Below, one piece after another: positions 1 through 64,000 of a stretch of 64,000 nucleotides of DNA. Made by a program: the position numbers and the translations under genes. Under the pieces are notes generated by a model. That model was not told the origin of the DNA, did no database searches, and saw nothing but the letters and a program-made list of their open reading frames with translations. This DNA is from an uncultured Schlesneria sp. (GTDB lineage: Bacteria > Planctomycetota > Planctomycetia > Planctomycetales > Planctomycetaceae): NCBI GenBank assembly GCA_903899985.1, contig CAIULL010000126.1, positions 170-64,169 on the forward strand, given 5' to 3'. How positions within the stretch are numbered: position 1 is the stretch's first letter; every line of letters starts with the position of its first letter.

Positions 1-770
1 CTGACAACGGCAACCACTTCTGCTGCGGTGCCCGTCAGAAACATTTCGTCAGCCACGTAAAGATCGTGACGCGTCATCGACGTCTCGAGGACTTCATAGC
101 CCCCTTCGACCGCCAGTTGCATCACGGCGTTTCGCGTGATCCCTTCCAGGATTCCGGCATCAAGACCCGGTGTCATCAGCACGCGATTCTTCACGATGAA
201 GATGTTGTCACCGGTACATTCTGCGACTTCCCCTTTATGGTTCAGCATCAAGGCCTCAACCATGCCGGCGTCGGTACCTTCAATCCTTGCGAGAATGTTA
301 TTCAAGTAGTTCAGCGACTTGATCCGAGAGCTGAGTGCACCTGGATGGTTCCGAATCGTACTGGCGGTGACGAGATTCATTCCCTTGGTGTACGTTTCGG
401 GGGGATACAGCGAAATCGTATCCGCGATCACGATCACTTGCGGATTACTGGTCTTACGAATATCCAGGCCGAGACTGCCCGCGCCGCGGGTCACGACGAG
501 TCGAACATATCCATCGCTGATGTTGTTGGCTTTGACTGTCTTCTCGACGGCGGCAATCACTTCGGCAGGTGACATGGGGATCACCAGGCGAATCGCCTTG
601 GCACTCTCGAACAACCGGTCGATGTGCTGTTGGTGCAGGAAGACTCGTCCGCCATAGACGCGAATCCCCTCAAAAACGCCGTCGCCATAGAGCAGGCCAT
701 GATCAAACACGCTGATCTTGGCATCGGCTTCATCAACCAGTTTGTCACCGAGAAAAATTTTGAGGGCCAT
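1..770 (-). CDS. ilvE: Branched-chain amino acid aminotransferase (class IV PLP enzyme), 3' end runs off the window
   Basis: Manual translation from ATG at 770: MALKIFLGDKLVDEADAKISVFDHGLLYGDGVFEGIRVYGG...DLYVADEMFLTGTAAEVVAV. Absent from the ORF track because the stop lies outside the window. Confidence 0.92.
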   Translation of the reverse strand, partial: MALKIFLGDKLVDEADAKISVFDHGLLYGDGVFEGIRVYGGRVFLHQQHIDRLFESAKAIRLVIPMSPAEVIAAVEKTVKANNISDGYVRLVVTRGAGSLGLDIRKTSNPQVIVIADTISLYPPETYTKGMNLVTASTIRNHPGALSSRIKSLNYLNNILARIEGTDAGMVEALMLNHKGEVAECTGDNIFIVKNRVLMTPGLDAGILEGITRNAVMQLAVEGGYEVLETSMTRHDLYVADEMFLTGTAAEVVAVV

Positions 771-787
771 CAGAGGCAGTTCCTGTA

Positions 788-823
788 AAAGAAGCCCGGC
801 CTTTTGATAAGGCGGGCTTCTTT
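788..823. terminator. Intrinsic terminator-like hairpin between lolD and ilvE
   Basis: AAAGAAGCCCG(G)CCTT-loop-AAGGCGGGCTTCTTT inverted repeat, 40 bp downstream of the lolD stop, with an A-run giving a U-tail on the minus strand. Confidence 0.6.
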
Positions 824-863
824 CAAATGTCGTACGGGTCAACCCAATCAGAAAGAAACACGG

Positions 864-1628
864 TCATGCGGCATCGGTCAAGGTCTCGATTCGTCCTTCA
901 CACAGTCTGACTGTGCGATGCGCTTCCGCAGCAATGGACTTATCGTGAGTCACCATGATGATAGTCAGCTGCTCTCTCTCATTCAATCGGGCCATCAGGT
1001 CAATGATCTCCCGACCCGTTTTTGCATCCAGATTACCCGTCGGTTCATCTGCCAGCAGGATCTCGGGCTGAGCCACCAATGCCCGTGCAATCGCTGCCCG
1101 CTGCATCTCGCCGCCAGACAGTTCCGAGGGCTTGTGAGTCAATCGATGTCCCAAACCAACTCGGTCGATCATCGCTTTCGCCCGATCCTGAAATTCACGT
1201 CGTCGGGTCCAATAGTTCCAGATCGAATGTCGGATCATCAGCGGGGTTAACACGTTTTCCATCAGGCTCAGTTCCGGCAACAGATGATAGAACTGAAACA
1301 CGAACCCGAAGACTCGATTGCGCAGCTCATCTCGAGTCCGCACCGGAAGGTCATCAATCCGCTGCCCTTCGAGCTGAACTTCACCGACGTCGGGGGTGTC
1401 GAGCAGCCCGATCAAATGCATCAGCGTGCTTTTCCCTGAACCCGACTGACCGATGATCGAGAGAAACTCAGCCTTCCGAACGGAGATATCGACTCCATGC
1501 AGAACGGGAACGCTGTGCTCACCCTTGCGGTAGGCCTTTTGAACAGCCAGCGCGGCCACATGCGGTACGGGCATGGCGATGGACTCGCGTAAAAGTGGGT
1601 TATCCGAGGTCATGATCGTGGTGGACAT
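864..1628 (-). CDS. lolD: Lipoprotein-releasing ABC transporter ATP-binding protein
   Basis: Walker A GQSGSGKST, signature LSGGEMQR, Walker B LLADEPTGNLD; downstream of a LolC/E-type permease. Confidence 0.85.
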   Translation of the reverse strand: MSTTIMTSDNPLLRESIAMPVPHVAALAVQKAYRKGEHSVPVLHGVDISVRKAEFLSIIGQSGSGKSTLMHLIGLLDTPDVGEVQLEGQRIDDLPVRTRDELRNRVFGFVFQFYHLLPELSLMENVLTPLMIRHSIWNYWTRRREFQDRAKAMIDRVGLGHRLTHKPSELSGGEMQRAAIARALVAQPEILLADEPTGNLDAKTGREIIDLMARLNEREQLTIIMVTHDKSIAAEAHRTVRLCEGRIETLTDAA

Positions 1629-1700
1629 GGCTTCCGTTCCATGAAAATAAAACTGAAGGAAGACGAATTCCAGGTTAAGTACAAGTTATTGATAATGTGC

Positions 1701-1800
1701 CACTGCTTGACCGTCCCCGGTCAAGCAGTGCTCTTCAAATCACTTCTCACTACGCTAATTCCGAAAGCCACTGCTTCTCCGAAGACTCCGAAGCAGTGGC
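1701..1800. repeat. Pair of REP-like hairpins (GCCACTGCT...AGCAGTGGC family)
   Basis: CACTGCTTGACC-GTCCCC-GGTCAAGCAGTG (1701-1730) and GCCACTGCTTC-N12-GAAGCAGTGGC (1767-1800) in the lolC/E-lolD spacer. Confidence 0.7.
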
Positions 1801-1816
1801 ACAAAACTGACATCAA

Positions 1817-3349
1817 TCATTCATATCTCAAAGCTTGAACGGGTCGCAGGTGAGCCGCTCGGCGAGCCGGAAGGACACTGGCCAGCACAGCAATCATCAC
1901 AGCACCGAATGCCACCCAGCAAACAGTGAAGGGATCAACATGAGTCGGGATGTCTTTGAAGTAGTAAATCTTCTCGGGAAACACTTCACGACCGGTTGCG
2001 AAGGTAATGAATTTCTCGATCTGATTAATGTAATAGACAAATAACAAGCCGACTCCGACCCCCGCTCCTGCACCAACCATCCCCAGCAGCAAGCCGTACG
2101 TCAGGAAAATTGACATCACTCCCGACGAACTGGCTCCCAGCGCTTTCAGGATGCCGATGTCACGAGTCTTCTCTACCACGATCATGAAGAAAATTGCGAG
2201 AATCCCGAACCCTGCCACCGTGATAATCAGAAACAGCAGGATGTTGAGAATCGACGATTCAACATCGACAGCCGCCAATAATGGACCCTGTCGCTGTTCC
2301 CAGGTGTTGACGTTGAAGTTCTCGGCACTGAAGTTGGCTCGCAGTATTTCAATGACTTTCGGAGCGTCTTTGTAATCCTTCAGCTTGATCTGCAGCGACG
2401 TAAAGGCGCGAGTTTCCGTGCCGTCTTCGTTGTGCCGGATCATCCCCCGAACTTCCTGAAGCTGTTCAAGGTTGCAATAAACCAGATTCGAATCGTATTC
2501 GCTCATTCCCGTCTTGAATGTATCGACCACCGTCGCCACAAAATACTTCGGCGCCGGGGTCCCTGCCGAATACGTCGTGATCCGAACATCATCCCCCGGC
2601 CGGATCATATTGTAGGTCTTTGATTCCTTCGTCTCGGGATCGACCGACAGGTACGTTGCCAGGCCAACTCCGACATACAGCCGACCCTTTTGCAATTGTC
2701 CGGGTGCTTCGTCGCTTTCGGCAGCCGCCCCGTCTTCACCGGACGTCTCGGCAAACGGATCGCTGGAATTCCCTTCTTCTTTCTCTCGCTGGGCGCGCAT
2801 CTGATGCCGCAGTTTTTCCGTCTGCCGATAGTATTCGGCCTTCTCCTGGCGTCGAGCCATCGCGGCAGGAGTCAATTCCCAGCCAAGCGGCTCTGTTCGA
2901 GACCGTTCTGCAGGGACTTCACGACCATTCTCGATCTGGCTGTGGTAGCTCTGCAGATAGTCGATCAGCGGGCCCACTTCCGCTTTGCTCTCAGGCACAA
3001 TGGCAACCAGGTTCACCGGATGAGGAACATAATCGCCCAGCGACTTGTAACTGAGAATCGCATGGACTTCGACGGTCGCCGTCACGCCGGAAATGTACTT
3101 GCCGACCAGTTCCCGAATCCGCTGCATGTGCCCTTCAGGGTCGAATTCGCCATTCATGCTGCGAGTTTCGACGATGATGTCGGACAGAATCCCCTGGATC
3201 CGGGCCCGCATCTCGCTGCCGAACCCCGCCATCACGGAATTGACGACGATCATCGTCGCCACACCCAGCGTTACACTGATGATGCTTGCCAAAGCGATAT
3301 AACGAGTCCGCAGATATCGTTGGCATAGAAGCATTTTGTACATGGCCAA
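1817..3349 (-). CDS. LolC/LolE-family (FtsX/MacB-like) ABC permease
   Basis: N-terminal TM (SIISVTLGVATMIVVNSVMAGF), large periplasmic domain, C-terminal VVEKTRDIGILKALGA, IYYFKDIP and LASVLPARRAAHLRPVQALRYE. Confidence 0.88.
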   Translation of the reverse strand: MAMYKMLLCQRYLRTRYIALASIISVTLGVATMIVVNSVMAGFGSEMRARIQGILSDIIVETRSMNGEFDPEGHMQRIRELVGKYISGVTATVEVHAILSYKSLGDYVPHPVNLVAIVPESKAEVGPLIDYLQSYHSQIENGREVPAERSRTEPLGWELTPAAMARRQEKAEYYRQTEKLRHQMRAQREKEEGNSSDPFAETSGEDGAAAESDEAPGQLQKGRLYVGVGLATYLSVDPETKESKTYNMIRPGDDVRITTYSAGTPAPKYFVATVVDTFKTGMSEYDSNLVYCNLEQLQEVRGMIRHNEDGTETRAFTSLQIKLKDYKDAPKVIEILRANFSAENFNVNTWEQRQGPLLAAVDVESSILNILLFLIITVAGFGILAIFFMIVVEKTRDIGILKALGASSSGVMSIFLTYGLLLGMVGAGAGVGVGLLFVYYINQIEKFITFATGREVFPEKIYYFKDIPTHVDPFTVCWVAFGAVMIAVLASVLPARRAAHLRPVQALRYE

Positions 3350-3368
3350 TCCTTTGGCAAAAACTCGG

Positions 3369-4826
3369 TTAGTGTTCTGGCTTCAGCAGCGGGAAGAAAA
3401 TGACGTCCCGAATACTGTTGGTATTCGTCAGCAGCATGATCAGTCGATCAATCCCGATCCCCATCCCGCCCGCAGGAGGCATCCCAACCTTCAGCGCACG
3501 GACGAAGTCGTGATCCATCTTGGCCATCGAATCCTCTTCGGGCAGACCGGCAAGCTGCGTTCGGAACAGCTCTTCCTGCAAACGAGGATCGTTCAGTTCG
3601 GTGTAAGCGTTGGCGACTTCCATTCCATCGACAAACATCTCAAACCGTTCCGCAATCGCCGGCTCATTCCGCTTCCGCTTTGTCAGCGGACACATCGAGG
3701 CGGGATAGTCAATCACAAATACCGGTCCGATCAGCTTGTCTTCCACAGTCGCTTCAAACACGTCGTTGACGATCACGTCGGGATGCCGGTCGGCAGTGGC
3801 AATGTGCAGCTTCTTCGCCACCGCCGCCACCGCTTCCACGTCGTGCATGTCGCAACCAGCGTGCTCGCGAAACAGATCGCCATATTTGGCTCGCTGGAAC
3901 GGAGGCGTAAAGTTGATCGTCTTTTCGCCCCACGGCACGATCGCCGTCCCATTCGCCGAAATCGCTGCCTGCGAAATCAGTTTCTCGGCCAGATCCATCA
4001 TCGAGTTATAATCACCATAGGCCTGGTACAACTCGATCATCGTGAATTCGGGATTATGAGTGCTATCCACCCCTTCATTCCGAAAGACGCGACCGATTTC
4101 GTAGACCCGCTCGATGCCGCCGACCATCAGTCGCTTCAAATGCAGCTCGAGCGCAATCCGCAGAAAGAGCGGAATATCGAGTGCGTTATGATGTGTCACA
4201 AACGGACGAGCCGCCGCACCGCCAGCAATCGCGTGCAGGACGGGCGTTTCGACTTCGAAAAAGTTTTCGCCGCGCAAGGTGCTTCGGATCGAATCGATGA
4301 TCCGCAGCCGCTTGAACATCCGATCCAGCACCCCTTCGGTGTAGATCAGATCGGTGTATCGCTGACGCAACAGTTGTTCTTTATCCTGCAAGCCGTGAAA
4401 CTTTTCCGGCGGTTGAGCCAGCGACTTACAGAGAATCACCAGTTGAGTTACGAAAATCGTCTTTTCGCCGGTATTGGTCACCCGCAAACGACCTTCGACT
4501 CCGATCAGGTCCCCCAGATCGAGACATTCCAGCAAGGCCCACGTCTCAGGGGTCGAATCCTTCTGAGACAGCATCAACTGGATGCTGCCGGAGTAGTCCT
4601 TAATATGGACAAAGTTCAGTTTGCCGGTTTTCGGCCACTTCATGATCCGGCCGGCAACCCGCACAGTCGCTCCGTCGGTTCCTGCTTCGGTCGGGCACTG
4701 CTGACGAGCCGCATCAATAGCGATATGGTCGTCAAAGCGTTGTCCCCACGGATCGAGCCCCAGCGCTTCGATTTTCGCGAGCTTTTCCAGTCGAACAGCT
4801 TCCAAACGATCAGGCGTCTCGGACAT
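3369..4826 (-). CDS. lysS: Lysyl-tRNA synthetase, class II
   Basis: OB-fold N-terminus, [52 protein letters not shown]. Confidence 0.97.
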
Positions 4827-5401
4827 CGAGCAAACTTCTAGCTGAAAAATGAGAAACGGCGGGGTCTAGGGAGGGCAGAACTATGCGGGAATCGGCAAAA
4901 AACGTCAATGGCAGCTCAGAACACTCGGCATAAACTTGCCCCATCCACCCATTTCACCGCCTCGAACAGGAGCCAATCTCCAATATATTCCCCGACTCTA
5001 ACAGATCACAGACACAAAAAAAGCAGCACCACAAATACTGAGTTGATGCCGCAACCAAAGGCGCAGGGGAATCGGTGTCCAGTTCGGTCACTTCGGGTGT
5101 CGTTTTCCCGGCCTCGGCCTTATGTCGGAAACAAAAACACACGGTTTTTGCCCGGGACTCCCGCCCGTCAGGCAGACACGACCGGACATCGTGAGGTTCA
5201 ATCCAATCCGCGCTGAAGGGCAAAGCCGTGACAAATTAAAAAACGTGCGGAGACGAGAGGCCGCTGCATCGGCGCAACCAGCGGTAGCGGAACCGGATCT
5301 TCGAGCAAGTGTTTTCGTTCTTGTGTCATCAAGGAAAACATTTTCCGACAGTGAGCATTCGGGGAGTTCTTAAAAACAATGTTTGATACGACGAAAAAGT
5401 C

Positions 5402-5881
5402 TTAAATCCATCGCCGAACCTTCGCCCGATAGTCGTTGTACGCCTGACCGAATTTGGCGTGCATGACTCGTTCTTCCGGTATGATCTGGAAGCGGTTGAT
5501 GAAGAGTACGAAGCTGAGCGGCCCGATCAATGCCCACGGCGCTGCCAGGCAAAGGGCCCAACCGATGAGTACGACGGTAAACCCCACATACATGGGATTT
5601 CGGCTGTAACGAAAAATGCCGTCGGTGACGAGTGCCGAAGCCTGTTCAATGTCCACAGGATTGATCGTTGTCTGATGCCGCCAGAACGTTCTGGCTCCAC
5701 GCACCACGATCAACGCTCCGAGCGCGATTGCGATACCGCCAACGATGAATCGCACATTGTTGGCGATCTGGAAGGCAGGAGGTGTAAACCAGGCAATCGC
5801 TAACATGGCTAAACCGACCAGTAGCACCAACAGGGGTGGTGGAATCCTGTTATCAAGTGGGTGTCTTCGTTCGTTTTTCAT
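5402..5881 (-). CDS. Isoprenylcysteine carboxyl methyltransferase / PEMT-family membrane protein
   Basis: TM helices, LVTDGIFRYSRNPMYVG, PEERVMHAKFGQAYNDYRAKVRRWI. Start set at ATG 5881, overlapping the upstream TGA (ATGA). Confidence 0.85.
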   Translation of the reverse strand: MKNERRHPLDNRIPPPLLVLLVGLAMLAIAWFTPPAFQIANNVRFIVGGIAIALGALIVVRGARTFWRHQTTINPVDIEQASALVTDGIFRYSRNPMYVGFTVVLIGWALCLAAPWALIGPLSFVLFINRFQIIPEERVMHAKFGQAYNDYRAKVRRWI

Positions 5882-7188
5882 GATGGGAAACACTTTCCAA
5901 AAGCGACTAATAACATCGGCGAACCTTTGATCCGAATTTTGCGACGCAGAAACGCCCACAACAGACTTCGCTCTTTCGCCAGAAAACCGAGCCACGTCTC
6001 GCTGTCGGCGGTCAGTTGAAGGTCTGCTTTTCCCTCGTGGCCATCGGTCACCTGGATTGTCTTGTCCTTGATAACGACCGTGGCGATATGAGGTTCTTTG
6101 CCGGTAAACGTCAGGTGGTAAACGGCATTCAGTCCCGCAGACTGACCCCGTTGAAACGTGTGCGGCATCCCACTGAGAAATCCTTTAATCGTGCGCGGCA
6201 GCAGGCTCCCGCGAACTTGTTTGACTTTCTTGTGAGGGAACCGCTTTTTAACGTGATCCTCGGCGTCGGATTTGGGCACGACGTAGATTGTCTCTTCTTT
6301 ATCCAATAGCGGTTTCAAAATCTCATTCAGAAACTCCTTCCGATCGGCTTTAAACGGCCCGATGACGTCTTCACCGGCAGGACAGACGGAAAGGCAGTAG
6401 GCCGCCTTGTAATTCGGTCCAAAGGCAAGACTCTGCCACGTCGAAACTGTTTCTTGACGAGTGACTTTCTTCCGCAGGTTCAGGCCGTTCTTCGCGTCGG
6501 CCACCCGTTCCACCCAATCGCCGAAGCCTCCCATGAATTCCCGATAATTGTGCGTGTAGCACGAAGCGAGATCGAACTTTCCGTCGGGCGAGATTGCTCC
6601 CACGGGACAAGCGGCCACACACAGTTTGCACGATAAACAGGGGTTGTAATCAATCGGTTTGCCATATTCGGTGACCTCATTACCAATCAGTACCGTCCCC
6701 AGCAAAATAAAGTTGCCGAACTTCGGGTGGATGACGTTGCGATGAATCCCCATCATGCCAAGACCAGCCGCAACGGCCACGGGTTTATGAGAAACGACCC
6801 ACATCTTTTCTGGAAAGCGGTCCGATTCCATCGGAAACCCCATCGGCGGGTTGATCGCTGATACCCCCTGCTGTTCCAACGCGGTGACAACGGCACGGCA
6901 CACGTCGTTAACGTCTTCACCGGTCGAGTGAAATTCCAGGTTGGCCACAGAACGAGCCGGGTTCCGGATCGGCTCACGATTCATCCGGCAGACGATGGCG
7001 AGTAACGCTTTGGTCTTCGGGTAGAATTTCAAAATGTCGGCCCGCTGGTCATCCAGCCCCGGATCTCCAATCGGTACCAACCCGGCATCATCAGCTCCGT
7101 GGTCGATGGCAAACTGCTTGAGCCAACCCGCGTCGAGCTTTTCAGGTTCCATGCGTTCTGGCTTTGTATTCGGTTCTGTCAGTTTCAT
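5878..7188 (-). CDS. QueG/reductive dehalogenase-like Fe-S (probably cobalamin-binding) protein with C-terminal SCP2 sterol-carrier-like domain
   Basis: SHKPVAVAAGLGMMGIHRNVIHPKFGNFILLGTVL, CLSCKLCVAACP, ASC, AAYCLSVCP; C-terminal LNAVYHLTFTG...ADLQLTADSETWL...RKIRIKGSPMLL. Confidence 0.8.
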   Translation of the reverse strand: MKLTEPNTKPERMEPEKLDAGWLKQFAIDHGADDAGLVPIGDPGLDDQRADILKFYPKTKALLAIVCRMNREPIRNPARSVANLEFHSTGEDVNDVCRAVVTALEQQGVSAINPPMGFPMESDRFPEKMWVVSHKPVAVAAGLGMMGIHRNVIHPKFGNFILLGTVLIGNEVTEYGKPIDYNPCLSCKLCVAACPVGAISPDGKFDLASCYTHNYREFMGGFGDWVERVADAKNGLNLRKKVTRQETVSTWQSLAFGPNYKAAYCLSVCPAGEDVIGPFKADRKEFLNEILKPLLDKEETIYVVPKSDAEDHVKKRFPHKKVKQVRGSLLPRTIKGFLSGMPHTFQRGQSAGLNAVYHLTFTGKEPHIATVVIKDKTIQVTDGHEGKADLQLTADSETWLGFLAKERSLLWAFLRRKIRIKGSPMLLVAFGKCFPS

Positions 7189-7202
7189 CGCATTCTCTTA
7201 TG

Positions 7203-7214
7203 TTGTATATACAA
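7203..7214. promoter_or_regulatory. Putative MarR operator, copy 1
   Basis: Perfect palindrome TTGTATATACAA 15 bp upstream of the Fe-S/SCP2 start; near-identical copy upstream of marR. Confidence 0.7.
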
Positions 7215-7237
7215 GTATTAGCCCAAAAAAATCGGTG

Positions 7238-7684
7238 TCACGCACGATTCGATTCACTGGCCCTTTTGGCCGCTTTGTTGAGCGACGATACGAAGTCGTC
7301 CCCCAGCAATTCCTTTGCTTCCGCCTGAGCCTTCTCCCAGGCAGGGATCGCTGATTCGATCAGTCGTTTCCCTTCTGCCGTCAGGCGAAACGGACGACTG
7401 CGAGCATCGTCGCCGGGAACTTCCTCCAACCAGCCGTTCTTACGCATCAATTCCACGTTGCGGCTGAGTGTCGAAGCATCGAGTTGCAGATACTGACAAA
7501 TCTGGACGGGGTTGGCGACACCCAGTTTGCCTGTGAAGATGAGTATATTCCCCTGGCTGATCTTCAATCCGAACGGCCGCAGCGCATCATCGTAAATGCT
7601 CGACACAACCCGATTGATCAGTCGCAGCCGACCGGCAATACAGGTCTTGGCAATCGTATCGATGTTGGTGGCAGTCTTGTCCAT
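7238..7684 (-). CDS. MarR-family transcriptional regulator
   Basis: CIAGRLRLINRVVSSIYDDALRPFGLKISQ, LQLDASTLSRNVELMRKNGWL, DDARSRPFRLTAEG; start at ATG 7684 (MDKTA). Confidence 0.9.
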   Translation of the reverse strand: MDKTATNIDTIAKTCIAGRLRLINRVVSSIYDDALRPFGLKISQGNILIFTGKLGVANPVQICQYLQLDASTLSRNVELMRKNGWLEEVPGDDARSRPFRLTAEGKRLIESAIPAWEKAQAEAKELLGDDFVSSLNKAAKRASESNRA

Positions 7685-7714
7685 ACTCGTGCGGCTCCCT
7701 GACCGTCGATTTAT

Positions 7715-7726
7715 TTGTACATACAA
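7715..7726. promoter_or_regulatory. Putative MarR operator, copy 2
   Basis: TTGTACATACAA, one mismatch to copy 1, about 30 bp upstream of the marR start. Confidence 0.7.
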
Positions 7727-7847
7727 CTATCGGCGCCGTCAAGCAAAAACTTCGAGAAATCGGGTGGCGCCTCAGTCCCTTCTCTTGTTCAAGCGAATAA
7801 AAGAGCACCGGGTGGCCGATGACGGTCATCCAGTGGCATCGACATCT

Positions 7848-9125
7848 TTAATTTCGACAAGAAGCAGGGCCGAATTGTTTGCGGATCAGCGATGCGATCT
7901 CGGCGCAGTCTTCTTCCAGTGCGAAGTGACCCGTGTCCAGCAAATGCAAACTGGCATTCGGGACGTCGCGGAGGAAGGCCCTGGCTCCTGCCTCGGTAAA
8001 GAAGGGATCGTTCTTGCCCCAGGCGACGAGTGTCGATGGCTGGTGAGTTCGCAAATAGGTTTGCCACACTGGGTATAGCGGGGGATTTGTTTTGTAGTCG
8101 CGGAACATCGCGAGTTGAATCTCATCATTACCTGGTCGGTCGAGGAAGTATTGATCGTAAATCCAGGACTCAGGAGCGATTTCCTCTGGATGACGAGTCC
8201 CGTGTGTGTATTGCCATTTTGTTGTTTCTGACGTGAGTAAACCTCGCACGGGCTTTTCGGTTTCGGGAGTAGGATTGGACATGTAGGCACTGAGTGGTGC
8301 CAGGTTTTCGCTGAGCCCTTCTACGTAGGCATTGCCGTTCTGAATCACCAGACCTCGAACGCGTTCGGGATGAGCGGTTGCCAGGCGAAAGCCGACCGGA
8401 GCACCGTAGTCCTGCAGATACAAGACGTAATCCTTAAGCCCGACCGCTTCGATCCAGTCGGTCATGACGCGCGCTACGTTGTCGAACGTGTACTCGAATT
8501 CCTTCGTGGAAGGCATGCTGCTTAAGCCGAAGCCTGGGTAATCAGGAGCGAAAATGTGGAACTGATCCTGGAGCGCGGGGATCAAGTCACGGAACATGTG
8601 CGATGACGACGGAAAGCCGTGCAACAGCAACAAGACCGGTGCCCCTTCGGCACCCGCTTCACGGTAGGCGATATTCAAGCCAGACACGGTTATCGATTTG
8701 TTCTTGACGGCGGTCGTTCCGGGGCTGTTCGGACGAACGGTGCGGAAGAATTGAACGGTGTCCGCAAGCATCTCAAAGCGGACCGCTTTACCCTCTTTCA
8801 GCGTCCATGTGTGGATCAACCTCGATTCGAACGCTCGGCCAGTCTGGTGATGCTTCCCTTTGTAAGTTCCATGAACAATCACTTGGTCGCCTGCTTCCGT
8901 AATCCGTTCTGGCGTGACACTCAGATCGGTCCATGTCGCGATGAACGGTCCCAATACATTGGTCAGAATATTTTCCTTACCGTGGAACGTTCCTCCGTCG
9001 TGACCTGGGAACGGTGGCTCGACCCACGTCAAATCTTCGGCGAACACTGCTGTGGCCTGAGGAATATTTCCTTGACGGACTGCAGAGTAAAATCCAGCAA
9101 CAATATCGTGATTGGTACTCATCAT
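7848..9125 (-). CDS. SnoaL/NTF2-like domain fused to alpha/beta hydrolase (epoxide hydrolase/haloalkane dehalogenase class)
   Basis: N-terminal ~130 aa SnoaL-like (FAEDLTWVEP...HTWTLKEGKAVRF); C-terminal LLLHGFPSSSHMF, APDYPGFG, nucleophile YLQDYGAPVG, His in LDTGHFALE. Confidence 0.85.
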   Translation of the reverse strand: MMSTNHDIVAGFYSAVRQGNIPQATAVFAEDLTWVEPPFPGHDGGTFHGKENILTNVLGPFIATWTDLSVTPERITEAGDQVIVHGTYKGKHHQTGRAFESRLIHTWTLKEGKAVRFEMLADTVQFFRTVRPNSPGTTAVKNKSITVSGLNIAYREAGAEGAPVLLLLHGFPSSSHMFRDLIPALQDQFHIFAPDYPGFGLSSMPSTKEFEYTFDNVARVMTDWIEAVGLKDYVLYLQDYGAPVGFRLATAHPERVRGLVIQNGNAYVEGLSENLAPLSAYMSNPTPETEKPVRGLLTSETTKWQYTHGTRHPEEIAPESWIYDQYFLDRPGNDEIQLAMFRDYKTNPPLYPVWQTYLRTHQPSTLVAWGKNDPFFTEAGARAFLRDVPNASLHLLDTGHFALEEDCAEIASLIRKQFGPASCRN

Positions 9126-9210
9126 AATTCTCCTGTGGTTGGTTTCGTGTTTAACAAGCCTGTGCTGGTCACCATCGACATTAATGACGACCTCGTATCT
9201 CGATCGAATT

Positions 9211-9735
9211 TCAGTGTGACGTTGTGTGCCTGCTGCCCAGATGACGTGTGAAATAGGAAATGGCGACCCCCACGAAGAGGGCGTGACCGATGATGCCGTT
9301 CAATACGGCAGGCAGCGTCAACGCGGGTGGTTGTGCCGCAGAATTGGGAACGACATACAGATTCATGAATGCCCAGACCAAGGCTCCAAAAACTAATCCC
9401 GTTACGATCCAGTGATCGCGGAATATTCGGAACCAGTATGCGGCGACCGCGAATACGCCCGCTGCGGCGAAGGCAATCACAAAGTGATAAAACATGCCCA
9501 ATCCGGCGGTTGCCAGTCCACCTTCGAAGGCTTTGGAACCGATCGCTCCGCTGGCGATGAATTGCAGGACCTGAATCGGATTGAATCCATACATCAGGTA
9601 AAAAGCGATGACGCCGTCTGTGGCATCGAGCAAACCCGACGCGATTCCTCCGTAAAGAACGGCCCGGCCGATTTCTTTGAGGTCCGTTCCACTGACTAAT
9701 TGATTTGGTGTACTCGTAAGGGTCGTTGTCGACAT
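9211..9735 (-). CDS. Hypothetical four-helix membrane protein
   Basis: Hydrophobic segments (GGIASGLLD, LQFIASG, HFVIAFAAAGVF, IIGHALFVG); co-oriented within the operon. Confidence 0.75.
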   Translation of the reverse strand: MSTTTLTSTPNQLVSGTDLKEIGRAVLYGGIASGLLDATDGVIAFYLMYGFNPIQVLQFIASGAIGSKAFEGGLATAGLGMFYHFVIAFAAAGVFAVAAYWFRIFRDHWIVTGLVFGALVWAFMNLYVVPNSAAQPPALTLPAVLNGIIGHALFVGVAISYFTRHLGSRHTTSH

Positions 9736-9941
9736 GATTCTTTTCTTTCCATACTTTTTGCGTTTGAGAAGGGGTCCGACGTACCGAACTGGCTCGTCTT
9801 AAAAGACCCCTCTCTTTGAATTGACTGAATCGTCCGTCCTCTGTTTCGTGTGACCACCCGTCGGTTATTGAACTCCGTTGAGTGGTCCTCGTTTTCGTCT
9901 GCCGCGCCGATAACTCGTCACGGCCCTGAACTAAACTTGGG

Positions 9942-10433
9942 TCACTGGATGTCAGTGATCCCTTCATGGTCCGCTGGCCGAGGACCGGGAGCGGGCCAGA
10001 AGAACTTGCGATCGGATTCCGCGATCGCAATATCGTTAATGCTGGCTTCACGCCGACGCATCAATCCATCTTCGTCGAACTCCCACAGTTCATTCCCGTA
10101 GGCCCGATGCCAATCGCCGGAATCATCCTGCCATTCATATTGGAACCGCACCGCCATGCGGTTTTTCAAGAAGCCCCAAAGCTCCTTCACCAGGCGGTAC
10201 TCGCGTTCGCGGTTCCACTTCCTGCGGAGCAGGTCTTTGATTTCTTCCCGGCCACGAACGAACTCGCCGCGATTGCGCCATTGGCTGTCTACGGAATAAC
10301 CTAATGCGACTCGTTCCGGGTCACGGCTGTTCCAGGCATCTTCGGCCGCTCGAACCTTGGCGGTTGCCGTTTCAAAGGTAAATGGCGGAACGAGGATTGG
10401 AGTCGGTGTTTTCACCACACATTTTTCGGTCAT
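9942..10433 (-). CDS. DUF1348 / NTF2-like protein
   Basis: [68 protein letters not shown]. Confidence 0.88.
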
Positions 10434-10523
10434 GATCGATTCCTGACAAAGGGGGGTGATACCACGAAGAATCGCAGCAAGTCGCCCCCGTGTTTTGGAC
10501 CTTACGTCTTGAGCGAACTGATC

Positions 10524-11063
10524 TCAGACGAGAACTTCAGCGGCGGGAAAATCGACGTCTGTGCCAGCGACGTGGTTGAAGTAATTCGTAAAAATATTGA
10601 GTGCCACATTGCCGACGACTTCGGCGAGTGCTCCATCGTCGAATCCTGCCTCACGCACGGATTGCAGGTCGGCGTCAGACACTCGACCTTTGGTTTCCAG
10701 CACTTTTTGAGCGAATCGAACCAGGACCTCAGATTTTGAATCGGTGGATGTCCCTTTGCGGCTGTCCCGAATCTCGTCAGCGGTGAGCCCGACCATTTTG
10801 CCGATCGTGGAATGTGCGGCGAGGCAATAGTCGCATTGGTTTTCTTGAGCAACGACCAGAGCGATTCGTTCACGGTTCTTGGCCGACAGCGTTCCCTTTC
10901 CGAGCGAGCCGCTGAATTGAAGATAGGCTTCCAAGGCTGCGGGAGCGTTGGCGAGTGCTCGCGTCAGATTTGGAACAAGGCCGAGCTTGCTTTTGACGGC
11001 ATCCAACAGTTCCTTCGCTTTGCCGGTCGCGGTTTCGGGAGAAATTTGATTGATGCGTGACAT
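10524..11063 (-). CDS. AhpD/carboxymuconolactone decarboxylase-family peroxidase-related protein
   Basis: GLVPNL, RERIALVVAQENQCDYCLAAH (CxxC..H), EVVGNVALNIFTNYFN. Confidence 0.9.
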   Translation of the reverse strand: MSRINQISPETATGKAKELLDAVKSKLGLVPNLTRALANAPAALEAYLQFSGSLGKGTLSAKNRERIALVVAQENQCDYCLAAHSTIGKMVGLTADEIRDSRKGTSTDSKSEVLVRFAQKVLETKGRVSDADLQSVREAGFDDGALAEVVGNVALNIFTNYFNHVAGTDVDFPAAEVLV

Positions 11064-11134
11064 GGTTTGTTCCTTTCAGAGAACTGGTTTTTGATTCGCC
11101 ATCTGAACTTTTCAGTGGCTGGCGAGAGTGCTTC

Positions 11135-11152
11135 ATTCATCTTTTGTGCCAA
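11135..11152 (-). promoter_or_regulatory. Possible sigma-54 promoter (good -24, degenerate -12) for the ahpD-like operon
   Basis: Minus strand TTGGCACAAAAGATGAAT: GG-N10-GA rather than GG-N10-GC; lies between the operon and its divergent sigma-54 activator. Confidence 0.3.
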
Positions 11153-11218
11153 AAGTCATGAGAATCTGTAACACATTGATAAATATACAGTTGCGTATTT
11201 TTGTGTCAAAATTAAAAA

Positions 11219-11273
11219 CAACGAAATATCGTTGTAAAATGAAATATCGTTGAACAACAACGAAAAATCGTTA
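11219..11273. promoter_or_regulatory. Three tandem pseudo-palindromes, candidate enhancer (UAS) sites
   Basis: CAACGAAATATCGTTG (11219-11234), AAATGAAATATCGTTG (11237-11252), CAACGAAAAATCGTTA (11258-11273). Confidence 0.65.
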
Positions 11274-11283
11274 TTCTTCTGAG

Positions 11284-12903
11284 ATGCAAACACTCACTGA
11301 TCAACACCTGTTCGCTCGAAATCCCAAGGGGCTGTTGCTTGAGCTGGCGGAACAGCTTGATGTCGACAAGATCTTGACGCTCGCCGCTCAGCGGCTGAGT
11401 GAAGGGCCATCGGTCGCTTTGGTGCGGGTTTGGCTGCTGCAACCCCCACTCGCTGACGATTGCACCAGTTGCCGATTCGCCACAGAGTGCTTTCAACGCG
11501 ATCATTGCCTGCATCTGGTGGCGAGCTCTGGCCACTCTCTGGATAGTTCTGCTGACAGGTGGGATCGTCTCGATGGATCTTTCCGCCGGTTTCCGATCGG
11601 CATCCGAAAAGTTGGGCAGATCGCGAAATCTGGTAAGTCACTTGAAGTCTCGGAAATCACTGAAAACCACGCCTGGGTCGCGCGCCCGGAATGGGTGCGT
11701 GATGAAAAGATCACATCGTTTGCCGGTCATCCCCTCATCTTTCGTGGCCAGGTGCTCGGAGTGCTTGGGTTGTTCTCACGTCAGCCGCCCGGTGAATCGG
11801 GTTTTGAATGGTTACGAATGATTGCTGATCACCTCGCTGCCGCCATCGCGAACGCCAGGGCACTCAACGAAATCGAACTCCTTAAAAAGCGCTTGGAGCT
11901 CGAAAACGAGTACCTGCGAGAAGAAGTTCAGCAAGCGGAATCTTATGGTGAACTGGTTGGACAAAGCCCTGCCTTACAAGTGGTTTCGCGGCAGATTGAT
12001 CTCGTCGCACCAACCGATTCGTCGGTTCTGATCCTGGGCGAAAGCGGTACGGGCAAAGAGCTTGTCGCTCGTGAGTTACACCGCCGCAGCCGACGTGCAA
12101 GCCGCCCCTTGATCAAGGTTAATTGTGCCGCGATCCCACGAGAACTTTACGAGAGTGAGTTCTTCGGGCACGCGAAAGGAGCGTTTACCAGTGCCCTGCG
12201 TGATCGTGCCGGTCGATTTGAACTGGCCGACGGCGGGACATTGTTTCTCGACGAGATTGGAGAGATCCCGCTGGATCTTCAAGCCAAATTATTGCGCGTC
12301 CTGCAAGAGGGTGAGCTTGAGCGAGTGGGGGATGAAACAACTCGAAAAGTGGATGTCCGCATTCTTGCCGCCACCAATCGCAAACTTCGTGAAGAATCGG
12401 AAGCGGGCCGATTCCGACAGGATTTGTATTACCGGCTCAGTGTCTTTCCGATCGAACTGCCGCCGCTGCGCAATCGCATCGAGGATGTCCCACTGTTGGC
12501 CGAACAGTTTCTCGAACGTCTTTCGCGTAAGCTGGGACGACGCCGACCGAGATTGACTCTGGCCAATGTTCAAACGCTGCAGCAGTACAGTTGGCCCGGC
12601 AACATTCGAGAGCTTCAGCATGTCCTTGAGCGAGCCTCGATCGGTGCAACCGACGGACGCCTTCGACTGGAACTTCCTTCCGAAACAGCGAAGCGAAAGG
12701 TCTCGACGGAATCGACGAGTGAATCCGAACGAATTTTGACCGAGTCTGAAATGCGGAGTTTTGAAGCGAATAATATTCGATTGGCACTGAAAGCATCCGG
12801 CGGCAAAATCTATGGGCCGGACGGGGCTGCCGCAAGGCTGGGGGTGAAGCCAACAACACTCGCATCTCGGATCAAGATTCTTGAGATTTCGATCAGCAAA
12901 TGA
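11284..12903 (+). CDS. Sigma-54-interacting transcriptional activator (GAF + AAA+ + HTH, FhlA-like)
   Basis: GAF region, [18 protein letters not shown] loop, [28 protein letters not shown]-terminal [17 protein letters not shown]. Confidence 0.95.
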
Positions 12904-13273
12904 GCTCCGGTGAAGTTGTATCAAGCTTGCGACCATTTCCGACGTTATCCATGTTCTCATCAAAACGAGCCTCGGTCGCTTCGTTGACCGGAGCAAACTT
13001 GGCGACTCCGGCATTCGCGCACAGCACGTCGATCTTGCCGTGCTGCTTCTGGACTTGAGCGAAGAGATTGTTCAGATCGCCGAGACGGGAGACGTCGGCT
13101 TTGACGGCTAACGTGTCGCCACCGATGTCTGCGGCCGCTTCGGTAAGCGATTTCTCATCTCGCCGACTGATGACGATTTTTCCCCCTCGACGGTGAAGTT
13201 CTTTGGCCGTCGCCAGGCCGATGCCGCTGTTGCGGCCCGTGATGACGGCCACTTTGTTGTTGAAAGAATTCAT
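12893..13273 (-). pseudogene. Truncated short-chain dehydrogenase/reductase
   Basis: Rossmann start VAVITGRNSGIG, ADVS and NAG motifs; SDR-like sequence stops after about 110 aa, before the YxxxK catalytic motif. Confidence 0.8.
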
Positions 13274-13325
13274 GTTTTTTCTCCCTTTGTGAAAGGGTTG
13301 AGGAAGAGCATCCATCACGGACTAC

Positions 13326-14051
13326 TCAATATGGTGAATGGTTAGATTTAACGACATCATCGATATTGCCTTGCCACGGCTTACCATGTCCCGGCAATAA
13401 CGTTATCGGACCAAGATCCGCCAGGCGACTGAGGGATCTTCGCGCCTGGGTGTCATCGTCATTTAATGGGCGATTTGGAACTTGCGGCAAGCCGAATTCT
13501 CCACTGTAAAGATCACGAGTCACCAGAGCGTCGCCCGAAATCAAAACGCCACGTTCAGGCAGGTAGAAAGCGACTTCTCCGGCCGTATGCCCGGGTAAGT
13601 GAACCACATGAGGTCTGCCAGGAACATCAAGCACGTCGGCATCCTCAAACGTCAAAGCCTTTTCAACGGGAAAACGGCTGAATACGCCGTTCCGAATCCC
13701 CCTGGCCAACATTGACGCAGTAAAAGGTCGCCAGACTCGAGAGAGCAGTCCCCACCATGGGAGCTGCAGAATTCGAGCGGACGCATCCAAGTCCGCTCGG
13801 TGAATATAGACGGGCGCATTTGCCTCTTTGCTCACACGATCCGCAAACCCCATGTGGTCGGCATGGGCGTGGGTCAAGATGATTGCGTCAACATCTTTGA
13901 TCTCATGACCGATCGAACGAATGCCATCAGAAAAAACTCGATAGTGACCTGGAAAACCGGCATCGACCAGCGTAAGCCGCCCCGCTTCCTCGATCAGATA
14001 CCAGTTAAACGGATTGGTGTTAAAGTGGTGCACACCAGCAGCGACAAGCAT
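13326..14051 (-). CDS. Metallo-beta-lactamase-fold hydrolase
   Basis: LVDAG, THAHADHMG (HxHxDH), PGHTAG, SGDAL, LLPGHG; start at ATG 14051 preceded by GGAGG. Confidence 0.9.
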   Translation of the reverse strand: MLVAAGVHHFNTNPFNWYLIEEAGRLTLVDAGFPGHYRVFSDGIRSIGHEIKDVDAIILTHAHADHMGFADRVSKEANAPVYIHRADLDASARILQLPWWGLLSRVWRPFTASMLARGIRNGVFSRFPVEKALTFEDADVLDVPGRPHVVHLPGHTAGEVAFYLPERGVLISGDALVTRDLYSGEFGLPQVPNRPLNDDDTQARRSLSRLADLGPITLLPGHGKPWQGNIDDVVKSNHSPY

Positions 14052-14073
14052 CGCGTTTCCTCCTAAGTTGTCG

Positions 14074-14703
14074 TTATCGTAACCCGGCTTCATGCGCATC
14101 TGCTTGTGCCTTTTCAAATGCGGCCTTGGTTTCGGCTTCGCCCCGCATTTTGCTGCCGTAAAACCAGACATTTGTTACGTCGTCGATGCCAGCAAAATTC
14201 AGCCAATCGGTCAGATACGTTGAGGCATGATCTGTGCCGTAACTTTTGCTCAGGCCCGGCATATAGATTGCCGCCGTATAGACGGCTGTGGCTCGCTTCC
14301 CCTTTAAGAGGCCGATGTAGCCCTTCGACGGTTCAAAACCAAAAAGAGTACCCGGCATACTCAGGAGGTCGATATACTGCTTGAGCTTGTAAGGGACGCC
14401 GAAGTTCCACATGGGGACGGCAAAAAGATAATCATCGGCCGAGTTGAAGCGGTTGAAGATGGTGACGAGTTCTTCATAAACCGTCTGTTGCCTGCCGTTC
14501 ATGGCTGGTTCGCCAAAAAACGAGACTTTGGCCGCAGCGCTATCGCCGTCAAATTCGGGAAGATTGGCTTGCCAGAGATCGATGACATCAATCGATGCGC
14601 CGGGATATTTTTCCATGTAACCGGCGACATATTCGTCCGCCAGTTTCATGCTCACCGATTTTTCGGAACGAGGCGAGCCTTTGATGTAGAGCAACTTTTT
14701 CAT
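14074..14703 (-). CDS. azoR: FMN-dependent NADH-azoreductase (flavodoxin-2 fold)
   Basis: YIKGSPRSEKSVS, FAVPMWNFGVPYKLKQYID, GLLKGK. Confidence 0.85.
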   Translation of the reverse strand: MKKLLYIKGSPRSEKSVSMKLADEYVAGYMEKYPGASIDVIDLWQANLPEFDGDSAAAKVSFFGEPAMNGRQQTVYEELVTIFNRFNSADDYLFAVPMWNFGVPYKLKQYIDLLSMPGTLFGFEPSKGYIGLLKGKRATAVYTAAIYMPGLSKSYGTDHASTYLTDWLNFAGIDDVTNVWFYGSKMRGEAETKAAFEKAQADAHEAGLR

Positions 14704-14845
14704 GAGAAGTTCTTATTGCAGGGGAAGGTTAGTGTCAGTCCGGTGGTTTCTCGGTGACGAGCCGACCGACACAGGTCGATTAGCTGCACTCGATGCCATA
14801 CCGCGTTGAAAGCGGGATACGGCGAGTTGCGATTCAAGGTCGGCA

Positions 14846-15229
14846 TCAATTACGCGGCTGGTTGGTCGAGAACAAGTAGCGGTGTATTTTCCAGTCACCG
14901 TTTTCTTTACGGAAAACGAACAGTTCGTTATTCCCTTCGTTGACTTCAACATCTGCAGCCAGAATGCGAGTTCGTCCAGCCGAACTTGTCCGGGCCCATG
15001 CCGTGTCGCCGTGTGTTTCGATCTCGTAGGTCGTGAATTTGATGTCCAGTTTGATCGTGTTGAAGACATGTTCGTAGGCCGCTCGTACCGCATCCCGTCC
15101 CACCATCGCCGGCGCGTGTTGAGGCATGAAGACGGGATCGCTCCCGTAGAGCTTCAGAACGGTGTCAACGTCATTGGCGTTAAGGGCCTTCTCGTAGCTT
15201 TGCAGAACAGATTCGATTGTCATTGACAT
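14846..15229 (-). CDS. SnoaL/DUF4440 (YybH-like) protein
   Basis: YEKALNANDVDTVLKLY, VGRDAVRAAYE, ELFVFRKENGDWKIHRYLFS; start at 15229 or 15223 after GGAG. Confidence 0.82.
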   Translation of the reverse strand: MSMTIESVLQSYEKALNANDVDTVLKLYGSDPVFMPQHAPAMVGRDAVRAAYEHVFNTIKLDIKFTTYEIETHGDTAWARTSSAGRTRILAADVEVNEGNNELFVFRKENGDWKIHRYLFSTNQPRN

Positions 15230-15364
15230 TCTCCAAATGAGGGAGGTGATTGTCGTTCTGGTCGTCCCTCGGCGACCAGAACGACGGAAATGAGTCATAA
15301 AGTCGATCACGATGCCGAACCGCTCTTCGCGAGCGGTTCGATGAGTTGCGTCTGTCACAGAGCA

Positions 15365-15679
15365 TCAGTCGTAATGCGGTGATTTCATGTCGCGACTGGG
15401 GGCCTCCGTGACCTCCCCGTCGAACAGTTTCACGGACAGGCTCGCCCCTAGCTTGGCAGCCTCCTCGGCATAGGGACCGACGGCAAAATTTCGGGCGTTC
15501 TCTTCAGAATCAAATTCGTAGAACCCGCCCACCGATCCGCCACGGATGCCATACAACCACGTCTTACGAATCAGTCCGGGAACCTTCTTCAGTCCGGCGT
15601 TGATTGACCGCCAATCCACGTCGCTGAAGGGAACCGTCATTTGCAGTTCGCCGTACAAGAAAACTTTTTTGCTGTGCAT
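15365..15679 (-). CDS. YdhR-family putative monooxygenase (dimeric alpha/beta barrel)
   Basis: VPGLIRKTWL, GGFYEFDSEENARNF; start at ATG 15679. Confidence 0.8.
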   Translation of the reverse strand: MHSKKVFLYGELQMTVPFSDVDWRSINAGLKKVPGLIRKTWLYGIRGGSVGGFYEFDSEENARNFAVGPYAEEAAKLGASLSVKLFDGEVTEAPSRDMKSPHYD

Positions 15680-15773
15680 GTGAAAATCCTCCGATTCAAG
15701 CCACGGACAACGACCTGACGATTCAACATGAACCGTCTTTTCAGATCGCGGCCTCTCGGCTTTCATTGAAAAT

Positions 15774-15787
15774 ACAGACAGGTCTGT
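15774..15787. promoter_or_regulatory. Putative TetR operator, copy 1
   Basis: Palindrome ACAGAC-AG-GTCTGT upstream of the YdhR-like gene. Confidence 0.7.
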
Positions 15788-15814
15788 CTGTTTGATGTTA
15801 AAAAAAGAGAAAGG

Positions 15815-16396
15815 TTACAAGCCCTTCGCTTCCGCCGCCATTTTCAAGGCGGCGTCACGTGCCACGTCCACAACGTCAGGCGAACCCTGAATGACCGCTG
15901 TCACGATCGCCCCTTCGACGAGTAGCCCGACAGCGGGTGCAACTTTCGCCCCTCCTTTACCGAGTGATTCCTCGACCAGGCCGGCCAAAAAGTCCTGGAA
16001 CCGGCGCTTGTGATCCTTTGCGAACTGCGTCCCGGCATGTGCAGGGTCGGCCAGTTCCACGGCCGCGTTCTGAAACGCACATCCCCGGAAACCGGGACTC
16101 TCGAAAAAGTCTTTGAGCACCGCGAAGAAGGCCCGCAGTTTGTCCTTCGTCCGTTTGCCGTGCCGTTCCATCCCATCGGTGAAGAACTCCAGAAGCTTCT
16201 CTTCCCGATACTTCAGGACGGCGAGGATCAGGTCGTCCTTGGACGGAAAGTGTTTGTAGAGGCTCATCTTGGCGACGTCCGCCTCGGCGATGATCCGGTC
16301 GATGCCAACCGCCCGAATACCGTCCTGATAGAACAGCCTGTCGGCAGTGTCCAAGATTCGCTGGCGGACTTCAGAAGTAGCTTTCGTGCGTTCCAT
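15815..16396 (-). CDS. TetR/AcrR-family transcriptional regulator
   Basis: RQRILDTADRLFYQDGIRAVGIDRIIAEADVAKMSLYKHFPSKDDL; RGCAFQNAAVE. Confidence 0.95.
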   Translation of the reverse strand: MERTKATSEVRQRILDTADRLFYQDGIRAVGIDRIIAEADVAKMSLYKHFPSKDDLILAVLKYREEKLLEFFTDGMERHGKRTKDKLRAFFAVLKDFFESPGFRGCAFQNAAVELADPAHAGTQFAKDHKRRFQDFLAGLVEESLGKGGAKVAPAVGLLVEGAIVTAVIQGSPDVVDVARDAALKMAAEAKGL

Positions 16397-16407
16397 GTCT
16401 GAAGTAT

Positions 16408-16421
16408 ACAGACCTGTCTGT
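16408..16421. promoter_or_regulatory. Putative TetR operator, copy 2 (autoregulatory)
   Basis: Palindrome ACAGAC-CT-GTCTGT 12 bp upstream of the tetR ATG. Confidence 0.7.
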
Positions 16422-16491
16422 TATCGTCAATGGGTCGGCAAAAGAATTTAGCGATCCTGCCGATTCGGCGGAAATGTGGCGCTTATCTGTT

Positions 16492-17064
16492 CTACTTTTT
16501 CTCGAACTTCACGCCGTATTTCTCGGCGGTGACGACAGCTCGTTTGATGTCTTCCGGCTTGATCTCTGGTGGCTTCTCGTTGGTTCCGGACACAGGCGTA
16601 CCAATGTCCAGGAACCATTGCTCGAAGCCGCCGGGAGTGTAAGACAGCAGCAATCGGGTCGGCTTGTCGGAGATATTTTTGAAATAGTGCTGAACTCCGC
16701 GAGGCATATGGACGAAATCACCCGCCTTGACGTCATGCTGCTTGCCACCGAGCCATGCTCGTAGTTCACCTTCGAGCACGAAAATCGTTTCGTCTTCTTT
16801 GGTGTGCGTGTGGGGAACAGGGCCTGCACCAGGCGGAATGAGGTCTTCAAAAACGGAGTAGGCGCCGCCGGTATCGGCAGCTTTGACTTTGACCGTGACC
16901 AGCACACCCATTGCCCAGACCTTGGTCCCCTCGCTCCCGAGGACGACCTTGGGCGGGGTGGCGTTGGGGTTTTCCTGTGCCACAATACCGCGGTTGCCTG
17001 TTGTAGCCGCTGCACCCGCGACGACACCAAGCGAAGTTTGAAGAAAAGCTCGCCGTGAATTCAT
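16492..17064 (-). CDS. Tat-exported cupin protein (quercetinase-like)
   Basis: Signal MNSRRAFLQTSLGVVAGAAA; cupin PHTHTKEDETIFVLEGEL and MPRGVQHYFKN. Confidence 0.85.
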   Translation of the reverse strand: MNSRRAFLQTSLGVVAGAAATTGNRGIVAQENPNATPPKVVLGSEGTKVWAMGVLVTVKVKAADTGGAYSVFEDLIPPGAGPVPHTHTKEDETIFVLEGELRAWLGGKQHDVKAGDFVHMPRGVQHYFKNISDKPTRLLLSYTPGGFEQWFLDIGTPVSGTNEKPPEIKPEDIKRAVVTAEKYGVKFEKK

Positions 17065-17123
17065 GGTTTGATCCTGAACGGGTTGTAGAAAACAACAACA
17101 AAGGAAACTGCCGCAATGAACTT

Positions 17124-18089
17124 TCAATGCGTCGGCAACCTGATCTCAATTCCGTAATCGGGGGCGACATGCAACAGTTTTTCAATTTCAGCGAGCGTGG
17201 GAGGCAACGCCGTTGTGGCTCCGTCTTCAAGCGGCACACCCACCTCGAAAAACATCTGCTCTAAACCCGCAGGTGCGACCACAATCAACATCCGTGCCGG
17301 TTTGTCGCTCTCATTCTTGAAGGAATGTGGCGTTCCTGTTGGCATGTTCGCAAACGCGCCCGCCTTGGCTACGACTCGTTTCTCGCCGATCTGGAACGTG
17401 ATCTCCCCCTCCAGAATATAGAAACCTTCTTCCTCCCGGCTGTGGACATGGGGAGGCGGCCCTCCACCAGGTTGCACGATCGCTTCCCAGAACGCGTACT
17501 TTCCATTCGTATCTTCGCCTGTCGCCATGAATCGATACACGTCGCCAACAACCGCGATGGTGCGGCCCTCGGATGGCATCGTGATTTTGATATCTGGCGG
17601 TTCCTCGAAAGCGGATGCCGGTGGATTCAGGTCGATTCCGTATTTGGGGGCGGCTGACATCATGCGAGCCATGAAGCCAGGAGGATCGAATATAATCTGT
17701 AAATCAGGTCCGTCCAGTTTCCCACCAACATCAGCCTGGAAGCCGTCGAATCCTGCGGGGGCCACGAGGGTGATGATTTCTGCCTCGACCTGCCCTGAGT
17801 TCCTGAAGTAATGCGCCGTCCCTGCCCCAATGGCGATACAGCCATTCGCCGGAAGGATCAATGTCTGATTTCCCGCTGTAAAAGTCAGTTCTCCCCGGAC
17901 AACAAAAAACGCTTCTTCAAACGAATGCCGGTGCGGCTTGGGACCAACTCCCACGGGGACTCGACCGATCGAAAAGGCATAGGAACCTCCCGTGTCGGTA
18001 CCCTGAGCCGTATATCGAATCGGGGAGCCGAGCCAGGAGATCCATGCTCCTTGCTGGTCGCTGACGATCAGGGGTTGGCGTGTTTCCAT
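17124..18089 (-). CDS. Bicupin protein (quercetin 2,3-dioxygenase-like)
   Basis: Two cupin repeats: PHRHSFEEAFFVVRGEL...AHYFRN and PHVHSREEEGFYILEGEI...PHSFKN. Confidence 0.85.
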   Translation of the reverse strand: METRQPLIVSDQQGAWISWLGSPIRYTAQGTDTGGSYAFSIGRVPVGVGPKPHRHSFEEAFFVVRGELTFTAGNQTLILPANGCIAIGAGTAHYFRNSGQVEAEIITLVAPAGFDGFQADVGGKLDGPDLQIIFDPPGFMARMMSAAPKYGIDLNPPASAFEEPPDIKITMPSEGRTIAVVGDVYRFMATGEDTNGKYAFWEAIVQPGGGPPPHVHSREEEGFYILEGEITFQIGEKRVVAKAGAFANMPTGTPHSFKNESDKPARMLIVVAPAGLEQMFFEVGVPLEDGATTALPPTLAEIEKLLHVAPDYGIEIRLPTH

Positions 18090-18161
18090 TGTCTGGCCTT
18101 ATGTAAGAATCGTGTTTAACGGTGATTCCAATTTGGGTGACTTTTTGAGATTCAATGAGAT

Positions 18162-18629
18162 CTATTCACCGTGTTCAAATTGCGGCGAGACCAGGATCTT
18201 TTGCAGTTTCTCAATCATGTGCCGTTCACCTTCCAGGCCAACAACATCGCGAAGTTCCTGATCGAAGCGGGTCGCAATCTGCTCAATCCTGGCAAGACGG
18301 CTTCGACCGGTCTTCGTAATCGTCAGCAGATTTAGCCGGGCGTCGGCTTCCGACGCGACGCGTTCGACGAGTCCGGCCTCCACAAGTGATTTTGCGACAT
18401 TAACGATCGTTTGACGGCCGAGTCCGAGTTTCCGTCCCAACGCCCGTACATGATTCGGGCCCTCATAAGCCAGCACACTAAGAACCCCAGCCTCGACAGG
18501 AGTTGCTGTTAATGGCTGCAATGCCCGCTCATATCCTCGCGAAATCGCCAAACCCGCCCGATAGAGCAGAAAGCCAAGCCGCGACTCAGGGGGCCGGCGA
18601 TCGTCGCTTCGTTGTGCCATATCGTCCAT
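18162..18629 (-). CDS. MarR-family transcriptional regulator
   Basis: LGFLLYRAG, LGLGRQTIVNVAKSLVEAGLVER, DARLNLLTITKTG. Confidence 0.9.
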   Translation of the reverse strand: MDDMAQRSDDRRPPESRLGFLLYRAGLAISRGYERALQPLTATPVEAGVLSVLAYEGPNHVRALGRKLGLGRQTIVNVAKSLVEAGLVERVASEADARLNLLTITKTGRSRLARIEQIATRFDQELRDVVGLEGERHMIEKLQKILVSPQFEHGE

Positions 18630-18708
18630 ACATTGACAATCGCGTAATGGTCACTTAGTCTCGCCTGATCCTGGTGACAGCGTATCCAAAACTCGGGAGA
18701 CTTTCCAA

Positions 18709-19155
18709 ATGGAAGTCGAGTCATCCGTTGAGACAGACGCATTTCCGACATTCAAAACCATTTTGATTGCCGGGCTGGCGGGGGGCTTTGTGCTGAACGC
18801 AATTGACACTCCCTGGAGTGTGCTGGTCATGGTCCCGAAAATGAAACCGTTTTTCGACGCGCAGGGATTCGCGTCCAGTCCGCTGACCGGTCCCTGGTTT
18901 CTCTCGGTTCATTTCCTTTTCACGACGGTGATCGCGTACCTCTATTCACTGATGCGGATGCTGCACGGTCGGGGTTTGAGGACCGCCTTGACGGCCGGCG
19001 TGATCATGCTTCTTGTGAACCGAGCATTTGGATTCGCGAACGTCTTGATGGGGATTTTTCCCGCCGATTTGTTTCTCGGATTCTCCGCAAGCATGGTCCC
19101 GGGAACCCTGATTGCGTCGGTCGTCAGTGGCTGGATCATCGATCGACGCTGCTGA
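18709..19155 (+). CDS. Hypothetical membrane protein
   Basis: 148 aa with four hydrophobic segments; divergent from marR. Confidence 0.7.
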   Translation: MEVESSVETDAFPTFKTILIAGLAGGFVLNAIDTPWSVLVMVPKMKPFFDAQGFASSPLTGPWFLSVHFLFTTVIAYLYSLMRMLHGRGLRTALTAGVIMLLVNRAFGFANVLMGIFPADLFLGFSASMVPGTLIASVVSGWIIDRRC

Positions 19156-19201
19156 ATTCCAAGAACCCTCAGTCACATCTGTCGTCAAAAAATCGGTGGT
19201 G

Positions 19202-19576
19202 TTAAGCTCGTGTTTTGATCTTCTTCATGTGCTTCTTACCCCAGCCGCACATGATTTCGGTGATCGGGCGGAGTGTCTCCCCGTATTCGGTCAATGAATA
19301 TTCGACTTTGGGCGGCACTTCGGGATAAACCTTGCGGTGGACGATGCCGTCACGTTCGAGTTCCCGAAGTTGCTGTGTCAACATTCGCTCGCTCACACCG
19401 GGTATCTTCCGCCTCAATTCAGCAAAGCGGTGCGTCCCTGAGTGCGAGAGGTGGAACAGGATCACCACCTTCCACTTGCCGCCGATCACTGACAGAGTCG
19501 CTTCAACCGGGCAGTTGAAAAACTGATCGGTGCATGCGGAATCTGTGTCACTTACTTTCATGTAAGTACCCAACAT
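19202..19576 (-). CDS. HxlR-family winged-helix regulator
   Basis: [44 protein letters not shown]; alternative start ATG 19561. Confidence 0.95.
19550..19567. promoter_or_regulatory. Putative HxlR operator
   Basis: Palindrome ACTTAC-TTTCAT-GTAAGT over the regulator's alternative start; related site CATTAC-CTTTC-GTAAGT at 19634-19650. Confidence 0.5.
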
Positions 19577-19667
19577 TTAAATGCGTACTTGTTGATTGGA
19601 ATGATGGATTCTACGATCCCGCCGAAGGAATGTCATTACCTTTCGTAAGTGATCCGTCTGTTCCGAC

Positions 19668-19991
19668 ATGACACAAAAAGGAGTACGACAAATGCAATTC
19701 CTCGCCATCCTCAAAGTAAAACCCGATGCACCCCGGGAAAAACTTGGGCCGTTGGTCAAGCCCGAAGCGTCACATGCGTGGGACATGGTGACCTCCGGCA
19801 TACTTCGGTCAGCCCATTACATCAAAGGTCCGGTCGGTGCTGTTCTGCTACTCGAAACGGTCGATGAACAAGAGGCCGAAAAGCACGTCAAGAAGTTGCC
19901 AATGGTCGAGCATGGCCTGCTGAGCGTTGAAATCCTGCCGCTGACACCATTTACCGGATTTGAGTCACTGTTTGCTTCTCCCACAACCTGA
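19668..19991 (+). CDS. Muconolactone isomerase/YciI-like small protein
   Basis: EASHAWDMVTSGILRS, GAVLLLE, HVKKLPMVEHGLLSVEILPLTPF. Confidence 0.7.
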   Translation: MTQKGVRQMQFLAILKVKPDAPREKLGPLVKPEASHAWDMVTSGILRSAHYIKGPVGAVLLLETVDEQEAEKHVKKLPMVEHGLLSVEILPLTPFTGFESLFASPTT

Positions 19992-20008
19992 AAAGCGGAG
20001 TTTGTCCG

Positions 20009-20710
20009 ATGAATGTGCTGATTGTTTACGCTCATGAAGAACCCAAATCATTCAATGGCGCCATGCGGGATACGGCTGTTCGAGTCCTCCAGGAAACCGG
20101 CCATACCGTCGAAGTGTCTGACCTCTATGCCATGCAGTTCAATCCGGTTGGCGGGAAACATGATTTCACGACGCTGACTGATCCGGACTTTTTCAAATAT
20201 GGCGTCGAGCAGACTAAGGCGAGCGAAGCCAGAACGTTTGCGGCCGATGTTGCTACCGAGCAGGAAAAACTGCTGCGGGCGGACCTCTTGATCTTTCAAT
20301 TCCCACTGTGGTGGTTCGGTCTTCCGGCCATCATGAAGGGCTGGGTCGATCGAGTATTCGCGGCGGGACTGACATATGGTGGTGGTCGGTGGTACTCCAA
20401 CGGCGTCTTCAAAGGCAAACGGGCGATGGTCAGTTTGACAACCGGAGGGGGGCCGACGATTTACAGTCCAACAGGACTCAACGGCGAGATGGACTCGCTG
20501 CTGTTCCCGATTCAGCACGGCATGTTCTACTTTCTCGGTTTCGACGTGCTGCCGCCGTTTGTTGCCTGGTCAGTCGCACGGAGCTCGCAGGAGCAGCGGG
20601 AAGAATACCTGCGGGAGTATGCCGAACGTCTCCGAAACTGGCGGACTTCCGAGACAATTCATTTTCCGTCCCTTGAAGAATACGATGAGACGATGCAATT
20701 GAAGATTTGA
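20009..20710 (+). CDS. NAD(P)H:quinone oxidoreductase (flavodoxin-2, NQO/KefF-like)
   Basis: VYAHEEPKSFN, SDLYAMQFNP, FQFPLWWFGLPAIMKGWVDRVF, LTTGG. Confidence 0.92.
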   Translation: MNVLIVYAHEEPKSFNGAMRDTAVRVLQETGHTVEVSDLYAMQFNPVGGKHDFTTLTDPDFFKYGVEQTKASEARTFAADVATEQEKLLRADLLIFQFPLWWFGLPAIMKGWVDRVFAAGLTYGGGRWYSNGVFKGKRAMVSLTTGGGPTIYSPTGLNGEMDSLLFPIQHGMFYFLGFDVLPPFVAWSVARSSQEQREEYLREYAERLRNWRTSETIHFPSLEEYDETMQLKI

Positions 20711-20718
20711 CGGTCGCT

Positions 20719-21171
20719 TCAGGATTTTGTCATCAAGCGCATCGCCGTCATTTCAGACTCGATAAACCCATGGCGACCATAGAACCGGATTGCTCGGGCA
20801 TTCAGTTTGTCGGTTAATAAAGTGATGCGTAAGAAACCGTGGGAACGTGCATATTCAATGGCGCTTTGTAACAAGCGAGAACCGAGTCCGCCGCCACGCC
20901 GGTCCGGGTGAACGACCATATCTTCCAACCAGCAGACGGGGCCACCTTCGGCAGTGCTGATGGTGAATAACAGGCTGACCATTCCGACCACTTGATCGCC
21001 GTCGCGGGCCGCGAGAATGACGCCGACTTGAGCCGACCCGATGATGAGGCGTAATCCTCGTTCCTGCTTGTCGCGGTCGGGTGTGAAATCGGCTTCTTGC
21101 GTGAACAGCAGATTCAACAGTTCGGCCAATTGCGTTACATCGCTCAATGTTGCTGGCGTAATGTGTTCCAT
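20719..21171 (-). CDS. GNAT-family N-acetyltransferase
   Basis: LEDMVVHPDRRGGGLGSRLL, ITLLTD, NARAIRFYGRHGF; start at ATG 21171. Confidence 0.88.
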   Translation of the reverse strand: MEHITPATLSDVTQLAELLNLLFTQEADFTPDRDKQERGLRLIIGSAQVGVILAARDGDQVVGMVSLLFTISTAEGGPVCWLEDMVVHPDRRGGGLGSRLLQSAIEYARSHGFLRITLLTDKLNARAIRFYGRHGFIESEMTAMRLMTKS

Positions 21172-22466
21172 GGAAGCCTCATCATTGGCTGAATGGTTCC
21201 GTAGGTCATTGACCGCCATAGCCATTCGACCGGACCGAAACGAAAGTATTTCAGCCACAGCGGGCTGTACCAGAGTTGCAAAGACCAGACGGCTGCGACG
21301 ATCGCGTAGAGCTGAACTCGGTCAAAGGCCCCGTAGTATCCGAATCCGTAGCCGTTGAAGAATGTCGTGCAGAGCAATGATTGCATCAGGTAATTCGTCA
21401 GTGCCATACGTCCAACCGCTGCCAGTCGGCAGGTAAGCCAGGAGAACCAGCCCGCTTTGCAGATCAACATGACGACTGCGATATGCCCCAGTGCAACCAG
21501 AAGACTTCCGTAGAAATTAATCTGAAAACAGCTGCCGAACAGGGTCACGACATCGAAGTTATTCTGGATCAAACGGTTTGCGGCGAACGCCACGACCGGC
21601 CAGCCTATGCCATAACCAAAGAGTGCAAGCAGCCGGTAAAACCGTATCGACCGAGTGGCCGTAAAGACGCCTAATTTCATCAGGGCCATACCGATCAACA
21701 TCCGGCCTGTGACAGTCCAGACAAAGGCGCTGCCAAATACGGTCGTCTGGACTCCGAACGCTTCTGGTGCATTTTTGACGACCAGCCTCCAGTAAGACGA
21801 CTCTCGGTTTTCCTTAATCGTTTCCGAGACTTCGCTGGCCGTCGGATGAAATGCCTTGCGGATGCCGTTCCAACCCTCGGCCAGTTCCTTGTCTTTATCG
21901 GAAATGGGCTGGCGATTTTGCTCGGCGGCCTGAACTCGAACCGATGCGTCACGAAACGATTGAAACAGCCCGGCGACCGCTGCTGTCAAAGGAACCGAGG
22001 GGAGCGTCAGAAGTATTGCAATAACCACAAGCGTTCGTGGTGAGAGTTTTCGAAACGGGTAGGCCAGCATTCCACAGAGGGCATACGAGACGAGGATGTC
22101 ACCATCCCAGATCAGATAGGCGTGAATCAGGCCGATGATGAGAAGGATGCCGACCCGCCGGTAGTACAGCATCGTGGACGACTTTCCTTGTTGAGTTGTT
22201 CGATCGGTCATCAAGACAAGTCCCGCGCCGAACAGCATTGAAAAGATCGTGATCATCTTTTCATCAAACAAGAAATAACCGACGAGCCAGGCGACGTAGT
22301 TCATACCTGTGAAGCCGCCAGCGACGTTCGGATTGAGTCGTGCCGTGCCAGGAAGTCCCAGCGAGAGGATGTTCATCGTCAAGATGCCACAAAGGGCAAA
22401 ACCTCGAAGAACGTCAATCGAAGCGATCCGTTCAGATGAAGTGATGGGAGCAGCTTGTTCGCTCAA
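21144..22466 (-). CDS. DUF418 (YeiB-like) membrane protein
   Basis: RIASIDVLRGFALCGIL, FSMLFGAG, GDILVSYA, GRMALTNYLMQS, FRFGPVEWLWRSMTYG. Confidence 0.9.
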   Translation of the reverse strand: MSEQAAPITSSERIASIDVLRGFALCGILTMNILSLGLPGTARLNPNVAGGFTGMNYVAWLVGYFLFDEKMITIFSMLFGAGLVLMTDRTTQQGKSSTMLYYRRVGILLIIGLIHAYLIWDGDILVSYALCGMLAYPFRKLSPRTLVVIAILLTLPSVPLTAAVAGLFQSFRDASVRVQAAEQNRQPISDKDKELAEGWNGIRKAFHPTASEVSETIKENRESSYWRLVVKNAPEAFGVQTTVFGSAFVWTVTGRMLIGMALMKLGVFTATRSIRFYRLLALFGYGIGWPVVAFAANRLIQNNFDVVTLFGSCFQINFYGSLLVALGHIAVVMLICKAGWFSWLTCRLAAVGRMALTNYLMQSLLCTTFFNGYGFGYYGAFDRVQLYAIVAAVWSLQLWYSPLWLKYFRFGPVEWLWRSMTYGTIQPMMRLPWNTLRQQH

Positions 22467-22563
22467 GATTTATTCCTTCGCTTCAGTTGAGTTCGTACGG
22501 AACAAAGCTCTGTCCATGAAGGAAGTCTATTGTCATAAAGCGAGCGAATCCGGCGCGAGAGAT

Positions 22564-23841
22564 TCAACCATGGAACGTGTTTTCGATCAACTGAATCGCG
22601 GCTGCAACACCGTCTTCACTGCTCATCTTTTTCCCAATGATTACGGCACGTTGTTCCATTTCCTGGCGACGAAGAACATCAAGGATGCCATTGGCAAGTT
22701 GCCTGGAAGTCAGTCCCTTGCGTTGAAGTGTATTACCACCAACCCCCAATCGTTCGAGTTCGCTTCCCCAGAAGAATTGGTCTGACACATGCGCAACGAT
22801 GATCGACGGTCGGCCCGCGAGCAGTGTGGACTGTGTTGTTCCCGCTCCTCCATGATGAATCACCATCGCACAGCGGGGAAAAACTTTTTTGTAAGGTGAA
22901 CGGCGCACAAGAAAGAGATGCGGGTTTGCAGATATTGAGGGAAAATCGCCCCAGGGTAATTGAAGGATCGCGCGGCAACCTGCACGCCGAACAGCCTGTT
23001 CCCAGATCTCTGCCACTTCCGAAAGATAGTCCTGATTATTGATCAGCATGCTTCCAAACGTCATGTAAATCGGCGGACTTCCTGCCGTCAAAAAATCGTC
23101 TAAACCAACCGGTAAGTCGTCGGTCATCAAATTCGCCGGGGGATTGAGAAAACCACAGACGTGATGCCGCGAATCCCAGTCTGGCGGCGCCTGGCAGATT
23201 TGAGGGCTGACGGCGACGAGATTGAGTCGGTCGGAGGCCCACGTTTGAGTCATAACGTCCGTGTCTGGCGGAAGTCCTTCACGAGTACGAAGCGAATTCA
23301 CTCGCGGAAGAAATATCCGGTTGACCATCATCCGCACCAGTCTCCAGCCAAGGCCATAGGACCAGCGCCCAATGTCCGGGATTCCAGGGGGGCGAATCCA
23401 CTTCGAAGGGATGCAATTGTGAACGATATTGACCGTGACCAACGGTACGCCAGATTTCTCGGCAGCCACGCGCAACGGGTAGACAAAGAAATGTCCGACG
23501 ACAACGTCGTTTTCTTCACACAGCTTCACGGCAGCGGCGTACATCGGTCCGACAACAGGATCGAACCCGTATTTCATCACGAGTTCGGCCTGTTTGATCG
23601 GATTGCCAAGTTCGATGATCCGTCGCCAGACCTTATCCGCCGCTTCGGCTGAAGGGATTTCGGGATTCGTAACCGAAACAAGTTGGTAGCCGAATCGCTT
23701 CGCAAGTTCGCTATAATCCCTGCCGATATTGTCCGTGATAACCAGGGTCACCGTATGACCGGCCTTCACGAGTCCTGCCGCAAGTGCCGTGAAAGGTTGA
23801 ATGTCTCCTTCACTTCCCCATGCTTGCAAACCGATTTTCAT
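22564..23841 (-). CDS. GT1-family glycosyltransferase (sterol/small-molecule UDP-glycosyltransferase-like)
   Basis: WGSEGDIQPF, YMTFGSM, HHGGAGTT, DQFFWG. Confidence 0.9.
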   Translation of the reverse strand: MKIGLQAWGSEGDIQPFTALAAGLVKAGHTVTLVITDNIGRDYSELAKRFGYQLVSVTNPEIPSAEAADKVWRRIIELGNPIKQAELVMKYGFDPVVGPMYAAAVKLCEENDVVVGHFFVYPLRVAAEKSGVPLVTVNIVHNCIPSKWIRPPGIPDIGRWSYGLGWRLVRMMVNRIFLPRVNSLRTREGLPPDTDVMTQTWASDRLNLVAVSPQICQAPPDWDSRHHVCGFLNPPANLMTDDLPVGLDDFLTAGSPPIYMTFGSMLINNQDYLSEVAEIWEQAVRRAGCRAILQLPWGDFPSISANPHLFLVRRSPYKKVFPRCAMVIHHGGAGTTQSTLLAGRPSIIVAHVSDQFFWGSELERLGVGGNTLQRKGLTSRQLANGILDVLRRQEMEQRAVIIGKKMSSEDGVAAAIQLIENTFHG

Positions 23842-24025
23842 TTATTCGCGTCCGTGTGAAGTAGAAACCGTTCGATGCGCGAGGTGCTCCCTGTAAAGGA
23901 AAGCCGATCACTTGCCAAGTCAGTCCGTTTCCCCGTGTAATTCCGGTGCGAAAGACAAGCAGACATTGCATCGAGTTAAGCATGACCAGGATGATTGATT
24001 GACCACAAGTGCAAGTTGGCCACTA

Positions 24026-24220
24026 ATGTCGATGTGCGAAACGTGCTGCCACGGACGAGAGGTCCGCACGGCACGATCGCGCTTCCTGCTGTGTGAATTA
24101 TCCACGAGTCTGAATCACTATCCCAAGTATCCTCCACAGCCGATGATTCGTTGCGATGGATATGTAAGGGTCGATGAGCCGGAAGATTTGAATGCACCTG
24201 AGAAGACGGAAAAACAATAG
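24026..24220 (+). CDS. Small Cys-rich hypothetical protein (CxxC...C...C)
   Basis: MSMCETCCHGREVRTARSRFLLCELSTSLNHYPKYPPQPMIRCDGY; 10 bp upstream of the ferritin-like gene. Confidence 0.6.
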   Translation: MSMCETCCHGREVRTARSRFLLCELSTSLNHYPKYPPQPMIRCDGYVRVDEPEDLNAPEKTEKQ

Positions 24221-24230
24221 AGGCTGAGCT

Positions 24231-24806
24231 TTGAACCTGTGTCACCCAAAACTGGTCAAGCTGCTTCAGCTCGCCTCTTCCGCCGAGAAAGCGGCCGCAT
24301 TTGCTTACATTGGCCACGCCGGCTCGGTGAAGAATCCCGACCAGAAAGCCGCCATCAGGCAAATCGAACTGGATGAATGGCGACACCGGGAAACAGTGCT
24401 CGCGATCATGCAGCAATATGAAATTTCTCCGTCACGTTACAACGAGGTCAAATATCACATCATCGGCAGAGCTATTTCATTGAGCTGTTACGTGATCGGC
24501 TGGTTCATGCCCTACTACTTCGCCGGACGCCTGGAAAGTGGCAACGTCTGTGAGTATTTCATCATGATGAGATATTTCCACGAAGTGGGGATCACGGACC
24601 ACGATGAAGCGTTGTACGAAATGGGGATGAAAGAGAAGGAGCACGAAGTCTATTTTCAGAAGAGCCTCGAGACCAATCCGCTGTTACCGTTGTTCGAAAG
24701 AATTTTCGGCTGGGGAAAGAAAAGCAGTTTGAATAATGTCGATTCGGAGAACAGGCTTTCTGTCAAAGAGTCCAGCACATATTGTCAACACCGAAAGTCG
24801 TCATGA
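24231..24806 (+). CDS. Ferritin-like di-iron carboxylate protein (Coq7/demethoxyubiquinone hydroxylase-like)
   Basis: E(KAAAFAY), DEWRH (ExxH), ESGNVCEY, EKEH (ExxH), central hydrophobic stretch; TTG start. Confidence 0.8.
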   Translation: MNLCHPKLVKLLQLASSAEKAAAFAYIGHAGSVKNPDQKAAIRQIELDEWRHRETVLAIMQQYEISPSRYNEVKYHIIGRAISLSCYVIGWFMPYYFAGRLESGNVCEYFIMMRYFHEVGITDHDEALYEMGMKEKEHEVYFQKSLETNPLLPLFERIFGWGKKSSLNNVDSENRLSVKESSTYCQHRKSS

Positions 24807-25276
24807 TGATCGAAGTGGTGGAAGGGGATCTGCTCGATCAGGACGTGGACGTCATCGTCAACGCCTGGAACCGTAACATTATTCCGTGGTGGTTGCTTCT
24901 GCCGCAAGGGGTATCCGGGGCCATCAAGCGGCGCGGTGGTACATCCCCGTTCAAAGAGGTTGGCAGTCACGGTCTGATCCCTCTCGGCGGTGCTGTGCTT
25001 ACGTCAGCGGGACGACTTCCATTCAAAGGGATCATTCACGTCGCCGGGATCAATATGCTCTGGAGAGCATCGGAACGATCAATTCGGGATTCTGTGAAGA
25101 ATGCCATACGACTTGCTCAGGACGAGGGCTTCGGTTCGATTGCGTTTCCATTGATTGGAGCTGGTTCTGGCGGCTTCAATCAGGAAAAAACCAAAAGTTT
25201 GATGCTCGACGAACTAAAAAAACACGACATTCAAATGGCAGTGAAGATCGTGGTCTTCGACCAGAGACCGAAATAA
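24803..25276 (+). CDS. Macrodomain protein with atypical substrate loop
   Basis: VEGDL, IVNAWNRNIIPWWLLLPQGVSGAI, IIHVAG, IAFPLIGAGSGG; ATG overlaps the upstream TGA. Confidence 0.88.
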   Translation: MMIEVVEGDLLDQDVDVIVNAWNRNIIPWWLLLPQGVSGAIKRRGGTSPFKEVGSHGLIPLGGAVLTSAGRLPFKGIIHVAGINMLWRASERSIRDSVKNAIRLAQDEGFGSIAFPLIGAGSGGFNQEKTKSLMLDELKKHDIQMAVKIVVFDQRPK

Positions 25277-25548
25277 CAACGTGACCGATTGGCATAACGA
25301 GTCTTTTTTTGATCCCGAGACCCACATTTTGCGTTCAGGATGAAGTATCTCGGCAATTCGATAAACGTCCGAGAGAGAATCGACAGCAAACGAACGCAGT
25401 AGACGAGGACCGCATTATCGCTTCGTTGACATTCATTACGTTCACCCCTGTGATCCATTCTCGGTAAGCATGCAACATCAGACACAATTCGATTGTCGGA
25501 TGATTGATAGCACGAATATTTCTTTTCAGATGAATATCGGAACAACCC

Positions 25549-25824
25549 ATGTTTGATGACGCAGTTTTCTGGCTCTCGCTCGGTACATTGATCGTGGTTC
25601 TGCTATCGCTGACTCGCAATCCGTCGGGAACAATTAACAACAGCCGCCTTGAGCGGAAGGTTGATCTCATCCTCAGCCATTTGGGACTCGATCCCAATCA
25701 AGGAATGGACGATAAGATCGTGGAACTGGTGAAATCGGGGGAGAAGATTCAGGCGATCAAGCTCTACCGTGAGCAGACAGGAGCGGGACTCAAGGAAGCC
25801 AAGAATTATGTGGAAGGGCTCTAA
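25549..25824 (+). CDS. Membrane-anchored ribosomal L7/L12 C-terminal-domain-like protein
   Basis: N-terminal TM, LERKVDLIL, GEKIQAIKLYREQTGAGLKEAKNYVEGL. Confidence 0.78.
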   Translation: MFDDAVFWLSLGTLIVVLLSLTRNPSGTINNSRLERKVDLILSHLGLDPNQGMDDKIVELVKSGEKIQAIKLYREQTGAGLKEAKNYVEGL

Positions 25825-26055
25825 ATGAAACGAAGTCGATCCACCTGGTTCTGGACAGTGTCCGGTGGTTTTTTAGACATCATTTTTTTTGGAATGATGG
25901 GCTGTCTGTCATGGAACTACATTTTCAGAACGCCAGCTACAAATTGGATATTACTCGCGGTGATGTGGCCGTTGTTGTGTTCGTCTCTGCTGACTCCGGC
26001 TTTCAAGTTTTATTCCTTCGTAATGTCGCTTGACTCCAGGACGAGAACAGAATGA
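25825..26055 (+). CDS. Small hypothetical two-TM membrane protein
   Basis: ATG directly after the upstream TAA; two hydrophobic segments. Confidence 0.5.
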   Translation: MKRSRSTWFWTVSGGFLDIIFFGMMGCLSWNYIFRTPATNWILLAVMWPLLCSSLLTPAFKFYSFVMSLDSRTRTE

Positions 26056-26085
26056 GCTTCTGAAGCTGACGTATGGAAATCGTGA

Positions 26086-26832
26086 ATGAACAGCAATCCT
26101 CCCATTTTTGCCCCGGGCCCATCTCCGAACACCGTGATAGCGGCTGATGGCAAAGTGCTGACGGTACCAGAGGGCTGGATCTTGTTGCCTCCTGGTGACG
26201 CGGCCTTAACTCGTCGAGTCAAGGCCGCAGGTGATCATTGGGTGGTGGCCGAAAAAAAGGGTCGGAAGGTTTTTTCGCGAGGTGTCTGGACCTCGGCAGC
26301 GAACATCGAATCGATTCGTGGTGATCTCGAAGCGGAACGAGCCACGGAGAGTTTTGCCAGGAAGAAGGAAGCGGATGCCCGACGACGGGAAAGGGTTCAA
26401 ACCGAGTACGTTGAAGATTTCCTGGGGGCGGTTGTCACCTTTCTGGCATTTCACGAAACGCATACGGATCTCGCCAACCGTCTCGCAAAAGCGGTGACAG
26501 AACATGCCACACCGGTCGGCAGTGGTACGGTCGCTCGCACGAAACGCATTCCGGTTGAACAGCGAGCAGAGGCAGCGGTTATCGCGTGGATGCGTCATCA
26601 GACGACGGGCTACGACAACATGCACATCCCCAGGGAGAAAGGAAAACGCCGTGAAGTCCGTCGCATGTTGGCTCAACGATCGCATCAACTGCTGGAGCAA
26701 TATCGTCAGGGTGCCCCGATTTTAGAGTCGTGTCCGCTGATGAAATCGTTATGTTCCGGGGTCGGGCATTCAAGTTTCAAAATTGGCCCGGCACAGCCGG
26801 TTAGTGCGCGTCGGACGACGGGTTTAGAATAG
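26086..26832 (+). CDS. DUF2293-family protein
   Basis: GWILLPPGDAALTRRVKAAG, HATPVGSGTVART, AVIAWMRHQTTGYD; the last ~25 codons derive from a repeat element. Confidence 0.8.
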   Translation: MNSNPPIFAPGPSPNTVIAADGKVLTVPEGWILLPPGDAALTRRVKAAGDHWVVAEKKGRKVFSRGVWTSAANIESIRGDLEAERATESFARKKEADARRRERVQTEYVEDFLGAVVTFLAFHETHTDLANRLAKAVTEHATPVGSGTVARTKRIPVEQRAEAAVIAWMRHQTTGYDNMHIPREKGKRREVRRMLAQRSHQLLEQYRQGAPILESCPLMKSLCSGVGHSSFKIGPAQPVSARRTTGLE

Positions 26833-26920
26833 GATTATCGATTGCGCGTTGATCGGGAGCAAAGAGGGGGTAGGTATTCAAATTTTGAAATTTTGAATTC
26901 TCAACGCCCGACCCCCTCTT
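26758..26920. repeat. GGGGTCGGGCGTTCAAATTTCAAAATTGGC-family repeats, left cluster
   Basis: Copy at 26758-26787, plus degenerate hairpin AAGAGGGGGTAGG...GCCCGACCCCCTCTT at 26862-26920. Confidence 0.7.
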
Positions 26921-27170
26921 CAAAATCTCACGCTCGCATTAGAAATAATTGTCTTGCGAAATCATCTTTCGGCACCGTGTCAAAAGTGCAGCCACCGGGA
27001 TGACTCACTACAATCCATTCATTGTTCCGGGCAATACGCCTGGTTCGAATTGACTGAGAAATGAGTGCGCGTGTTCGCTCGCCGATGTTTTGAATTTCGT
27101 GCCGTAATAAAGCCCCTCGACGGGGATTTTTAGTGAATACATTAACGAAAATAGGCTGACTGGCTGTTCT

Positions 27171-27265
27171 GGGGTCGGGTGTTCAAATTTCAAAATTGGC
27201 ATCAGGCGATTTTCCAACATGTAGGCGTCTCACAGGCCAATTTTGAAATTTGAACGCCCGACCCC
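27171..27265. repeat. 30-bp inverted repeat pair (REP/MITE-like)
   Basis: GGGGTCGGGTGTTCAAATTTCAAAATTGGC (27171-27200) and GCCAATTTTGAAATTTGAACGCCCGACCCC (27236-27265), 1 mismatch, 35-bp spacer. Confidence 0.85.
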
Positions 27266-27285
27266 TCTTTTTAAGGATTGACCCC

Positions 27286-28278
27286 ATGAATCGATTGTTC
27301 TTTGCGCTCTTCGCACTTGTCAGTCTCTGCCAGCAGCCGATCGGGGCACAGGAAAAACCGTTTATCCCGCAGGACGGATTCGTGTCGTTGTTCGACGGCA
27401 AGTCGTTGGCAGGTTGGACCGGATCTGTCGCCAGCTACGCCGTTGAAAACGGAAACCTGGTTTGTATCGCGGGGGGCAAAGGGAATCTGCTGACCGAAAA
27501 GCAGTACACCGATTTCGTGATGGCATTTGAATTCAAACTGACCGAAGGTGCCAACAACGGGTTGGGAATTCGCTGCCCTAAAGTCGCAGAAGGAAGCCTG
27601 CATCTGGAGGGGATCGAGTTACAGATCCTGGATGACACGGCTGAGCAGTACAAAGCGCTGAAACCGTATCAGTACCATGGTTCTGCCTATGGCCTGATCG
27701 CCTCAAAACGAGGTTCGCTGAAACCGGTTGGCGAGTGGAATCATCAGGAAGTGACGGTCAAAGGACGAAACCTCACCGTCATTTTGAATGGCACGAAAAT
27801 CGTCGATGCCAATCTGGATGAAGCGACAAAGTCAGGGACACTGGACGGACAACTGCATCCCGGACTGGCTCGTCGTCGAGGACACATTGCGCTGCTGGGA
27901 CATGGTGACCGTGTCGATTTCCGTCATTTGCAGATTACAGAACTTCCACTGGACCATACTGGTGATTCACTGGAAACGGTCAAGAAGAAATTGAACGACA
28001 AGACTGCTGTTCTGGTCGACGTGCGGGAACTGAGCGAATGGAATGAAGCTCACGTTTCGGGAGCGATTTCTCTGCCGATCAGTTCGATCCAGAAAGGCCT
28101 GGATGCCAGCGTGTTATTAAAGCTCGTGCCGCAGGACAAGGTCATCTATACACACTGTCGAGCGGGTCGCCGCGCGTTAGCGGCAGCCGAAGAGCTTTTA
28201 AAACAAGGCTATGATGTCCGGCCGCTCAAACCTGGAATTCAGGAACTGCTCGACGCTGGATTTCCCAAAGCTCAATGA
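27286..28278 (+). CDS. Secreted DUF1080 (3-keto-disaccharide hydrolase-like) protein fused to a rhodanese domain
   Basis: Signal peptide, SLFDGKSLAGW, ELQILDD, GEWNHQEVTV, HGDRVDFR; then LVDVRELSEWNEAHVSGA and HCRAGRR. Confidence 0.85.
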   Translation: MNRLFFALFALVSLCQQPIGAQEKPFIPQDGFVSLFDGKSLAGWTGSVASYAVENGNLVCIAGGKGNLLTEKQYTDFVMAFEFKLTEGANNGLGIRCPKVAEGSLHLEGIELQILDDTAEQYKALKPYQYHGSAYGLIASKRGSLKPVGEWNHQEVTVKGRNLTVILNGTKIVDANLDEATKSGTLDGQLHPGLARRRGHIALLGHGDRVDFRHLQITELPLDHTGDSLETVKKKLNDKTAVLVDVRELSEWNEAHVSGAISLPISSIQKGLDASVLLKLVPQDKVIYTHCRAGRRALAAAEELLKQGYDVRPLKPGIQELLDAGFPKAQ

Positions 28279-29549
28279 TGATTCCAAACGGGAAGCAACT
28301 TATGTTCAATCGATTCCGCCTGACGGCGTGCTTATTTGTCGTGATGACCCAAGTCTCATTCGATTTCGAAAAACTTGATGCCGGTGACTGGCCACAAATC
28401 CTGGGGCCGAATCGCAATGGTATCGCCAGTGATGAGCGTTTGGTTGAGAAATGGACTGGCGGAAAGCCCAAACAGCTTTGGGATGCCCGTATTGGATCGG
28501 GTTTTGCCGGCGTCGCCGTTTCGGGCAATCTCGCGATCTTGTTTCATCGCGAAAAAGGAAACGACAAACTGACCGCCTTTAACGCTGAAACCGGGGAACT
28601 GGTCTGGAGCACGGCGTATCCGACAACGTTTCAGGCTCAGATCGTCGAAGACAACGGTCCACGAGCGGTTCCGACGATCTATGAAGATGCCGTTTATGCC
28701 TATTCGGCTCAAGGTGGACTGTATCGAGCCGATTTGAAGTCGGGCAAAAAGCTCTGGGAACGAAGCACCCACGAAGATTTCGGTGCAAGTGGGGGTTACT
28801 TCGGTGCGGGTTCGTCGCCACTCGTCGACGGTAAGCGAGTATTCGTGAATGTCGGTGGAGACAAAAAGAAAGCGGGTGTGGTTGCCTTTGACGTCAATTC
28901 GGGCGAGACGCTCTGGTCAGCCGTGAATGATCAGGCCAGCTATTCAGCACCTGTGCTGGCGACGATCGATGGCACACGACATCTGTTGTGTATCACGCGA
29001 CTGAATCTGGTCTCGCTTGATCCAGCAACGGGCGAGGAAAGGTTTCGGACGCCGTTTGGGCAACGCGGCCCCACTGTGAACGGAGCGATTCCCGTGATCA
29101 ATGGTCACCACGCCTTGTTGACTGCCAGCTATGGTATCGGGGCACAATGGCTGGAACTGACCGCAAAATCGGTCGATGTCGTCTGGAGCGATGACATTCT
29201 TTCCAGTCAGTATACGACACCCATCTTCGACGGTGGAGTCGTCTATGGCATCGACGGACGGCAGGATGGTGGCCCGATCTCGCTCAAGTGTTTTGATCCA
29301 GGAACTCAGAAAGTTTTCTGGTCGAAATCGGTTTCAGGTTATGCAACCTTAATCGCAGCGGGTGATAAGCTGCTGGTCATGCAAACCGACGGTGTCTTGA
29401 AAATCGTTCGACTGTCGAAAGCCGGCTACGAGGAACTGGGGTCGGCATCGCTACTCTCGGGGACGACCCGAGCGTTACCAGCACTCGCCAATGGACGCTT
29501 TTATGTTCGCAACGAAAAAACATTAGCCTGCTTCGATTTGTCAAAGTAA
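28275..29549 (+). CDS. PQQ-binding-like beta-propeller protein
   Basis: DWPQILGPNRNG, repeated W-containing blades (GELVWS, GKKLWE, GETLWS), ASYSAP, ALANGRFYVRN. Confidence 0.88.
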   Translation: MMIPNGKQLMFNRFRLTACLFVVMTQVSFDFEKLDAGDWPQILGPNRNGIASDERLVEKWTGGKPKQLWDARIGSGFAGVAVSGNLAILFHREKGNDKLTAFNAETGELVWSTAYPTTFQAQIVEDNGPRAVPTIYEDAVYAYSAQGGLYRADLKSGKKLWERSTHEDFGASGGYFGAGSSPLVDGKRVFVNVGGDKKKAGVVAFDVNSGETLWSAVNDQASYSAPVLATIDGTRHLLCITRLNLVSLDPATGEERFRTPFGQRGPTVNGAIPVINGHHALLTASYGIGAQWLELTAKSVDVVWSDDILSSQYTTPIFDGGVVYGIDGRQDGGPISLKCFDPGTQKVFWSKSVSGYATLIAAGDKLLVMQTDGVLKIVRLSKAGYEELGSASLLSGTTRALPALANGRFYVRNEKTLACFDLSK

Positions 29550-29589
29550 TGCTTGAATAACACAGCCCGAACATTGCCCGCATCACAAT

Positions 29590-29667
29590 GGGAGGGCGAG
29601 GCTGCTGCCGAGCCGCCAAGTCATGGGGTGTTCCTGCTTCGCAGCTCGGCAGGAGCAGCGCCCTCCC
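29590..29667. repeat. REP-like inverted repeat (GGGAGGGCGAGGCT.CTGCCGAGC family)
   Basis: GGGAGGGCGAGGCTGCTGCCGAGC ... GCTCGGCAGGAGCAGCGCCCTCCC in an intergenic region. Confidence 0.8.
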
Positions 29668-29724
29668 GATGCGGGATCTTCGCGGCAAGAAGAAACAACG
29701 CGTTAGTACTACGAACGGACGATC

Positions 29725-30945
29725 ATGCGTTTTGCCTTATTTTGTGATGACCTGTTGGCGAAACCCATCGTGGACGCTCTTGGCTCCCGTACTAGCGGGC
29801 ATCAGCTCAGCCATGCGGTTCGGGTCACCCATCAATCCGATGCGCTTCTGCACGGGCAAACGAACGTCCGCTTCGTCGAGCATTGGGAAGATTTGTTGAC
29901 TGCCAGGGACATTGATGCGGTGATTGTGGGTGGCAGCGATCAACTGATCCTCGAGGGAACCAAGCAGCTTGCTGCGGCCGGTATTCCAATTCTGTTTATT
30001 CCCAGAGCCGCACAAGGATCGACATTTGCCTACGAGTTAAGCCTGGTTCGAGACGATAACAATGTCTTGCTATGGCCTCTGTTCTGGCACCGCTTTGACG
30101 CGGCTGTGATCCGGTTAAAAAAGGCGATCCAGACCGGGGAACTTGGCAAAATTCAATTCCTGCAGGTGCAGCGTCTGATCGGGCAGGCGTCTGCGGGAAT
30201 TCCGATTTCCCAATCGCAAGTCGATGACGAATTGTTACACGATGTCGATTTACCCCGTTGGATGATCGGAGATTACGATCAGGTGACAGGCCTGCGCACG
30301 GCCGCATCGAATGAGGGGGTCCTGATTCAGAGTGTCGTTCTGGCCGGACGTTCGCTGCCCGAATCGAACTGGTCGATCAATTCGGTGGAAGGAGCAAATG
30401 ACTGGAAGCTTGTCGTTCGCGGCGATAAAGGGGTCGCTACGCTGCAACGGGACGGAATATCGAGACGATGGATTTGTGAGATTGCCGGTCAACTGGTTGA
30501 AGGAACCGAAAGTGAGACCGCTCGAACTTCGCTGGCGGCGTTTGCATCGGCGTTCGCCGACGTCGCTCATCCTTCGAAGGATGTCGCGAATGAACAACCG
30601 GCTCGCGATGTTTGGGGAGAACTGGTGAAATGCTATGAGACCGTGGATGCCACTCATCGTTCGGTCAGGCGCCGACGAACGATCGAACTGCATTTCGAGC
30701 CGATGTCGGAACGAGCAATCTTCAAAACTCAGATGACCGCAATCGGTTGCAGCCTTCTGGTCATCACTTTCTTCCTGACTCTTTGTTACCTTGGAATTGC
30801 CAGCCTGATACCGCTTCCCCCCACGGCCCTGGTCATCCTGCGGACGCTGGTATTTGCTCCGCTGTTCGTGTTTCTTGTCGCTCAAATACTGCTGCCACTG
30901 ACGCGACCTTCTTCTGCAGAACGACCACCTGCTGCCACGCGTTGA
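29725..30945 (+). CDS. Gfo/Idh/MocA-like oxidoreductase with C-terminal TM hairpin
   Basis: HWEDLLTARDIDAVIVG, IQTGELGKI, LLHDVDLPRW, AHRSVRRRRTIEL region; two C-terminal TMs. Confidence 0.75.
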   Translation: MRFALFCDDLLAKPIVDALGSRTSGHQLSHAVRVTHQSDALLHGQTNVRFVEHWEDLLTARDIDAVIVGGSDQLILEGTKQLAAAGIPILFIPRAAQGSTFAYELSLVRDDNNVLLWPLFWHRFDAAVIRLKKAIQTGELGKIQFLQVQRLIGQASAGIPISQSQVDDELLHDVDLPRWMIGDYDQVTGLRTAASNEGVLIQSVVLAGRSLPESNWSINSVEGANDWKLVVRGDKGVATLQRDGISRRWICEIAGQLVEGTESETARTSLAAFASAFADVAHPSKDVANEQPARDVWGELVKCYETVDATHRSVRRRRTIELHFEPMSERAIFKTQMTAIGCSLLVITFFLTLCYLGIASLIPLPPTALVILRTLVFAPLFVFLVAQILLPLTRPSSAERPPAATR

Positions 30946-33900
30946 CGATTCCAGAGGCGACTCCACCAGACGCAGAACCAGTCGAGATACAGGTAAACGA
31001 CTGGAGTCGTATACAGCGTCAGCATCTGACTGAAGATCAGGCCACCGACAATCGTGATTCCCATGGGCGTTCGCAGTTCGGAACCGACGCCGGTCCCCAT
31101 GGCCAGCGGCAGCCCACCCAATAGGGCTGCCAGCGTCGTCATCGTGATCGGGCGAAACCGCAGCAGACACGCTTCAAAAATCGCTTCTTCCGGCGACTTG
31201 CCATGATTGCGTTCCACCTCCAGTGCGAAGTCGATCATCATGATCGCGTTCTTCTTGACGATGCCAATAAGCAGCAGAATGCCAATCATGGCCATCACAT
31301 TCAGTTCAGCGTCGTAATACCGCAGCGCCAGGAACGCACCCACACCGGCCGAAAAGACTGTTGAAAGAATGGTAATCGGATGGATGTAGCTCTCGTAAAG
31401 CATTCCCAGCACGATATAGACGGTGACGAATGCCGCGACGATCAGCAGCAGTTGATTTTGCTTTGCGTCCTGAAAGGCCTGAGCTGTCCCCTGGAATCGA
31501 CCTTGAATACTTTCGGGCATCCCTAATTCTCGCGAGGCTTGTTCGATCTTGGGAACCACATCACCCAGCGATGTATTCTTGGCAAGATTGAATGAAATTG
31601 TCACCGACGGGAATTGTCCCGAGTGATTCACCGACAATGCCGAATTGTTTGCTGACTGCCGATACAACGTATTCAATGGAATTTGAGCGTCGTTCAGTCC
31701 GCGTAAAAAGATGTGCTTCAGCGAATCGGGATTCTGCGAGAATTCCGGCTCGACTTGCATCACTACGTGATATTGGTTCAGTGATTTATAGATCGTCGAG
31801 ACTTGCCTCTGTCCAAACGCGTCGTAGAGCGTGTTGTCGATCGTCGACATGCTGATTCCCAGACGCGCGGCTGTCGCTCGGTCGACATTCAGTCGTGTCT
31901 GCATCCCTTTATTCTGCTGGTCACTCGTCACGTCAACGATTCCGTCTAATTTGCGCATCACGCCAAGCAGTTTTGGTCCCCATTGATTCAGTTCTTCGAG
32001 GCTGTCCCCTTTGATCGTATACTGATACTGCGCACTGCTTCCTCGACCACCAATCCGCAAGTCCTGCACCGATTGAAGGACCAGCATTGCGCCGGGAATT
32101 CTGGACGTACTTTGGCGGATGCGAGCGATCACATCATCCGCCTTAATCTTTCTTTCCTCAATCGGCTTCAATGTGATGAACATTCGCCCCGAGTTCGACG
32201 CGCCGCTGTTCTGACCACCGACAAAGGCGATCATTCCCGAAACTGCCGGATCTTCACTGACAGTTTGCGAAAACTGCTGAAGCAGGCGTCTGAGTGACTG
32301 GAATGATGTGTCCTGGTCCGCGATCAGATTTCCTGTCAGGCGACCCGTATCCTGCTGTGGAAAGAATCCCTGTTTCGCAATCATGAAGAGATAGATCGTA
32401 AAGCCGATGGTCGAAAGGGTGACCACCATCGTAAACCGATGGTGCCGCAGCACCCAGGTAAGTGTTCGCTCGTAAACATAAAGGATGGCATCGAAGATCT
32501 TTTCGCTGAATTGATAAAGTCGCCCGCGCTGCTGATCGGTTTTTGCTTTCAGGAGGATTGCGCACATCATGGGAGTCGTTGTCAGCGAAACAACCAACGA
32601 GACCGCGATGGCCACGGTCATGGTGACCGCGAACTCGCGGAACAGTCGCCCGATGATTCCATTCATCAGCAGAATGGGAATAAAAACCGCAACAAGTGAA
32701 ACGCTGATGGAAAGGACAGTGAAGCCGATTTCTTTTGCCCCGAGCAGCGATGCTTCCATCGGGGACATGCCGGCTTCAATATGACGGGTGATATTTTCAA
32801 TCACGACAATGGCATCATCGACGACAAATCCGGTGGCGATTGTCAGTGCCATCAGCGAAAGATTATCCAGGCTGTATCCCGCGAGATACATCACGCCAAA
32901 CGTTCCTATCAGAGAGACCGGAACGGCAACGGTGGGAATCAGAGTCGCTCGCAAATCTCTTAAGAACAAGAACACAACCAGGATGACCAGTCCGATCGAG
33001 ATCAACAACGTGAACTGAACGTCGTTCAACGAGGCGCGAATTGTCCCCGTACGATCCATGGCGATCGAGAGATTCATGTCGGCAGGAATCTGTGCCTCAA
33101 GCTGCGGCAGCATCGCGACGATGCGGTCGACCGTGGCAATGATATTCGCCCCGGGTTGCCGAAAGATAATGATCGTGATTGCCGGCTTAGGGTTGGGTTT
33201 GCCGTCGAGCTTATCATCAGAGACACCGTATGCGCGGACATCTTCCACCGAGTCCGTCACCTTCGCGACGTCACGCAAACGAACCGGGGCACCGTTGCGA
33301 TAGACGATCATCAGTGGTTCGTATTCCGATGCCGTCATCAACTGGTCTGTGGAGTTAATCGACCAGGTCCGTTCGCCGTCAGCAATGGAGCCCTTGGGAC
33401 GATTGGCGTTCGCGTTACCCAATGCCGTACGGACATCTTCCAGTCCGATCCCGAAATGGTTCAGAACGGTTGGATTCAGATCGACTCGAACTGCCGGGGC
33501 CGATCCACCACCAACGCCCACCTGACCAACGCCCGGTATTTGAGCTAGACGCTGCTGAAGAATCGTTGAAGCCGCATCGAACATTTGTGCTTTGGTATAA
33601 GTGTCAGACGTGACCGCCAGCATCATGATCGGTGAGTCGGCCGGATTGACTTTCTTATATGAAGGATTGTTCGGAAGATTGGCAGGAAGCTGTCCGCGTG
33701 CTGCGTTGATTGCCGCCTGGACGTCCCGGGCCGCTGCGTTGATGTCGCGATCGAGATCGAACTGGATCGTAATCGAGGTCGTCCCCAGCGTGCTGGCGGA
33801 GGTCATTTCAGCAATACCGGCAATTCGACCGAATTGCCGTTCGAGCGGCGTTGCCACAGCCGAGGCCATTGTTTCAGGACTGGCTCCCGGCAGATTCGCT

Positions 33901-34043
33901 GTGACAGAGAGGGTTGGAAAATCAATCTGAGGCAACGGCGAAACAGGGAGCATCATGTAGCCGAGCGCCCCGGCTAACGTAATGGCGATCGTGAGTAACG
34001 TCGTTCCCACAGGCCGATGCACGAAGGGAGATGAGAGACTCAT
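30882..34043 (-). CDS. mdtC: RND multidrug efflux permease MdtC
   Basis: [60 protein letters not shown]. Confidence 0.92.
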
Positions 34044-37000
34044 TCAGCCTCTCCTTTCGCTGGCACCGACTTCGTCCCGAATCCAATCGATGTTGCCAGC
34101 CAGTCAAACCACAAGTAGATCACGGGTGTCGTATAAAGAGTCAGCAACTGACTGAAGATCAAACCGCCGATAATCGTAATACCGAGTGGTCGACGAAGCT
34201 CAGAACCAACACCCGTTCCCATCGCCAGCGGCACAGCACCCAGCAGTGCCGCCATCGTCGTCATCATGATTGGCCGGAACCTTAGCAGACAGGCTTCGAA
34301 GATCGCGTCGCGCGGTGACTTACCCTGATTGCGTTGGGCTTCCAGCGCGAAGTCGATCATCATGATCGCGTTTTTCTTCACAATTCCGATCAGCAGAATA
34401 ATACCGATCAGGGCGATGACGCTTAAGTCGGTTTTGCAATAGAGCAAGGCCAGCAGCGCCCCGACACCCGCTGACGGAAGCGTTGAAAGAATCGTAATCG
34501 GATGAATGTAGCTCTCGTACAAAACGCCCAGCACGATATAGACAGTAATCAGTGCGGCCAGGATCAGGATCGGAGTGTTCTTTAACGACGCCTGAAATGC
34601 TTCTGCTGTCCCCTGGAATCCCGAGACAATGCTTTCTGGAAGTTCAAGTTCTCGTTTCGCCTCGGCGATCACTTCGACCGCTTCGCCGAGCGAAACGCCG
34701 GGAGCGAGATTGAACGAGATCGTCACCACAGGGAACTGTCCCTGATGGTTCACCGTTAACGGAGTCGTCGATTCGACGATCCGGGTAAAACTGTTCAGCG
34801 GGACCATTCCCCCTTCGGGAGCGCGAATGTAAATCTCTTTCAGATCGCGTGGTTCATTCTTGAATTCGGGCTTCACTTCCAGCACAAGCCGATACTGATT
34901 CAATTGCGTGAACATGATCGAAATCTGACGCTGGCCGAACGCATCGTACAACGCGTCGTCAATCATCTGCGGCGTGATTCCCATTCGTGACGCGGTATCG
35001 CGGTCAATGACAACGTTTGCCTGTAAGCCTGCGTTTTGCTGATCGCTGGCAACATCGCGCAACTGCGGTAATTCCTGCAATTTGCGGACAAACTTCGGTG
35101 CCCATTCGCCCAGTTCTTTCGCGTCAGGATCTTCCAGGCTGTACTGATATTGCGTGCGACTGACACGAGTCTCGACAGACAGATCTTGAATCGGCTGCAT
35201 GTACAGCGTAATTCCCGTCACGGACGCCAGTCGCGGAGAAAGCCGATGGATCACCTCCATCGCACTGATCTTCCGCTCTTCAAGCGGCTTCAGATTGATC
35301 TGGATCCGACCGCTGTTCATCGTGGTATTCGTTCCATCGATTCCAATAAAGCTCGACAAACTTTCGACTGCCGGATCGGCCAGGATCGCCCGGTTCAATT
35401 CCTGCTGACGTGTGGCCATGGCGTCGAACGAGATGTTTTGCGGTGCATCGGAGATTCCGAGAATCACCCCTGTATCCTGCACAGGGAAAAATCCTTTCGG
35501 CACGAGCAAATAGAGATAGATGGTCGCCGCAATCGTCACGATCGAAACAAGCTGAGTCAGTGCCTGGTGACGCAAAACAACGGTCAGCGTTTTGCCATAC
35601 AACCAGATCACGGATTCGAAGGCATATTCAGAAGCCTTGTAGAAACGGCTATGCTGCGAGGGGGGTGTATGACGCAGAAGCTTGGCGCACATCATCGGTG
35701 TCAGCGTCAACGAAACGATCGCAGACAGCAGAATTGTCACACTAAGAGTGACCGCAAATTCGCGAAAAAGTCGGCCGACGATATCACCCATAAACAACAA
35801 CGGGATCAAAACGGCGATCAAAGAAACGCTTAATGAGACGATCGTAAAGCCGATTTGTTCCGAACCCTTCAGCGATGCTTCAAGGGGCGATTCTCCCTCT
35901 TCGATATATCGCATGATGTTTTCGACCATCACGATTGCGTCATCGACGACGAATCCAGTCGAAATTGTCAGGGCCATCAAGGTCAGATTGTTGAGACTAT
36001 AACCGAGCATGTACATCACACCGAACGTTCCGACCAGCGAAAGAGGCACGGCAACGCTGGGGATGACCGTCGCGGCGAAGTTACGCAGGAAAACGAAGAT
36101 CACGAAGACCACCAGGCCAATCGTCAGCATCAGTTCGAACTGGACATCCTCGACAGACGCTCGGATCGTCAACGTTCGGTCAGTCAGGATTTTGATCGAA
36201 ACCGACGGTGGCAACGTCCCGGAAAGCTGGGGCAATAAGGCCTTCACGCGATCGACGACCTCGATGATATTGGCACCCGGTTGTCGCTGGATGTTGACGA
36301 TGACAGCAGGAGTTTCGTTCATCCAGGCGGCCTGCCGAACGTTCTCGATCCCGTCCGTGACGTCGGCCACTTCAGTCAGCCTGATCGGCCCGCCGGGACG
36401 ATAAGCGATGATGAGTTGACGATATTGCTCGCTGGTCAAAAGCTGATCATTAGCACCAATCGTGTAAGCCTGGCGAGTGCCATCAAAGCTCCCCTTCGCC
36501 TGATTCACGTTCGCGGCTGCCAGTGCGTTTCGCAGATCCTCCATATTCAGGCCGAGAGCGGAAAGGGCCATGGGGTTGGCCTGAACGCGAATCGCCGGCT
36601 TTTGCCCGCCACTGATGCTGACCATACCCACCCCGCCCAATTGCGAGATTTTTTGAGCCAGGCGAGTATCCGCGAGGTCTTCGACTTTCGACAAAGGAAG
36701 CGTATCCGAAGAGAGTGCCAGAGTCAGAATCGGGGCGTCGGCTGGATTTGTCTTTGTATAGATCGGCGGATTGGGGAGGTCTTTTGGCAGGAATGTTGAC
36801 GCGACGTTGATGGCAGCTTGAACCTGTTGAGCGGCCACGTCGATATTCAGTTCCAGCGCAAAGCGCAGCGTGATGACTGACAGACTTTCGGAGCTGGATG
36901 AGGTCATCTGGGTCAGGCCGGGGACCTGTCCGAATTGTCGTTCCAGCGGCGCGGTGACCGACGAAGTCATGACTTCCGGACCGGCACCCGGGTAAAAGGT

Positions 37001-37144
37001 CACAACCTGAATCGTCGGATAATCAACCTGTGGCAGCGCAGAAACGGGCAGTTCCCAGTACGCGACAATCCCCGAGAGAAGCAGTGCCACCATCAGCAGC
37101 ACGGTCGCGACCGGCCGCAAAATAAATGGCCGGGACGGGTTCAT
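34040..37144 (-). CDS. mdtB: RND multidrug efflux permease MdtB
   Basis: [48 protein letters not shown]. Confidence 0.93.
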
Positions 37145-38622
37145 GTCGAACCCTTCTTACCAGAAGAATTTTCCGGGGGACCTTTTCCATCCCTGGACTT
37201 TGGTTTCTCGTCTGTTCCTTCAGGCTTTTTGCGTTCGTTATCAGGACTCTTTTCGTCTGGGCCCTTCTTTTCCGCCGCGGCGTTCTCTTTTGCCCGTTCT
37301 TTTTCCTTCTCTTTTTCGCGTGTCGTAATCATCGCCTTCGGCTGCAGCTTGTCGATCCCTTCAGTGACGACGATTTCACCAGGAGAAAGCCCGGATTCGA
37401 TGGACGTCTCTGAGCCTTCTGCCAGCCCGACTTTCACGGTTCGCAAGTCAACGGTGTCATCCTCTTGAACGACATACACAAATACAGAAGTGGGACCACG
37501 CTGAACTGCTGAGGTTGGTACGACGATCGCATTGCGTCTGGTATCCACCAGAAGCCGGGCATTGACGAATTGATTGGGAAACAGCATGCCGTCTTCGTTA
37601 TCAAAAACAGCTTTCAAGCGAACAGTACCGGTGGTGGAATCAACCTGATTGTCAATTGCCAACAGCTTTCCCGATGCGAGTTTGATTTTGAAATCGCGAT
37701 CATAGGCATCAACGGATAATGGTTGACCACTGCTCTGCGGCTTCTGGACCCGGGAAATATCATCCTGAGGAATGGTAAACACAATTGAAATCGGTTGAAG
37801 CTGCGTAATCACCGCCAGACCCATCGGATCGTTGGCCCTGACGATATTCCCCTGATCAACCAGGCGAAGGCCGATTCGACCACTGATTGGCGCGGTAATG
37901 TGACAGTAGGCGAGTTGCAGTTTCGCGTTCTCCACGGCAGCCAGGTCCGATTGAATGGCCCCTGCCATTTGCTGAACCAGGGCACGTTGTTCATCGACCT
38001 GCTGTGCCGTGATGGACTTGGAAAGAATCAGCTCTTGATAGCGTTTAAAGGTGAAGTCGGCTGACTTCAAGGTTGCTTCGTCCCGTGCAAGTTGTCCCTG
38101 GGCCTGCTGCAGTTGAACATCGAATGGCCGTCGGTCAATTTCTGCCAGCAAGCTTCCTTCTTCGACCACCTGACCTTCCGTGAAGGCGACTTTGACCAGT
38201 TCACCTTCGACACGGCTGCGAATGGTCACCGTCTTGAAGGCTGTGACGGTTCCCAACCCGTTGATAAAGACATCCATATCCTTCTGCTGCACGATTGCGG
38301 TGACGACAGGAACCGGCGGTCTCGGAGGCTTTTTTGCCCCGGCCGCGCCACTTTCCACAATGCCAATCTGCTTTGAGAACCAGGGCCACCAGGTCTCGCG
38401 ATAGACCCACCCTCCCGTACACAGACCAATCGCGATCAGCCAGAACAAAAGACTGCTGATCGCGCCCCACCATGTTCCAGCCGGTTCTGGTGAGGGAACG
38501 GGATTCGGATTCGGCAACTCAGAGACCGGCCGCTCGACTCGTTCCGGCGTGAAGACTGGTCGATCTTTCAGGGCTTCCGGAGAGGAAACAGGCCGGGCAA
38601 CGGGGGGTTTAGAAATCATCAA
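37141..38622 (-). CDS. mdtA: RND efflux membrane fusion protein MdtA
   Basis: [60 protein letters not shown]. Confidence 0.92.
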
Positions 38623-38925
38623 GCAGTACCTTAATCTCTCTTATTCCCGAACCCGAAGTCTGCTCATGTAGTCTTGCCGAGGATCTCACGTCGACCTGAT
38701 ACGCTCAGTGGAATCCCACAAATCTAAAACCCTGGAAAAGGAATTTCCATAAGCGAACAACGTTTTGCTCAGATCATGATCATTTCACAAACGTCTTGTG
38801 ACGTTTCTGCCATCAAAACCTCATGAAACGAGTCCGAACTTATGGATAATTCCTATTAATTAGTCTGAACGGGCAGCTTCACGACTTCGTGACCGTGATG
38901 ACGCAGCAAAGTCTGCGCCATGACT

Positions 38926-40032
38926 TTATGGTAGAGGAACCGTTCGTAAATCCTGGGTCCCGTCCGGGGATTGGACGAGCAGCAGAACTCTTTCGTCATT
39001 AAAGCGATCAAGCTGGACAACCCCCTGAAGTTCCTTGATCGTTTCATAGGACTGACCGGCGGTGTCTTTCACAGGGGTGGTGATCCCTTCATTGCGGGCG
39101 ATGTTCTCGGTACTGATCTTCATCACGCCACGAGCCGAGTTCGACAGCAAGAGAAAATCATGCCCGTCTTTGCGGTAAGCAATCATGTCCAGAGGCTGAT
39201 TGCGATTCCCCAGTTCCGCCACAGTCGTTCCGCGAGTCTTCTCGGCTGGCTTGAGATCGCTGATGGGAAATCGGACGAGTGGCGTGCAGACGAAACCCGC
39301 AAGCAGACTTGGTTCGCCGTTGATATTCATCGGGACGAACGTCCGAATCGCTGACGTGCTCTCAACCTTTCCGTGAGCACCGTGAAAAATCTCGACGCTG
39401 GTGCCGGCCGATCCTTCGGTGAACGGGAACGGAATCTGGTGCACGCTTGAAGGAGAGGTTCCTGTGGCAAGTCCTGACGCGAAGACTTTCCCCTCGGCAT
39501 AAGCCAGGTCCGTGATCGAATCGTTTCGTGCATTTCGCGTGCGCCCATTGACGGTCACGTCTTTGTCCTCAGGTGCATCAGGCAGCACGACCTTCTGAAA
39601 GGGAATATTCTTCAACGAGACTTCGGTCAGTTTGCCCGTCTTAGCAACCCGAACGATAGCAGGCGTTGCGTCAGCACCTTTTCCCTTGGTCACGGACACA
39701 AACGCGGCATAAGTCAACGGATTGACCGCCAGATCATTGATTGCAATGTTTTCAGGTGTGGTTCCCAGCAGCGCCGCGATCTCCTTATTCAGGCCCGAAA
39801 CTTGAATCTCGACGTACGATCGATCACTGATGACGTCTCCCGTGGCAATAGCGAAGATCGTCGCACTTTTACTGTCGCCGACAAACAGAATGCCATCCGG
39901 CCCAAATGCGATTGACCCGGCTGACTTTAATTCTGGGGTCCCTTCCTTCAATCCCCAATCAGCAGACTGGCCGACGGAAATTGACAGCAGCCAACAGACG
40001 GTGGCGCAGATGCAGACATTCGAAACGCGCAT
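38926..40032 (-). CDS. Secreted hypothetical protein (possible beta-propeller)
   Basis: Signal peptide from ATG 40032; SAGSIAFGPDGILFVGDS, INDLAVNP, ITDLAYAEG, GNRNQPLDM. Confidence 0.7.
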   Translation of the reverse strand: MRVSNVCICATVCWLLSISVGQSADWGLKEGTPELKSAGSIAFGPDGILFVGDSKSATIFAIATGDVISDRSYVEIQVSGLNKEIAALLGTTPENIAINDLAVNPLTYAAFVSVTKGKGADATPAIVRVAKTGKLTEVSLKNIPFQKVVLPDAPEDKDVTVNGRTRNARNDSITDLAYAEGKVFASGLATGTSPSSVHQIPFPFTEGSAGTSVEIFHGAHGKVESTSAIRTFVPMNINGEPSLLAGFVCTPLVRFPISDLKPAEKTRGTTVAELGNRNQPLDMIAYRKDGHDFLLLSNSARGVMKISTENIARNEGITTPVKDTAGQSYETIKELQGVVQLDRFNDERVLLLVQSPDGTQDLRTVPLP

Positions 40033-40329
40033 GGGATCGTCCTCGTGTTTGAAGCCAGTTTGGAGACAATGGGATTGTAGATACCGGGCAAATCGAATCC
40101 GCTCCGATACCTTTCCATCGTTACCAGTATGCATCCACGACGTGAATTTGTGAAACACTCAAATCCATACGCGAAGTTTCTTCACGAAGAATTCAGGTTC
40201 AGCGGAGATGTGGTCAGACAGTTCAATGCGTCGCTGAAGGTTGCACGATCGTTTTTTCGGTGACAGGTCGGCCGAAGGGTCTTCGTACACGGACGTTTTT
40301 AAATCGATCAATCGATCACGAAAATCTGA

Positions 40330-41262
40330 TTACGATTGATTTTTCACCGCGATGCTCGCTGAATCGTCATCCACGGGGGTCGTCTCGGTTCTTGCCTCTT
40401 GCAATTTTCGGGGTGCGGTCTGCACATAGGTCACCATCACCAGGATGCCCACCAGGGCAAGGATCTGGATCGCGGTGATGCGCTCGCCGTCCGCTCGACC
40501 CCACATCACGGCTCCGATCGGGACGAGATTCGTTGTCATCCCGGCAAAAAGCGGACCCTGGTCCTGGACGAGACGATTAAAAAGAAACGTGGCGATTCCC
40601 GTCCCGACGACCCCAAGGATTCCCACAGCGAGCAATGCGGAACCGAGTTGATCCACATTCGCCGTCCGATGGTTACGAACCGCCATCGCGAGTGGCAACA
40701 GGATGCTTCCCGCAGTCGCCAGACAGATCAGTGTGAGCTCAAGCGGTGGAAGGTGCCGTAGATATCGCCGGATAATACTGTTGGCAGTCGAGTAAGTCAG
40801 CGGCACGCTGATTGCGAAAAGAATATCGGCGACGGGAACCGAATGACGTCCGTAATCAAACATCAAGGCCATCAGGCACGCGAGCGCCCCGATCACTCCG
40901 ATCGTTTGCCGGAAGGTTGGCAAGATCCCAAGAATTGGAATTGAGACCAGAATTGTCAGTAGTGGCGTCAGTCCGACAGTCAGGCCGACGAACGCACCGC
41001 CGTGGCGAGCCACCAGTTCCGGTTGGATCGAGTGTGGCCAGACAAATCCCAGAAAGACAACTCCCATCAATGGCAACAGGTCACATCGCCGAATGGTCCA
41101 GGGTTGCTTCAAAACCAGAAAGATCAGTGCGAGCACAAGCGTTCCGCCAATGGCTCGACCCGCACCGACGCCAATCGGTGAAAGACATTCCATCGCGCGT
41201 TTCATCAAAATGAAACTGCTGCCCCAGATCAGACAGATTACCGAGAACCAGAAATACGGCAT
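40330..41262 (-). CDS. DMT/EamA-family transporter
   Basis: CLIWGSSFILMK, about ten TMs, LGVVGTGIATFLFNRLV. Confidence 0.88.
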   Translation of the reverse strand: MPYFWFSVICLIWGSSFILMKRAMECLSPIGVGAGRAIGGTLVLALIFLVLKQPWTIRRCDLLPLMGVVFLGFVWPHSIQPELVARHGGAFVGLTVGLTPLLTILVSIPILGILPTFRQTIGVIGALACLMALMFDYGRHSVPVADILFAISVPLTYSTANSIIRRYLRHLPPLELTLICLATAGSILLPLAMAVRNHRTANVDQLGSALLAVGILGVVGTGIATFLFNRLVQDQGPLFAGMTTNLVPIGAVMWGRADGERITAIQILALVGILVMVTYVQTAPRKLQEARTETTPVDDDSASIAVKNQS

Positions 41263-41278
41263 TTCTCACCAAAAATGA

Positions 41279-42040
41279 TCACGTTGACATTTCCCAACTG
41301 TGGCCATCCCACGCGATGACCTGCTCAAGGAACTGACTGACTCCAGCAGAAAACGTCTGAAACAACGCCTCTCCCTTTTCCGGAGTTGCTGCGTTCGGCT
41401 GCCCGATATGACCGGGAGCCGTACGATCCTTCGTTGTCCAGCCTCGGTACGCTGGCTCAAATGCAAACCCGAATTCAACCGGCTTCACGTGGCTGATCCC
41501 CTTCACCAATTGGGGTGCCAGCCTCATGATCATGGACGTTTCCCACTCACATGCGTGTCCCATTTGAGTCTGGACAAGATCCGACCGGACCTGGTTCGGT
41601 TTTCCATGATCCCAGTAAGTGGCAAACAACAGCAACAAGTCTTGTCGAGTACGATGCCGCTGGCGTACCTCGAACACCGCCTGTTTGCCAGGTGTCGAAT
41701 TTCCGCCATGCCCGTTCAACAACACAATCCGTCGAAACCCGTGTGCCAGCATGTTTTCCATCAGGTCATTTAACAGGTCGAGATAGACACGGGGGCTGGC
41801 CGACATCGTTCCCGGAAAATCCATGTGATGGTGCGAGTTTCCCAGCCACATCAGCGGCGCGAATAACACTCGATTCTTCATCGATTCGCTGACTCGACGG
41901 ACGACTTCGCCAAGCAGCATGCTGTCGGTAAAAACCGGCAGATGGTGGCCGTGCTGCTCAAGTGCCGCGACGGGAATCACGACCGGCAGGTCCCTGGAAA
42001 GGGCGTTGACTTCGGGCCAGGTGAGGTCACTTAAATTCAT
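41279..42040 (-). CDS. Creatininase (creatinine amidohydrolase)-family protein
   Basis: ALEQHGHHLPVFTD, GNSHHHMDFPGT, LNGHGGN, HACEWETS. Confidence 0.92.
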   Translation of the reverse strand: MNLSDLTWPEVNALSRDLPVVIPVAALEQHGHHLPVFTDSMLLGEVVRRVSESMKNRVLFAPLMWLGNSHHHMDFPGTMSASPRVYLDLLNDLMENMLAHGFRRIVLLNGHGGNSTPGKQAVFEVRQRHRTRQDLLLLFATYWDHGKPNQVRSDLVQTQMGHACEWETSMIMRLAPQLVKGISHVKPVEFGFAFEPAYRGWTTKDRTAPGHIGQPNAATPEKGEALFQTFSAGVSQFLEQVIAWDGHSWEMST

Positions 42041-42107
42041 CGTGTTAACTCCAACGCTCGTGCAGTCTGGGCTTGAGCCTCAATGATACGAATACCGAAC
42101 AACGTCG

Positions 42108-42437
42108 TCATTCGGCCGACGAATCGGGACGTAATGGCAGGTCCTTCAGTTCAGATAACTTGGGGAAACGGTCTCGATAAAGCCATCGCTCCCACCATCG
42201 TGCATGTCTTAAACGAAAATCGTCGCAGGCCACCGTACGCTGCTTGCCGCGACGGGTGACCAGCTTCACCTTCCCACCAGGAAGGACCTCGAACACGGCC
42301 CAGAATTTGTCGACTTGATACGAATACATTTCGCCTGCAGGAGCGGGATGGATATCAACAGCGCGCGGACCGGGATCGGTACTCTGTTTTGTGATCCGGA
42401 AGATCACAGGGTCGCCCGGTTTAAAACCGCTCTTCAT
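42108..42437 (-). CDS. Conserved hypothetical protein (SH3-like N-terminus)
   Basis: MKSGFKPGDPVIFR...PGPRA...VDKFWAV...TRRGK...ARWWERWLYRDRFP; coherent ORF, co-oriented with neighbours. Confidence 0.7.
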   Translation of the reverse strand: MKSGFKPGDPVIFRITKQSTDPGPRAVDIHPAPAGEMYSYQVDKFWAVFEVLPGGKVKLVTRRGKQRTVACDDFRLRHARWWERWLYRDRFPKLSELKDLPLRPDSSAE

Positions 42438-42735
42438 CTCGCTCCATCCGCGCCGAACTGGCAAGCAAACTCGATCGAAACTCTCGGGACACAATAGAGT
42501 CGACTAACTCATGCGACAAGGAGTCTGCTCAGAAAATTCCGAATTCAGGTTGGTATGAACGCGATCCATTCCGTCGCAAAGTGAACGTTTCGAGGTTTCA
42601 CATTTCGGGATGCCTGCTGCTTCGCAAGCCTCGTTCGAAGAAACCGACCGGCGAATTAACAGCAATGCCGACACACCCGCCTAAACTCTGAATAACCGAT
42701 CCATCACGGCCAAAATAATCCGTCACCGGGTGACC

Positions 42736-43971
42736 TTATGAAGCTTGAGTCGCCGAACGTATACAGAACTGGTAGTAAATTTCGGTCGCTTGATCGAGTT
42801 GTGAAATCTCGATCCATTCGTCTTTTGTATGAGCTTGTGCGATGTTGCCGGGGCCGAAGACAACGGACGGGACCCCTGCTCGCGCAAAGCGAGATGCGTG
42901 AGTTCCATACGGGACACCGATCGTTTTTCGCGGGCCGACCACCGCTTCAATCGCCTTCAATAATTCGAGTGACAACGCTCTGTTGTTATCGTCACCGAGT
43001 GCGGCGCTGGCACAATAGGGTGCATCGTGAATCACCTCGAAATCGAGTCGTGATCGCAGATGTTCGACCAGTTCGTCGATGACACCAAGCCGATCTTCCC
43101 CGGGGATGACTCGGCGATCAATTTCAATCGTACAGGCATCAGGAACGATGTTTACACTGCTTCCCCCATCGATTCGACCGACACTCAATGTCGCAGGACC
43201 GCAAAGAGGATGAGCGGGCCGAGAGCCAGGTAGCCAGGCTGCATACTCTTCCAGACATGCAACCACCTTCGCCATGCGGTAGATCGCGTTGATCCCTTCC
43301 TGGGGACGTGAACTATGGCAGGCTCGACCCGTTGTTCGCATCTTCCAGCGAGTCGCCCCGCGATGAGCGACGACGATATCAAGCTCTGTCGGTTCGGCGA
43401 CGATCGCCACATCGGGCCGGACCGGGCAAAGACGGTAGGACGCCGACTTTCCCGTCCAGCTGTCTGTCAGGTGATTGATACCAAGGCTTGTCGACTCTTC
43501 ATCACATGTCATCGACAACACGACATTCGGAATGCCGACAGGCCGTTCGTGAGCCAGTCGAGTGAACGCGGCCAGCATCGCCGCCAGGCCACCTTTGACA
43601 TCGCAGGACCCGCGGCCGTAAAGACGACCCGATTGCTCAATCGGATCAAACGGGGCGATTGTCATGCCATCCACCGGAACGGTGTCTTGATGAGCGTCCA
43701 GCAGTACGGTCCTGGTAGCGCCGGGCGAGTCGAGACGAGCCAGCACATTCGATCGACCCGGGACGATCTCGACTTGTTCGAATGGAACGCCAAGCTCCGT
43801 AAGATAACGGACAAGATATTCCGTGACGCGAGTTTCGAAGTACCCAGGTCCCGAGACGTCTCGCCCCATCGGGTTCACACTCGGGATGGCAATCAGGTCT
43901 TTGAGTAACTTTAAGGAGACTGACAAAGGAGCGGATCCTGACAACGAGTTCTCGAACGGTTTTTCATTCAA
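42736..43971 (-). CDS. M20-family metallopeptidase/deacylase (ArgE/DapE-like)
   Basis: LLDAHQDTVP, YGRGSCDVKGG, CDEE, VAEPT, HSSRP, AHTKDEW. Confidence 0.92.
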   Translation of the reverse strand: MNEKPFENSLSGSAPLSVSLKLLKDLIAIPSVNPMGRDVSGPGYFETRVTEYLVRYLTELGVPFEQVEIVPGRSNVLARLDSPGATRTVLLDAHQDTVPVDGMTIAPFDPIEQSGRLYGRGSCDVKGGLAAMLAAFTRLAHERPVGIPNVVLSMTCDEESTSLGINHLTDSWTGKSASYRLCPVRPDVAIVAEPTELDIVVAHRGATRWKMRTTGRACHSSRPQEGINAIYRMAKVVACLEEYAAWLPGSRPAHPLCGPATLSVGRIDGGSSVNIVPDACTIEIDRRVIPGEDRLGVIDELVEHLRSRLDFEVIHDAPYCASAALGDDNNRALSLELLKAIEAVVGPRKTIGVPYGTHASRFARAGVPSVVFGPGNIAQAHTKDEWIEISQLDQATEIYYQFCIRSATQAS

Positions 43972-44206
43972 CGACCAGACCTATGCTGTCCGGAAGACTT
44001 TAGCCGTTCGCATCGCAGTTTCACATTCTAAATGGTTGATGCGTCGCAATTCCGAAGCCGCTCTTCATTCCTCTTTGTCTGAAAACGGTCACTGACGTCC
44101 AACGCATCTTAGTTCGGACGTCGGCATGCCACGGTGGACAGGGGCCCGTCCTCGACTTCAGGCCACGACTGCACTCCCCTTTTGCAACTTTTTCAATCGA
44201 GAATGC

Positions 44207-44221
44207 TTGTAATCGTTACAA
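44207..44221. promoter_or_regulatory. Palindrome upstream of the sigma-54 promoter, candidate activator site
   Basis: TTGTAA-TCG-TTACAA, about 120 bp upstream of the -24 element. Confidence 0.45.
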
Positions 44222-44337
44222 TTCCGAGGCTTCAAAAAAGGTTCACACTCGATAACGTCGAAGTTCCTGCATGAAAACAGGCTGTTTTTCAGGGGTGTTC
44301 GCGATTCGGCGAAAAAATCTTTCAAGAAATACCCTTT

Positions 44338-44353
44338 TGGCACGCCGACTGCT
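44338..44353 (+). promoter_or_regulatory. Sigma-54 (-24/-12) promoter
   Basis: TGGCACGCCGACTGCT matches TGGCACG-N4-TTGCW with one mismatch and exact GG-N10-GC spacing. Confidence 0.75.
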
Positions 44354-44363
44354 TTAGTCAGCA

Positions 44364-44536
44364 TCGGAGTGAACAATCACCCAAGTGATTCACGCAACTA
44401 CTCTTCAGTAGTTCGAGATTCATACATCCTGCCGGCCTGAGGGAGACAGGCCAAGCACCCGCCTACAGCACACCTCGACTTTCCGCCTACACAGGCCGGT
44501 ACGTTGCCCGCAGCGTACCGGCCTCTCGCCTTCTTT
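44364..44536 (+). ncRNA. Putative sigma-54-dependent small RNA
   Basis: Four hairpins (44369-44393, 44396-44413, 44434-44452, 44493-44524) and a pyrimidine/U tail downstream of the promoter; no plausible plus-strand gene follows. Ends are estimates. Confidence 0.55.
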
Positions 44537-44559
44537 GGGTGTCAAAAACGTTGATCCTT

Positions 44560-44639
44560 CGTTAACCCGACGCGCGAGCGAGGGATCTTATTCCCGTTTA
44601 AAAGAAGAGCAGATCCCTCGCTTGCGCGTCGGGCTAACG
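44560..44639. repeat. REP-like inverted repeat (CCCGACGCGCGAGCGAGGGA family)
   Basis: CGTTAACCCGACGCGCGAGCGAGGGATCT ... AGATCCCTCGCTTGCGCGTCGGGCTAACG. Confidence 0.82.
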
Positions 44640-44661
44640 TTCAAGAATCGACGTGTCCTTC

Positions 44662-46155
44662 CTATTTCGCCCGTTTCACCAGATCGAGAAATCGTCCATA
44701 GGCATCGTTCCATTGCGCCGTGTTCTGCGGTTCGTACCGCTGCATCGTGGAGGAAGCTCGGACGATGTCGCGGATCTGGCCCAGTGAACCGACCGAACCG
44801 CTGGTTCGTGCCTGAACCAGAACGTTGCCGAGTGCCGTGGCTTCGACCGGACCCGTGATGACCGGTCGGCCTGTGGCGTTGGCGGTGAATTGATTGAGCA
44901 ATTCATTCTGAGTCCCTCCACCTACGATGTGGATGACTTCAGTCTTCTCACCAGACAATTCTTCGAGCCAGCCAAGGACCATTCGATACTTGAGTGCCAG
45001 GCTTTCCAGGGCACAGCGGATCAGGCCTCCGTCCGTATCCGGAATTTCCTGATTCGTCGCACGGCACCAATCCCGAATCGCCTCGGGCATATCATGCGGT
45101 GCCAGAAAGGCAGGGGAATCAGGATCGACGAAAGCTCGGAACGGTCTGGCATCGCGAGCAACCTGAGCCAGCAACCCGTAGTCATAAGCAGAACCGCTCC
45201 GTTCGAACGACTTGCGGCATTCCTGCACCAGCCACAAACCCATGATGTTCTTCAGCAGTCGGTATGTCCCATCAATCCCACCTTCGTTGGTGACGTTCAG
45301 CTCGAGCGCCCGCTGAGTCAGGACTGCATGCGGCAATTCGAGACCCATCAGCGACCAGGTTCCTGAGCTGATATAGGCCCAGTTCGCTGATCCCGTTCGT
45401 TCCGTCGGAACGGCAGCGATGGCGGCACCAGTATCATGCGTGGCGGGGGCGACAACTTCGAGACGAGGCAAGCCGGCCCGTCTGGCGACATCCTCACGTA
45501 ATCTTCCCAGCTTCGTTCCTGGTGCGACAACTTCGGGGAACATCTGCGTCGGAAGCCCAAGCTTTCGCAGCATGTCGATCGACCAGTTTCGATTTGTGGG
45601 ATGATACATTTGCGACGTGGTCGCATTCGTGAATTCGACAACTCGACTTCCCGACAACAGCCAGTGAAAGAAGTCAGGAATCATCAGAAACTTGTCGGCC
45701 ATTTCGACCAGAGCCGGGTTTGTCTGATTCATCGCCAGCAACTGGTACAGCGAGTTAATCTCCATGAACTGCAGGCCGGTATTGGCAAAGACCTCGGCTC
45801 GCGGAACACGCTGGAACGTATGTTCCATGACGCCACGAGTTCTCGCGTCGCGATAGTGGTAGGGTTGCCCCAGCATTTCGCCGGTCTTTGAGAGCAGCAC
45901 GAAATCGACCCCCCATGTGTCGACTCCGACGGAAACAATGTTCTGTCCGAAGCGGGCAGCCGCCTTTTGAAGTCCAACCTGGATCTGCGACCACAGCCTT
46001 AACAGATCCCAGCGCATCGTATCGGCGACGTTGACAGGTCCGTTCGAAAATCGATGCAGTTCTTCCAGGCGAATGTGCTGACCATCGAACATCCCCGCCA
46101 TGACACGGCCACTTTCCGCACCCAAATCGATCGCCAGATAAACCTGTTCTGCCAT
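44662..46155 (-). CDS. rhaB: Rhamnulokinase (FGGY carbohydrate kinase)
   Basis: [70 protein letters not shown]. Confidence 0.9.
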
Positions 46156-46237
46156 GTCCGAACTCTCTTGTTGTTTAACCTGTTGTTTAAGAAATCAGTC
46201 AATTCAGTATTTGAGCAACTCTCATTTGCCAGCGACG

Positions 46238-46702
46238 TCAGTCAATCAGTTCAAAGATCGTTTCGACTTCGACGGCGATGTTTGCCGGAAGTGATCCCAT
46301 ACCGACGGCGCTGCGTGCTCCTCGACCTTTGACTTCGCCCCAGATTTCGACCATCAGATTACTGAAGCCATTGATGACCTGCGGATGGCTGCCGAAATCT
46401 GGCGTCGAATTCACCATGCCCAGTGTTTTCACCAGCCGGTCGATTCGGTCGAGTGACCCAAGTTCGCGACGAAGTGTCGACAGCATCGTCAGCCCCACCT
46501 GACGCGCCGCCTGATAGGCCTCGGCTTCGGTCATCGAGTCACCGACTTTTCCCGTAATCATTGAACCGTCGGATCGAAGTGGGCCGTGTCCGGAGACGTA
46601 TGCCAGCTTCCCCACGATCAAAACCGGATGATAAATCCCGCCGGGCTTCGGGGCTGGCGGAAGTTCAAGTTGTAATTCGGCGACGCGGGCTTCGGCACTC
46701 AT
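46238..46702 (-). CDS. RidA/YjgF-family protein
   Basis: YVSGHGP, HPQVINGFS, GARSAVGMGSLPANIAVEVE. Confidence 0.9.
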   Translation of the reverse strand: MSAEARVAELQLELPPAPKPGGIYHPVLIVGKLAYVSGHGPLRSDGSMITGKVGDSMTEAEAYQAARQVGLTMLSTLRRELGSLDRIDRLVKTLGMVNSTPDFGSHPQVINGFSNLMVEIWGEVKGRGARSAVGMGSLPANIAVEVETIFELID

Positions 46703-46810
46703 TCAAAATCCTTTCGGTCAAGGGGAGATCGGAGCAGGCCAGCCATCATAACCACGAGTCACGTGCTGATATACTGAAGCGAGCATACGGAAAATTGCGA
46801 AAAACTCAGC

Positions 46811-47620
46811 TTACCAGTGCATCACGAAACCACCATCGATGTTGATTGTCTGGCCAGTCATTTCGGAGGCCCGGTCAGACGACAGAAACGTCACCAGATT
46901 GGCAACATCTTCCGGCCGTTGCCAGCGTCCCAGAGGGATCACATTTCGAACTTTTTCGTTGGCCCAGTCCTCATAGCTGCGTTGCAGCTCCGGCGGTTGC
47001 TGGTCGTTCCAGGCTTGCCAGACCGACCGATTCAGCGGCGTTTGAACCATGCCGGGACAGACAGTGTTGACTCGTATTCCATGCCGGGCCAGGTCCTTTG
47101 CCAGGCACTGCGCAAAATTGATGTTCGCCGCTTTGCTCGCGCTATACGGTGGATCGGTCTGAGATCCAATCTGGCCGGCGACGGATGCGATAAAAATCAT
47201 CGAACCACTGCGGCGGGGAATCATACGGGGTGCAATCGAGTGTGCGACATGCACCATGCCCAAGATATTAACGTTAAGAACTCGATTCCAATCGACAGGA
47301 TCAACATTTGTAAACGGAAATCCAAATTTTCCGGACGAAACCGCAGCAGCATGAACAACCAGATCAACTGGTCCGAGTTGCTGTTCCGTCTGATCAGCGG
47401 CCGATTCAACGGCCTCCAGTCGGCTGACATCGACCGTCAGCCCCAGTGAAGGGACGCCGAAATCCTGGTTCAGTTTCGAAGCGGCCTCACCACTCTGCGA
47501 AGAAGCATCCCAGATGCCGACACGGCATCCTTCGCGGGCGAGTTCGGTGGCACAGGCCAATCCGATACCACTTGCTCCCCCCGTGATGACGGCGACTTTA
47601 CCGCTTAACTGAAGGTCCAT
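46811..47620 (-). CDS. Short-chain dehydrogenase/reductase
   Basis: ITGGASGIG, IASVAG, YSASK, VNTVCPG, GQTINIDGG. Confidence 0.92.
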   Translation of the reverse strand: MDLQLSGKVAVITGGASGIGLACATELAREGCRVGIWDASSQSGEAASKLNQDFGVPSLGLTVDVSRLEAVESAADQTEQQLGPVDLVVHAAAVSSGKFGFPFTNVDPVDWNRVLNVNILGMVHVAHSIAPRMIPRRSGSMIFIASVAGQIGSQTDPPYSASKAANINFAQCLAKDLARHGIRVNTVCPGMVQTPLNRSVWQAWNDQQPPELQRSYEDWANEKVRNVIPLGRWQRPEDVANLVTFLSSDRASEMTGQTINIDGGFVMHW

Positions 47621-47847
47621 CCATTTTCTCCCGACTCAAAATGGGGTTCCGGCGAAGATTTACCGTCGTTACCCAGTTAGCAGCAGATTTCAAAATTCCC
47701 GGTACACTGTTTTGAGCACAGAGTAATACGCTGGGGTCAGATTGTCTTGTTCATCGGTTTGGCCTTGGAATTGGCGTTGGCGGATTCCGGAAGGTATCCT
47801 CTGTTTTGTTGGGAGTAAAAAGTTGCGGTTCGCATGAACGGTTGAAG

Positions 47848-48285
47848 ATGTCATTGAACACAGAGGCGGGCACTGTCGCTAAAACTCGGAAGCTGCTGTC
47901 GGATTGCGGCTTGCGAACGACAGCGGCTCGTTTGGCCGTAATGCATTGGCTGCAACGAGCGAACTCGCCCGCGACACATGCCGAGATTTCTGCCGACCTG
48001 GTTCCCCAGGGTATCGACAAGGCCACCGTGCTGCGCAATCTGACCGACCTTGTTGAAGCAGGACTGGTGACACGTAAAGAACTGGGTGATCACGTCTGGC
48101 GATTTGAACTGCGCGATGTCTCTCATCCAGACGGTTGCCAACACGCCCATTTTATCTGCGTCGATTGTGGTCGCGTTACCTGCCTTCACCAATTCGATTT
48201 CCCGAAATCGGCGCTCAAGTCCGTAACGGAAGTTGGTAGCGTGACCGAAATCCTGATCCGCGGACAATGTTCGCTTTGCCAATGA
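47848..48285 (+). CDS. Fur-family metalloregulator
   Basis: GLRTTAARLAV, TVLRNLTDLVEAGLV, HAHFICVDCG, GQCSLC. Confidence 0.9.
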   Translation: MSLNTEAGTVAKTRKLLSDCGLRTTAARLAVMHWLQRANSPATHAEISADLVPQGIDKATVLRNLTDLVEAGLVTRKELGDHVWRFELRDVSHPDGCQHAHFICVDCGRVTCLHQFDFPKSALKSVTEVGSVTEILIRGQCSLCQ

Positions 48286-49478
48286 AAGAAGAAATGTCGA
48301 AGCGAGTTGTGCTGGCAATGAGTGGTGGAGTCGACAGTTCTGCCTCGGCCGTGCTGTTGAAAGAGCAGGGGTACGAAGTCATCGGGCTTTTCATGCGCTC
48401 AGGCGCTGTCGAAGAAACCGCCTGTCGCGTCGAACCTAAGGCAAACCTGGTGGCATCCGGTGCGATCTCGGGAGAAGAATCGACACAGACGGCTTCAGCG
48501 GTACTTCCAACGCTGCCGATCCTCGGGACAAAGTCCAACAAACAAGGGTGCTGCAGTGCTTCGGACGCTGCCGATGCGCGTCGCGTGGCGGATGTGCTTG
48601 ATATCCCCTTTCACGCACTGAACTTTTCGGATGCGTTCGGCCGGATCAAGGATTATTTCGTCGATGAATATCTCGCGGGACGAACCCCCAATCCCTGCGT
48701 GATGTGTAACAACTGGCTGAAGTTCGGCAAGCTTTGGGACTTTGCCGTCAGCGTAGGAGCCGACTTGATCGCGACGGGGCACTACGCCCGAATTCAGACA
48801 ATCGATGGCCAGCCCGCCCTGCTGAGAGGTCGCGATCTCACCAAGGACCAGTCGTACGTGCTGGCGGGGATCAATCGCAATATCCTCGATCGAATCCTGT
48901 TTCCAGTCGGCGATTTCAATAAGCCCGAGATTCGCGAACTGGCGGCACAGGCGGGCCTGCGAGTGGCAACCAAGCCCGACAGCCAGGAAATCTGCTTCAT
49001 CCCTGACAACGACTATGTAGGGTTTCTGGAACGTTACCGGGGTCGACCCGACATGTCGGGAGAGTTCGTTGACCCGGCAGGTAAAGTTCTTGGAAAGCAT
49101 TCCGGTTTCGATCAATTTACGATCGGACAACGGCGCGGACTGGGGATCACGTTTGGTGAACCTCGCTTCGTCATCCGGATCGAACCGGAAACACGTCGCG
49201 TTGTCCTGGGGACTCATCAAGACCTGGCCTGTCGTGAACTGGAAGCGGACGGAATCAGTTGGCTGGTCGATGGCCTTCCCGATGAATTCGATTGTCTGGC
49301 TCAGATCCGTTATCAGCACACGGCAGCAGTTGCTCATGTCGTACGAGTGGCACCAGATCACGTGCGAGTGAATTTCACCGAAGCACAATTCGGTGTTGCA
49401 CCTGGTCAGGCATTAGTCCTTTATGAAGGGGATCGGGTTCTGGGTGGTGGCTGGATTCGACAAAGCGAAAGCCGCTGA
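48282..49478 (+). CDS. mnmA: tRNA-specific 2-thiouridylase MnmA
   Basis: AMSGGVDSS, GCCS, TPNPCVMCN, IATGHYA, KDQSY, KPDSQEICF, GQRRGL, PGQALVLY. Confidence 0.96.
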   Translation: MKEEMSKRVVLAMSGGVDSSASAVLLKEQGYEVIGLFMRSGAVEETACRVEPKANLVASGAISGEESTQTASAVLPTLPILGTKSNKQGCCSASDAADARRVADVLDIPFHALNFSDAFGRIKDYFVDEYLAGRTPNPCVMCNNWLKFGKLWDFAVSVGADLIATGHYARIQTIDGQPALLRGRDLTKDQSYVLAGINRNILDRILFPVGDFNKPEIRELAAQAGLRVATKPDSQEICFIPDNDYVGFLERYRGRPDMSGEFVDPAGKVLGKHSGFDQFTIGQRRGLGITFGEPRFVIRIEPETRRVVLGTHQDLACRELEADGISWLVDGLPDEFDCLAQIRYQHTAAVAHVVRVAPDHVRVNFTEAQFGVAPGQALVLYEGDRVLGGGWIRQSESR

Positions 49479-49635
49479 ATTCGACTTCGCAATTTCGAAG
49501 TCGTCGAAACGCCCCGCAGAATGATCTAGGCGAAAAATCGTGCATTCAGTAAACCAAAGACGACCGAAAAGTATCGTCTTAGTTCATACGATCTGGCTCG
49601 AGTAGTCGCGTGAAGTCAGGCACGAAAGGTTCGAC

Positions 49636-50802
49636 ATGCAGAGAGCGTCGTTATGTTTTGCCGCGATCGTGTCGAGCATCGTGTTTGTCGTTCTCAGCCG
49701 CGACGCATTCTCGGAAGAAGCAAGCGATCGGCCAATTGCAAGCGAACGATTTCGCTTCCGACATGGCGAGAAAATTCCATTACCTGTCACAATTTTTGGT
49801 GACAAGTACCGGCTGATGTTGGATACAGGATGCACGGGATGTGTGCTTGACACTCAGTTTCGCGATCGCCTCGGAGATGTTGTCAAAGTCGAAGTCGCTG
49901 GAACCCCTTTGGGATTGAAAAACCTTGAAATGTTCGCAGCGCCTGAGATGCTCGTTGGCGAGAAAAAACGTGTGCTCGTCCGTCTGGATGGTGTTGTTGC
50001 TTGTGATCCGATTTCGCTGACAGATGACGATTCGGACACTTATCACGGTGTTTTAGGAATGCAATTTCTCAAATCCAGAGTGCTCCGAATTCACTTTGAC
50101 GATTTGTACGCCGAGTTCTTGAGTTCAGCATCTTTCGATCGCGAAGATGGTGAAAAACTTCATTACAAGCGTGGCGTTCCTTATGTATTAGCTCGCATTT
50201 CCAAGGATGGCTACCAAAGCTTTCTCATCGACACCGGTAGCGACAGCAATGTCGCGATTTCCTCCGAGGAATTTACTCGTCTTCTCCGAAAAGGCCGAAT
50301 CGTCTTAACACGTCCTCGAATCGCTGGAACTGCAGCTACGCAGGTTTTCGTACGTACGGGGATTTTAGATTCCCTGGAAGTGGGATCGTTTGAGTTTAAA
50401 AACGTGGCGGTCGAAGAAGCCGACAACAATTTGATGGGATTGCAATTCCTGGGGAAGTTCGACTTGGAAATGGATTTCCCAAACCAGACCGTTTTCTTCC
50501 GACCTGGCCGACGAATCGATCAGCCAGACAGGCGAGATCGAGCCGGGTTTCGTGTTTATCGACTTTAGGGAAAAACACTCATCGGTTACGTCGATGCCGA
50601 CAGTGCTGCCTCTGCTGTGGGCATCAAGCAGGATGACGAGATGCAAAGTGTTGATGAAGTTGCTGCTGTAAATCTCTCGCTGGCAGAGATTCATGAGAAG
50701 CTTTCTGAGCCGGGGGCAAAGCGAACACTGATTCTTCGTCGAGGCGGCGTTAGCCGAAAAGTAATGCTTCCGTTAGAGAACACTCCCGACCCGTTCCAAT
50801 AG
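49636..50802 (+). pseudogene. Secreted two-domain retropepsin-like aspartyl protease + PDZ, interrupted by an in-frame TAG at 50566-50568
   Basis: Two DTG motifs (LDTGC, IDTGS). The frame continues after TAG as GKTLIGYVDADSAASAVGIKQDDEMQSVD (PDZ-like) to TAG at 50802. Confidence 0.75.
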
Positions 50803-50865
50803 GACGTTTTCTAAAGTCGTTTTGAAACTTACCTCAATGAGTCACGTTTCAAGATTTCTTCCATA

Positions 50866-51027
50866 GTAGCCATCATCGCTCCGCGTGATGAGCCTGTGTC
50901 GGAAACGATTCAAGCGTTGCCTTAGCATCAGAACAAATTCTTCGTTTTAATTTCCTTTCAAAAACAAGCGGATTGTCGTTTGACGCGGTCTCGAACAATG
51001 CTCATCACGCGGAGCGATGATGGCCAC
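50866..51027. repeat. REP-like long inverted repeat
   Basis: GTAGCCATCATCGCTCCGCGTGATGAGC (50866-50893) and GCTCATCACGCGGAGCGATGATGGCCAC (51000-51027), 106-bp spacer. Confidence 0.85.
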
Positions 51028-51207
51028 TTTGGTCTTTGGCGATGCCTCTCTGGCGTCTTCTCCGACGCATTTCTTGACTTCTAACCGCGCGATCGAAAGA
51101 CACTGAGTGACCGAAGACGGTCATTCAGTGGCACAAGATTCATTGCTCATACCCGAAACGCCGGCAGATCAATTGCATCGCTCACTTTGGATGCATAGCC
51201 TTTTGCG

Positions 51208-53574
51208 ATGCACAACTACAATCAATTTCTTTCGTACGTCTTCTTACTCGGCTTCGTCACCGTTGTTTCGGCTGCGGAACCGTTGAAATTACCTGTTACA
51301 CGGGACGTCTGGATTTCTGCCTACCCTGGTGAACAGGAAGGAAATAACGGTGGAGCACCCCGTTTAAAGTTTAAAGGGATTCAGGAGTTTTCGCTGCTCG
51401 ACTTCGACAGCACGGCATTGCGCGGAAAGCGGGTGAGTCGTGCTCAATTGTGGCTTCATCTGGAATCGAAGGACGCACCTTTACGACGAATGACGGTTTC
51501 CACGGTCGCCACCCCCTGGGAAGAAGGAAACGGCAGCGGATACGCGAAAGGAACGGGAGCATCGTTTCGCTGGGCGAAACCGGACCAGCCCTGGAATGGT
51601 CCTGGTTCAGATGTCACTTCGGTGGTTAACAGCGAGGCGGGGACCATCTGGGGCTTTGGTGATGCATCGCCACCAGATGCGAATGGGTGGCAGGTGATTC
51701 CCGTTGATCCGAAAGTCATCGAAGCCTGTGCCGACGGACGAAGTCATGGAGTATTCGTGCAGGACGATGTCGGTTCTGAATACGAACGCGACGGCGAAAA
51801 GTTCAGATGGAAGCTGTTTCCCAATCGCATGGTTGCTTCACGCGAAATGAATAAGACGGTCGCCCCCTACTTCATGATTTGGACGGACGGAGCCTCGAGC
51901 CCATCACGCGTTCCCGCCAAACCAACGCCTCATCAAACGGAAAAATGTGTTCTCCCTTCTGTGACGACTAAACGACCGGATGCGGAAAAATCTTTGCTCA
52001 CTGATCTGATGGGCGTTCCACTCGGAAGCCATGTGTATGCCGCGAAGAACGAAGCGGTGACTTTCTTCATCGAACGGAATGAGAATGAAACGGTCGAAGT
52101 CGAAGCGGCGGGTCTGAAACCAAAATTATTTGGACTGATCAAAGCCGCTGCTGCGGGTGATCCGGGAGATGTCCTGACCGAATCTCTTCAACCGGGTCGC
52201 GTCGTTTGCGAAATCTATGTGCCTCACTCTGTCAGCAGTGGAAAGCATTCTGTAACGGTTCGCACTGGCAAAAAGTACTGGTCCATTGAGCTGAATGTCT
52301 GGGATTTTACTCTGCCCGATCAGCTCTCGTTTGTACCAGAAATGAACGCTTATGGATTGCCCGTTCCTGCGGATCAAGAAGTCGCCTGGTACCGACTGGC
52401 TCATGAACATCGCTTAAACCTCAATGTCCTTCGCTATGGTTGGAATGGACGCGTGGCGGATGGCTGTGCGCCGGTCAAGAAAGCGAGCGTCTGGGATTGG
52501 GAGGCATGGGATCGACGGTTTGCTGCTCTTCTCGATGGGACCGCGTTTCATGATTTGCCACGAGCAGGCGTTCCGGTTGATGCGTTTTATTTGCCGCTCA
52601 ACGAACATTGGCCTGCCGATGTCCACCGTCATTTCAAAGGGGGATATTGGATTGAAGATGCCTTCGACGAAAGTTATTGGAACGAGTTTTCGACAACAGC
52701 AAAAGAATTCGCCGACCATGCCGCGAAGAAGGGTTGGACAAAGACCTGGCTCCAGTTCTACCTCAATAACAAAGTCTATTTTAAAGAACAGCGAGGAACC
52801 TGGAGCTCCTGTTCTGCACCCTGGGTTTTCGACGAACCGGTTGGTACTCAAGACTTCTGGGCCTTGCGTCGGTATGGCCAGGAGTTTAATCGAGCCACCC
52901 GCTCGATCGCTTCCAATGCGGTCTTTCGTTGCGACATTTCTCGACCGGAATGGCAACGTGATCTGCTCGACGGTGTCACTGGCGTGGAAGTCATCAGCGG
53001 TGCGCTTCGTCCCTATCGAGAACGGATTGAACGCCGTCAGGCCAGGTATGGCACGATGGTCACGTTTTACGGAACCACCGCACCTCCAACCGCTTTTCCT
53101 GTGCAGCCTGTGGCCTGGTGTCTGGATGCGTGGTGCCTGGGGGCGGACGGAGTCTTACCGTGGCAGACGATCGGGACAAAAGATTCGTGGGACAAGCCGG
53201 ACGCGTTGTCGCTGTTCTACCCGGCTCGAAAACCACAAGACCCGGTGGTCTCCGCCAGCCTTCGGCTCAAATCCTACCGTGAAGGTCAACAACTGGTTGA
53301 GTACCTCACTGCCTATACGCTGGTGACCGGACAATCTCGCCAGGCGGTGGCCGAAGCGGTACGGGAATTTCTCGGTCTGGAAGTCGATTTGAAGAAAAAG
53401 AATTCCGAGGATGCCGGGACAGCCGAATACAAACCGGCCGTCGCCCAGAAACTGTTTGAGCTGCGTGAGCGACTCGGCGCATTTCTCGACTCAAAACACC
53501 CCGCCGCTCAAAAGCAAATGGTCCGTTGGAAGATTGAAACGAACGAATCGCTGCGCACTGTAGTGAAACAATGA
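51208..53574 (+). CDS. Secreted protein, N-terminal DNRLRE-like domain and C-terminal DUF4091/GH123-like region
   Basis: Signal peptide; VTRDVWIS...EFSLLDFD...TPWEEG; LNVWDFTLPD, WVFDEP, SLRLKSYREGQQLVEY. Confidence 0.6.
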   Translation: MHNYNQFLSYVFLLGFVTVVSAAEPLKLPVTRDVWISAYPGEQEGNNGGAPRLKFKGIQEFSLLDFDSTALRGKRVSRAQLWLHLESKDAPLRRMTVSTVATPWEEGNGSGYAKGTGASFRWAKPDQPWNGPGSDVTSVVNSEAGTIWGFGDASPPDANGWQVIPVDPKVIEACADGRSHGVFVQDDVGSEYERDGEKFRWKLFPNRMVASREMNKTVAPYFMIWTDGASSPSRVPAKPTPHQTEKCVLPSVTTKRPDAEKSLLTDLMGVPLGSHVYAAKNEAVTFFIERNENETVEVEAAGLKPKLFGLIKAAAAGDPGDVLTESLQPGRVVCEIYVPHSVSSGKHSVTVRTGKKYWSIELNVWDFTLPDQLSFVPEMNAYGLPVPADQEVAWYRLAHEHRLNLNVLRYGWNGRVADGCAPVKKASVWDWEAWDRRFAALLDGTAFHDLPRAGVPVDAFYLPLNEHWPADVHRHFKGGYWIEDAFDESYWNEFSTTAKEFADHAAKKGWTKTWLQFYLNNKVYFKEQRGTWSSCSAPWVFDEPVGTQDFWALRRYGQEFNRATRSIASNAVFRCDISRPEWQRDLLDGVTGVEVISGALRPYRERIERRQARYGTMVTFYGTTAPPTAFPVQPVAWCLDAWCLGADGVLPWQTIGTKDSWDKPDALSLFYPARKPQDPVVSASLRLKSYREGQQLVEYLTAYTLVTGQSRQAVAEAVREFLGLEVDLKKKNSEDAGTAEYKPAVAQKLFELRERLGAFLDSKHPAAQKQMVRWKIETNESLRTVVKQ

Positions 53575-53767
53575 ATGTGTCCTCATCGTTTAACCGCGCC
53601 TCGCAGAGAAGCGGGAGCGGACCGGCGGAATGGCCGTCAGCCGAGGTGTCATTTCTCGTTAGGGCATTGCGAAATGTCAGGCTTGCGCAACGCCTGAAGA
53701 GATCGGCTGAACGCCGATTCGCCTGCGCCGATGGCTGCGGGTTAAATGATTGAAGACTGACAAAGCA

Positions 53768-54550
53768 TTACCGCGAACAGCAGGCCAGCGGCCGATGACC
53801 CGACGGAGGCGTCGATTCACACTTCTTGGTTTGAGTCAATTGAAGTGACGCCATCTCACGGTCAAGCACTTCCTGGTAATACGCCAGGCGCTTTGCTGCC
53901 ACGTCCAATGAACCGCCGAATGATCGCTCTTCTTCCAGATAAATCAGCGGCACGGCAAACTCAACGATCTTCATCTTTTGAGCGGCAGCCTGCACCCAAA
54001 GTTGCAGAGGCATCGCGTAACCGAGTTCAGTGATTCGCAGCCGGGCGAGTGAATCGACGCGGTAAGCTTTGAAACCACAGAACGCGTCGGTCAGGTTCAG
54101 GGAAAACTGGTGATTCAACCATTCGGTGATTTGAAGGTTGATTCGACGTCGTTCGATGGGAGGCTCACTGGCACCTTCAAACACTTTCAAATACCGACTG
54201 CCCGAAACAATGTCCGCAGGGGCGTCTTCCTGGTTGAATACAGTCGCCGCCATCTCAGGAATCAACCCCGGCTGATGCTGTCCGTCGCAATCAATCGTCA
54301 CCAGCACGTCGTACTGACCCGACAGTGCATACGTAAATGCCGTCCTGAGGCCCGCTCCGTAACCTTGATTCTGCTGGTGACGTATCACATGCACATCGCG
54401 CATCGATTTCAACAGTTCTGGCGTTTTATCAGATGAACCATCGTCGACAACGAGGATTTCTTTTGAGTATTTCCGGACCTCCGTGATCACATCGACCACG
54501 TGACGTTCTTCATTGAACACAGGTAATGCCGTCAAAACTCGCAGGGACAT
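53768..54550 (-). CDS. GT2-family glycosyltransferase (DPM synthase-like)
   Basis: LPVFNEE, VVDDGSSD, NQGYGAG, TIDCDGQH, VSGSRY, DAFCGFKAY. Confidence 0.9.
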   Translation of the reverse strand: MSLRVLTALPVFNEERHVVDVITEVRKYSKEILVVDDGSSDKTPELLKSMRDVHVIRHQQNQGYGAGLRTAFTYALSGQYDVLVTIDCDGQHQPGLIPEMAATVFNQEDAPADIVSGSRYLKVFEGASEPPIERRRINLQITEWLNHQFSLNLTDAFCGFKAYRVDSLARLRITELGYAMPLQLWVQAAAQKMKIVEFAVPLIYLEEERSFGGSLDVAAKRLAYYQEVLDREMASLQLTQTKKCESTPPSGHRPLACCSR

Positions 54551-54833
54551 AAGCGACTCCCGCTATAAAAAACTGAGCCTCCGTAACAGCATCCCTGCAC
54601 GCCGGGTCGTGATTCTAGACCGTAGGCGGGAAGAGTCAAACCGATCGACAGTTCCAAAAACCGTCGAACTGCGGTAACTCACAAAATCGGTGGATTAAGA
54701 CTTGCAATTCTCAAAACCCGCAGAACCCAGAAATCTCGTTATTATCGCTACTGGATTTTGCGAGATTGATTCACATGTCATACCGTACAGTGCGCCTTAA
54801 AACGAGGCTGATGACTGCACTCCGTTTCAGTCA

Positions 54834-56975
54834 TCAGGAAACAGTTTGCGGCTGAATCAGGCCTGCGTTCGGCTTTGATCCAAACCAGCCGGTTAAGAGT
54901 GTCTCCAGTAGCAAGACTGCGATCACCGCCAAGAGAATCAGTTGCCATAACTTTTGCGATTGTTCCAGCTCGACCAGTTGCAGTTGACGCTGCCGCTGGC
55001 GTTGACGCTGCGGATCGTCCGATCTTTCGCGTCCTTTCATCTTCAATCCGAAACTTTCCAGTTGCTCAAGCGTCAGTGGATTCGTCCGACTTTCGTCGGC
55101 TGCCAGATTCACGGCAATCTGTTCTGTTCGACCCGGCACGCTTAATTGATACAGGCCCGGCGTCTCCGTCGCCTGGAACGGTGCATCTGTCGGTAACGAA
55201 GATAACTCGGTCCCATCCGGCAGTCGGGCCGTGCCCGTCGCCGACGTTTCGACTCGCGACGTGGTTGGCCAGACCAGCGCACTGCCAACCACCTGTCCTT
55301 CCGATCGCGGAGAGAGCGTCGTCGAGTGTTCCAGCAGGCGAAACATCAGCATCGGGAATTTTGAACTGCGAGCAAATTGGCTGTCCGCCGGCTGCCAGCC
55401 AGCCGCGAAGACAATCACATTTCCCCGTTGACTGGAAAATTCAACAATCGCGGGATCGCCGTCATCGAAACGGGCCAGCACACGGTCTGCATCGTCATTC
55501 GAGCCGACGCCGGTCTTTTCCGATTTCGAATCGACGACGTTCAATCCTTCCAGCTTTCGATGTTTCCAGAATCGGACACCTGTGAAGTCGCTGAATTGAG
55601 ATTCGGCAAACGGAGCAAACACCGGATCATCAAAATCGATTTCACCGAGCATCGCATACTTGGAAACAACAGCTTCGCTCACCGAGATTCCTTCACGTCC
55701 GCACAAGGCCAGACTCGCTGCAGTCGCTTCCGGAGTTGCCGACGCGATCAACACCGTTCCGCCGTTTGACAAATGATTACGAACGATCGGCTGCACGGCG
55801 GCGTCGGGCGAGGTCAAGACAATGAGTGAAGGTTGGAAATCTGCCGAGGCGATATTTGCCTGGCTGGGTTCACGCAACTCAATTTTGAACCGACGTGATG
55901 CGGCAAACAGTCGGTCCAGATAGAAGCGTGCACCATCGGTATCATTGGCGGATTCAGGTCCGCAATAGATCACCAGTCGTGTTTCCGGAACACTTTCGGC
56001 GACGTAAACCCGGTTATCAAAATCATCATCGTCCCCCGTCAGACGGAGAACTGATGAAACCAGCCCAGCGGGAAGTTTGGGCGGAAGCAGGATGCGACTT
56101 TGACCCGGTGGAACGTAAACAGAAACTTCCGGCGAATCATCCAGTCCCCATTTCAATGTGAACTTTTCTTTGACGGAGTCGGCAGCGTTTGTCACCCGGA
56201 CTCGTAAAACCTGGTCCGCCGATTCCTGGTTTCGCTCCACTACCTGCAATCCTGCGTTCGACGGTGATTTCGGATGAGCGAGGATCAATTCGACGGGCAA
56301 ATCATCTGGCCATTCATAACCTTGCAAAGCAACAGTCTCGGAACCGCTTTGCAAATCACTCGCCAGCCAGATTCGCTGAGGAGCCTGCCTGGCCCGTTCG
56401 GTCTGAACTTCCTGTAACGAGGTCGCGGTCCTGATCAAAGCTTCGCCCAGTCGAGTCGATTCCCAGGTTGGCTTCAAATCCTTCAGTCGAGCCCTGACCA
56501 GTTCTCGCCCGGCCGAAGCTTCCATCGATTTGAGTTCTTTAAAATCCGCGACGGGAACAAACGTCTGATCGAATCGATACAGCGCGACTTTTGTCTGCGG
56601 CGGCAACTTCGCCACGCGATCATCAATCTGCTGGATCAGATCGGTCCAGACACCCTCCCGTCGCATGCTGGCACTGGTATCGACCAGGATCGCCACTAAT
56701 TGTTCGTTTGACGCTTCGTCGGGTTCGGTCACTGCCGCTCGCCAGAGGGGCCTCGTGAATGCAAACGCCAGCAATCCAAGAGCGGCCGCACGAAGCAACA
56801 TCAGCAGCCAATGCTCGATCCGACTGCGGCTGGTGATCCGGGGTGGCGATGGGGTCAGAAACATCAACGTCGAAAACCGTCGTTCGCCACGCGGCATCTT
56901 CCGCCACATGTGAAACAGAACAGGTCCAGCCGCTGCCAATGCACCCAGCCAATACAGTGAATAGAGCCAAGTCAT
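54834..56975 (-). CDS. BatA-domain / von Willebrand A membrane protein
   Basis: LAAAGPVLFHM, FSTLMFL, LAFAFTRP, MIDAS LVDTSASM, LASDLQ, C-terminal TM. Confidence 0.85.
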   Translation of the reverse strand: MTWLYSLYWLGALAAAGPVLFHMWRKMPRGERRFSTLMFLTPSPPRITSRSRIEHWLLMLLRAAALGLLAFAFTRPLWRAAVTEPDEASNEQLVAILVDTSASMRREGVWTDLIQQIDDRVAKLPPQTKVALYRFDQTFVPVADFKELKSMEASAGRELVRARLKDLKPTWESTRLGEALIRTATSLQEVQTERARQAPQRIWLASDLQSGSETVALQGYEWPDDLPVELILAHPKSPSNAGLQVVERNQESADQVLRVRVTNAADSVKEKFTLKWGLDDSPEVSVYVPPGQSRILLPPKLPAGLVSSVLRLTGDDDDFDNRVYVAESVPETRLVIYCGPESANDTDGARFYLDRLFAASRRFKIELREPSQANIASADFQPSLIVLTSPDAAVQPIVRNHLSNGGTVLIASATPEATAASLALCGREGISVSEAVVSKYAMLGEIDFDDPVFAPFAESQFSDFTGVRFWKHRKLEGLNVVDSKSEKTGVGSNDDADRVLARFDDGDPAIVEFSSQRGNVIVFAAGWQPADSQFARSSKFPMLMFRLLEHSTTLSPRSEGQVVGSALVWPTTSRVETSATGTARLPDGTELSSLPTDAPFQATETPGLYQLSVPGRTEQIAVNLAADESRTNPLTLEQLESFGLKMKGRERSDDPQRQRQRQRQLQLVELEQSQKLWQLILLAVIAVLLLETLLTGWFGSKPNAGLIQPQTVS

Positions 56976-57196
56976 AAAATATCCGAAGTCCGAAGACGAA
57001 CATTTAACAGGAATGTCTTACGCTGAGCAGCATACCCGACAGGCATCCGCGATCCCAATCGTCGAGACCTGAGATTTCTTTGAACGTTACCTGACGATCG
57101 AGATTTGGTTATCGTTCATCTCTTCAAGACATGCGGACAATCTGAAACATGTACTGGCATGACCTCAAGAATATTCTTCTTTTTAAAAGCATTCTC

Positions 57197-58042
57197 ATGC
57201 CGAGATCAAATATGCGACTTGGTTATAACACCAACGGGACGACCGGACATCGCTGGGATCAGGCCATTGAGCTCATGGCCGAAATCGGCTATCGATCGGT
57301 CGCGATCACGGTTGACCATCATTGTCTCGATCCCTATTCGTCAGACCTTGCGATCGAACTGAATCGGATGCGACGTGTTTTAGAGCGGTTTGGAATGACC
57401 AGCGTCGTCGAAACCGGAGCCCGCTTTCTGCTTGATCCTCGACGAAAACATGAACCAACTCTGGTAAGTCCCTCAGCAGAAGCTCGTTCCGTTCGCATCG
57501 ACTTTCTCAAACGCTGTGTCTCGATCGCCAGGGAACTGAATTCGGATGCGGTCTCGTTCTGGAGCGGTATCGTTCGCGACAACGCCGACCCAGTGGAAGC
57601 GTACCGTCGACTGGCGGAAGGCTGCCGTGAAGTTCTCGATTTCGCCGAACCATCCGGCATCTGGCTGGCCTTTGAACCGGAACCGGGAATGCTGATCCAG
57701 ACGTTCGACGACTACCAGCACTTGCTCTCGCTGGTCGACGGCCCCGGTTTCGGACTCACCATCGATATCGGCCACGTGCACTGTCTCGAACCTCTACCGA
57801 TTTCGAACTATCTCGAAACCTGGCACGATCGAATCTTCACGATCCACATCGAAGACATGAAACGAGGTATTCATGACCACCTTCGATTCGGCGAAGGAAC
57901 AATCGACTTCGCGCCGGTGTTTCAGACGCTCAAAGCGATCAACTACACTGGAAGCCTGAATGTGGAACTCAGCCGCCACAGTCATATGGCGCCGGAAGTC
58001 ATGCAGGAATCATTTGATTTCTTAGGTCGGTATCTGGGCTGA
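57197..58042 (+). CDS. Sugar phosphate isomerase/epimerase (xylose isomerase-like TIM barrel)
   Basis: LGYNTNG, VVETGARFLLDP, FEPEPGM, DIGH, HIEDM, HDHL, VELSRH; start at 57197 or 57212. Confidence 0.88.
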   Translation: MPRSNMRLGYNTNGTTGHRWDQAIELMAEIGYRSVAITVDHHCLDPYSSDLAIELNRMRRVLERFGMTSVVETGARFLLDPRRKHEPTLVSPSAEARSVRIDFLKRCVSIARELNSDAVSFWSGIVRDNADPVEAYRRLAEGCREVLDFAEPSGIWLAFEPEPGMLIQTFDDYQHLLSLVDGPGFGLTIDIGHVHCLEPLPISNYLETWHDRIFTIHIEDMKRGIHDHLRFGEGTIDFAPVFQTLKAINYTGSLNVELSRHSHMAPEVMQESFDFLGRYLG

Positions 58043-58054
58043 TAAGAATGCAGA

Positions 58055-58094
58055 GGGGGTCGGACGTTCAATTGTTGAAATCGAACGCCCGACC
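58055..58094. repeat. Hairpin of the GGGGTCGG.CGTTC family between convergent genes
   Basis: GGGGGTCGGACGTTCAATTGTTGAAATCGAACGCCCGACC; related to the 26.7-27.3 kb repeats. Confidence 0.7.
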
Positions 58095-58114
58095 GCGAAA
58101 CATCCAGTCGCCTG

Positions 58115-59188
58115 TTAACTCCACGCGCGCTGGAAGAATTCGACAAAGTTGCGCCACATGATTCCTTCCACATCAACTGCCGAATAACCCCGCTTGGAAA
58201 GGAGTTCGCCCATTCGGCCGAGTTCAGCGATCGTGTCGAGATCCGATGGCGATTGTTCTTTTCCGAACCCGCCGTCGAGATCGGTACCAAGACCGCAGTG
58301 TTTGGCGTTTCCTGCCAACTGACAGATGTGATCAATATGGTCAATGATGTGGTCCAGCTTGATCGTTGACGGATCGGAAACACCAATCTTCCATCCCGGC
58401 CTGATCATCCAGTTGTCGAATGCGGCACCAATCACCGAACCACGCCGAATCAGTTCTTTGATCTGGTCATCGTTCAATTGACGGTCTGCCGGCACGAGTG
58501 TCCGACAATTATGGTGACTGGCGATGCACGGACCCTGATAAATCTCCATCGCGTCCCAGAATGACTGATCGGCGAGATGAGTCACATCCAGCAGCATGCC
58601 GACTTTGTCCATCTCTTTCAGCAACCGTTTGCCATCTTCGTTGAAGCCACCCTCACTTCCCGTTCCGAAACAATAAGGGCTGGGTCCATAGTGGGCGGGT
58701 CCCAGCAAGCGCAATCCGTCAGCGTACCAGTCACTGATCTGTTCGGGATAAAGGATCGGCGGGCTTCCTTCCATGCTGAGAATAAAACCGAGCGGAGGCT
58801 TTCCGAATTCTGGAGCACCGGGTGGCAGCGCATTCCATTCTGCAACATGCTTATCGAGAGCCGCCTTGTCGGGAATTTCACGCAGGACACCTTTGGCCGT
58901 CATCGCGCGATAATAGGCCAACTGACCTTGTGACATCGCATAAGCGGTTTCGCGTGATTGCGGAAACGTCAGCGGTTTATCTTTTCGATGATAGCGTGGC
59001 AGAAGTGTCACGATCATCAGTCCGACACGTCCACGCCGCAGTTCATCCCATGAGACGGTACAGGGGCCGGGGATAATTTTGTCGAAATGCTGCTCGAATT
59101 CACGAATTTTTGAGACCGGCAACATCAAGTCCCGATTCCACTCCAGCGCATTCCATGCCATGTCGAGATGGGCATCAAAGATGAACAT
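58115..59188 (-). CDS. Membrane dipeptidase (peptidase M19)
   Basis: FDAHLD, SMEG, LDVTH, SHHN, RQLNDDQI, GLGTDLDG; start at ATG 59188. Confidence 0.9.
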   Translation of the reverse strand: MFIFDAHLDMAWNALEWNRDLMLPVSKIREFEQHFDKIIPGPCTVSWDELRRGRVGLMIVTLLPRYHRKDKPLTFPQSRETAYAMSQGQLAYYRAMTAKGVLREIPDKAALDKHVAEWNALPPGAPEFGKPPLGFILSMEGSPPILYPEQISDWYADGLRLLGPAHYGPSPYCFGTGSEGGFNEDGKRLLKEMDKVGMLLDVTHLADQSFWDAMEIYQGPCIASHHNCRTLVPADRQLNDDQIKELIRRGSVIGAAFDNWMIRPGWKIGVSDPSTIKLDHIIDHIDHICQLAGNAKHCGLGTDLDGGFGKEQSPSDLDTIAELGRMGELLSKRGYSAVDVEGIMWRNFVEFFQRAWS

Positions 59189-59379
59189 TGAGCGATTCTT
59201 TCTGTAGGTTCTGAGGTTGCGAGTCACGGGAGCGAGCCATTTATGTCGTCCCCAACGTGGAAAAGGTAGAGATTAAACCGAAGTGCGACAATGAATACCT
59301 TCCTTGACGCTCTTTCCGGGTCGACCTACACTCGCTTTCTTGCGTCCAGGATGGCTTGTCTTTCGAATGAAGTCTCAGC

Positions 59380-60273
59380 ATGAAAAGTGAAGAGCGACAT
59401 CAACTTCTGACCAACGATCTCGGTGTCGAAATAGAAAGAACCGTTGGGTTTTTCGAACGTCACCTCGGTCTACTCATTGGCCTGATCACTGCAGCACTGC
59501 TTGTGATCGGAGCGATTCTCTGGTTCAATCGAACCGTCGAATCCGAGAGTTCCGGCGGATGGACTCTGCTCAATTCTGCCCAGAATCTGGAAGAAATGGG
59601 AACGGTCGTCGACAAATTCAAGGGAAAGCCACCGGCACAGTGGGCTCAATTGATCATCGCCGAAACGAATCTCAAAGACGCCATGCCGCTGATGTTCACC
59701 AATCGCGAACTCGCGCGTACGGACATCAAAGCGGCACGTCAAACATTTGAATCGTTATTGCAGGAAAAGACGGATGAAATGATCCGCGAACGGGCATTGT
59801 GGGGCCTGGCTCTGTGTCTGGAAACCACCTGTGATGGCAACACTTCAAAAGTCATTGATGCGTACAGTCAATTGACAAAGGAGTTTCCAGAAACGATTTT
59901 CAAAGTCGTGGCTGAAGACAGAATTGCCACGTTGAAGAAAGACGGGTCGAAAGAGTTCTACGCCTGGTTCAGCAAAGAAAACCCCAAGCCGCCAGAAGCT
60001 CGGCCACGTGATTTCAAGAACGATGAATCTGACCTGCCCGCCCCCTCCGAGCCAAAAGAAGACCCGGATGATTTCGTGATCGAACGGGCTCCAGGCGGTT
60101 CCAAAAAACCCGCGAGCGAGAAGCCAGTCGTCCCTGCAGAATCCACCGAAAAACCGGAAACGCCCGCTGAGACTCCAGAAAAGGCCAGCGAACCGGCGAA
60201 GCCGGAAGAAGGACAAAAGCCTTCCGAGAAGGACGCGACCGAGGGAACGGAAAAGCCATCAGAGAAAAACTAG
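59380..60273 (+). CDS. Membrane-anchored TPR-like (YfgM-like) protein with low-complexity tail
   Basis: MKSEERHQL, single TM, helical repeats (RALWGLALCLE), P/E/K-rich C-terminus. Confidence 0.7.
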   Translation: MKSEERHQLLTNDLGVEIERTVGFFERHLGLLIGLITAALLVIGAILWFNRTVESESSGGWTLLNSAQNLEEMGTVVDKFKGKPPAQWAQLIIAETNLKDAMPLMFTNRELARTDIKAARQTFESLLQEKTDEMIRERALWGLALCLETTCDGNTSKVIDAYSQLTKEFPETIFKVVAEDRIATLKKDGSKEFYAWFSKENPKPPEARPRDFKNDESDLPAPSEPKEDPDDFVIERAPGGSKKPASEKPVVPAESTEKPETPAETPEKASEPAKPEEGQKPSEKDATEGTEKPSEKN

Positions 60274-60567
60274 CATTTGGTTAATGCCGATTTTTCTTAA
60301 TGCCGCAGGCAGAGCGAGGACACGAATCCTTGCATGACGTGCGAATGGGGATTTTTGCCAGCGAGGGTCCTGCGGCACTTTCCGCGCTGGGAAATCTCTC
60401 GGATGAAACTCCCTGTTTCGAACAGGCGCTTTTTTTATTTCAGTGAATGGCGGTTTCGACTCGTTATTTGATCCCAGAGTCGCGGTTGAGATCGCTTGTT
60501 TGTGTCTGGCTGGACGAGACATACAATTCGGAAGTTCGATAGATGATGTCGATTCGAAGGTGGTCCG

Positions 60568-61137
60568 ATGGCCGATCCGACCGTGACTCAAATTCTCTCT
60601 GAACTGCAACAAGGGAATGCGAGCGCCTCAGAGCGTCTGTTACCGCTGGTCTATGAAGAATTGCGACGGCTGGCACGGAAAAAAATGGCGCAGGAAGTGT
60701 CCAATCACACTCTGCAGCCTACGGCGCTGGTTCACGAAGCGTATTTGCGCCTGGTCGGCAACGACCAGTCGCAGTCGTGGGACAGTCGCGGGCATTTCTA
60801 CGCCGCTGCGGCCGAGGCGATCCGGCGGATCTTGATCGAGTCCGCAAGACGTAAGTCAAGTTCCAAGCACGGTGGCGGACGACAACGTCAGCCACTGGTC
60901 GATGAAGTTGTCGAAGAGCTACCAACGTCGCCTGATTCGCTATTGTCGCTCGACGAAGCACTGAAAAAGTTTGAACAGGAAGACCCCGACGCGTTCCGGC
61001 TGGTCATGTTGCGCTATTTTGGCGGACTGACGATCGAAGAGGCTGCCGCAGCGATGGGGGTTTCTGTCCGAACGGCCAAACGCAACTGGAGTTTCGCCCG
61101 GGCCTGGCTGCAACGGGAAATTGGCGAAGATTCCTAG
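60568..61137 (+). CDS. ECF sigma factor, TIGR02999/ECF43-like
   Basis: LLPLVYEELRRLA, HTLQPTALVHEAYLRL, RYFGGLTIEE, WSFARAWL. Confidence 0.93.
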   Translation: MADPTVTQILSELQQGNASASERLLPLVYEELRRLARKKMAQEVSNHTLQPTALVHEAYLRLVGNDQSQSWDSRGHFYAAAAEAIRRILIESARRKSSSKHGGGRQRQPLVDEVVEELPTSPDSLLSLDEALKKFEQEDPDAFRLVMLRYFGGLTIEEAAAAMGVSVRTAKRNWSFARAWLQREIGEDS

Positions 61138-61236
61138 TTTTCTTTGGATTTCCCGGCACCACAACGAATCCTTTTTCGCATATTCATAAGGCGGAAGAGT
61201 TATGATCTTTCTGGATCGCTGTCAGAAGGACTCAAT

Positions 61237-63642
61237 GTGAGTACAGCTCGGGAAAAACAGATCTTCATGTCGGTCCTCGACCTGGCGTCGCAAGCCGAGC
61301 GAGAGGCCTATCTGGCAGGTGCGTGTCACAACGATGCCACCTTGAGGGAATCCGTCGAACGATTGCTTGCGGCACATGAGCGGGGACACCATGTCCTGGA
61401 TTTGCCCATTCCGCAATCTCCGGAACTTCGCGAGCATTTCGAAGATATTGTCACGGTCCTGAATGCCGCGACGGAGAAAAAGCAAGACGACGAGTCCGAT
61501 CGCGCGGGTGAGCTGCTTGGGAACTTTCGCCTGCTGGAAAAAATCGGTGAGGGAACGTTTGGAGAAATCTACGTTGCTCAACAGGAACAACCTTTCCGTC
61601 GCCGGGTTGCCATCAAGTTGCTGAAGCTGGGGATGAACACGAAGGAGGTCCTGGCCCGGTTCGAAGCCGAGCGGCAGGCGTTGGCGATGATGACCCATCC
61701 CAACATCGCGCAAGTGTTTGATGCCGGAAACACGGCCAGCGGGCAATCCTATTTTGCGATGGAACTCGTGAGGGGGTTGCCGATCACCGAATTTTGTGAT
61801 GGACAACAACTGGGTCTCTCTGAGCGAATTGAATTGTTTATCGATGTCTGCCAGGCCGTTCAGCACGCTCACCTGAAAGGTGTCATTCATCGAGATCTGA
61901 AGCCGTCCAATGTCCTGGTGACAATTAACGATGGCAAACCGTTGGCGAAGGTCATTGATTTCGGCGTTGCCAAAGCCATCGGTGAACCCCTGACCAACCA
62001 GACGATCTACACGCGATTCATGCAGTTGATCGGGACGCCGATGTACATGAGCCCCGAACAGGCGGAAATGAATTCGCTGGATGTTGACACCCGCTGCGAT
62101 GTGTTTTCGCTGGGGATGATGTTGTACGAACTTCTCACAGGAGCCACTCCTTACGACGAAAAGCGTCTGGGCTCAGTCCCCTTCGATGAATTGCGGCGGA
62201 TCATTCGGGAAGAAGAGTTACCTCGTCCCAGTTATCGCCTCAGCACTCTCGGAAAAAGTGAATTGACGGCACAATCGCGGCGAAAAAACAGCTTGAAACA
62301 ACTGGCTGTCGCGCTGCGTGGTGACCTGGAGTGGATCGTCATGAAGGCGGTGGAAAAGGACCGCTCGAGACGCTACGAAACAGCCAGTGCCATGGCTCAC
62401 GACCTGCGACGTTTTCTCGACAATGAACCAGTTGAAGCGCGGCCGCCATCTTCCTGGTATCGCTTCAGCAAGTTTGCCCGCCGGCATCAGGTCTTGATCG
62501 TCGCAACGTCGATGGTCTTGCTGGCCATGATGCTGGGGACCGGAGTCAGTTTGTGGCAGATGGCACGTGCCGTCGCCGAGCGTGATGCCAAAGAACTGGC
62601 ACGAGAAGATGCAGATCGTGCGCGGCGAGAGGTCGAAGAGTTTTCGCAGCGGTTGGCGCAGGCGAACGTCTTGCTGGCCAGCGGCCGGGCGCATGCGGAC
62701 GCCGGACGCTGGCGCGAAGCGGCTTTGGATTATTCCAAAGCAATCCAGACCCAGCCGCGCGACTTCCACGTCTGGATCGAACGCGGGGCGTTCTACACAC
62801 GACTGGGCTTGTGGAAGGCCGCCGCCGATGATTATGCACAGGCACTGAAGCTGGAACCCTCCGTCTCCGGAGCGGAATGGTGGGGGGTTCCACAGTTGAT
62901 GCTGCTGTCAGGAAACGAGGAGGCCTACGCTGACGCTTGCCAGAGGATGTGGAACGAAGCGGCTGGTAATACCGATGCCTCGTTCGGATGGATCATTCGC
63001 AGCTGCGTGATGACCGCGAAGCCGCCGGTTGATGCCGACAAACTTGTCGCAACGGCCGAGCAATTCCTGCAACAATCTCGCGAAACGCCCAATGGAAACC
63101 AGGGGAATGCTTTCGGTCCAGACCCGTCTCGCAGACATGGTGGACACTACGAGTCGATGACAGGGGGATTCGAATCTCGAAAACGGGGGTTACCGCCGAA
63201 CGGTCCGCGCCAATTTGGCAATCCGCACGCTCGCCGACGCTTTGGTGCATTGCCTGAAGGTGTCGGACTTTACCTGTCAGGACTAGCGCACTATCGGGCC
63301 GGGAATTACGATCAGGCAATCGAACAGTTACAAGCCTCGATGACGGATGATCCCCATTGGCGCCACAAATCGATCAGTTATCCCGCCTTGGCGATGGCCT
63401 GTTTTCGAGCCGGAAAAATCGACGAAGCCAAAGATGCATTGAACGCGGCCAATCAAGCACTCGATGAATGGACCAGCAGCCTGCTGCTGGCCGAGCTGGG
63501 AACGACACCAATTCCCTGGTTTGACTACGTTGAATGCATCCTGCTTCACCGGGAAGCGACATTGCTGCTGACGGGGACCCCTCCCCTGTTGAATGCTCGC
63601 TGGATCAAGTTTCAGGAACGTGCCCAGGAAGCACTCCAGTGA
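61237..63642 (+). CDS. Hanks-type Ser/Thr protein kinase with TM and C-terminal TPRs
   Basis: IGEGTFGEIY, VAIK, HRDLKPSN, DFGVAK, GTPMYMSPEQ, DVFSLG; GTG start at 61237. Confidence 0.93.
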   Translation: MSTAREKQIFMSVLDLASQAEREAYLAGACHNDATLRESVERLLAAHERGHHVLDLPIPQSPELREHFEDIVTVLNAATEKKQDDESDRAGELLGNFRLLEKIGEGTFGEIYVAQQEQPFRRRVAIKLLKLGMNTKEVLARFEAERQALAMMTHPNIAQVFDAGNTASGQSYFAMELVRGLPITEFCDGQQLGLSERIELFIDVCQAVQHAHLKGVIHRDLKPSNVLVTINDGKPLAKVIDFGVAKAIGEPLTNQTIYTRFMQLIGTPMYMSPEQAEMNSLDVDTRCDVFSLGMMLYELLTGATPYDEKRLGSVPFDELRRIIREEELPRPSYRLSTLGKSELTAQSRRKNSLKQLAVALRGDLEWIVMKAVEKDRSRRYETASAMAHDLRRFLDNEPVEARPPSSWYRFSKFARRHQVLIVATSMVLLAMMLGTGVSLWQMARAVAERDAKELAREDADRARREVEEFSQRLAQANVLLASGRAHADAGRWREAALDYSKAIQTQPRDFHVWIERGAFYTRLGLWKAAADDYAQALKLEPSVSGAEWWGVPQLMLLSGNEEAYADACQRMWNEAAGNTDASFGWIIRSCVMTAKPPVDADKLVATAEQFLQQSRETPNGNQGNAFGPDPSRRHGGHYESMTGGFESRKRGLPPNGPRQFGNPHARRRFGALPEGVGLYLSGLAHYRAGNYDQAIEQLQASMTDDPHWRHKSISYPALAMACFRAGKIDEAKDALNAANQALDEWTSSLLLAELGTTPIPWFDYVECILLHREATLLLTGTPPLLNARWIKFQERAQEALQ

Positions 63643-63910
63643 CAAATTTGCTGAATCTCCGTTCGTATTGTTCCCAACATTAACAGCGCCGAATTCAGCA
63701 GGAGAGCCCCTTATCGCGGCTGCGACGTCGAAAAAATAAAAAACACTGGCACTCTATTGAATCCGATTTCGCATTTTACTCTTGAGGAACTTGACGATGG
63801 ATGTGTTGCCTGAGTTTCTTGCGTTCATGGAGCGGTAGCTCCTGGCAAACCGCTTGTAGCGGCTGTGAACGAGCTGTTTTTTACTTAATTTCTGGTTAAG
63901 GGAAGTCATT

Positions 63911-64000
63911 ATGAGCGATTCGTCGGTTTTCTCACGACGACGGTTTGTCCATAGTACGATTGCGCTAGGATCGGCATTCTTTCTGAATCGGGGCGCGTTT
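63911..64000 (+). CDS. 5' end of a Tat-signal protein (truncated by the window edge)
   Basis: MSDSSVFSRRRFVHSTIALGSAFFLNRGAF: twin-arginine motif plus hydrophobic stretch, preceded by GGGAAG. Confidence 0.6.
   Translation, partial: MSDSSVFSRRRFVHSTIALGSAFFLNRGAF

Follow-up and report, generated by a model that had tools for sequence, protein, structure and literature searches.

A putative sigma-54-dependent small RNA of Schlesneria with a conserved promoter, upstream palindromes and covarying stems

Small RNAs whose transcription depends on sigma-54 are known so far mostly from Proteobacteria and Campylobacter. The Qrr RNAs of Vibrio are produced under the control of LuxO and sigma-54, and the LuxO sites of V. 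cholerae have the form TTGCA-N3-TGCAA (PMC10328515). NrsZ of Pseudomonas aeruginosa, which is governed by NtrC and sigma-54, yields a shorter active form on processing (PMC4253122), and GlmY and GlmZ of the Enterobacteriaceae depend on GlrR/QseF and sigma-54 (PMC3045617). Sigma-54 regulons have been predicted for the Planctomycetia, which is the class-level source for the presence of this factor in the organisms considered here (PMC12316311). A literature search produced no published description of a small RNA of this kind from a planctomycete or from Schlesneria, and post-transcriptional control in the planctomycetes that are abundant in peat, soil and freshwater appears to be largely unexplored.

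The window, which is the entire 64-kb stretch of Schlesneria DNA that was analysed, includes a segment at 44180-44539 that probably is a gene in its own right, encoding a regulatory small RNA of ~175 nt read from the + strand. The RNA would represent a new family of trans-acting small RNAs transcribed by sigma-54 in an enhancer-dependent manner, a reading to which we assign a probability of roughly 0.6. It is best viewed as an RNA that would work like Qrr, NrsZ or GlmY while being a member of none of these families. A sequence-only reading of the same DNA had proposed a sigma-54-driven RNA at this position: that proposal holds with regard to the promoter, the upstream site, the independence of the module, covariation and short transcripts, and was not supported in what it said of seeds and of CsrA.

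The Schlesneria RNA resembles the Qrr RNAs in its stand-alone gene, -24/-12 promoter and palindromic upstream activator sites, as well as in its four stem-loops with the terminator last and the extreme invariance of its unpaired, potentially pairing regions. In contrast to Qrr, it is ~175 nt rather than ~100 nt in length, no luxO-like gene adjoins it, and a single copy is present in the window. The upstream sites, TTGCAA-N3-TTTCAA and TTGTAA-N3-TTACAA, also differ from the LuxO motif TTGCA-N3-TGCAA: written as 5-mers, the arrangement here is TTGTA-N5-TACAA, with a different spacing. We know of no link to quorum sensing in Planctomycetota. NrsZ is enhancer-dependent, as the RNA described here probably is, and both have repeated sequence modules, but NrsZ has three similar stem-loop repeats whereas the Schlesneria RNA has a duplicated 9-nt motif, the two are alike neither in sequence nor by covariance model, and a nitrogen link is not indicated for the latter. 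GlmY and GlmZ likewise possess several activator sites >100 bp upstream, a bendable region and a -24/-12 promoter. However, no glmS-type target is known here, and the site bound by the activator GlrR, TGTC-N10-GACA, is of a different type. GlmY works through the titration of a protein, and a mechanism of that sort is the main rival for the Schlesneria RNA. None of the covariance models for Qrr, GlmY/GlmZ, NrsZ, CrcZ or other described sigma-54 small RNA families matched the element.

In the window, an M20 peptidase gene (42736-43971, - strand) is located to the left of the element and an FGGY kinase gene (44662-46155, - strand), homologues of which are named rhamnulokinase (rhaB), is located to the right. 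The block at 44180-44539 was conserved in 11 Schlesneria genomes or contigs, with DNA on either side that was unalignable or that comprised other genes. The M20 and rhaB neighbors were present in the window and in L005, L009, L010 and L011, of which L009 is the closed genome of a cultured carrier, Schlesneria sp. T3-172. Among partial loci, M20 alone was visible in L007 and L015 and rhaB alone in L008. A GlgX-like gene adjoined the unit in L006 and L014, yet another gene did so in L012, and in L013 the unit was situated upstream of an SMP-30 gene, the right-hand gene being co-directional with the proposed RNA. The left-hand gene was on the strand opposite to the proposed RNA in all four contexts that were seen, rhaB converged on the element in seven loci, and the downstream gene was convergent in most loci. 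A REP-like insert that was variably present was found between the element and rhaB. The edges of the module thus are kept beside differing genes and short RNA contigs consist of the body plus 21-136 nt, as befits an independent transcript that presumably derives from the + strand. No copy adjoined rhaB in the type strain of S. paludicola or at three other loci with rhaB homologues (L001-L004), and none adjoined M20 in six further lookups of M20 homologues covering eight loci (L016-L023; M20 identity <=80%). Outside a subclade of Schlesneria, the element thus is linked to neither gene. The family was found in Schlesneria only, and a scan of metagenome contigs with the linker pattern returned only three loci.

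The promoter is of the sigma-54 -24/-12 type (TGGCAC-GCCGA-CTGCTT; 44338-44354, + strand). The near-consensus element that had been proposed earlier, TGGCACGCCGACTGCT at 44338-44353 on the + strand, is present and corresponds to TGGCACG-N4-CTGCT, which has one core mismatch with the consensus TGGCACG-N4-TTGCW. Across ten homologues, TGGCAC and TGCTT were invariant, including the GG at -24 and the GC at -12 that typify such promoters, and the base preceding TGCTT was C in nine homologues and G in L014. By contrast, the N5 spacer within this invariant core was free to vary (GCCGA, GGGGG, ATAGC, GCGGT, GCAGA and ACGGG). When one mismatch was allowed, the sigma-54 pattern matched three times in the window compared to 2.04 matches expected. 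The motif alone thus is not significant, and it is the conservation across genomes together with covariation that raises the observation above chance. The predicted primary transcript of ~175 nt (44364-44539, + strand) would start 12 nt after the C of the -12 element and end in the CUCGCCUUCUUUGGG tail; the end of one RNA contig (X14) at 44366 is close to the predicted start at 44364. No sigma-70 promoter was found in the gap.

Two 15-bp sites with conserved spacing are located upstream of the promoter and are putative targets of an enhancer-binding protein. Site 1 (TTGCAACTTTTTCAA, of the form TTGNAA-N3-TTNCAA; 44182-44196, ~-182 to -168) is unique in the window and was identical in nine of ten homologues and one base off in L014, amid intergenic DNA that was unalignable. 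Site 2 (44207-44221, ~-157 to -143) is the perfect palindrome TTGTAA-TCG-TTACAA that had been noted from the sequence; it is the only match in the window, is conserved, and is accompanied by the related site 1. Its half-sites were invariant in ten homologues around a central N3 that varied (TCG, GCG, CCG, CGC and GCA). An upstream block of 44 bp was kept in the ten homologues, with site 2 and the inter-site sequence identical. The distance from enhancer to promoter was 115-118 bp in nine homologues and 148 bp in one, the latter being an increase of 32 bp or ~three helical turns. Within this spacer, the imperfect palindrome TGAAAACAGGCTGTTTTTCA (44272-44291, ~-92 to -73) has a partly conserved GTTTTTCA core, and (G)TTTTTCA(A/G)G was retained there in most homologues; it possibly is a site for a bending protein or for a third regulator. 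The A-tract CGAAAAAATC (44310-44319, ~-54 to -45), at which most homologues have an A/T-rich run, possibly bends the DNA intrinsically on the way from enhancer to promoter. A search for Walker-A and GAFTGA motifs revealed no enhancer-binding protein near the RNA in any locus. The sole one, a GAF-Sigma54_activat protein encoded at 11284-12903, is 32 kb distant in the window and may indicate a capacity of the host for this type of control; no rpoN gene is present in the window.

The predicted RNA begins with three hairpins, which an unpaired C-rich linker of 40 nt separates from a GC hairpin of 13 bp; a CUCGCCUUCUUU tail comes last. The minimum free energy z-score of 44364-44540 was -3.26 on the + strand and -1.56 on the - strand. 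The consensus fold comprises 40 pairs in which 99.3% of cells pair, compared to 22-40% in slid controls, and relatives carried compensatory double changes at eight base pairs, a number attained in 0 of 500 shuffles. Four hairpins had been listed in the sequence-only reading, of which AACTACT/AGTAGTT, GGCCTG-AGGGAGA-CAGGCC and AGGCCGGTACG.../...CGTACCGGCCT followed by CTCGCCTTCTTT are present, whereas the first, GTGAACAATCAC/GTGATTCAC, is not part of the consensus fold. The alignment instead prefers a short P1 (GGAGUGA/UCACCC), with GUGAUUCACG forming the base of a long P2. The earlier hairpin is disfavored because the alternation between G.U and A-U at one position of P2 would there be a disruptive change from C-G to C.A.

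In the consensus fold, P1 (GGAGUGA-ACAA-UCACCC; 44366-44382, + strand) shows no variation at five of six pairs and so provides no covariation evidence. P2 (44385-44423, + strand) is long and interrupted, with 15 pairs and a CUUC loop. Compensatory double changes affected five of these pairs, as in the replacement of ACUACU/AGUAGU by AUCAUC/GAUGAU in L009 and L012. There is a weak indication that the apex of P2 was replaced by still pairable sequence in the 5' loose ends of X39 (30 nt) and X46 (23 nt). The stretch UCGAGAUUCAUACAUCCUGCC (44413-44433, + strand), which supplies the 3' strand of P2 with its first 11 nt and linker 1 with the rest, was invariant in 12 sequences apart from three C/U transitions; 44424-44429 is predicted to be unpaired, and the stretch is a candidate pairing or processing region. 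P3 (GGCCUG-AGGGAGA-CAGGCC; 44434-44452, + strand) presents A-N-GGA in its loop and was fully invariant in 12 sequences, including loci that were found with a pattern not specifying P3. Four RNA-run variants list no difference across 44426-44465. Owing to this invariance P3 does not covary, and the pairing of P1 and P3 is unproven. Linker 2 (44453-44492, + strand) is C/A-rich and mostly unpaired by prediction. It carries CCGCCUACA at 44459-44467 and again at 44483-44491, in agreement with the repeated motif CCGCCTACA that had been placed at 44459 and 44483. The linker was nearly invariant, the first copy being CCGCCCACA in L012 and the second degenerate in L010. Overall the most conserved bases of the RNA are those of the unpaired linkers.

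The terminator-like hairpin P4 (44493-44524, + strand) is an inverted repeat of 13 pairs with a GCCCGC loop, three pairs of which changed in a compensatory manner (U-A to G-C or A-U, A-U to G-C, and G-C to C-G). The 3' tail CUCGCCUUCUUUGGG (44525-44539, + strand) forms a conserved end: no full-length homologue departs from CTCGCCTT-T-T, and similarity is lost immediately after 44539. A simple terminator scan made no call because the U-run begins 7 nt past the stem instead of directly after it. As a candidate intrinsic terminator, the region combines a covarying 13-bp stem with a U-run 7 nt away, and six RNA contigs read through it, extending 21-136 nt beyond P4.

Selection has acted on the promoter, the enhancer sites, their spacing and the RNA. 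In organism A, 44334-44538 differed at one of 205 bases compared to 43 of 364 in M20 coding DNA and 34 of 239 in rhaB coding DNA. Across loci, identity in the RNA was 100, 98-99, 92 and 85%, flanking coding DNA was 86-90, 73-80 and 75-79% identical, and other intergenic DNA was unalignable. This near-total invariance exceeds the usual need of a small RNA that acts by seed pairing and may point to protein partners. The view that the RNA belongs to no known family was upheld: there were no Rfam matches at gathering score in the whole window and seven loci, and relaxing the threshold to E<=10 for the element and for the homologue most divergent from it gave only spurious miRNA matches. These fell on the terminator hairpin or on a neighboring 80-nt palindrome that adjoins the element.

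Short transcripts of the element are present in environmental RNA. Short contigs (151-296 nt) over the RNA body were present in 11 data sets declared as metatranscriptomes, which had been obtained from wetland, soil, permafrost and plants, and the contigs of 10 of these stop at or after the predicted start at 44364. Contig X24, from a declared soil metatranscriptome (depth 2.1), has 91 unaligned nt 5' of 44422 that cannot be placed; its 5' end would be ~33 nt upstream of the predicted start if there are no indels. In X34 and X36, which are only guessed to be RNA runs, contigs cross the promoter. X25 contains an abundant, adapter-flanked insert of ~107 nt (44424-44530), which suggests processing akin to that of NrsZ.

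A plausible course of events begins with an NtrC-type enhancer-binding protein that would bind the two TTGNAA-N3-TTNCAA sites ~145-180 bp upstream, loop over the ~116-bp fixed spacer and activate RNA polymerase-sigma-54 at TGGCAC-N5-CTGCTT. Transcription would start near 44364 and would end, in a leaky manner, at the 13-bp GC hairpin and CUCGCCUUCUUU tail. P2 may serve as a structural spacer among the three hairpins, and the two invariant single-stranded stretches, including the duplicated CCGCCUACA, most likely would pair with mRNAs in trans to alter their translation or stability. The RNA possibly is processed to an active 3' fragment of ~107 nt that comprises P3, the C-rich linker and the terminator. 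The earlier suggestion that G-rich ribosome-binding sites are paired by seeds in the C-rich motifs was not supported: conserved unpaired stretches are present, but duplex folding and a search for seed complements at gene starts in the 64-kb window identified no target above background and performed no better than shuffled seeds.

A more ambitious interpretation, which is entertained tentatively, is that the RNA is the output of a dedicated NtrC/LuxO-type pathway and serves Schlesneria as a master switch in the manner of Qrr. A single enhancer-binding protein would turn an environmental or population signal into bursts of an abundant small RNA that would both pair with several mRNAs and function in a ribonucleoprotein. 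The dual role is invoked because nearly every base is invariant. If true, this would be the first sigma-54-small RNA circuit and the first functionally defined small RNA regulator in the PVC superphylum, and a direct readout would be possible in peat and soil metatranscriptomes. The locus in any case offers a complete and compact testable circuit: defined sites for an activator, a -24/-12 promoter, obvious candidate seeds within a structured RNA, and a cultured carrier in T3-172. It would extend the range of sigma-54-dependent small RNAs to a distant phylum. Since many metatranscriptomes of wetland, soil and permafrost contain assembled sequence of the RNA, it could be an in situ reporter of the signal sensed by the activator.

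The invariance of P3, of its A-N-GGA loop and of both linkers also is compatible with a sigma-54-driven RNA that titrates a protein, as GlmY, CrcZ and RsmY/Z do, the protein being either CsrA, for which the AGGGAGA loop together with the 5' GGA would be the sites, or another RNA-binding protein specific for the duplicated CCGCCUACA. Conservation of nearly every base suits protein contacts, and CsrA genes with predicted sigma-54 promoters have been reported for Planctomycetia (PMC12316311). Nevertheless, we regard titration as unlikely, since either copy of CCGCCUACA tolerates change in some lineage and the case for CsrA is restricted to a single loop-presented GGA (44440-44446), so that the binding of CsrA by the GGA loop put forward in the sequence-only reading was not substantiated. 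Known CsrA sponges carry many GGA sites. The invariant AGGGAGA loop does present A-N-GGA in the fashion of CsrB, RsmY and RsmZ, in which multiple GGA sites are mostly in loops, but only one such loop exists here, the second GGA at the 5' end is partly paired and is not universal, having been lost in L014 (AGAGUGA), and there was no Rfam match to these sponges.

The orientation of the transcript bears on a further alternative in which the functional RNA is on the minus strand, either as a 3'-UTR or read-through element of rhaB or as a 5' leader for the left-hand gene. In the adapter-bearing contigs of X25 and X36, read 1 is on the + strand, which in dUTP-type kits would mean minus-strand RNA and hence fits this alternative if the libraries are dUTP-stranded; a strandedness control with the tRNA-Lys of L007 yielded no adapter-bearing contigs in X25 and X36. 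The consistent placement of the left-hand gene on the strand opposite to the proposed RNA and the X14 contig, in which the element is contiguous with the rhaB 3' end, point in the same direction. However, a minus-strand transcript would leave unexplained the invariant, correctly spaced -24/-12 promoter and enhancer sites, and to the right of 44539 there is neither conserved sequence nor a promoter. Furthermore, flanking genes differ on both sides and the right-hand gene of L013 is co-directional with the proposed RNA, the RNA contigs are short with none entering rhaB coding DNA beyond 44711, and the minus-strand fold has the weaker z-score and converts 13 G.U cells to A.C mismatches compared to two in the other direction. 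A functional minus-strand transcript thus is improbable.

It is very unlikely that the promoter serves mainly to produce a cis-antisense or read-through RNA that regulates the downstream neighbor, with the structured part as a stabilizing 5' module. The six metatranscriptome contigs that proceed 21-136 nt past the hairpin are in keeping with such a role, as is the X14 contig, which extends 50 nt into rhaB, the gene being convergent in seven loci. Set against this, conservation stops at the tail, the downstream partner is inconstant, the variable REP-like insert intervenes between the element and rhaB, and the most conserved bases are in the unpaired linkers instead of in the sequence beyond. 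An RNA of this sort would run antisense to the rhaB 3' end at loci where that gene is convergent, and would be a sense leader ahead of a downstream gene, for example in L013.

That the locus encodes a small protein, from a 23-codon GTG open reading frame (44369-44440) or from a minus-strand frame, is scarcely credible and was rejected: although the 23-codon frame is open in seven of eight full-length homologues, it is frameshifted to six codons in L010, the GGAG overlaps the GTG such that there is no ribosome-binding-site spacing, the pattern of substitution is one of compensation within stems and not of synonymous change, conservation runs 100 nt past the stop, and frames on the minus strand have no starts and are interrupted in L006. 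A riboswitch or attenuator leader also was considered and discarded, as the downstream gene is convergent in most loci and the requisite alternative pairing is not kept. This pairing, CCGGCCUG/CAGGCCGG, would join the 5' arm of P3 to the 5' arm of the terminator and is broken in L009 and L012, in which the terminator itself is compensated.

Direct reading of the sequence located every motif named in the sequence-only reading: a sigma-54-type promoter motif, TGGCACGCCGACTGCT (44338-44353, + strand), the palindrome TTGTAA-TCG-TTACAA (44207-44221), the hairpins AACTACT/AGTAGTT and GGCCTG-AGGGAGA-CAGGCC, a long GC hairpin (44493-44524) followed by CTCGCCTTCTTT, and the duplicated motif CCGCCTACA starting at 44459 and 44483. 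The element (44180-44539) is flanked by genes for an M20 peptidase (42736-43971, - strand) and an FGGY kinase (44662-46155, - strand) which is a rhamnulokinase (rhaB) by the naming of its homologues. The nearest named relative is Schlesneria paludicola with 91% amino-acid identity, and the host is therefore a Schlesneria (Planctomycetaceae). The M20 reading frame as listed begins with TTG at 43971 and encodes 411 amino acids, and homologues of 386-396 amino acids cover 93-96% of it. The listed frame is probably too long with the true start ~15-25 codons downstream, which would lengthen the intergenic gap.

Conservation of the element was examined in public assemblies and in related genomes. 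One related organism has 1 difference in the 205 positions of 44334-44538, compared with 43 in 364 and 34 in 239 for the adjoining M20 and rhaB coding DNA, respectively. When one genome per species was scanned with a sequence pattern, seven Schlesneria genomes proved to carry the element, among them the closed chromosome of T3-172. Three contigs came from a metagenome scan with another portion of the RNA, and one further locus came from a neighbor-gene lookup. Across loci, RNA identity to the window was 100, 98-99, 92, and 85%, flanking coding DNA was 86-90, 73-80, and 75-79% identical, and the remaining intergenic DNA was unalignable. Similarity extended from ~44180 to just past CTTCTTTGGG. 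The element has been found so far only in a Schlesneria clade. M20 and rhaB flank it in the window and in homologous loci L005, L009 (strain T3-172), L010, and L011, with the M20 side alone available in L007 and L015 and the rhaB side alone in L008. The left neighbor is a GlgX-like isoamylase gene in L006 and L014 and another gene in L012, and the right neighbor in L013 is a co-directional SMP-30/gluconolactonase gene. Beside the rhaB and M20 homologues of relatives further removed, the S. paludicola type strain among them, the element was absent, and the window has a single copy. Judged by these sequence contexts, the element is a separate unit and no part of any neighboring gene.

With one mismatch allowed, the window contains three matches to the promoter motif versus 2.04 expected, and the motif taken alone is unremarkable. 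Among the 10 sequences that span the promoter, TGGCAC and TGCTT showed no variation in any, nine carry C and L014 carries G just before TGCTT, and the five bases separating the two conserved parts vary freely. Upstream of the promoter, a 44-bp conserved block comprises two related 15-bp sites. The first, TTGCAACTTTTTCAA, differs by one base in L014, and the second is the perfect palindrome TTGTAA-N3-TTACAA, invariant outside a variable central N3. The second site is 115-118 bp from TGGCAC in 9 of 10 sequences across mostly unalignable DNA, and 148 bp in L010 (2566-2710; window counterpart 44222-44337), where the additional 32 bp amount to approximately three helical turns, in keeping with a constraint on the face of the helix. 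The stretch from the second site to the promoter contains a GTTTTTCA palindrome, conserved in part, and an A-tract. The upstream half behaves like an enhancer-dependent promoter, with the layout that would be expected if an AAA+ activator looped to the sigma-54 holoenzyme. No second copy of the enhancer was found in the window. At least one sigma-54 activator gene is present in the window (11284-12903, + strand), encoding GAF, Sigma54_activat, and AAA-lid domains and a variant GAFTGA loop that reads GAFTSA; 32 kb separate this gene from the sRNA, and nothing ties it to the sRNA promoter. Sigma-54 regulons have been predicted in Planctomycetia (PMC12316311). A further sigma-54-like motif, TGGCGCAGACTTTGCT (38905-38920, - strand), precedes the start of an HlyD-type membrane-fusion gene (37141-38622) by ~280 nt and may represent another sigma-54 promoter of the window.

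Folding of 44364-44540 was better than that of shuffled sequences on the + strand (z = -3.26) and less clearly so on the - strand (z = -1.56). The consensus fold built from 12 sequences has four helices: P1 (44366-44382), P2, which is long and interrupted (44385-44423), P3 with the AGGGAGA loop (44434-44452), and P4, a 13-bp terminal hairpin (44493-44524). An unpaired C/A-rich linker of 40 nt (44453-44492) separates P3 from P4. Standard pairs occupy 99.3% of 422 sequence-by-pair cells, and both partners have changed in eight pairs, of which P2 contains five and P4 three. The observed pairing values were reached by none of 500 shuffles, and slid partners produced 22-40% pairing. Neither P1 nor P3 shows any variation, so the pairing in these two helices is a prediction. 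The first hairpin proposed from sequence is superseded by P1 and the base of P2, a drawing that fits a G.U/A-U alternation whereas the same change is a disruption in the earlier one.

The element most likely specifies a trans-acting sRNA whose transcription would depend on the enhancer and sigma-54. The earlier interpretation as a sigma-54-driven structured sRNA is supported by conservation, promoter and enhancer geometry, covarying stems, and metatranscriptome contigs; its seeds, their targets, and CsrA binding are candidate features. Rfam 15 gave no family match to the element, either in the window or in homologues, at gathering score or E<=10, and literature searches yielded no description of a comparable planctomycete sRNA. 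The element represents a new family within an already known type of RNA: it would act in the manner of Qrr, NrsZ, or GlmY/GlmZ without belonging to any of them. Its activator sites share the format of NtrC/LuxO-type palindromes but not the half-site spacing (LuxO sites are TTGCA-N3-TGCAA; PMC10328515), so the likeness offers a lead but does not identify the activator. Unpaired columns are ~72% invariant, close to paired columns, and the linkers stay open in partition-function folding. We infer that the RNA base pairs with mRNA via these invariant linkers; a target search within the 64-kb window performed no better than chance. Titration of a protein by the RNA is the main rival, because invariance spans nearly the whole molecule.

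The RNA is visibly expressed in nature. The RNA body is covered by short contigs (151-296 nt) in 11 declared metatranscriptome runs, whose samples were of wetland, soil, permafrost, and plant-associated origin. The predicted start (44364) was not passed upstream in 10 of the 11 contigs. The other, from soil run X24 (depth 2.1), carries 91 unaligned nt 5' of 44422, which would reach ~33 nt upstream of the start if there are no indels, and because of which its 5' end cannot be placed. The best contig, from run X14 at depth 12, stops at 44366, which is two bases from where the -12 element places the start, and three others end 14-19 nt within the RNA. Six contigs overrun the hairpin by 21-136 nt and then end, a pattern more easily reconciled with a leaky terminator than with a long mRNA; X14 coverage stops in rhaB by 44711. 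In one plant-associated metatranscriptome, an insert bounded on both sides by Illumina adapters corresponds precisely to 44424-44530 (depth 16-43), with its left end in the AU-rich UUCAUACAU stretch. This may be a stable, possibly processed 3' fragment of the sRNA containing P3, the linker, and the terminator. Contigs from two runs merely guessed to be RNA cross the promoter.

Read 1 was on the + strand in both runs with adapter-bearing contigs, which, with dUTP-type kits, would point to RNA from the minus strand; a tRNA control for strandedness yielded nothing. A + strand RNA is favored indirectly by several lines together: the -24/-12 element is oriented and invariant and the start predicted from it is next to the end of an RNA contig, the hairpin and tail make sense on this strand only, there are 13 G.U cells versus 2 A.C cells, the fold z-score is stronger, no conserved sequence or promoter lies right of the element, and the right-hand neighbor changes among loci. 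Further candidates were rejected: a frameshift in L010 and the lack of a spaced ribosome-binding site speak against the 23-codon GTG ORF, a CsrA sponge of the usual kind is at odds with a single GGA in a loop and a 5' GGA missing in L014, and the alternative pairing of an attenuator, between the 5' arms of P3 and the terminator, is lost where the terminator covaries.

An 80-nt palindrome (44560-44639) with 29-bp arms that are 93% complementary separates the sRNA tail from the rhaB stop codon. It is a multicopy REP/MITE-like element; Rfam miRNA matches to it were spurious. The palindrome has different flanks in several assemblies, and in one related organism its word depth is ~520 versus 6-8 in the surroundings. 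The relative in X14 lacks it at this site, with 44542 joined to 44662, and L005 and L012 have related copies in the same spacer. Contigs of X9 break at this spacer with loose ends that read as partial reverse complements, which suggests a different palindromic insert.
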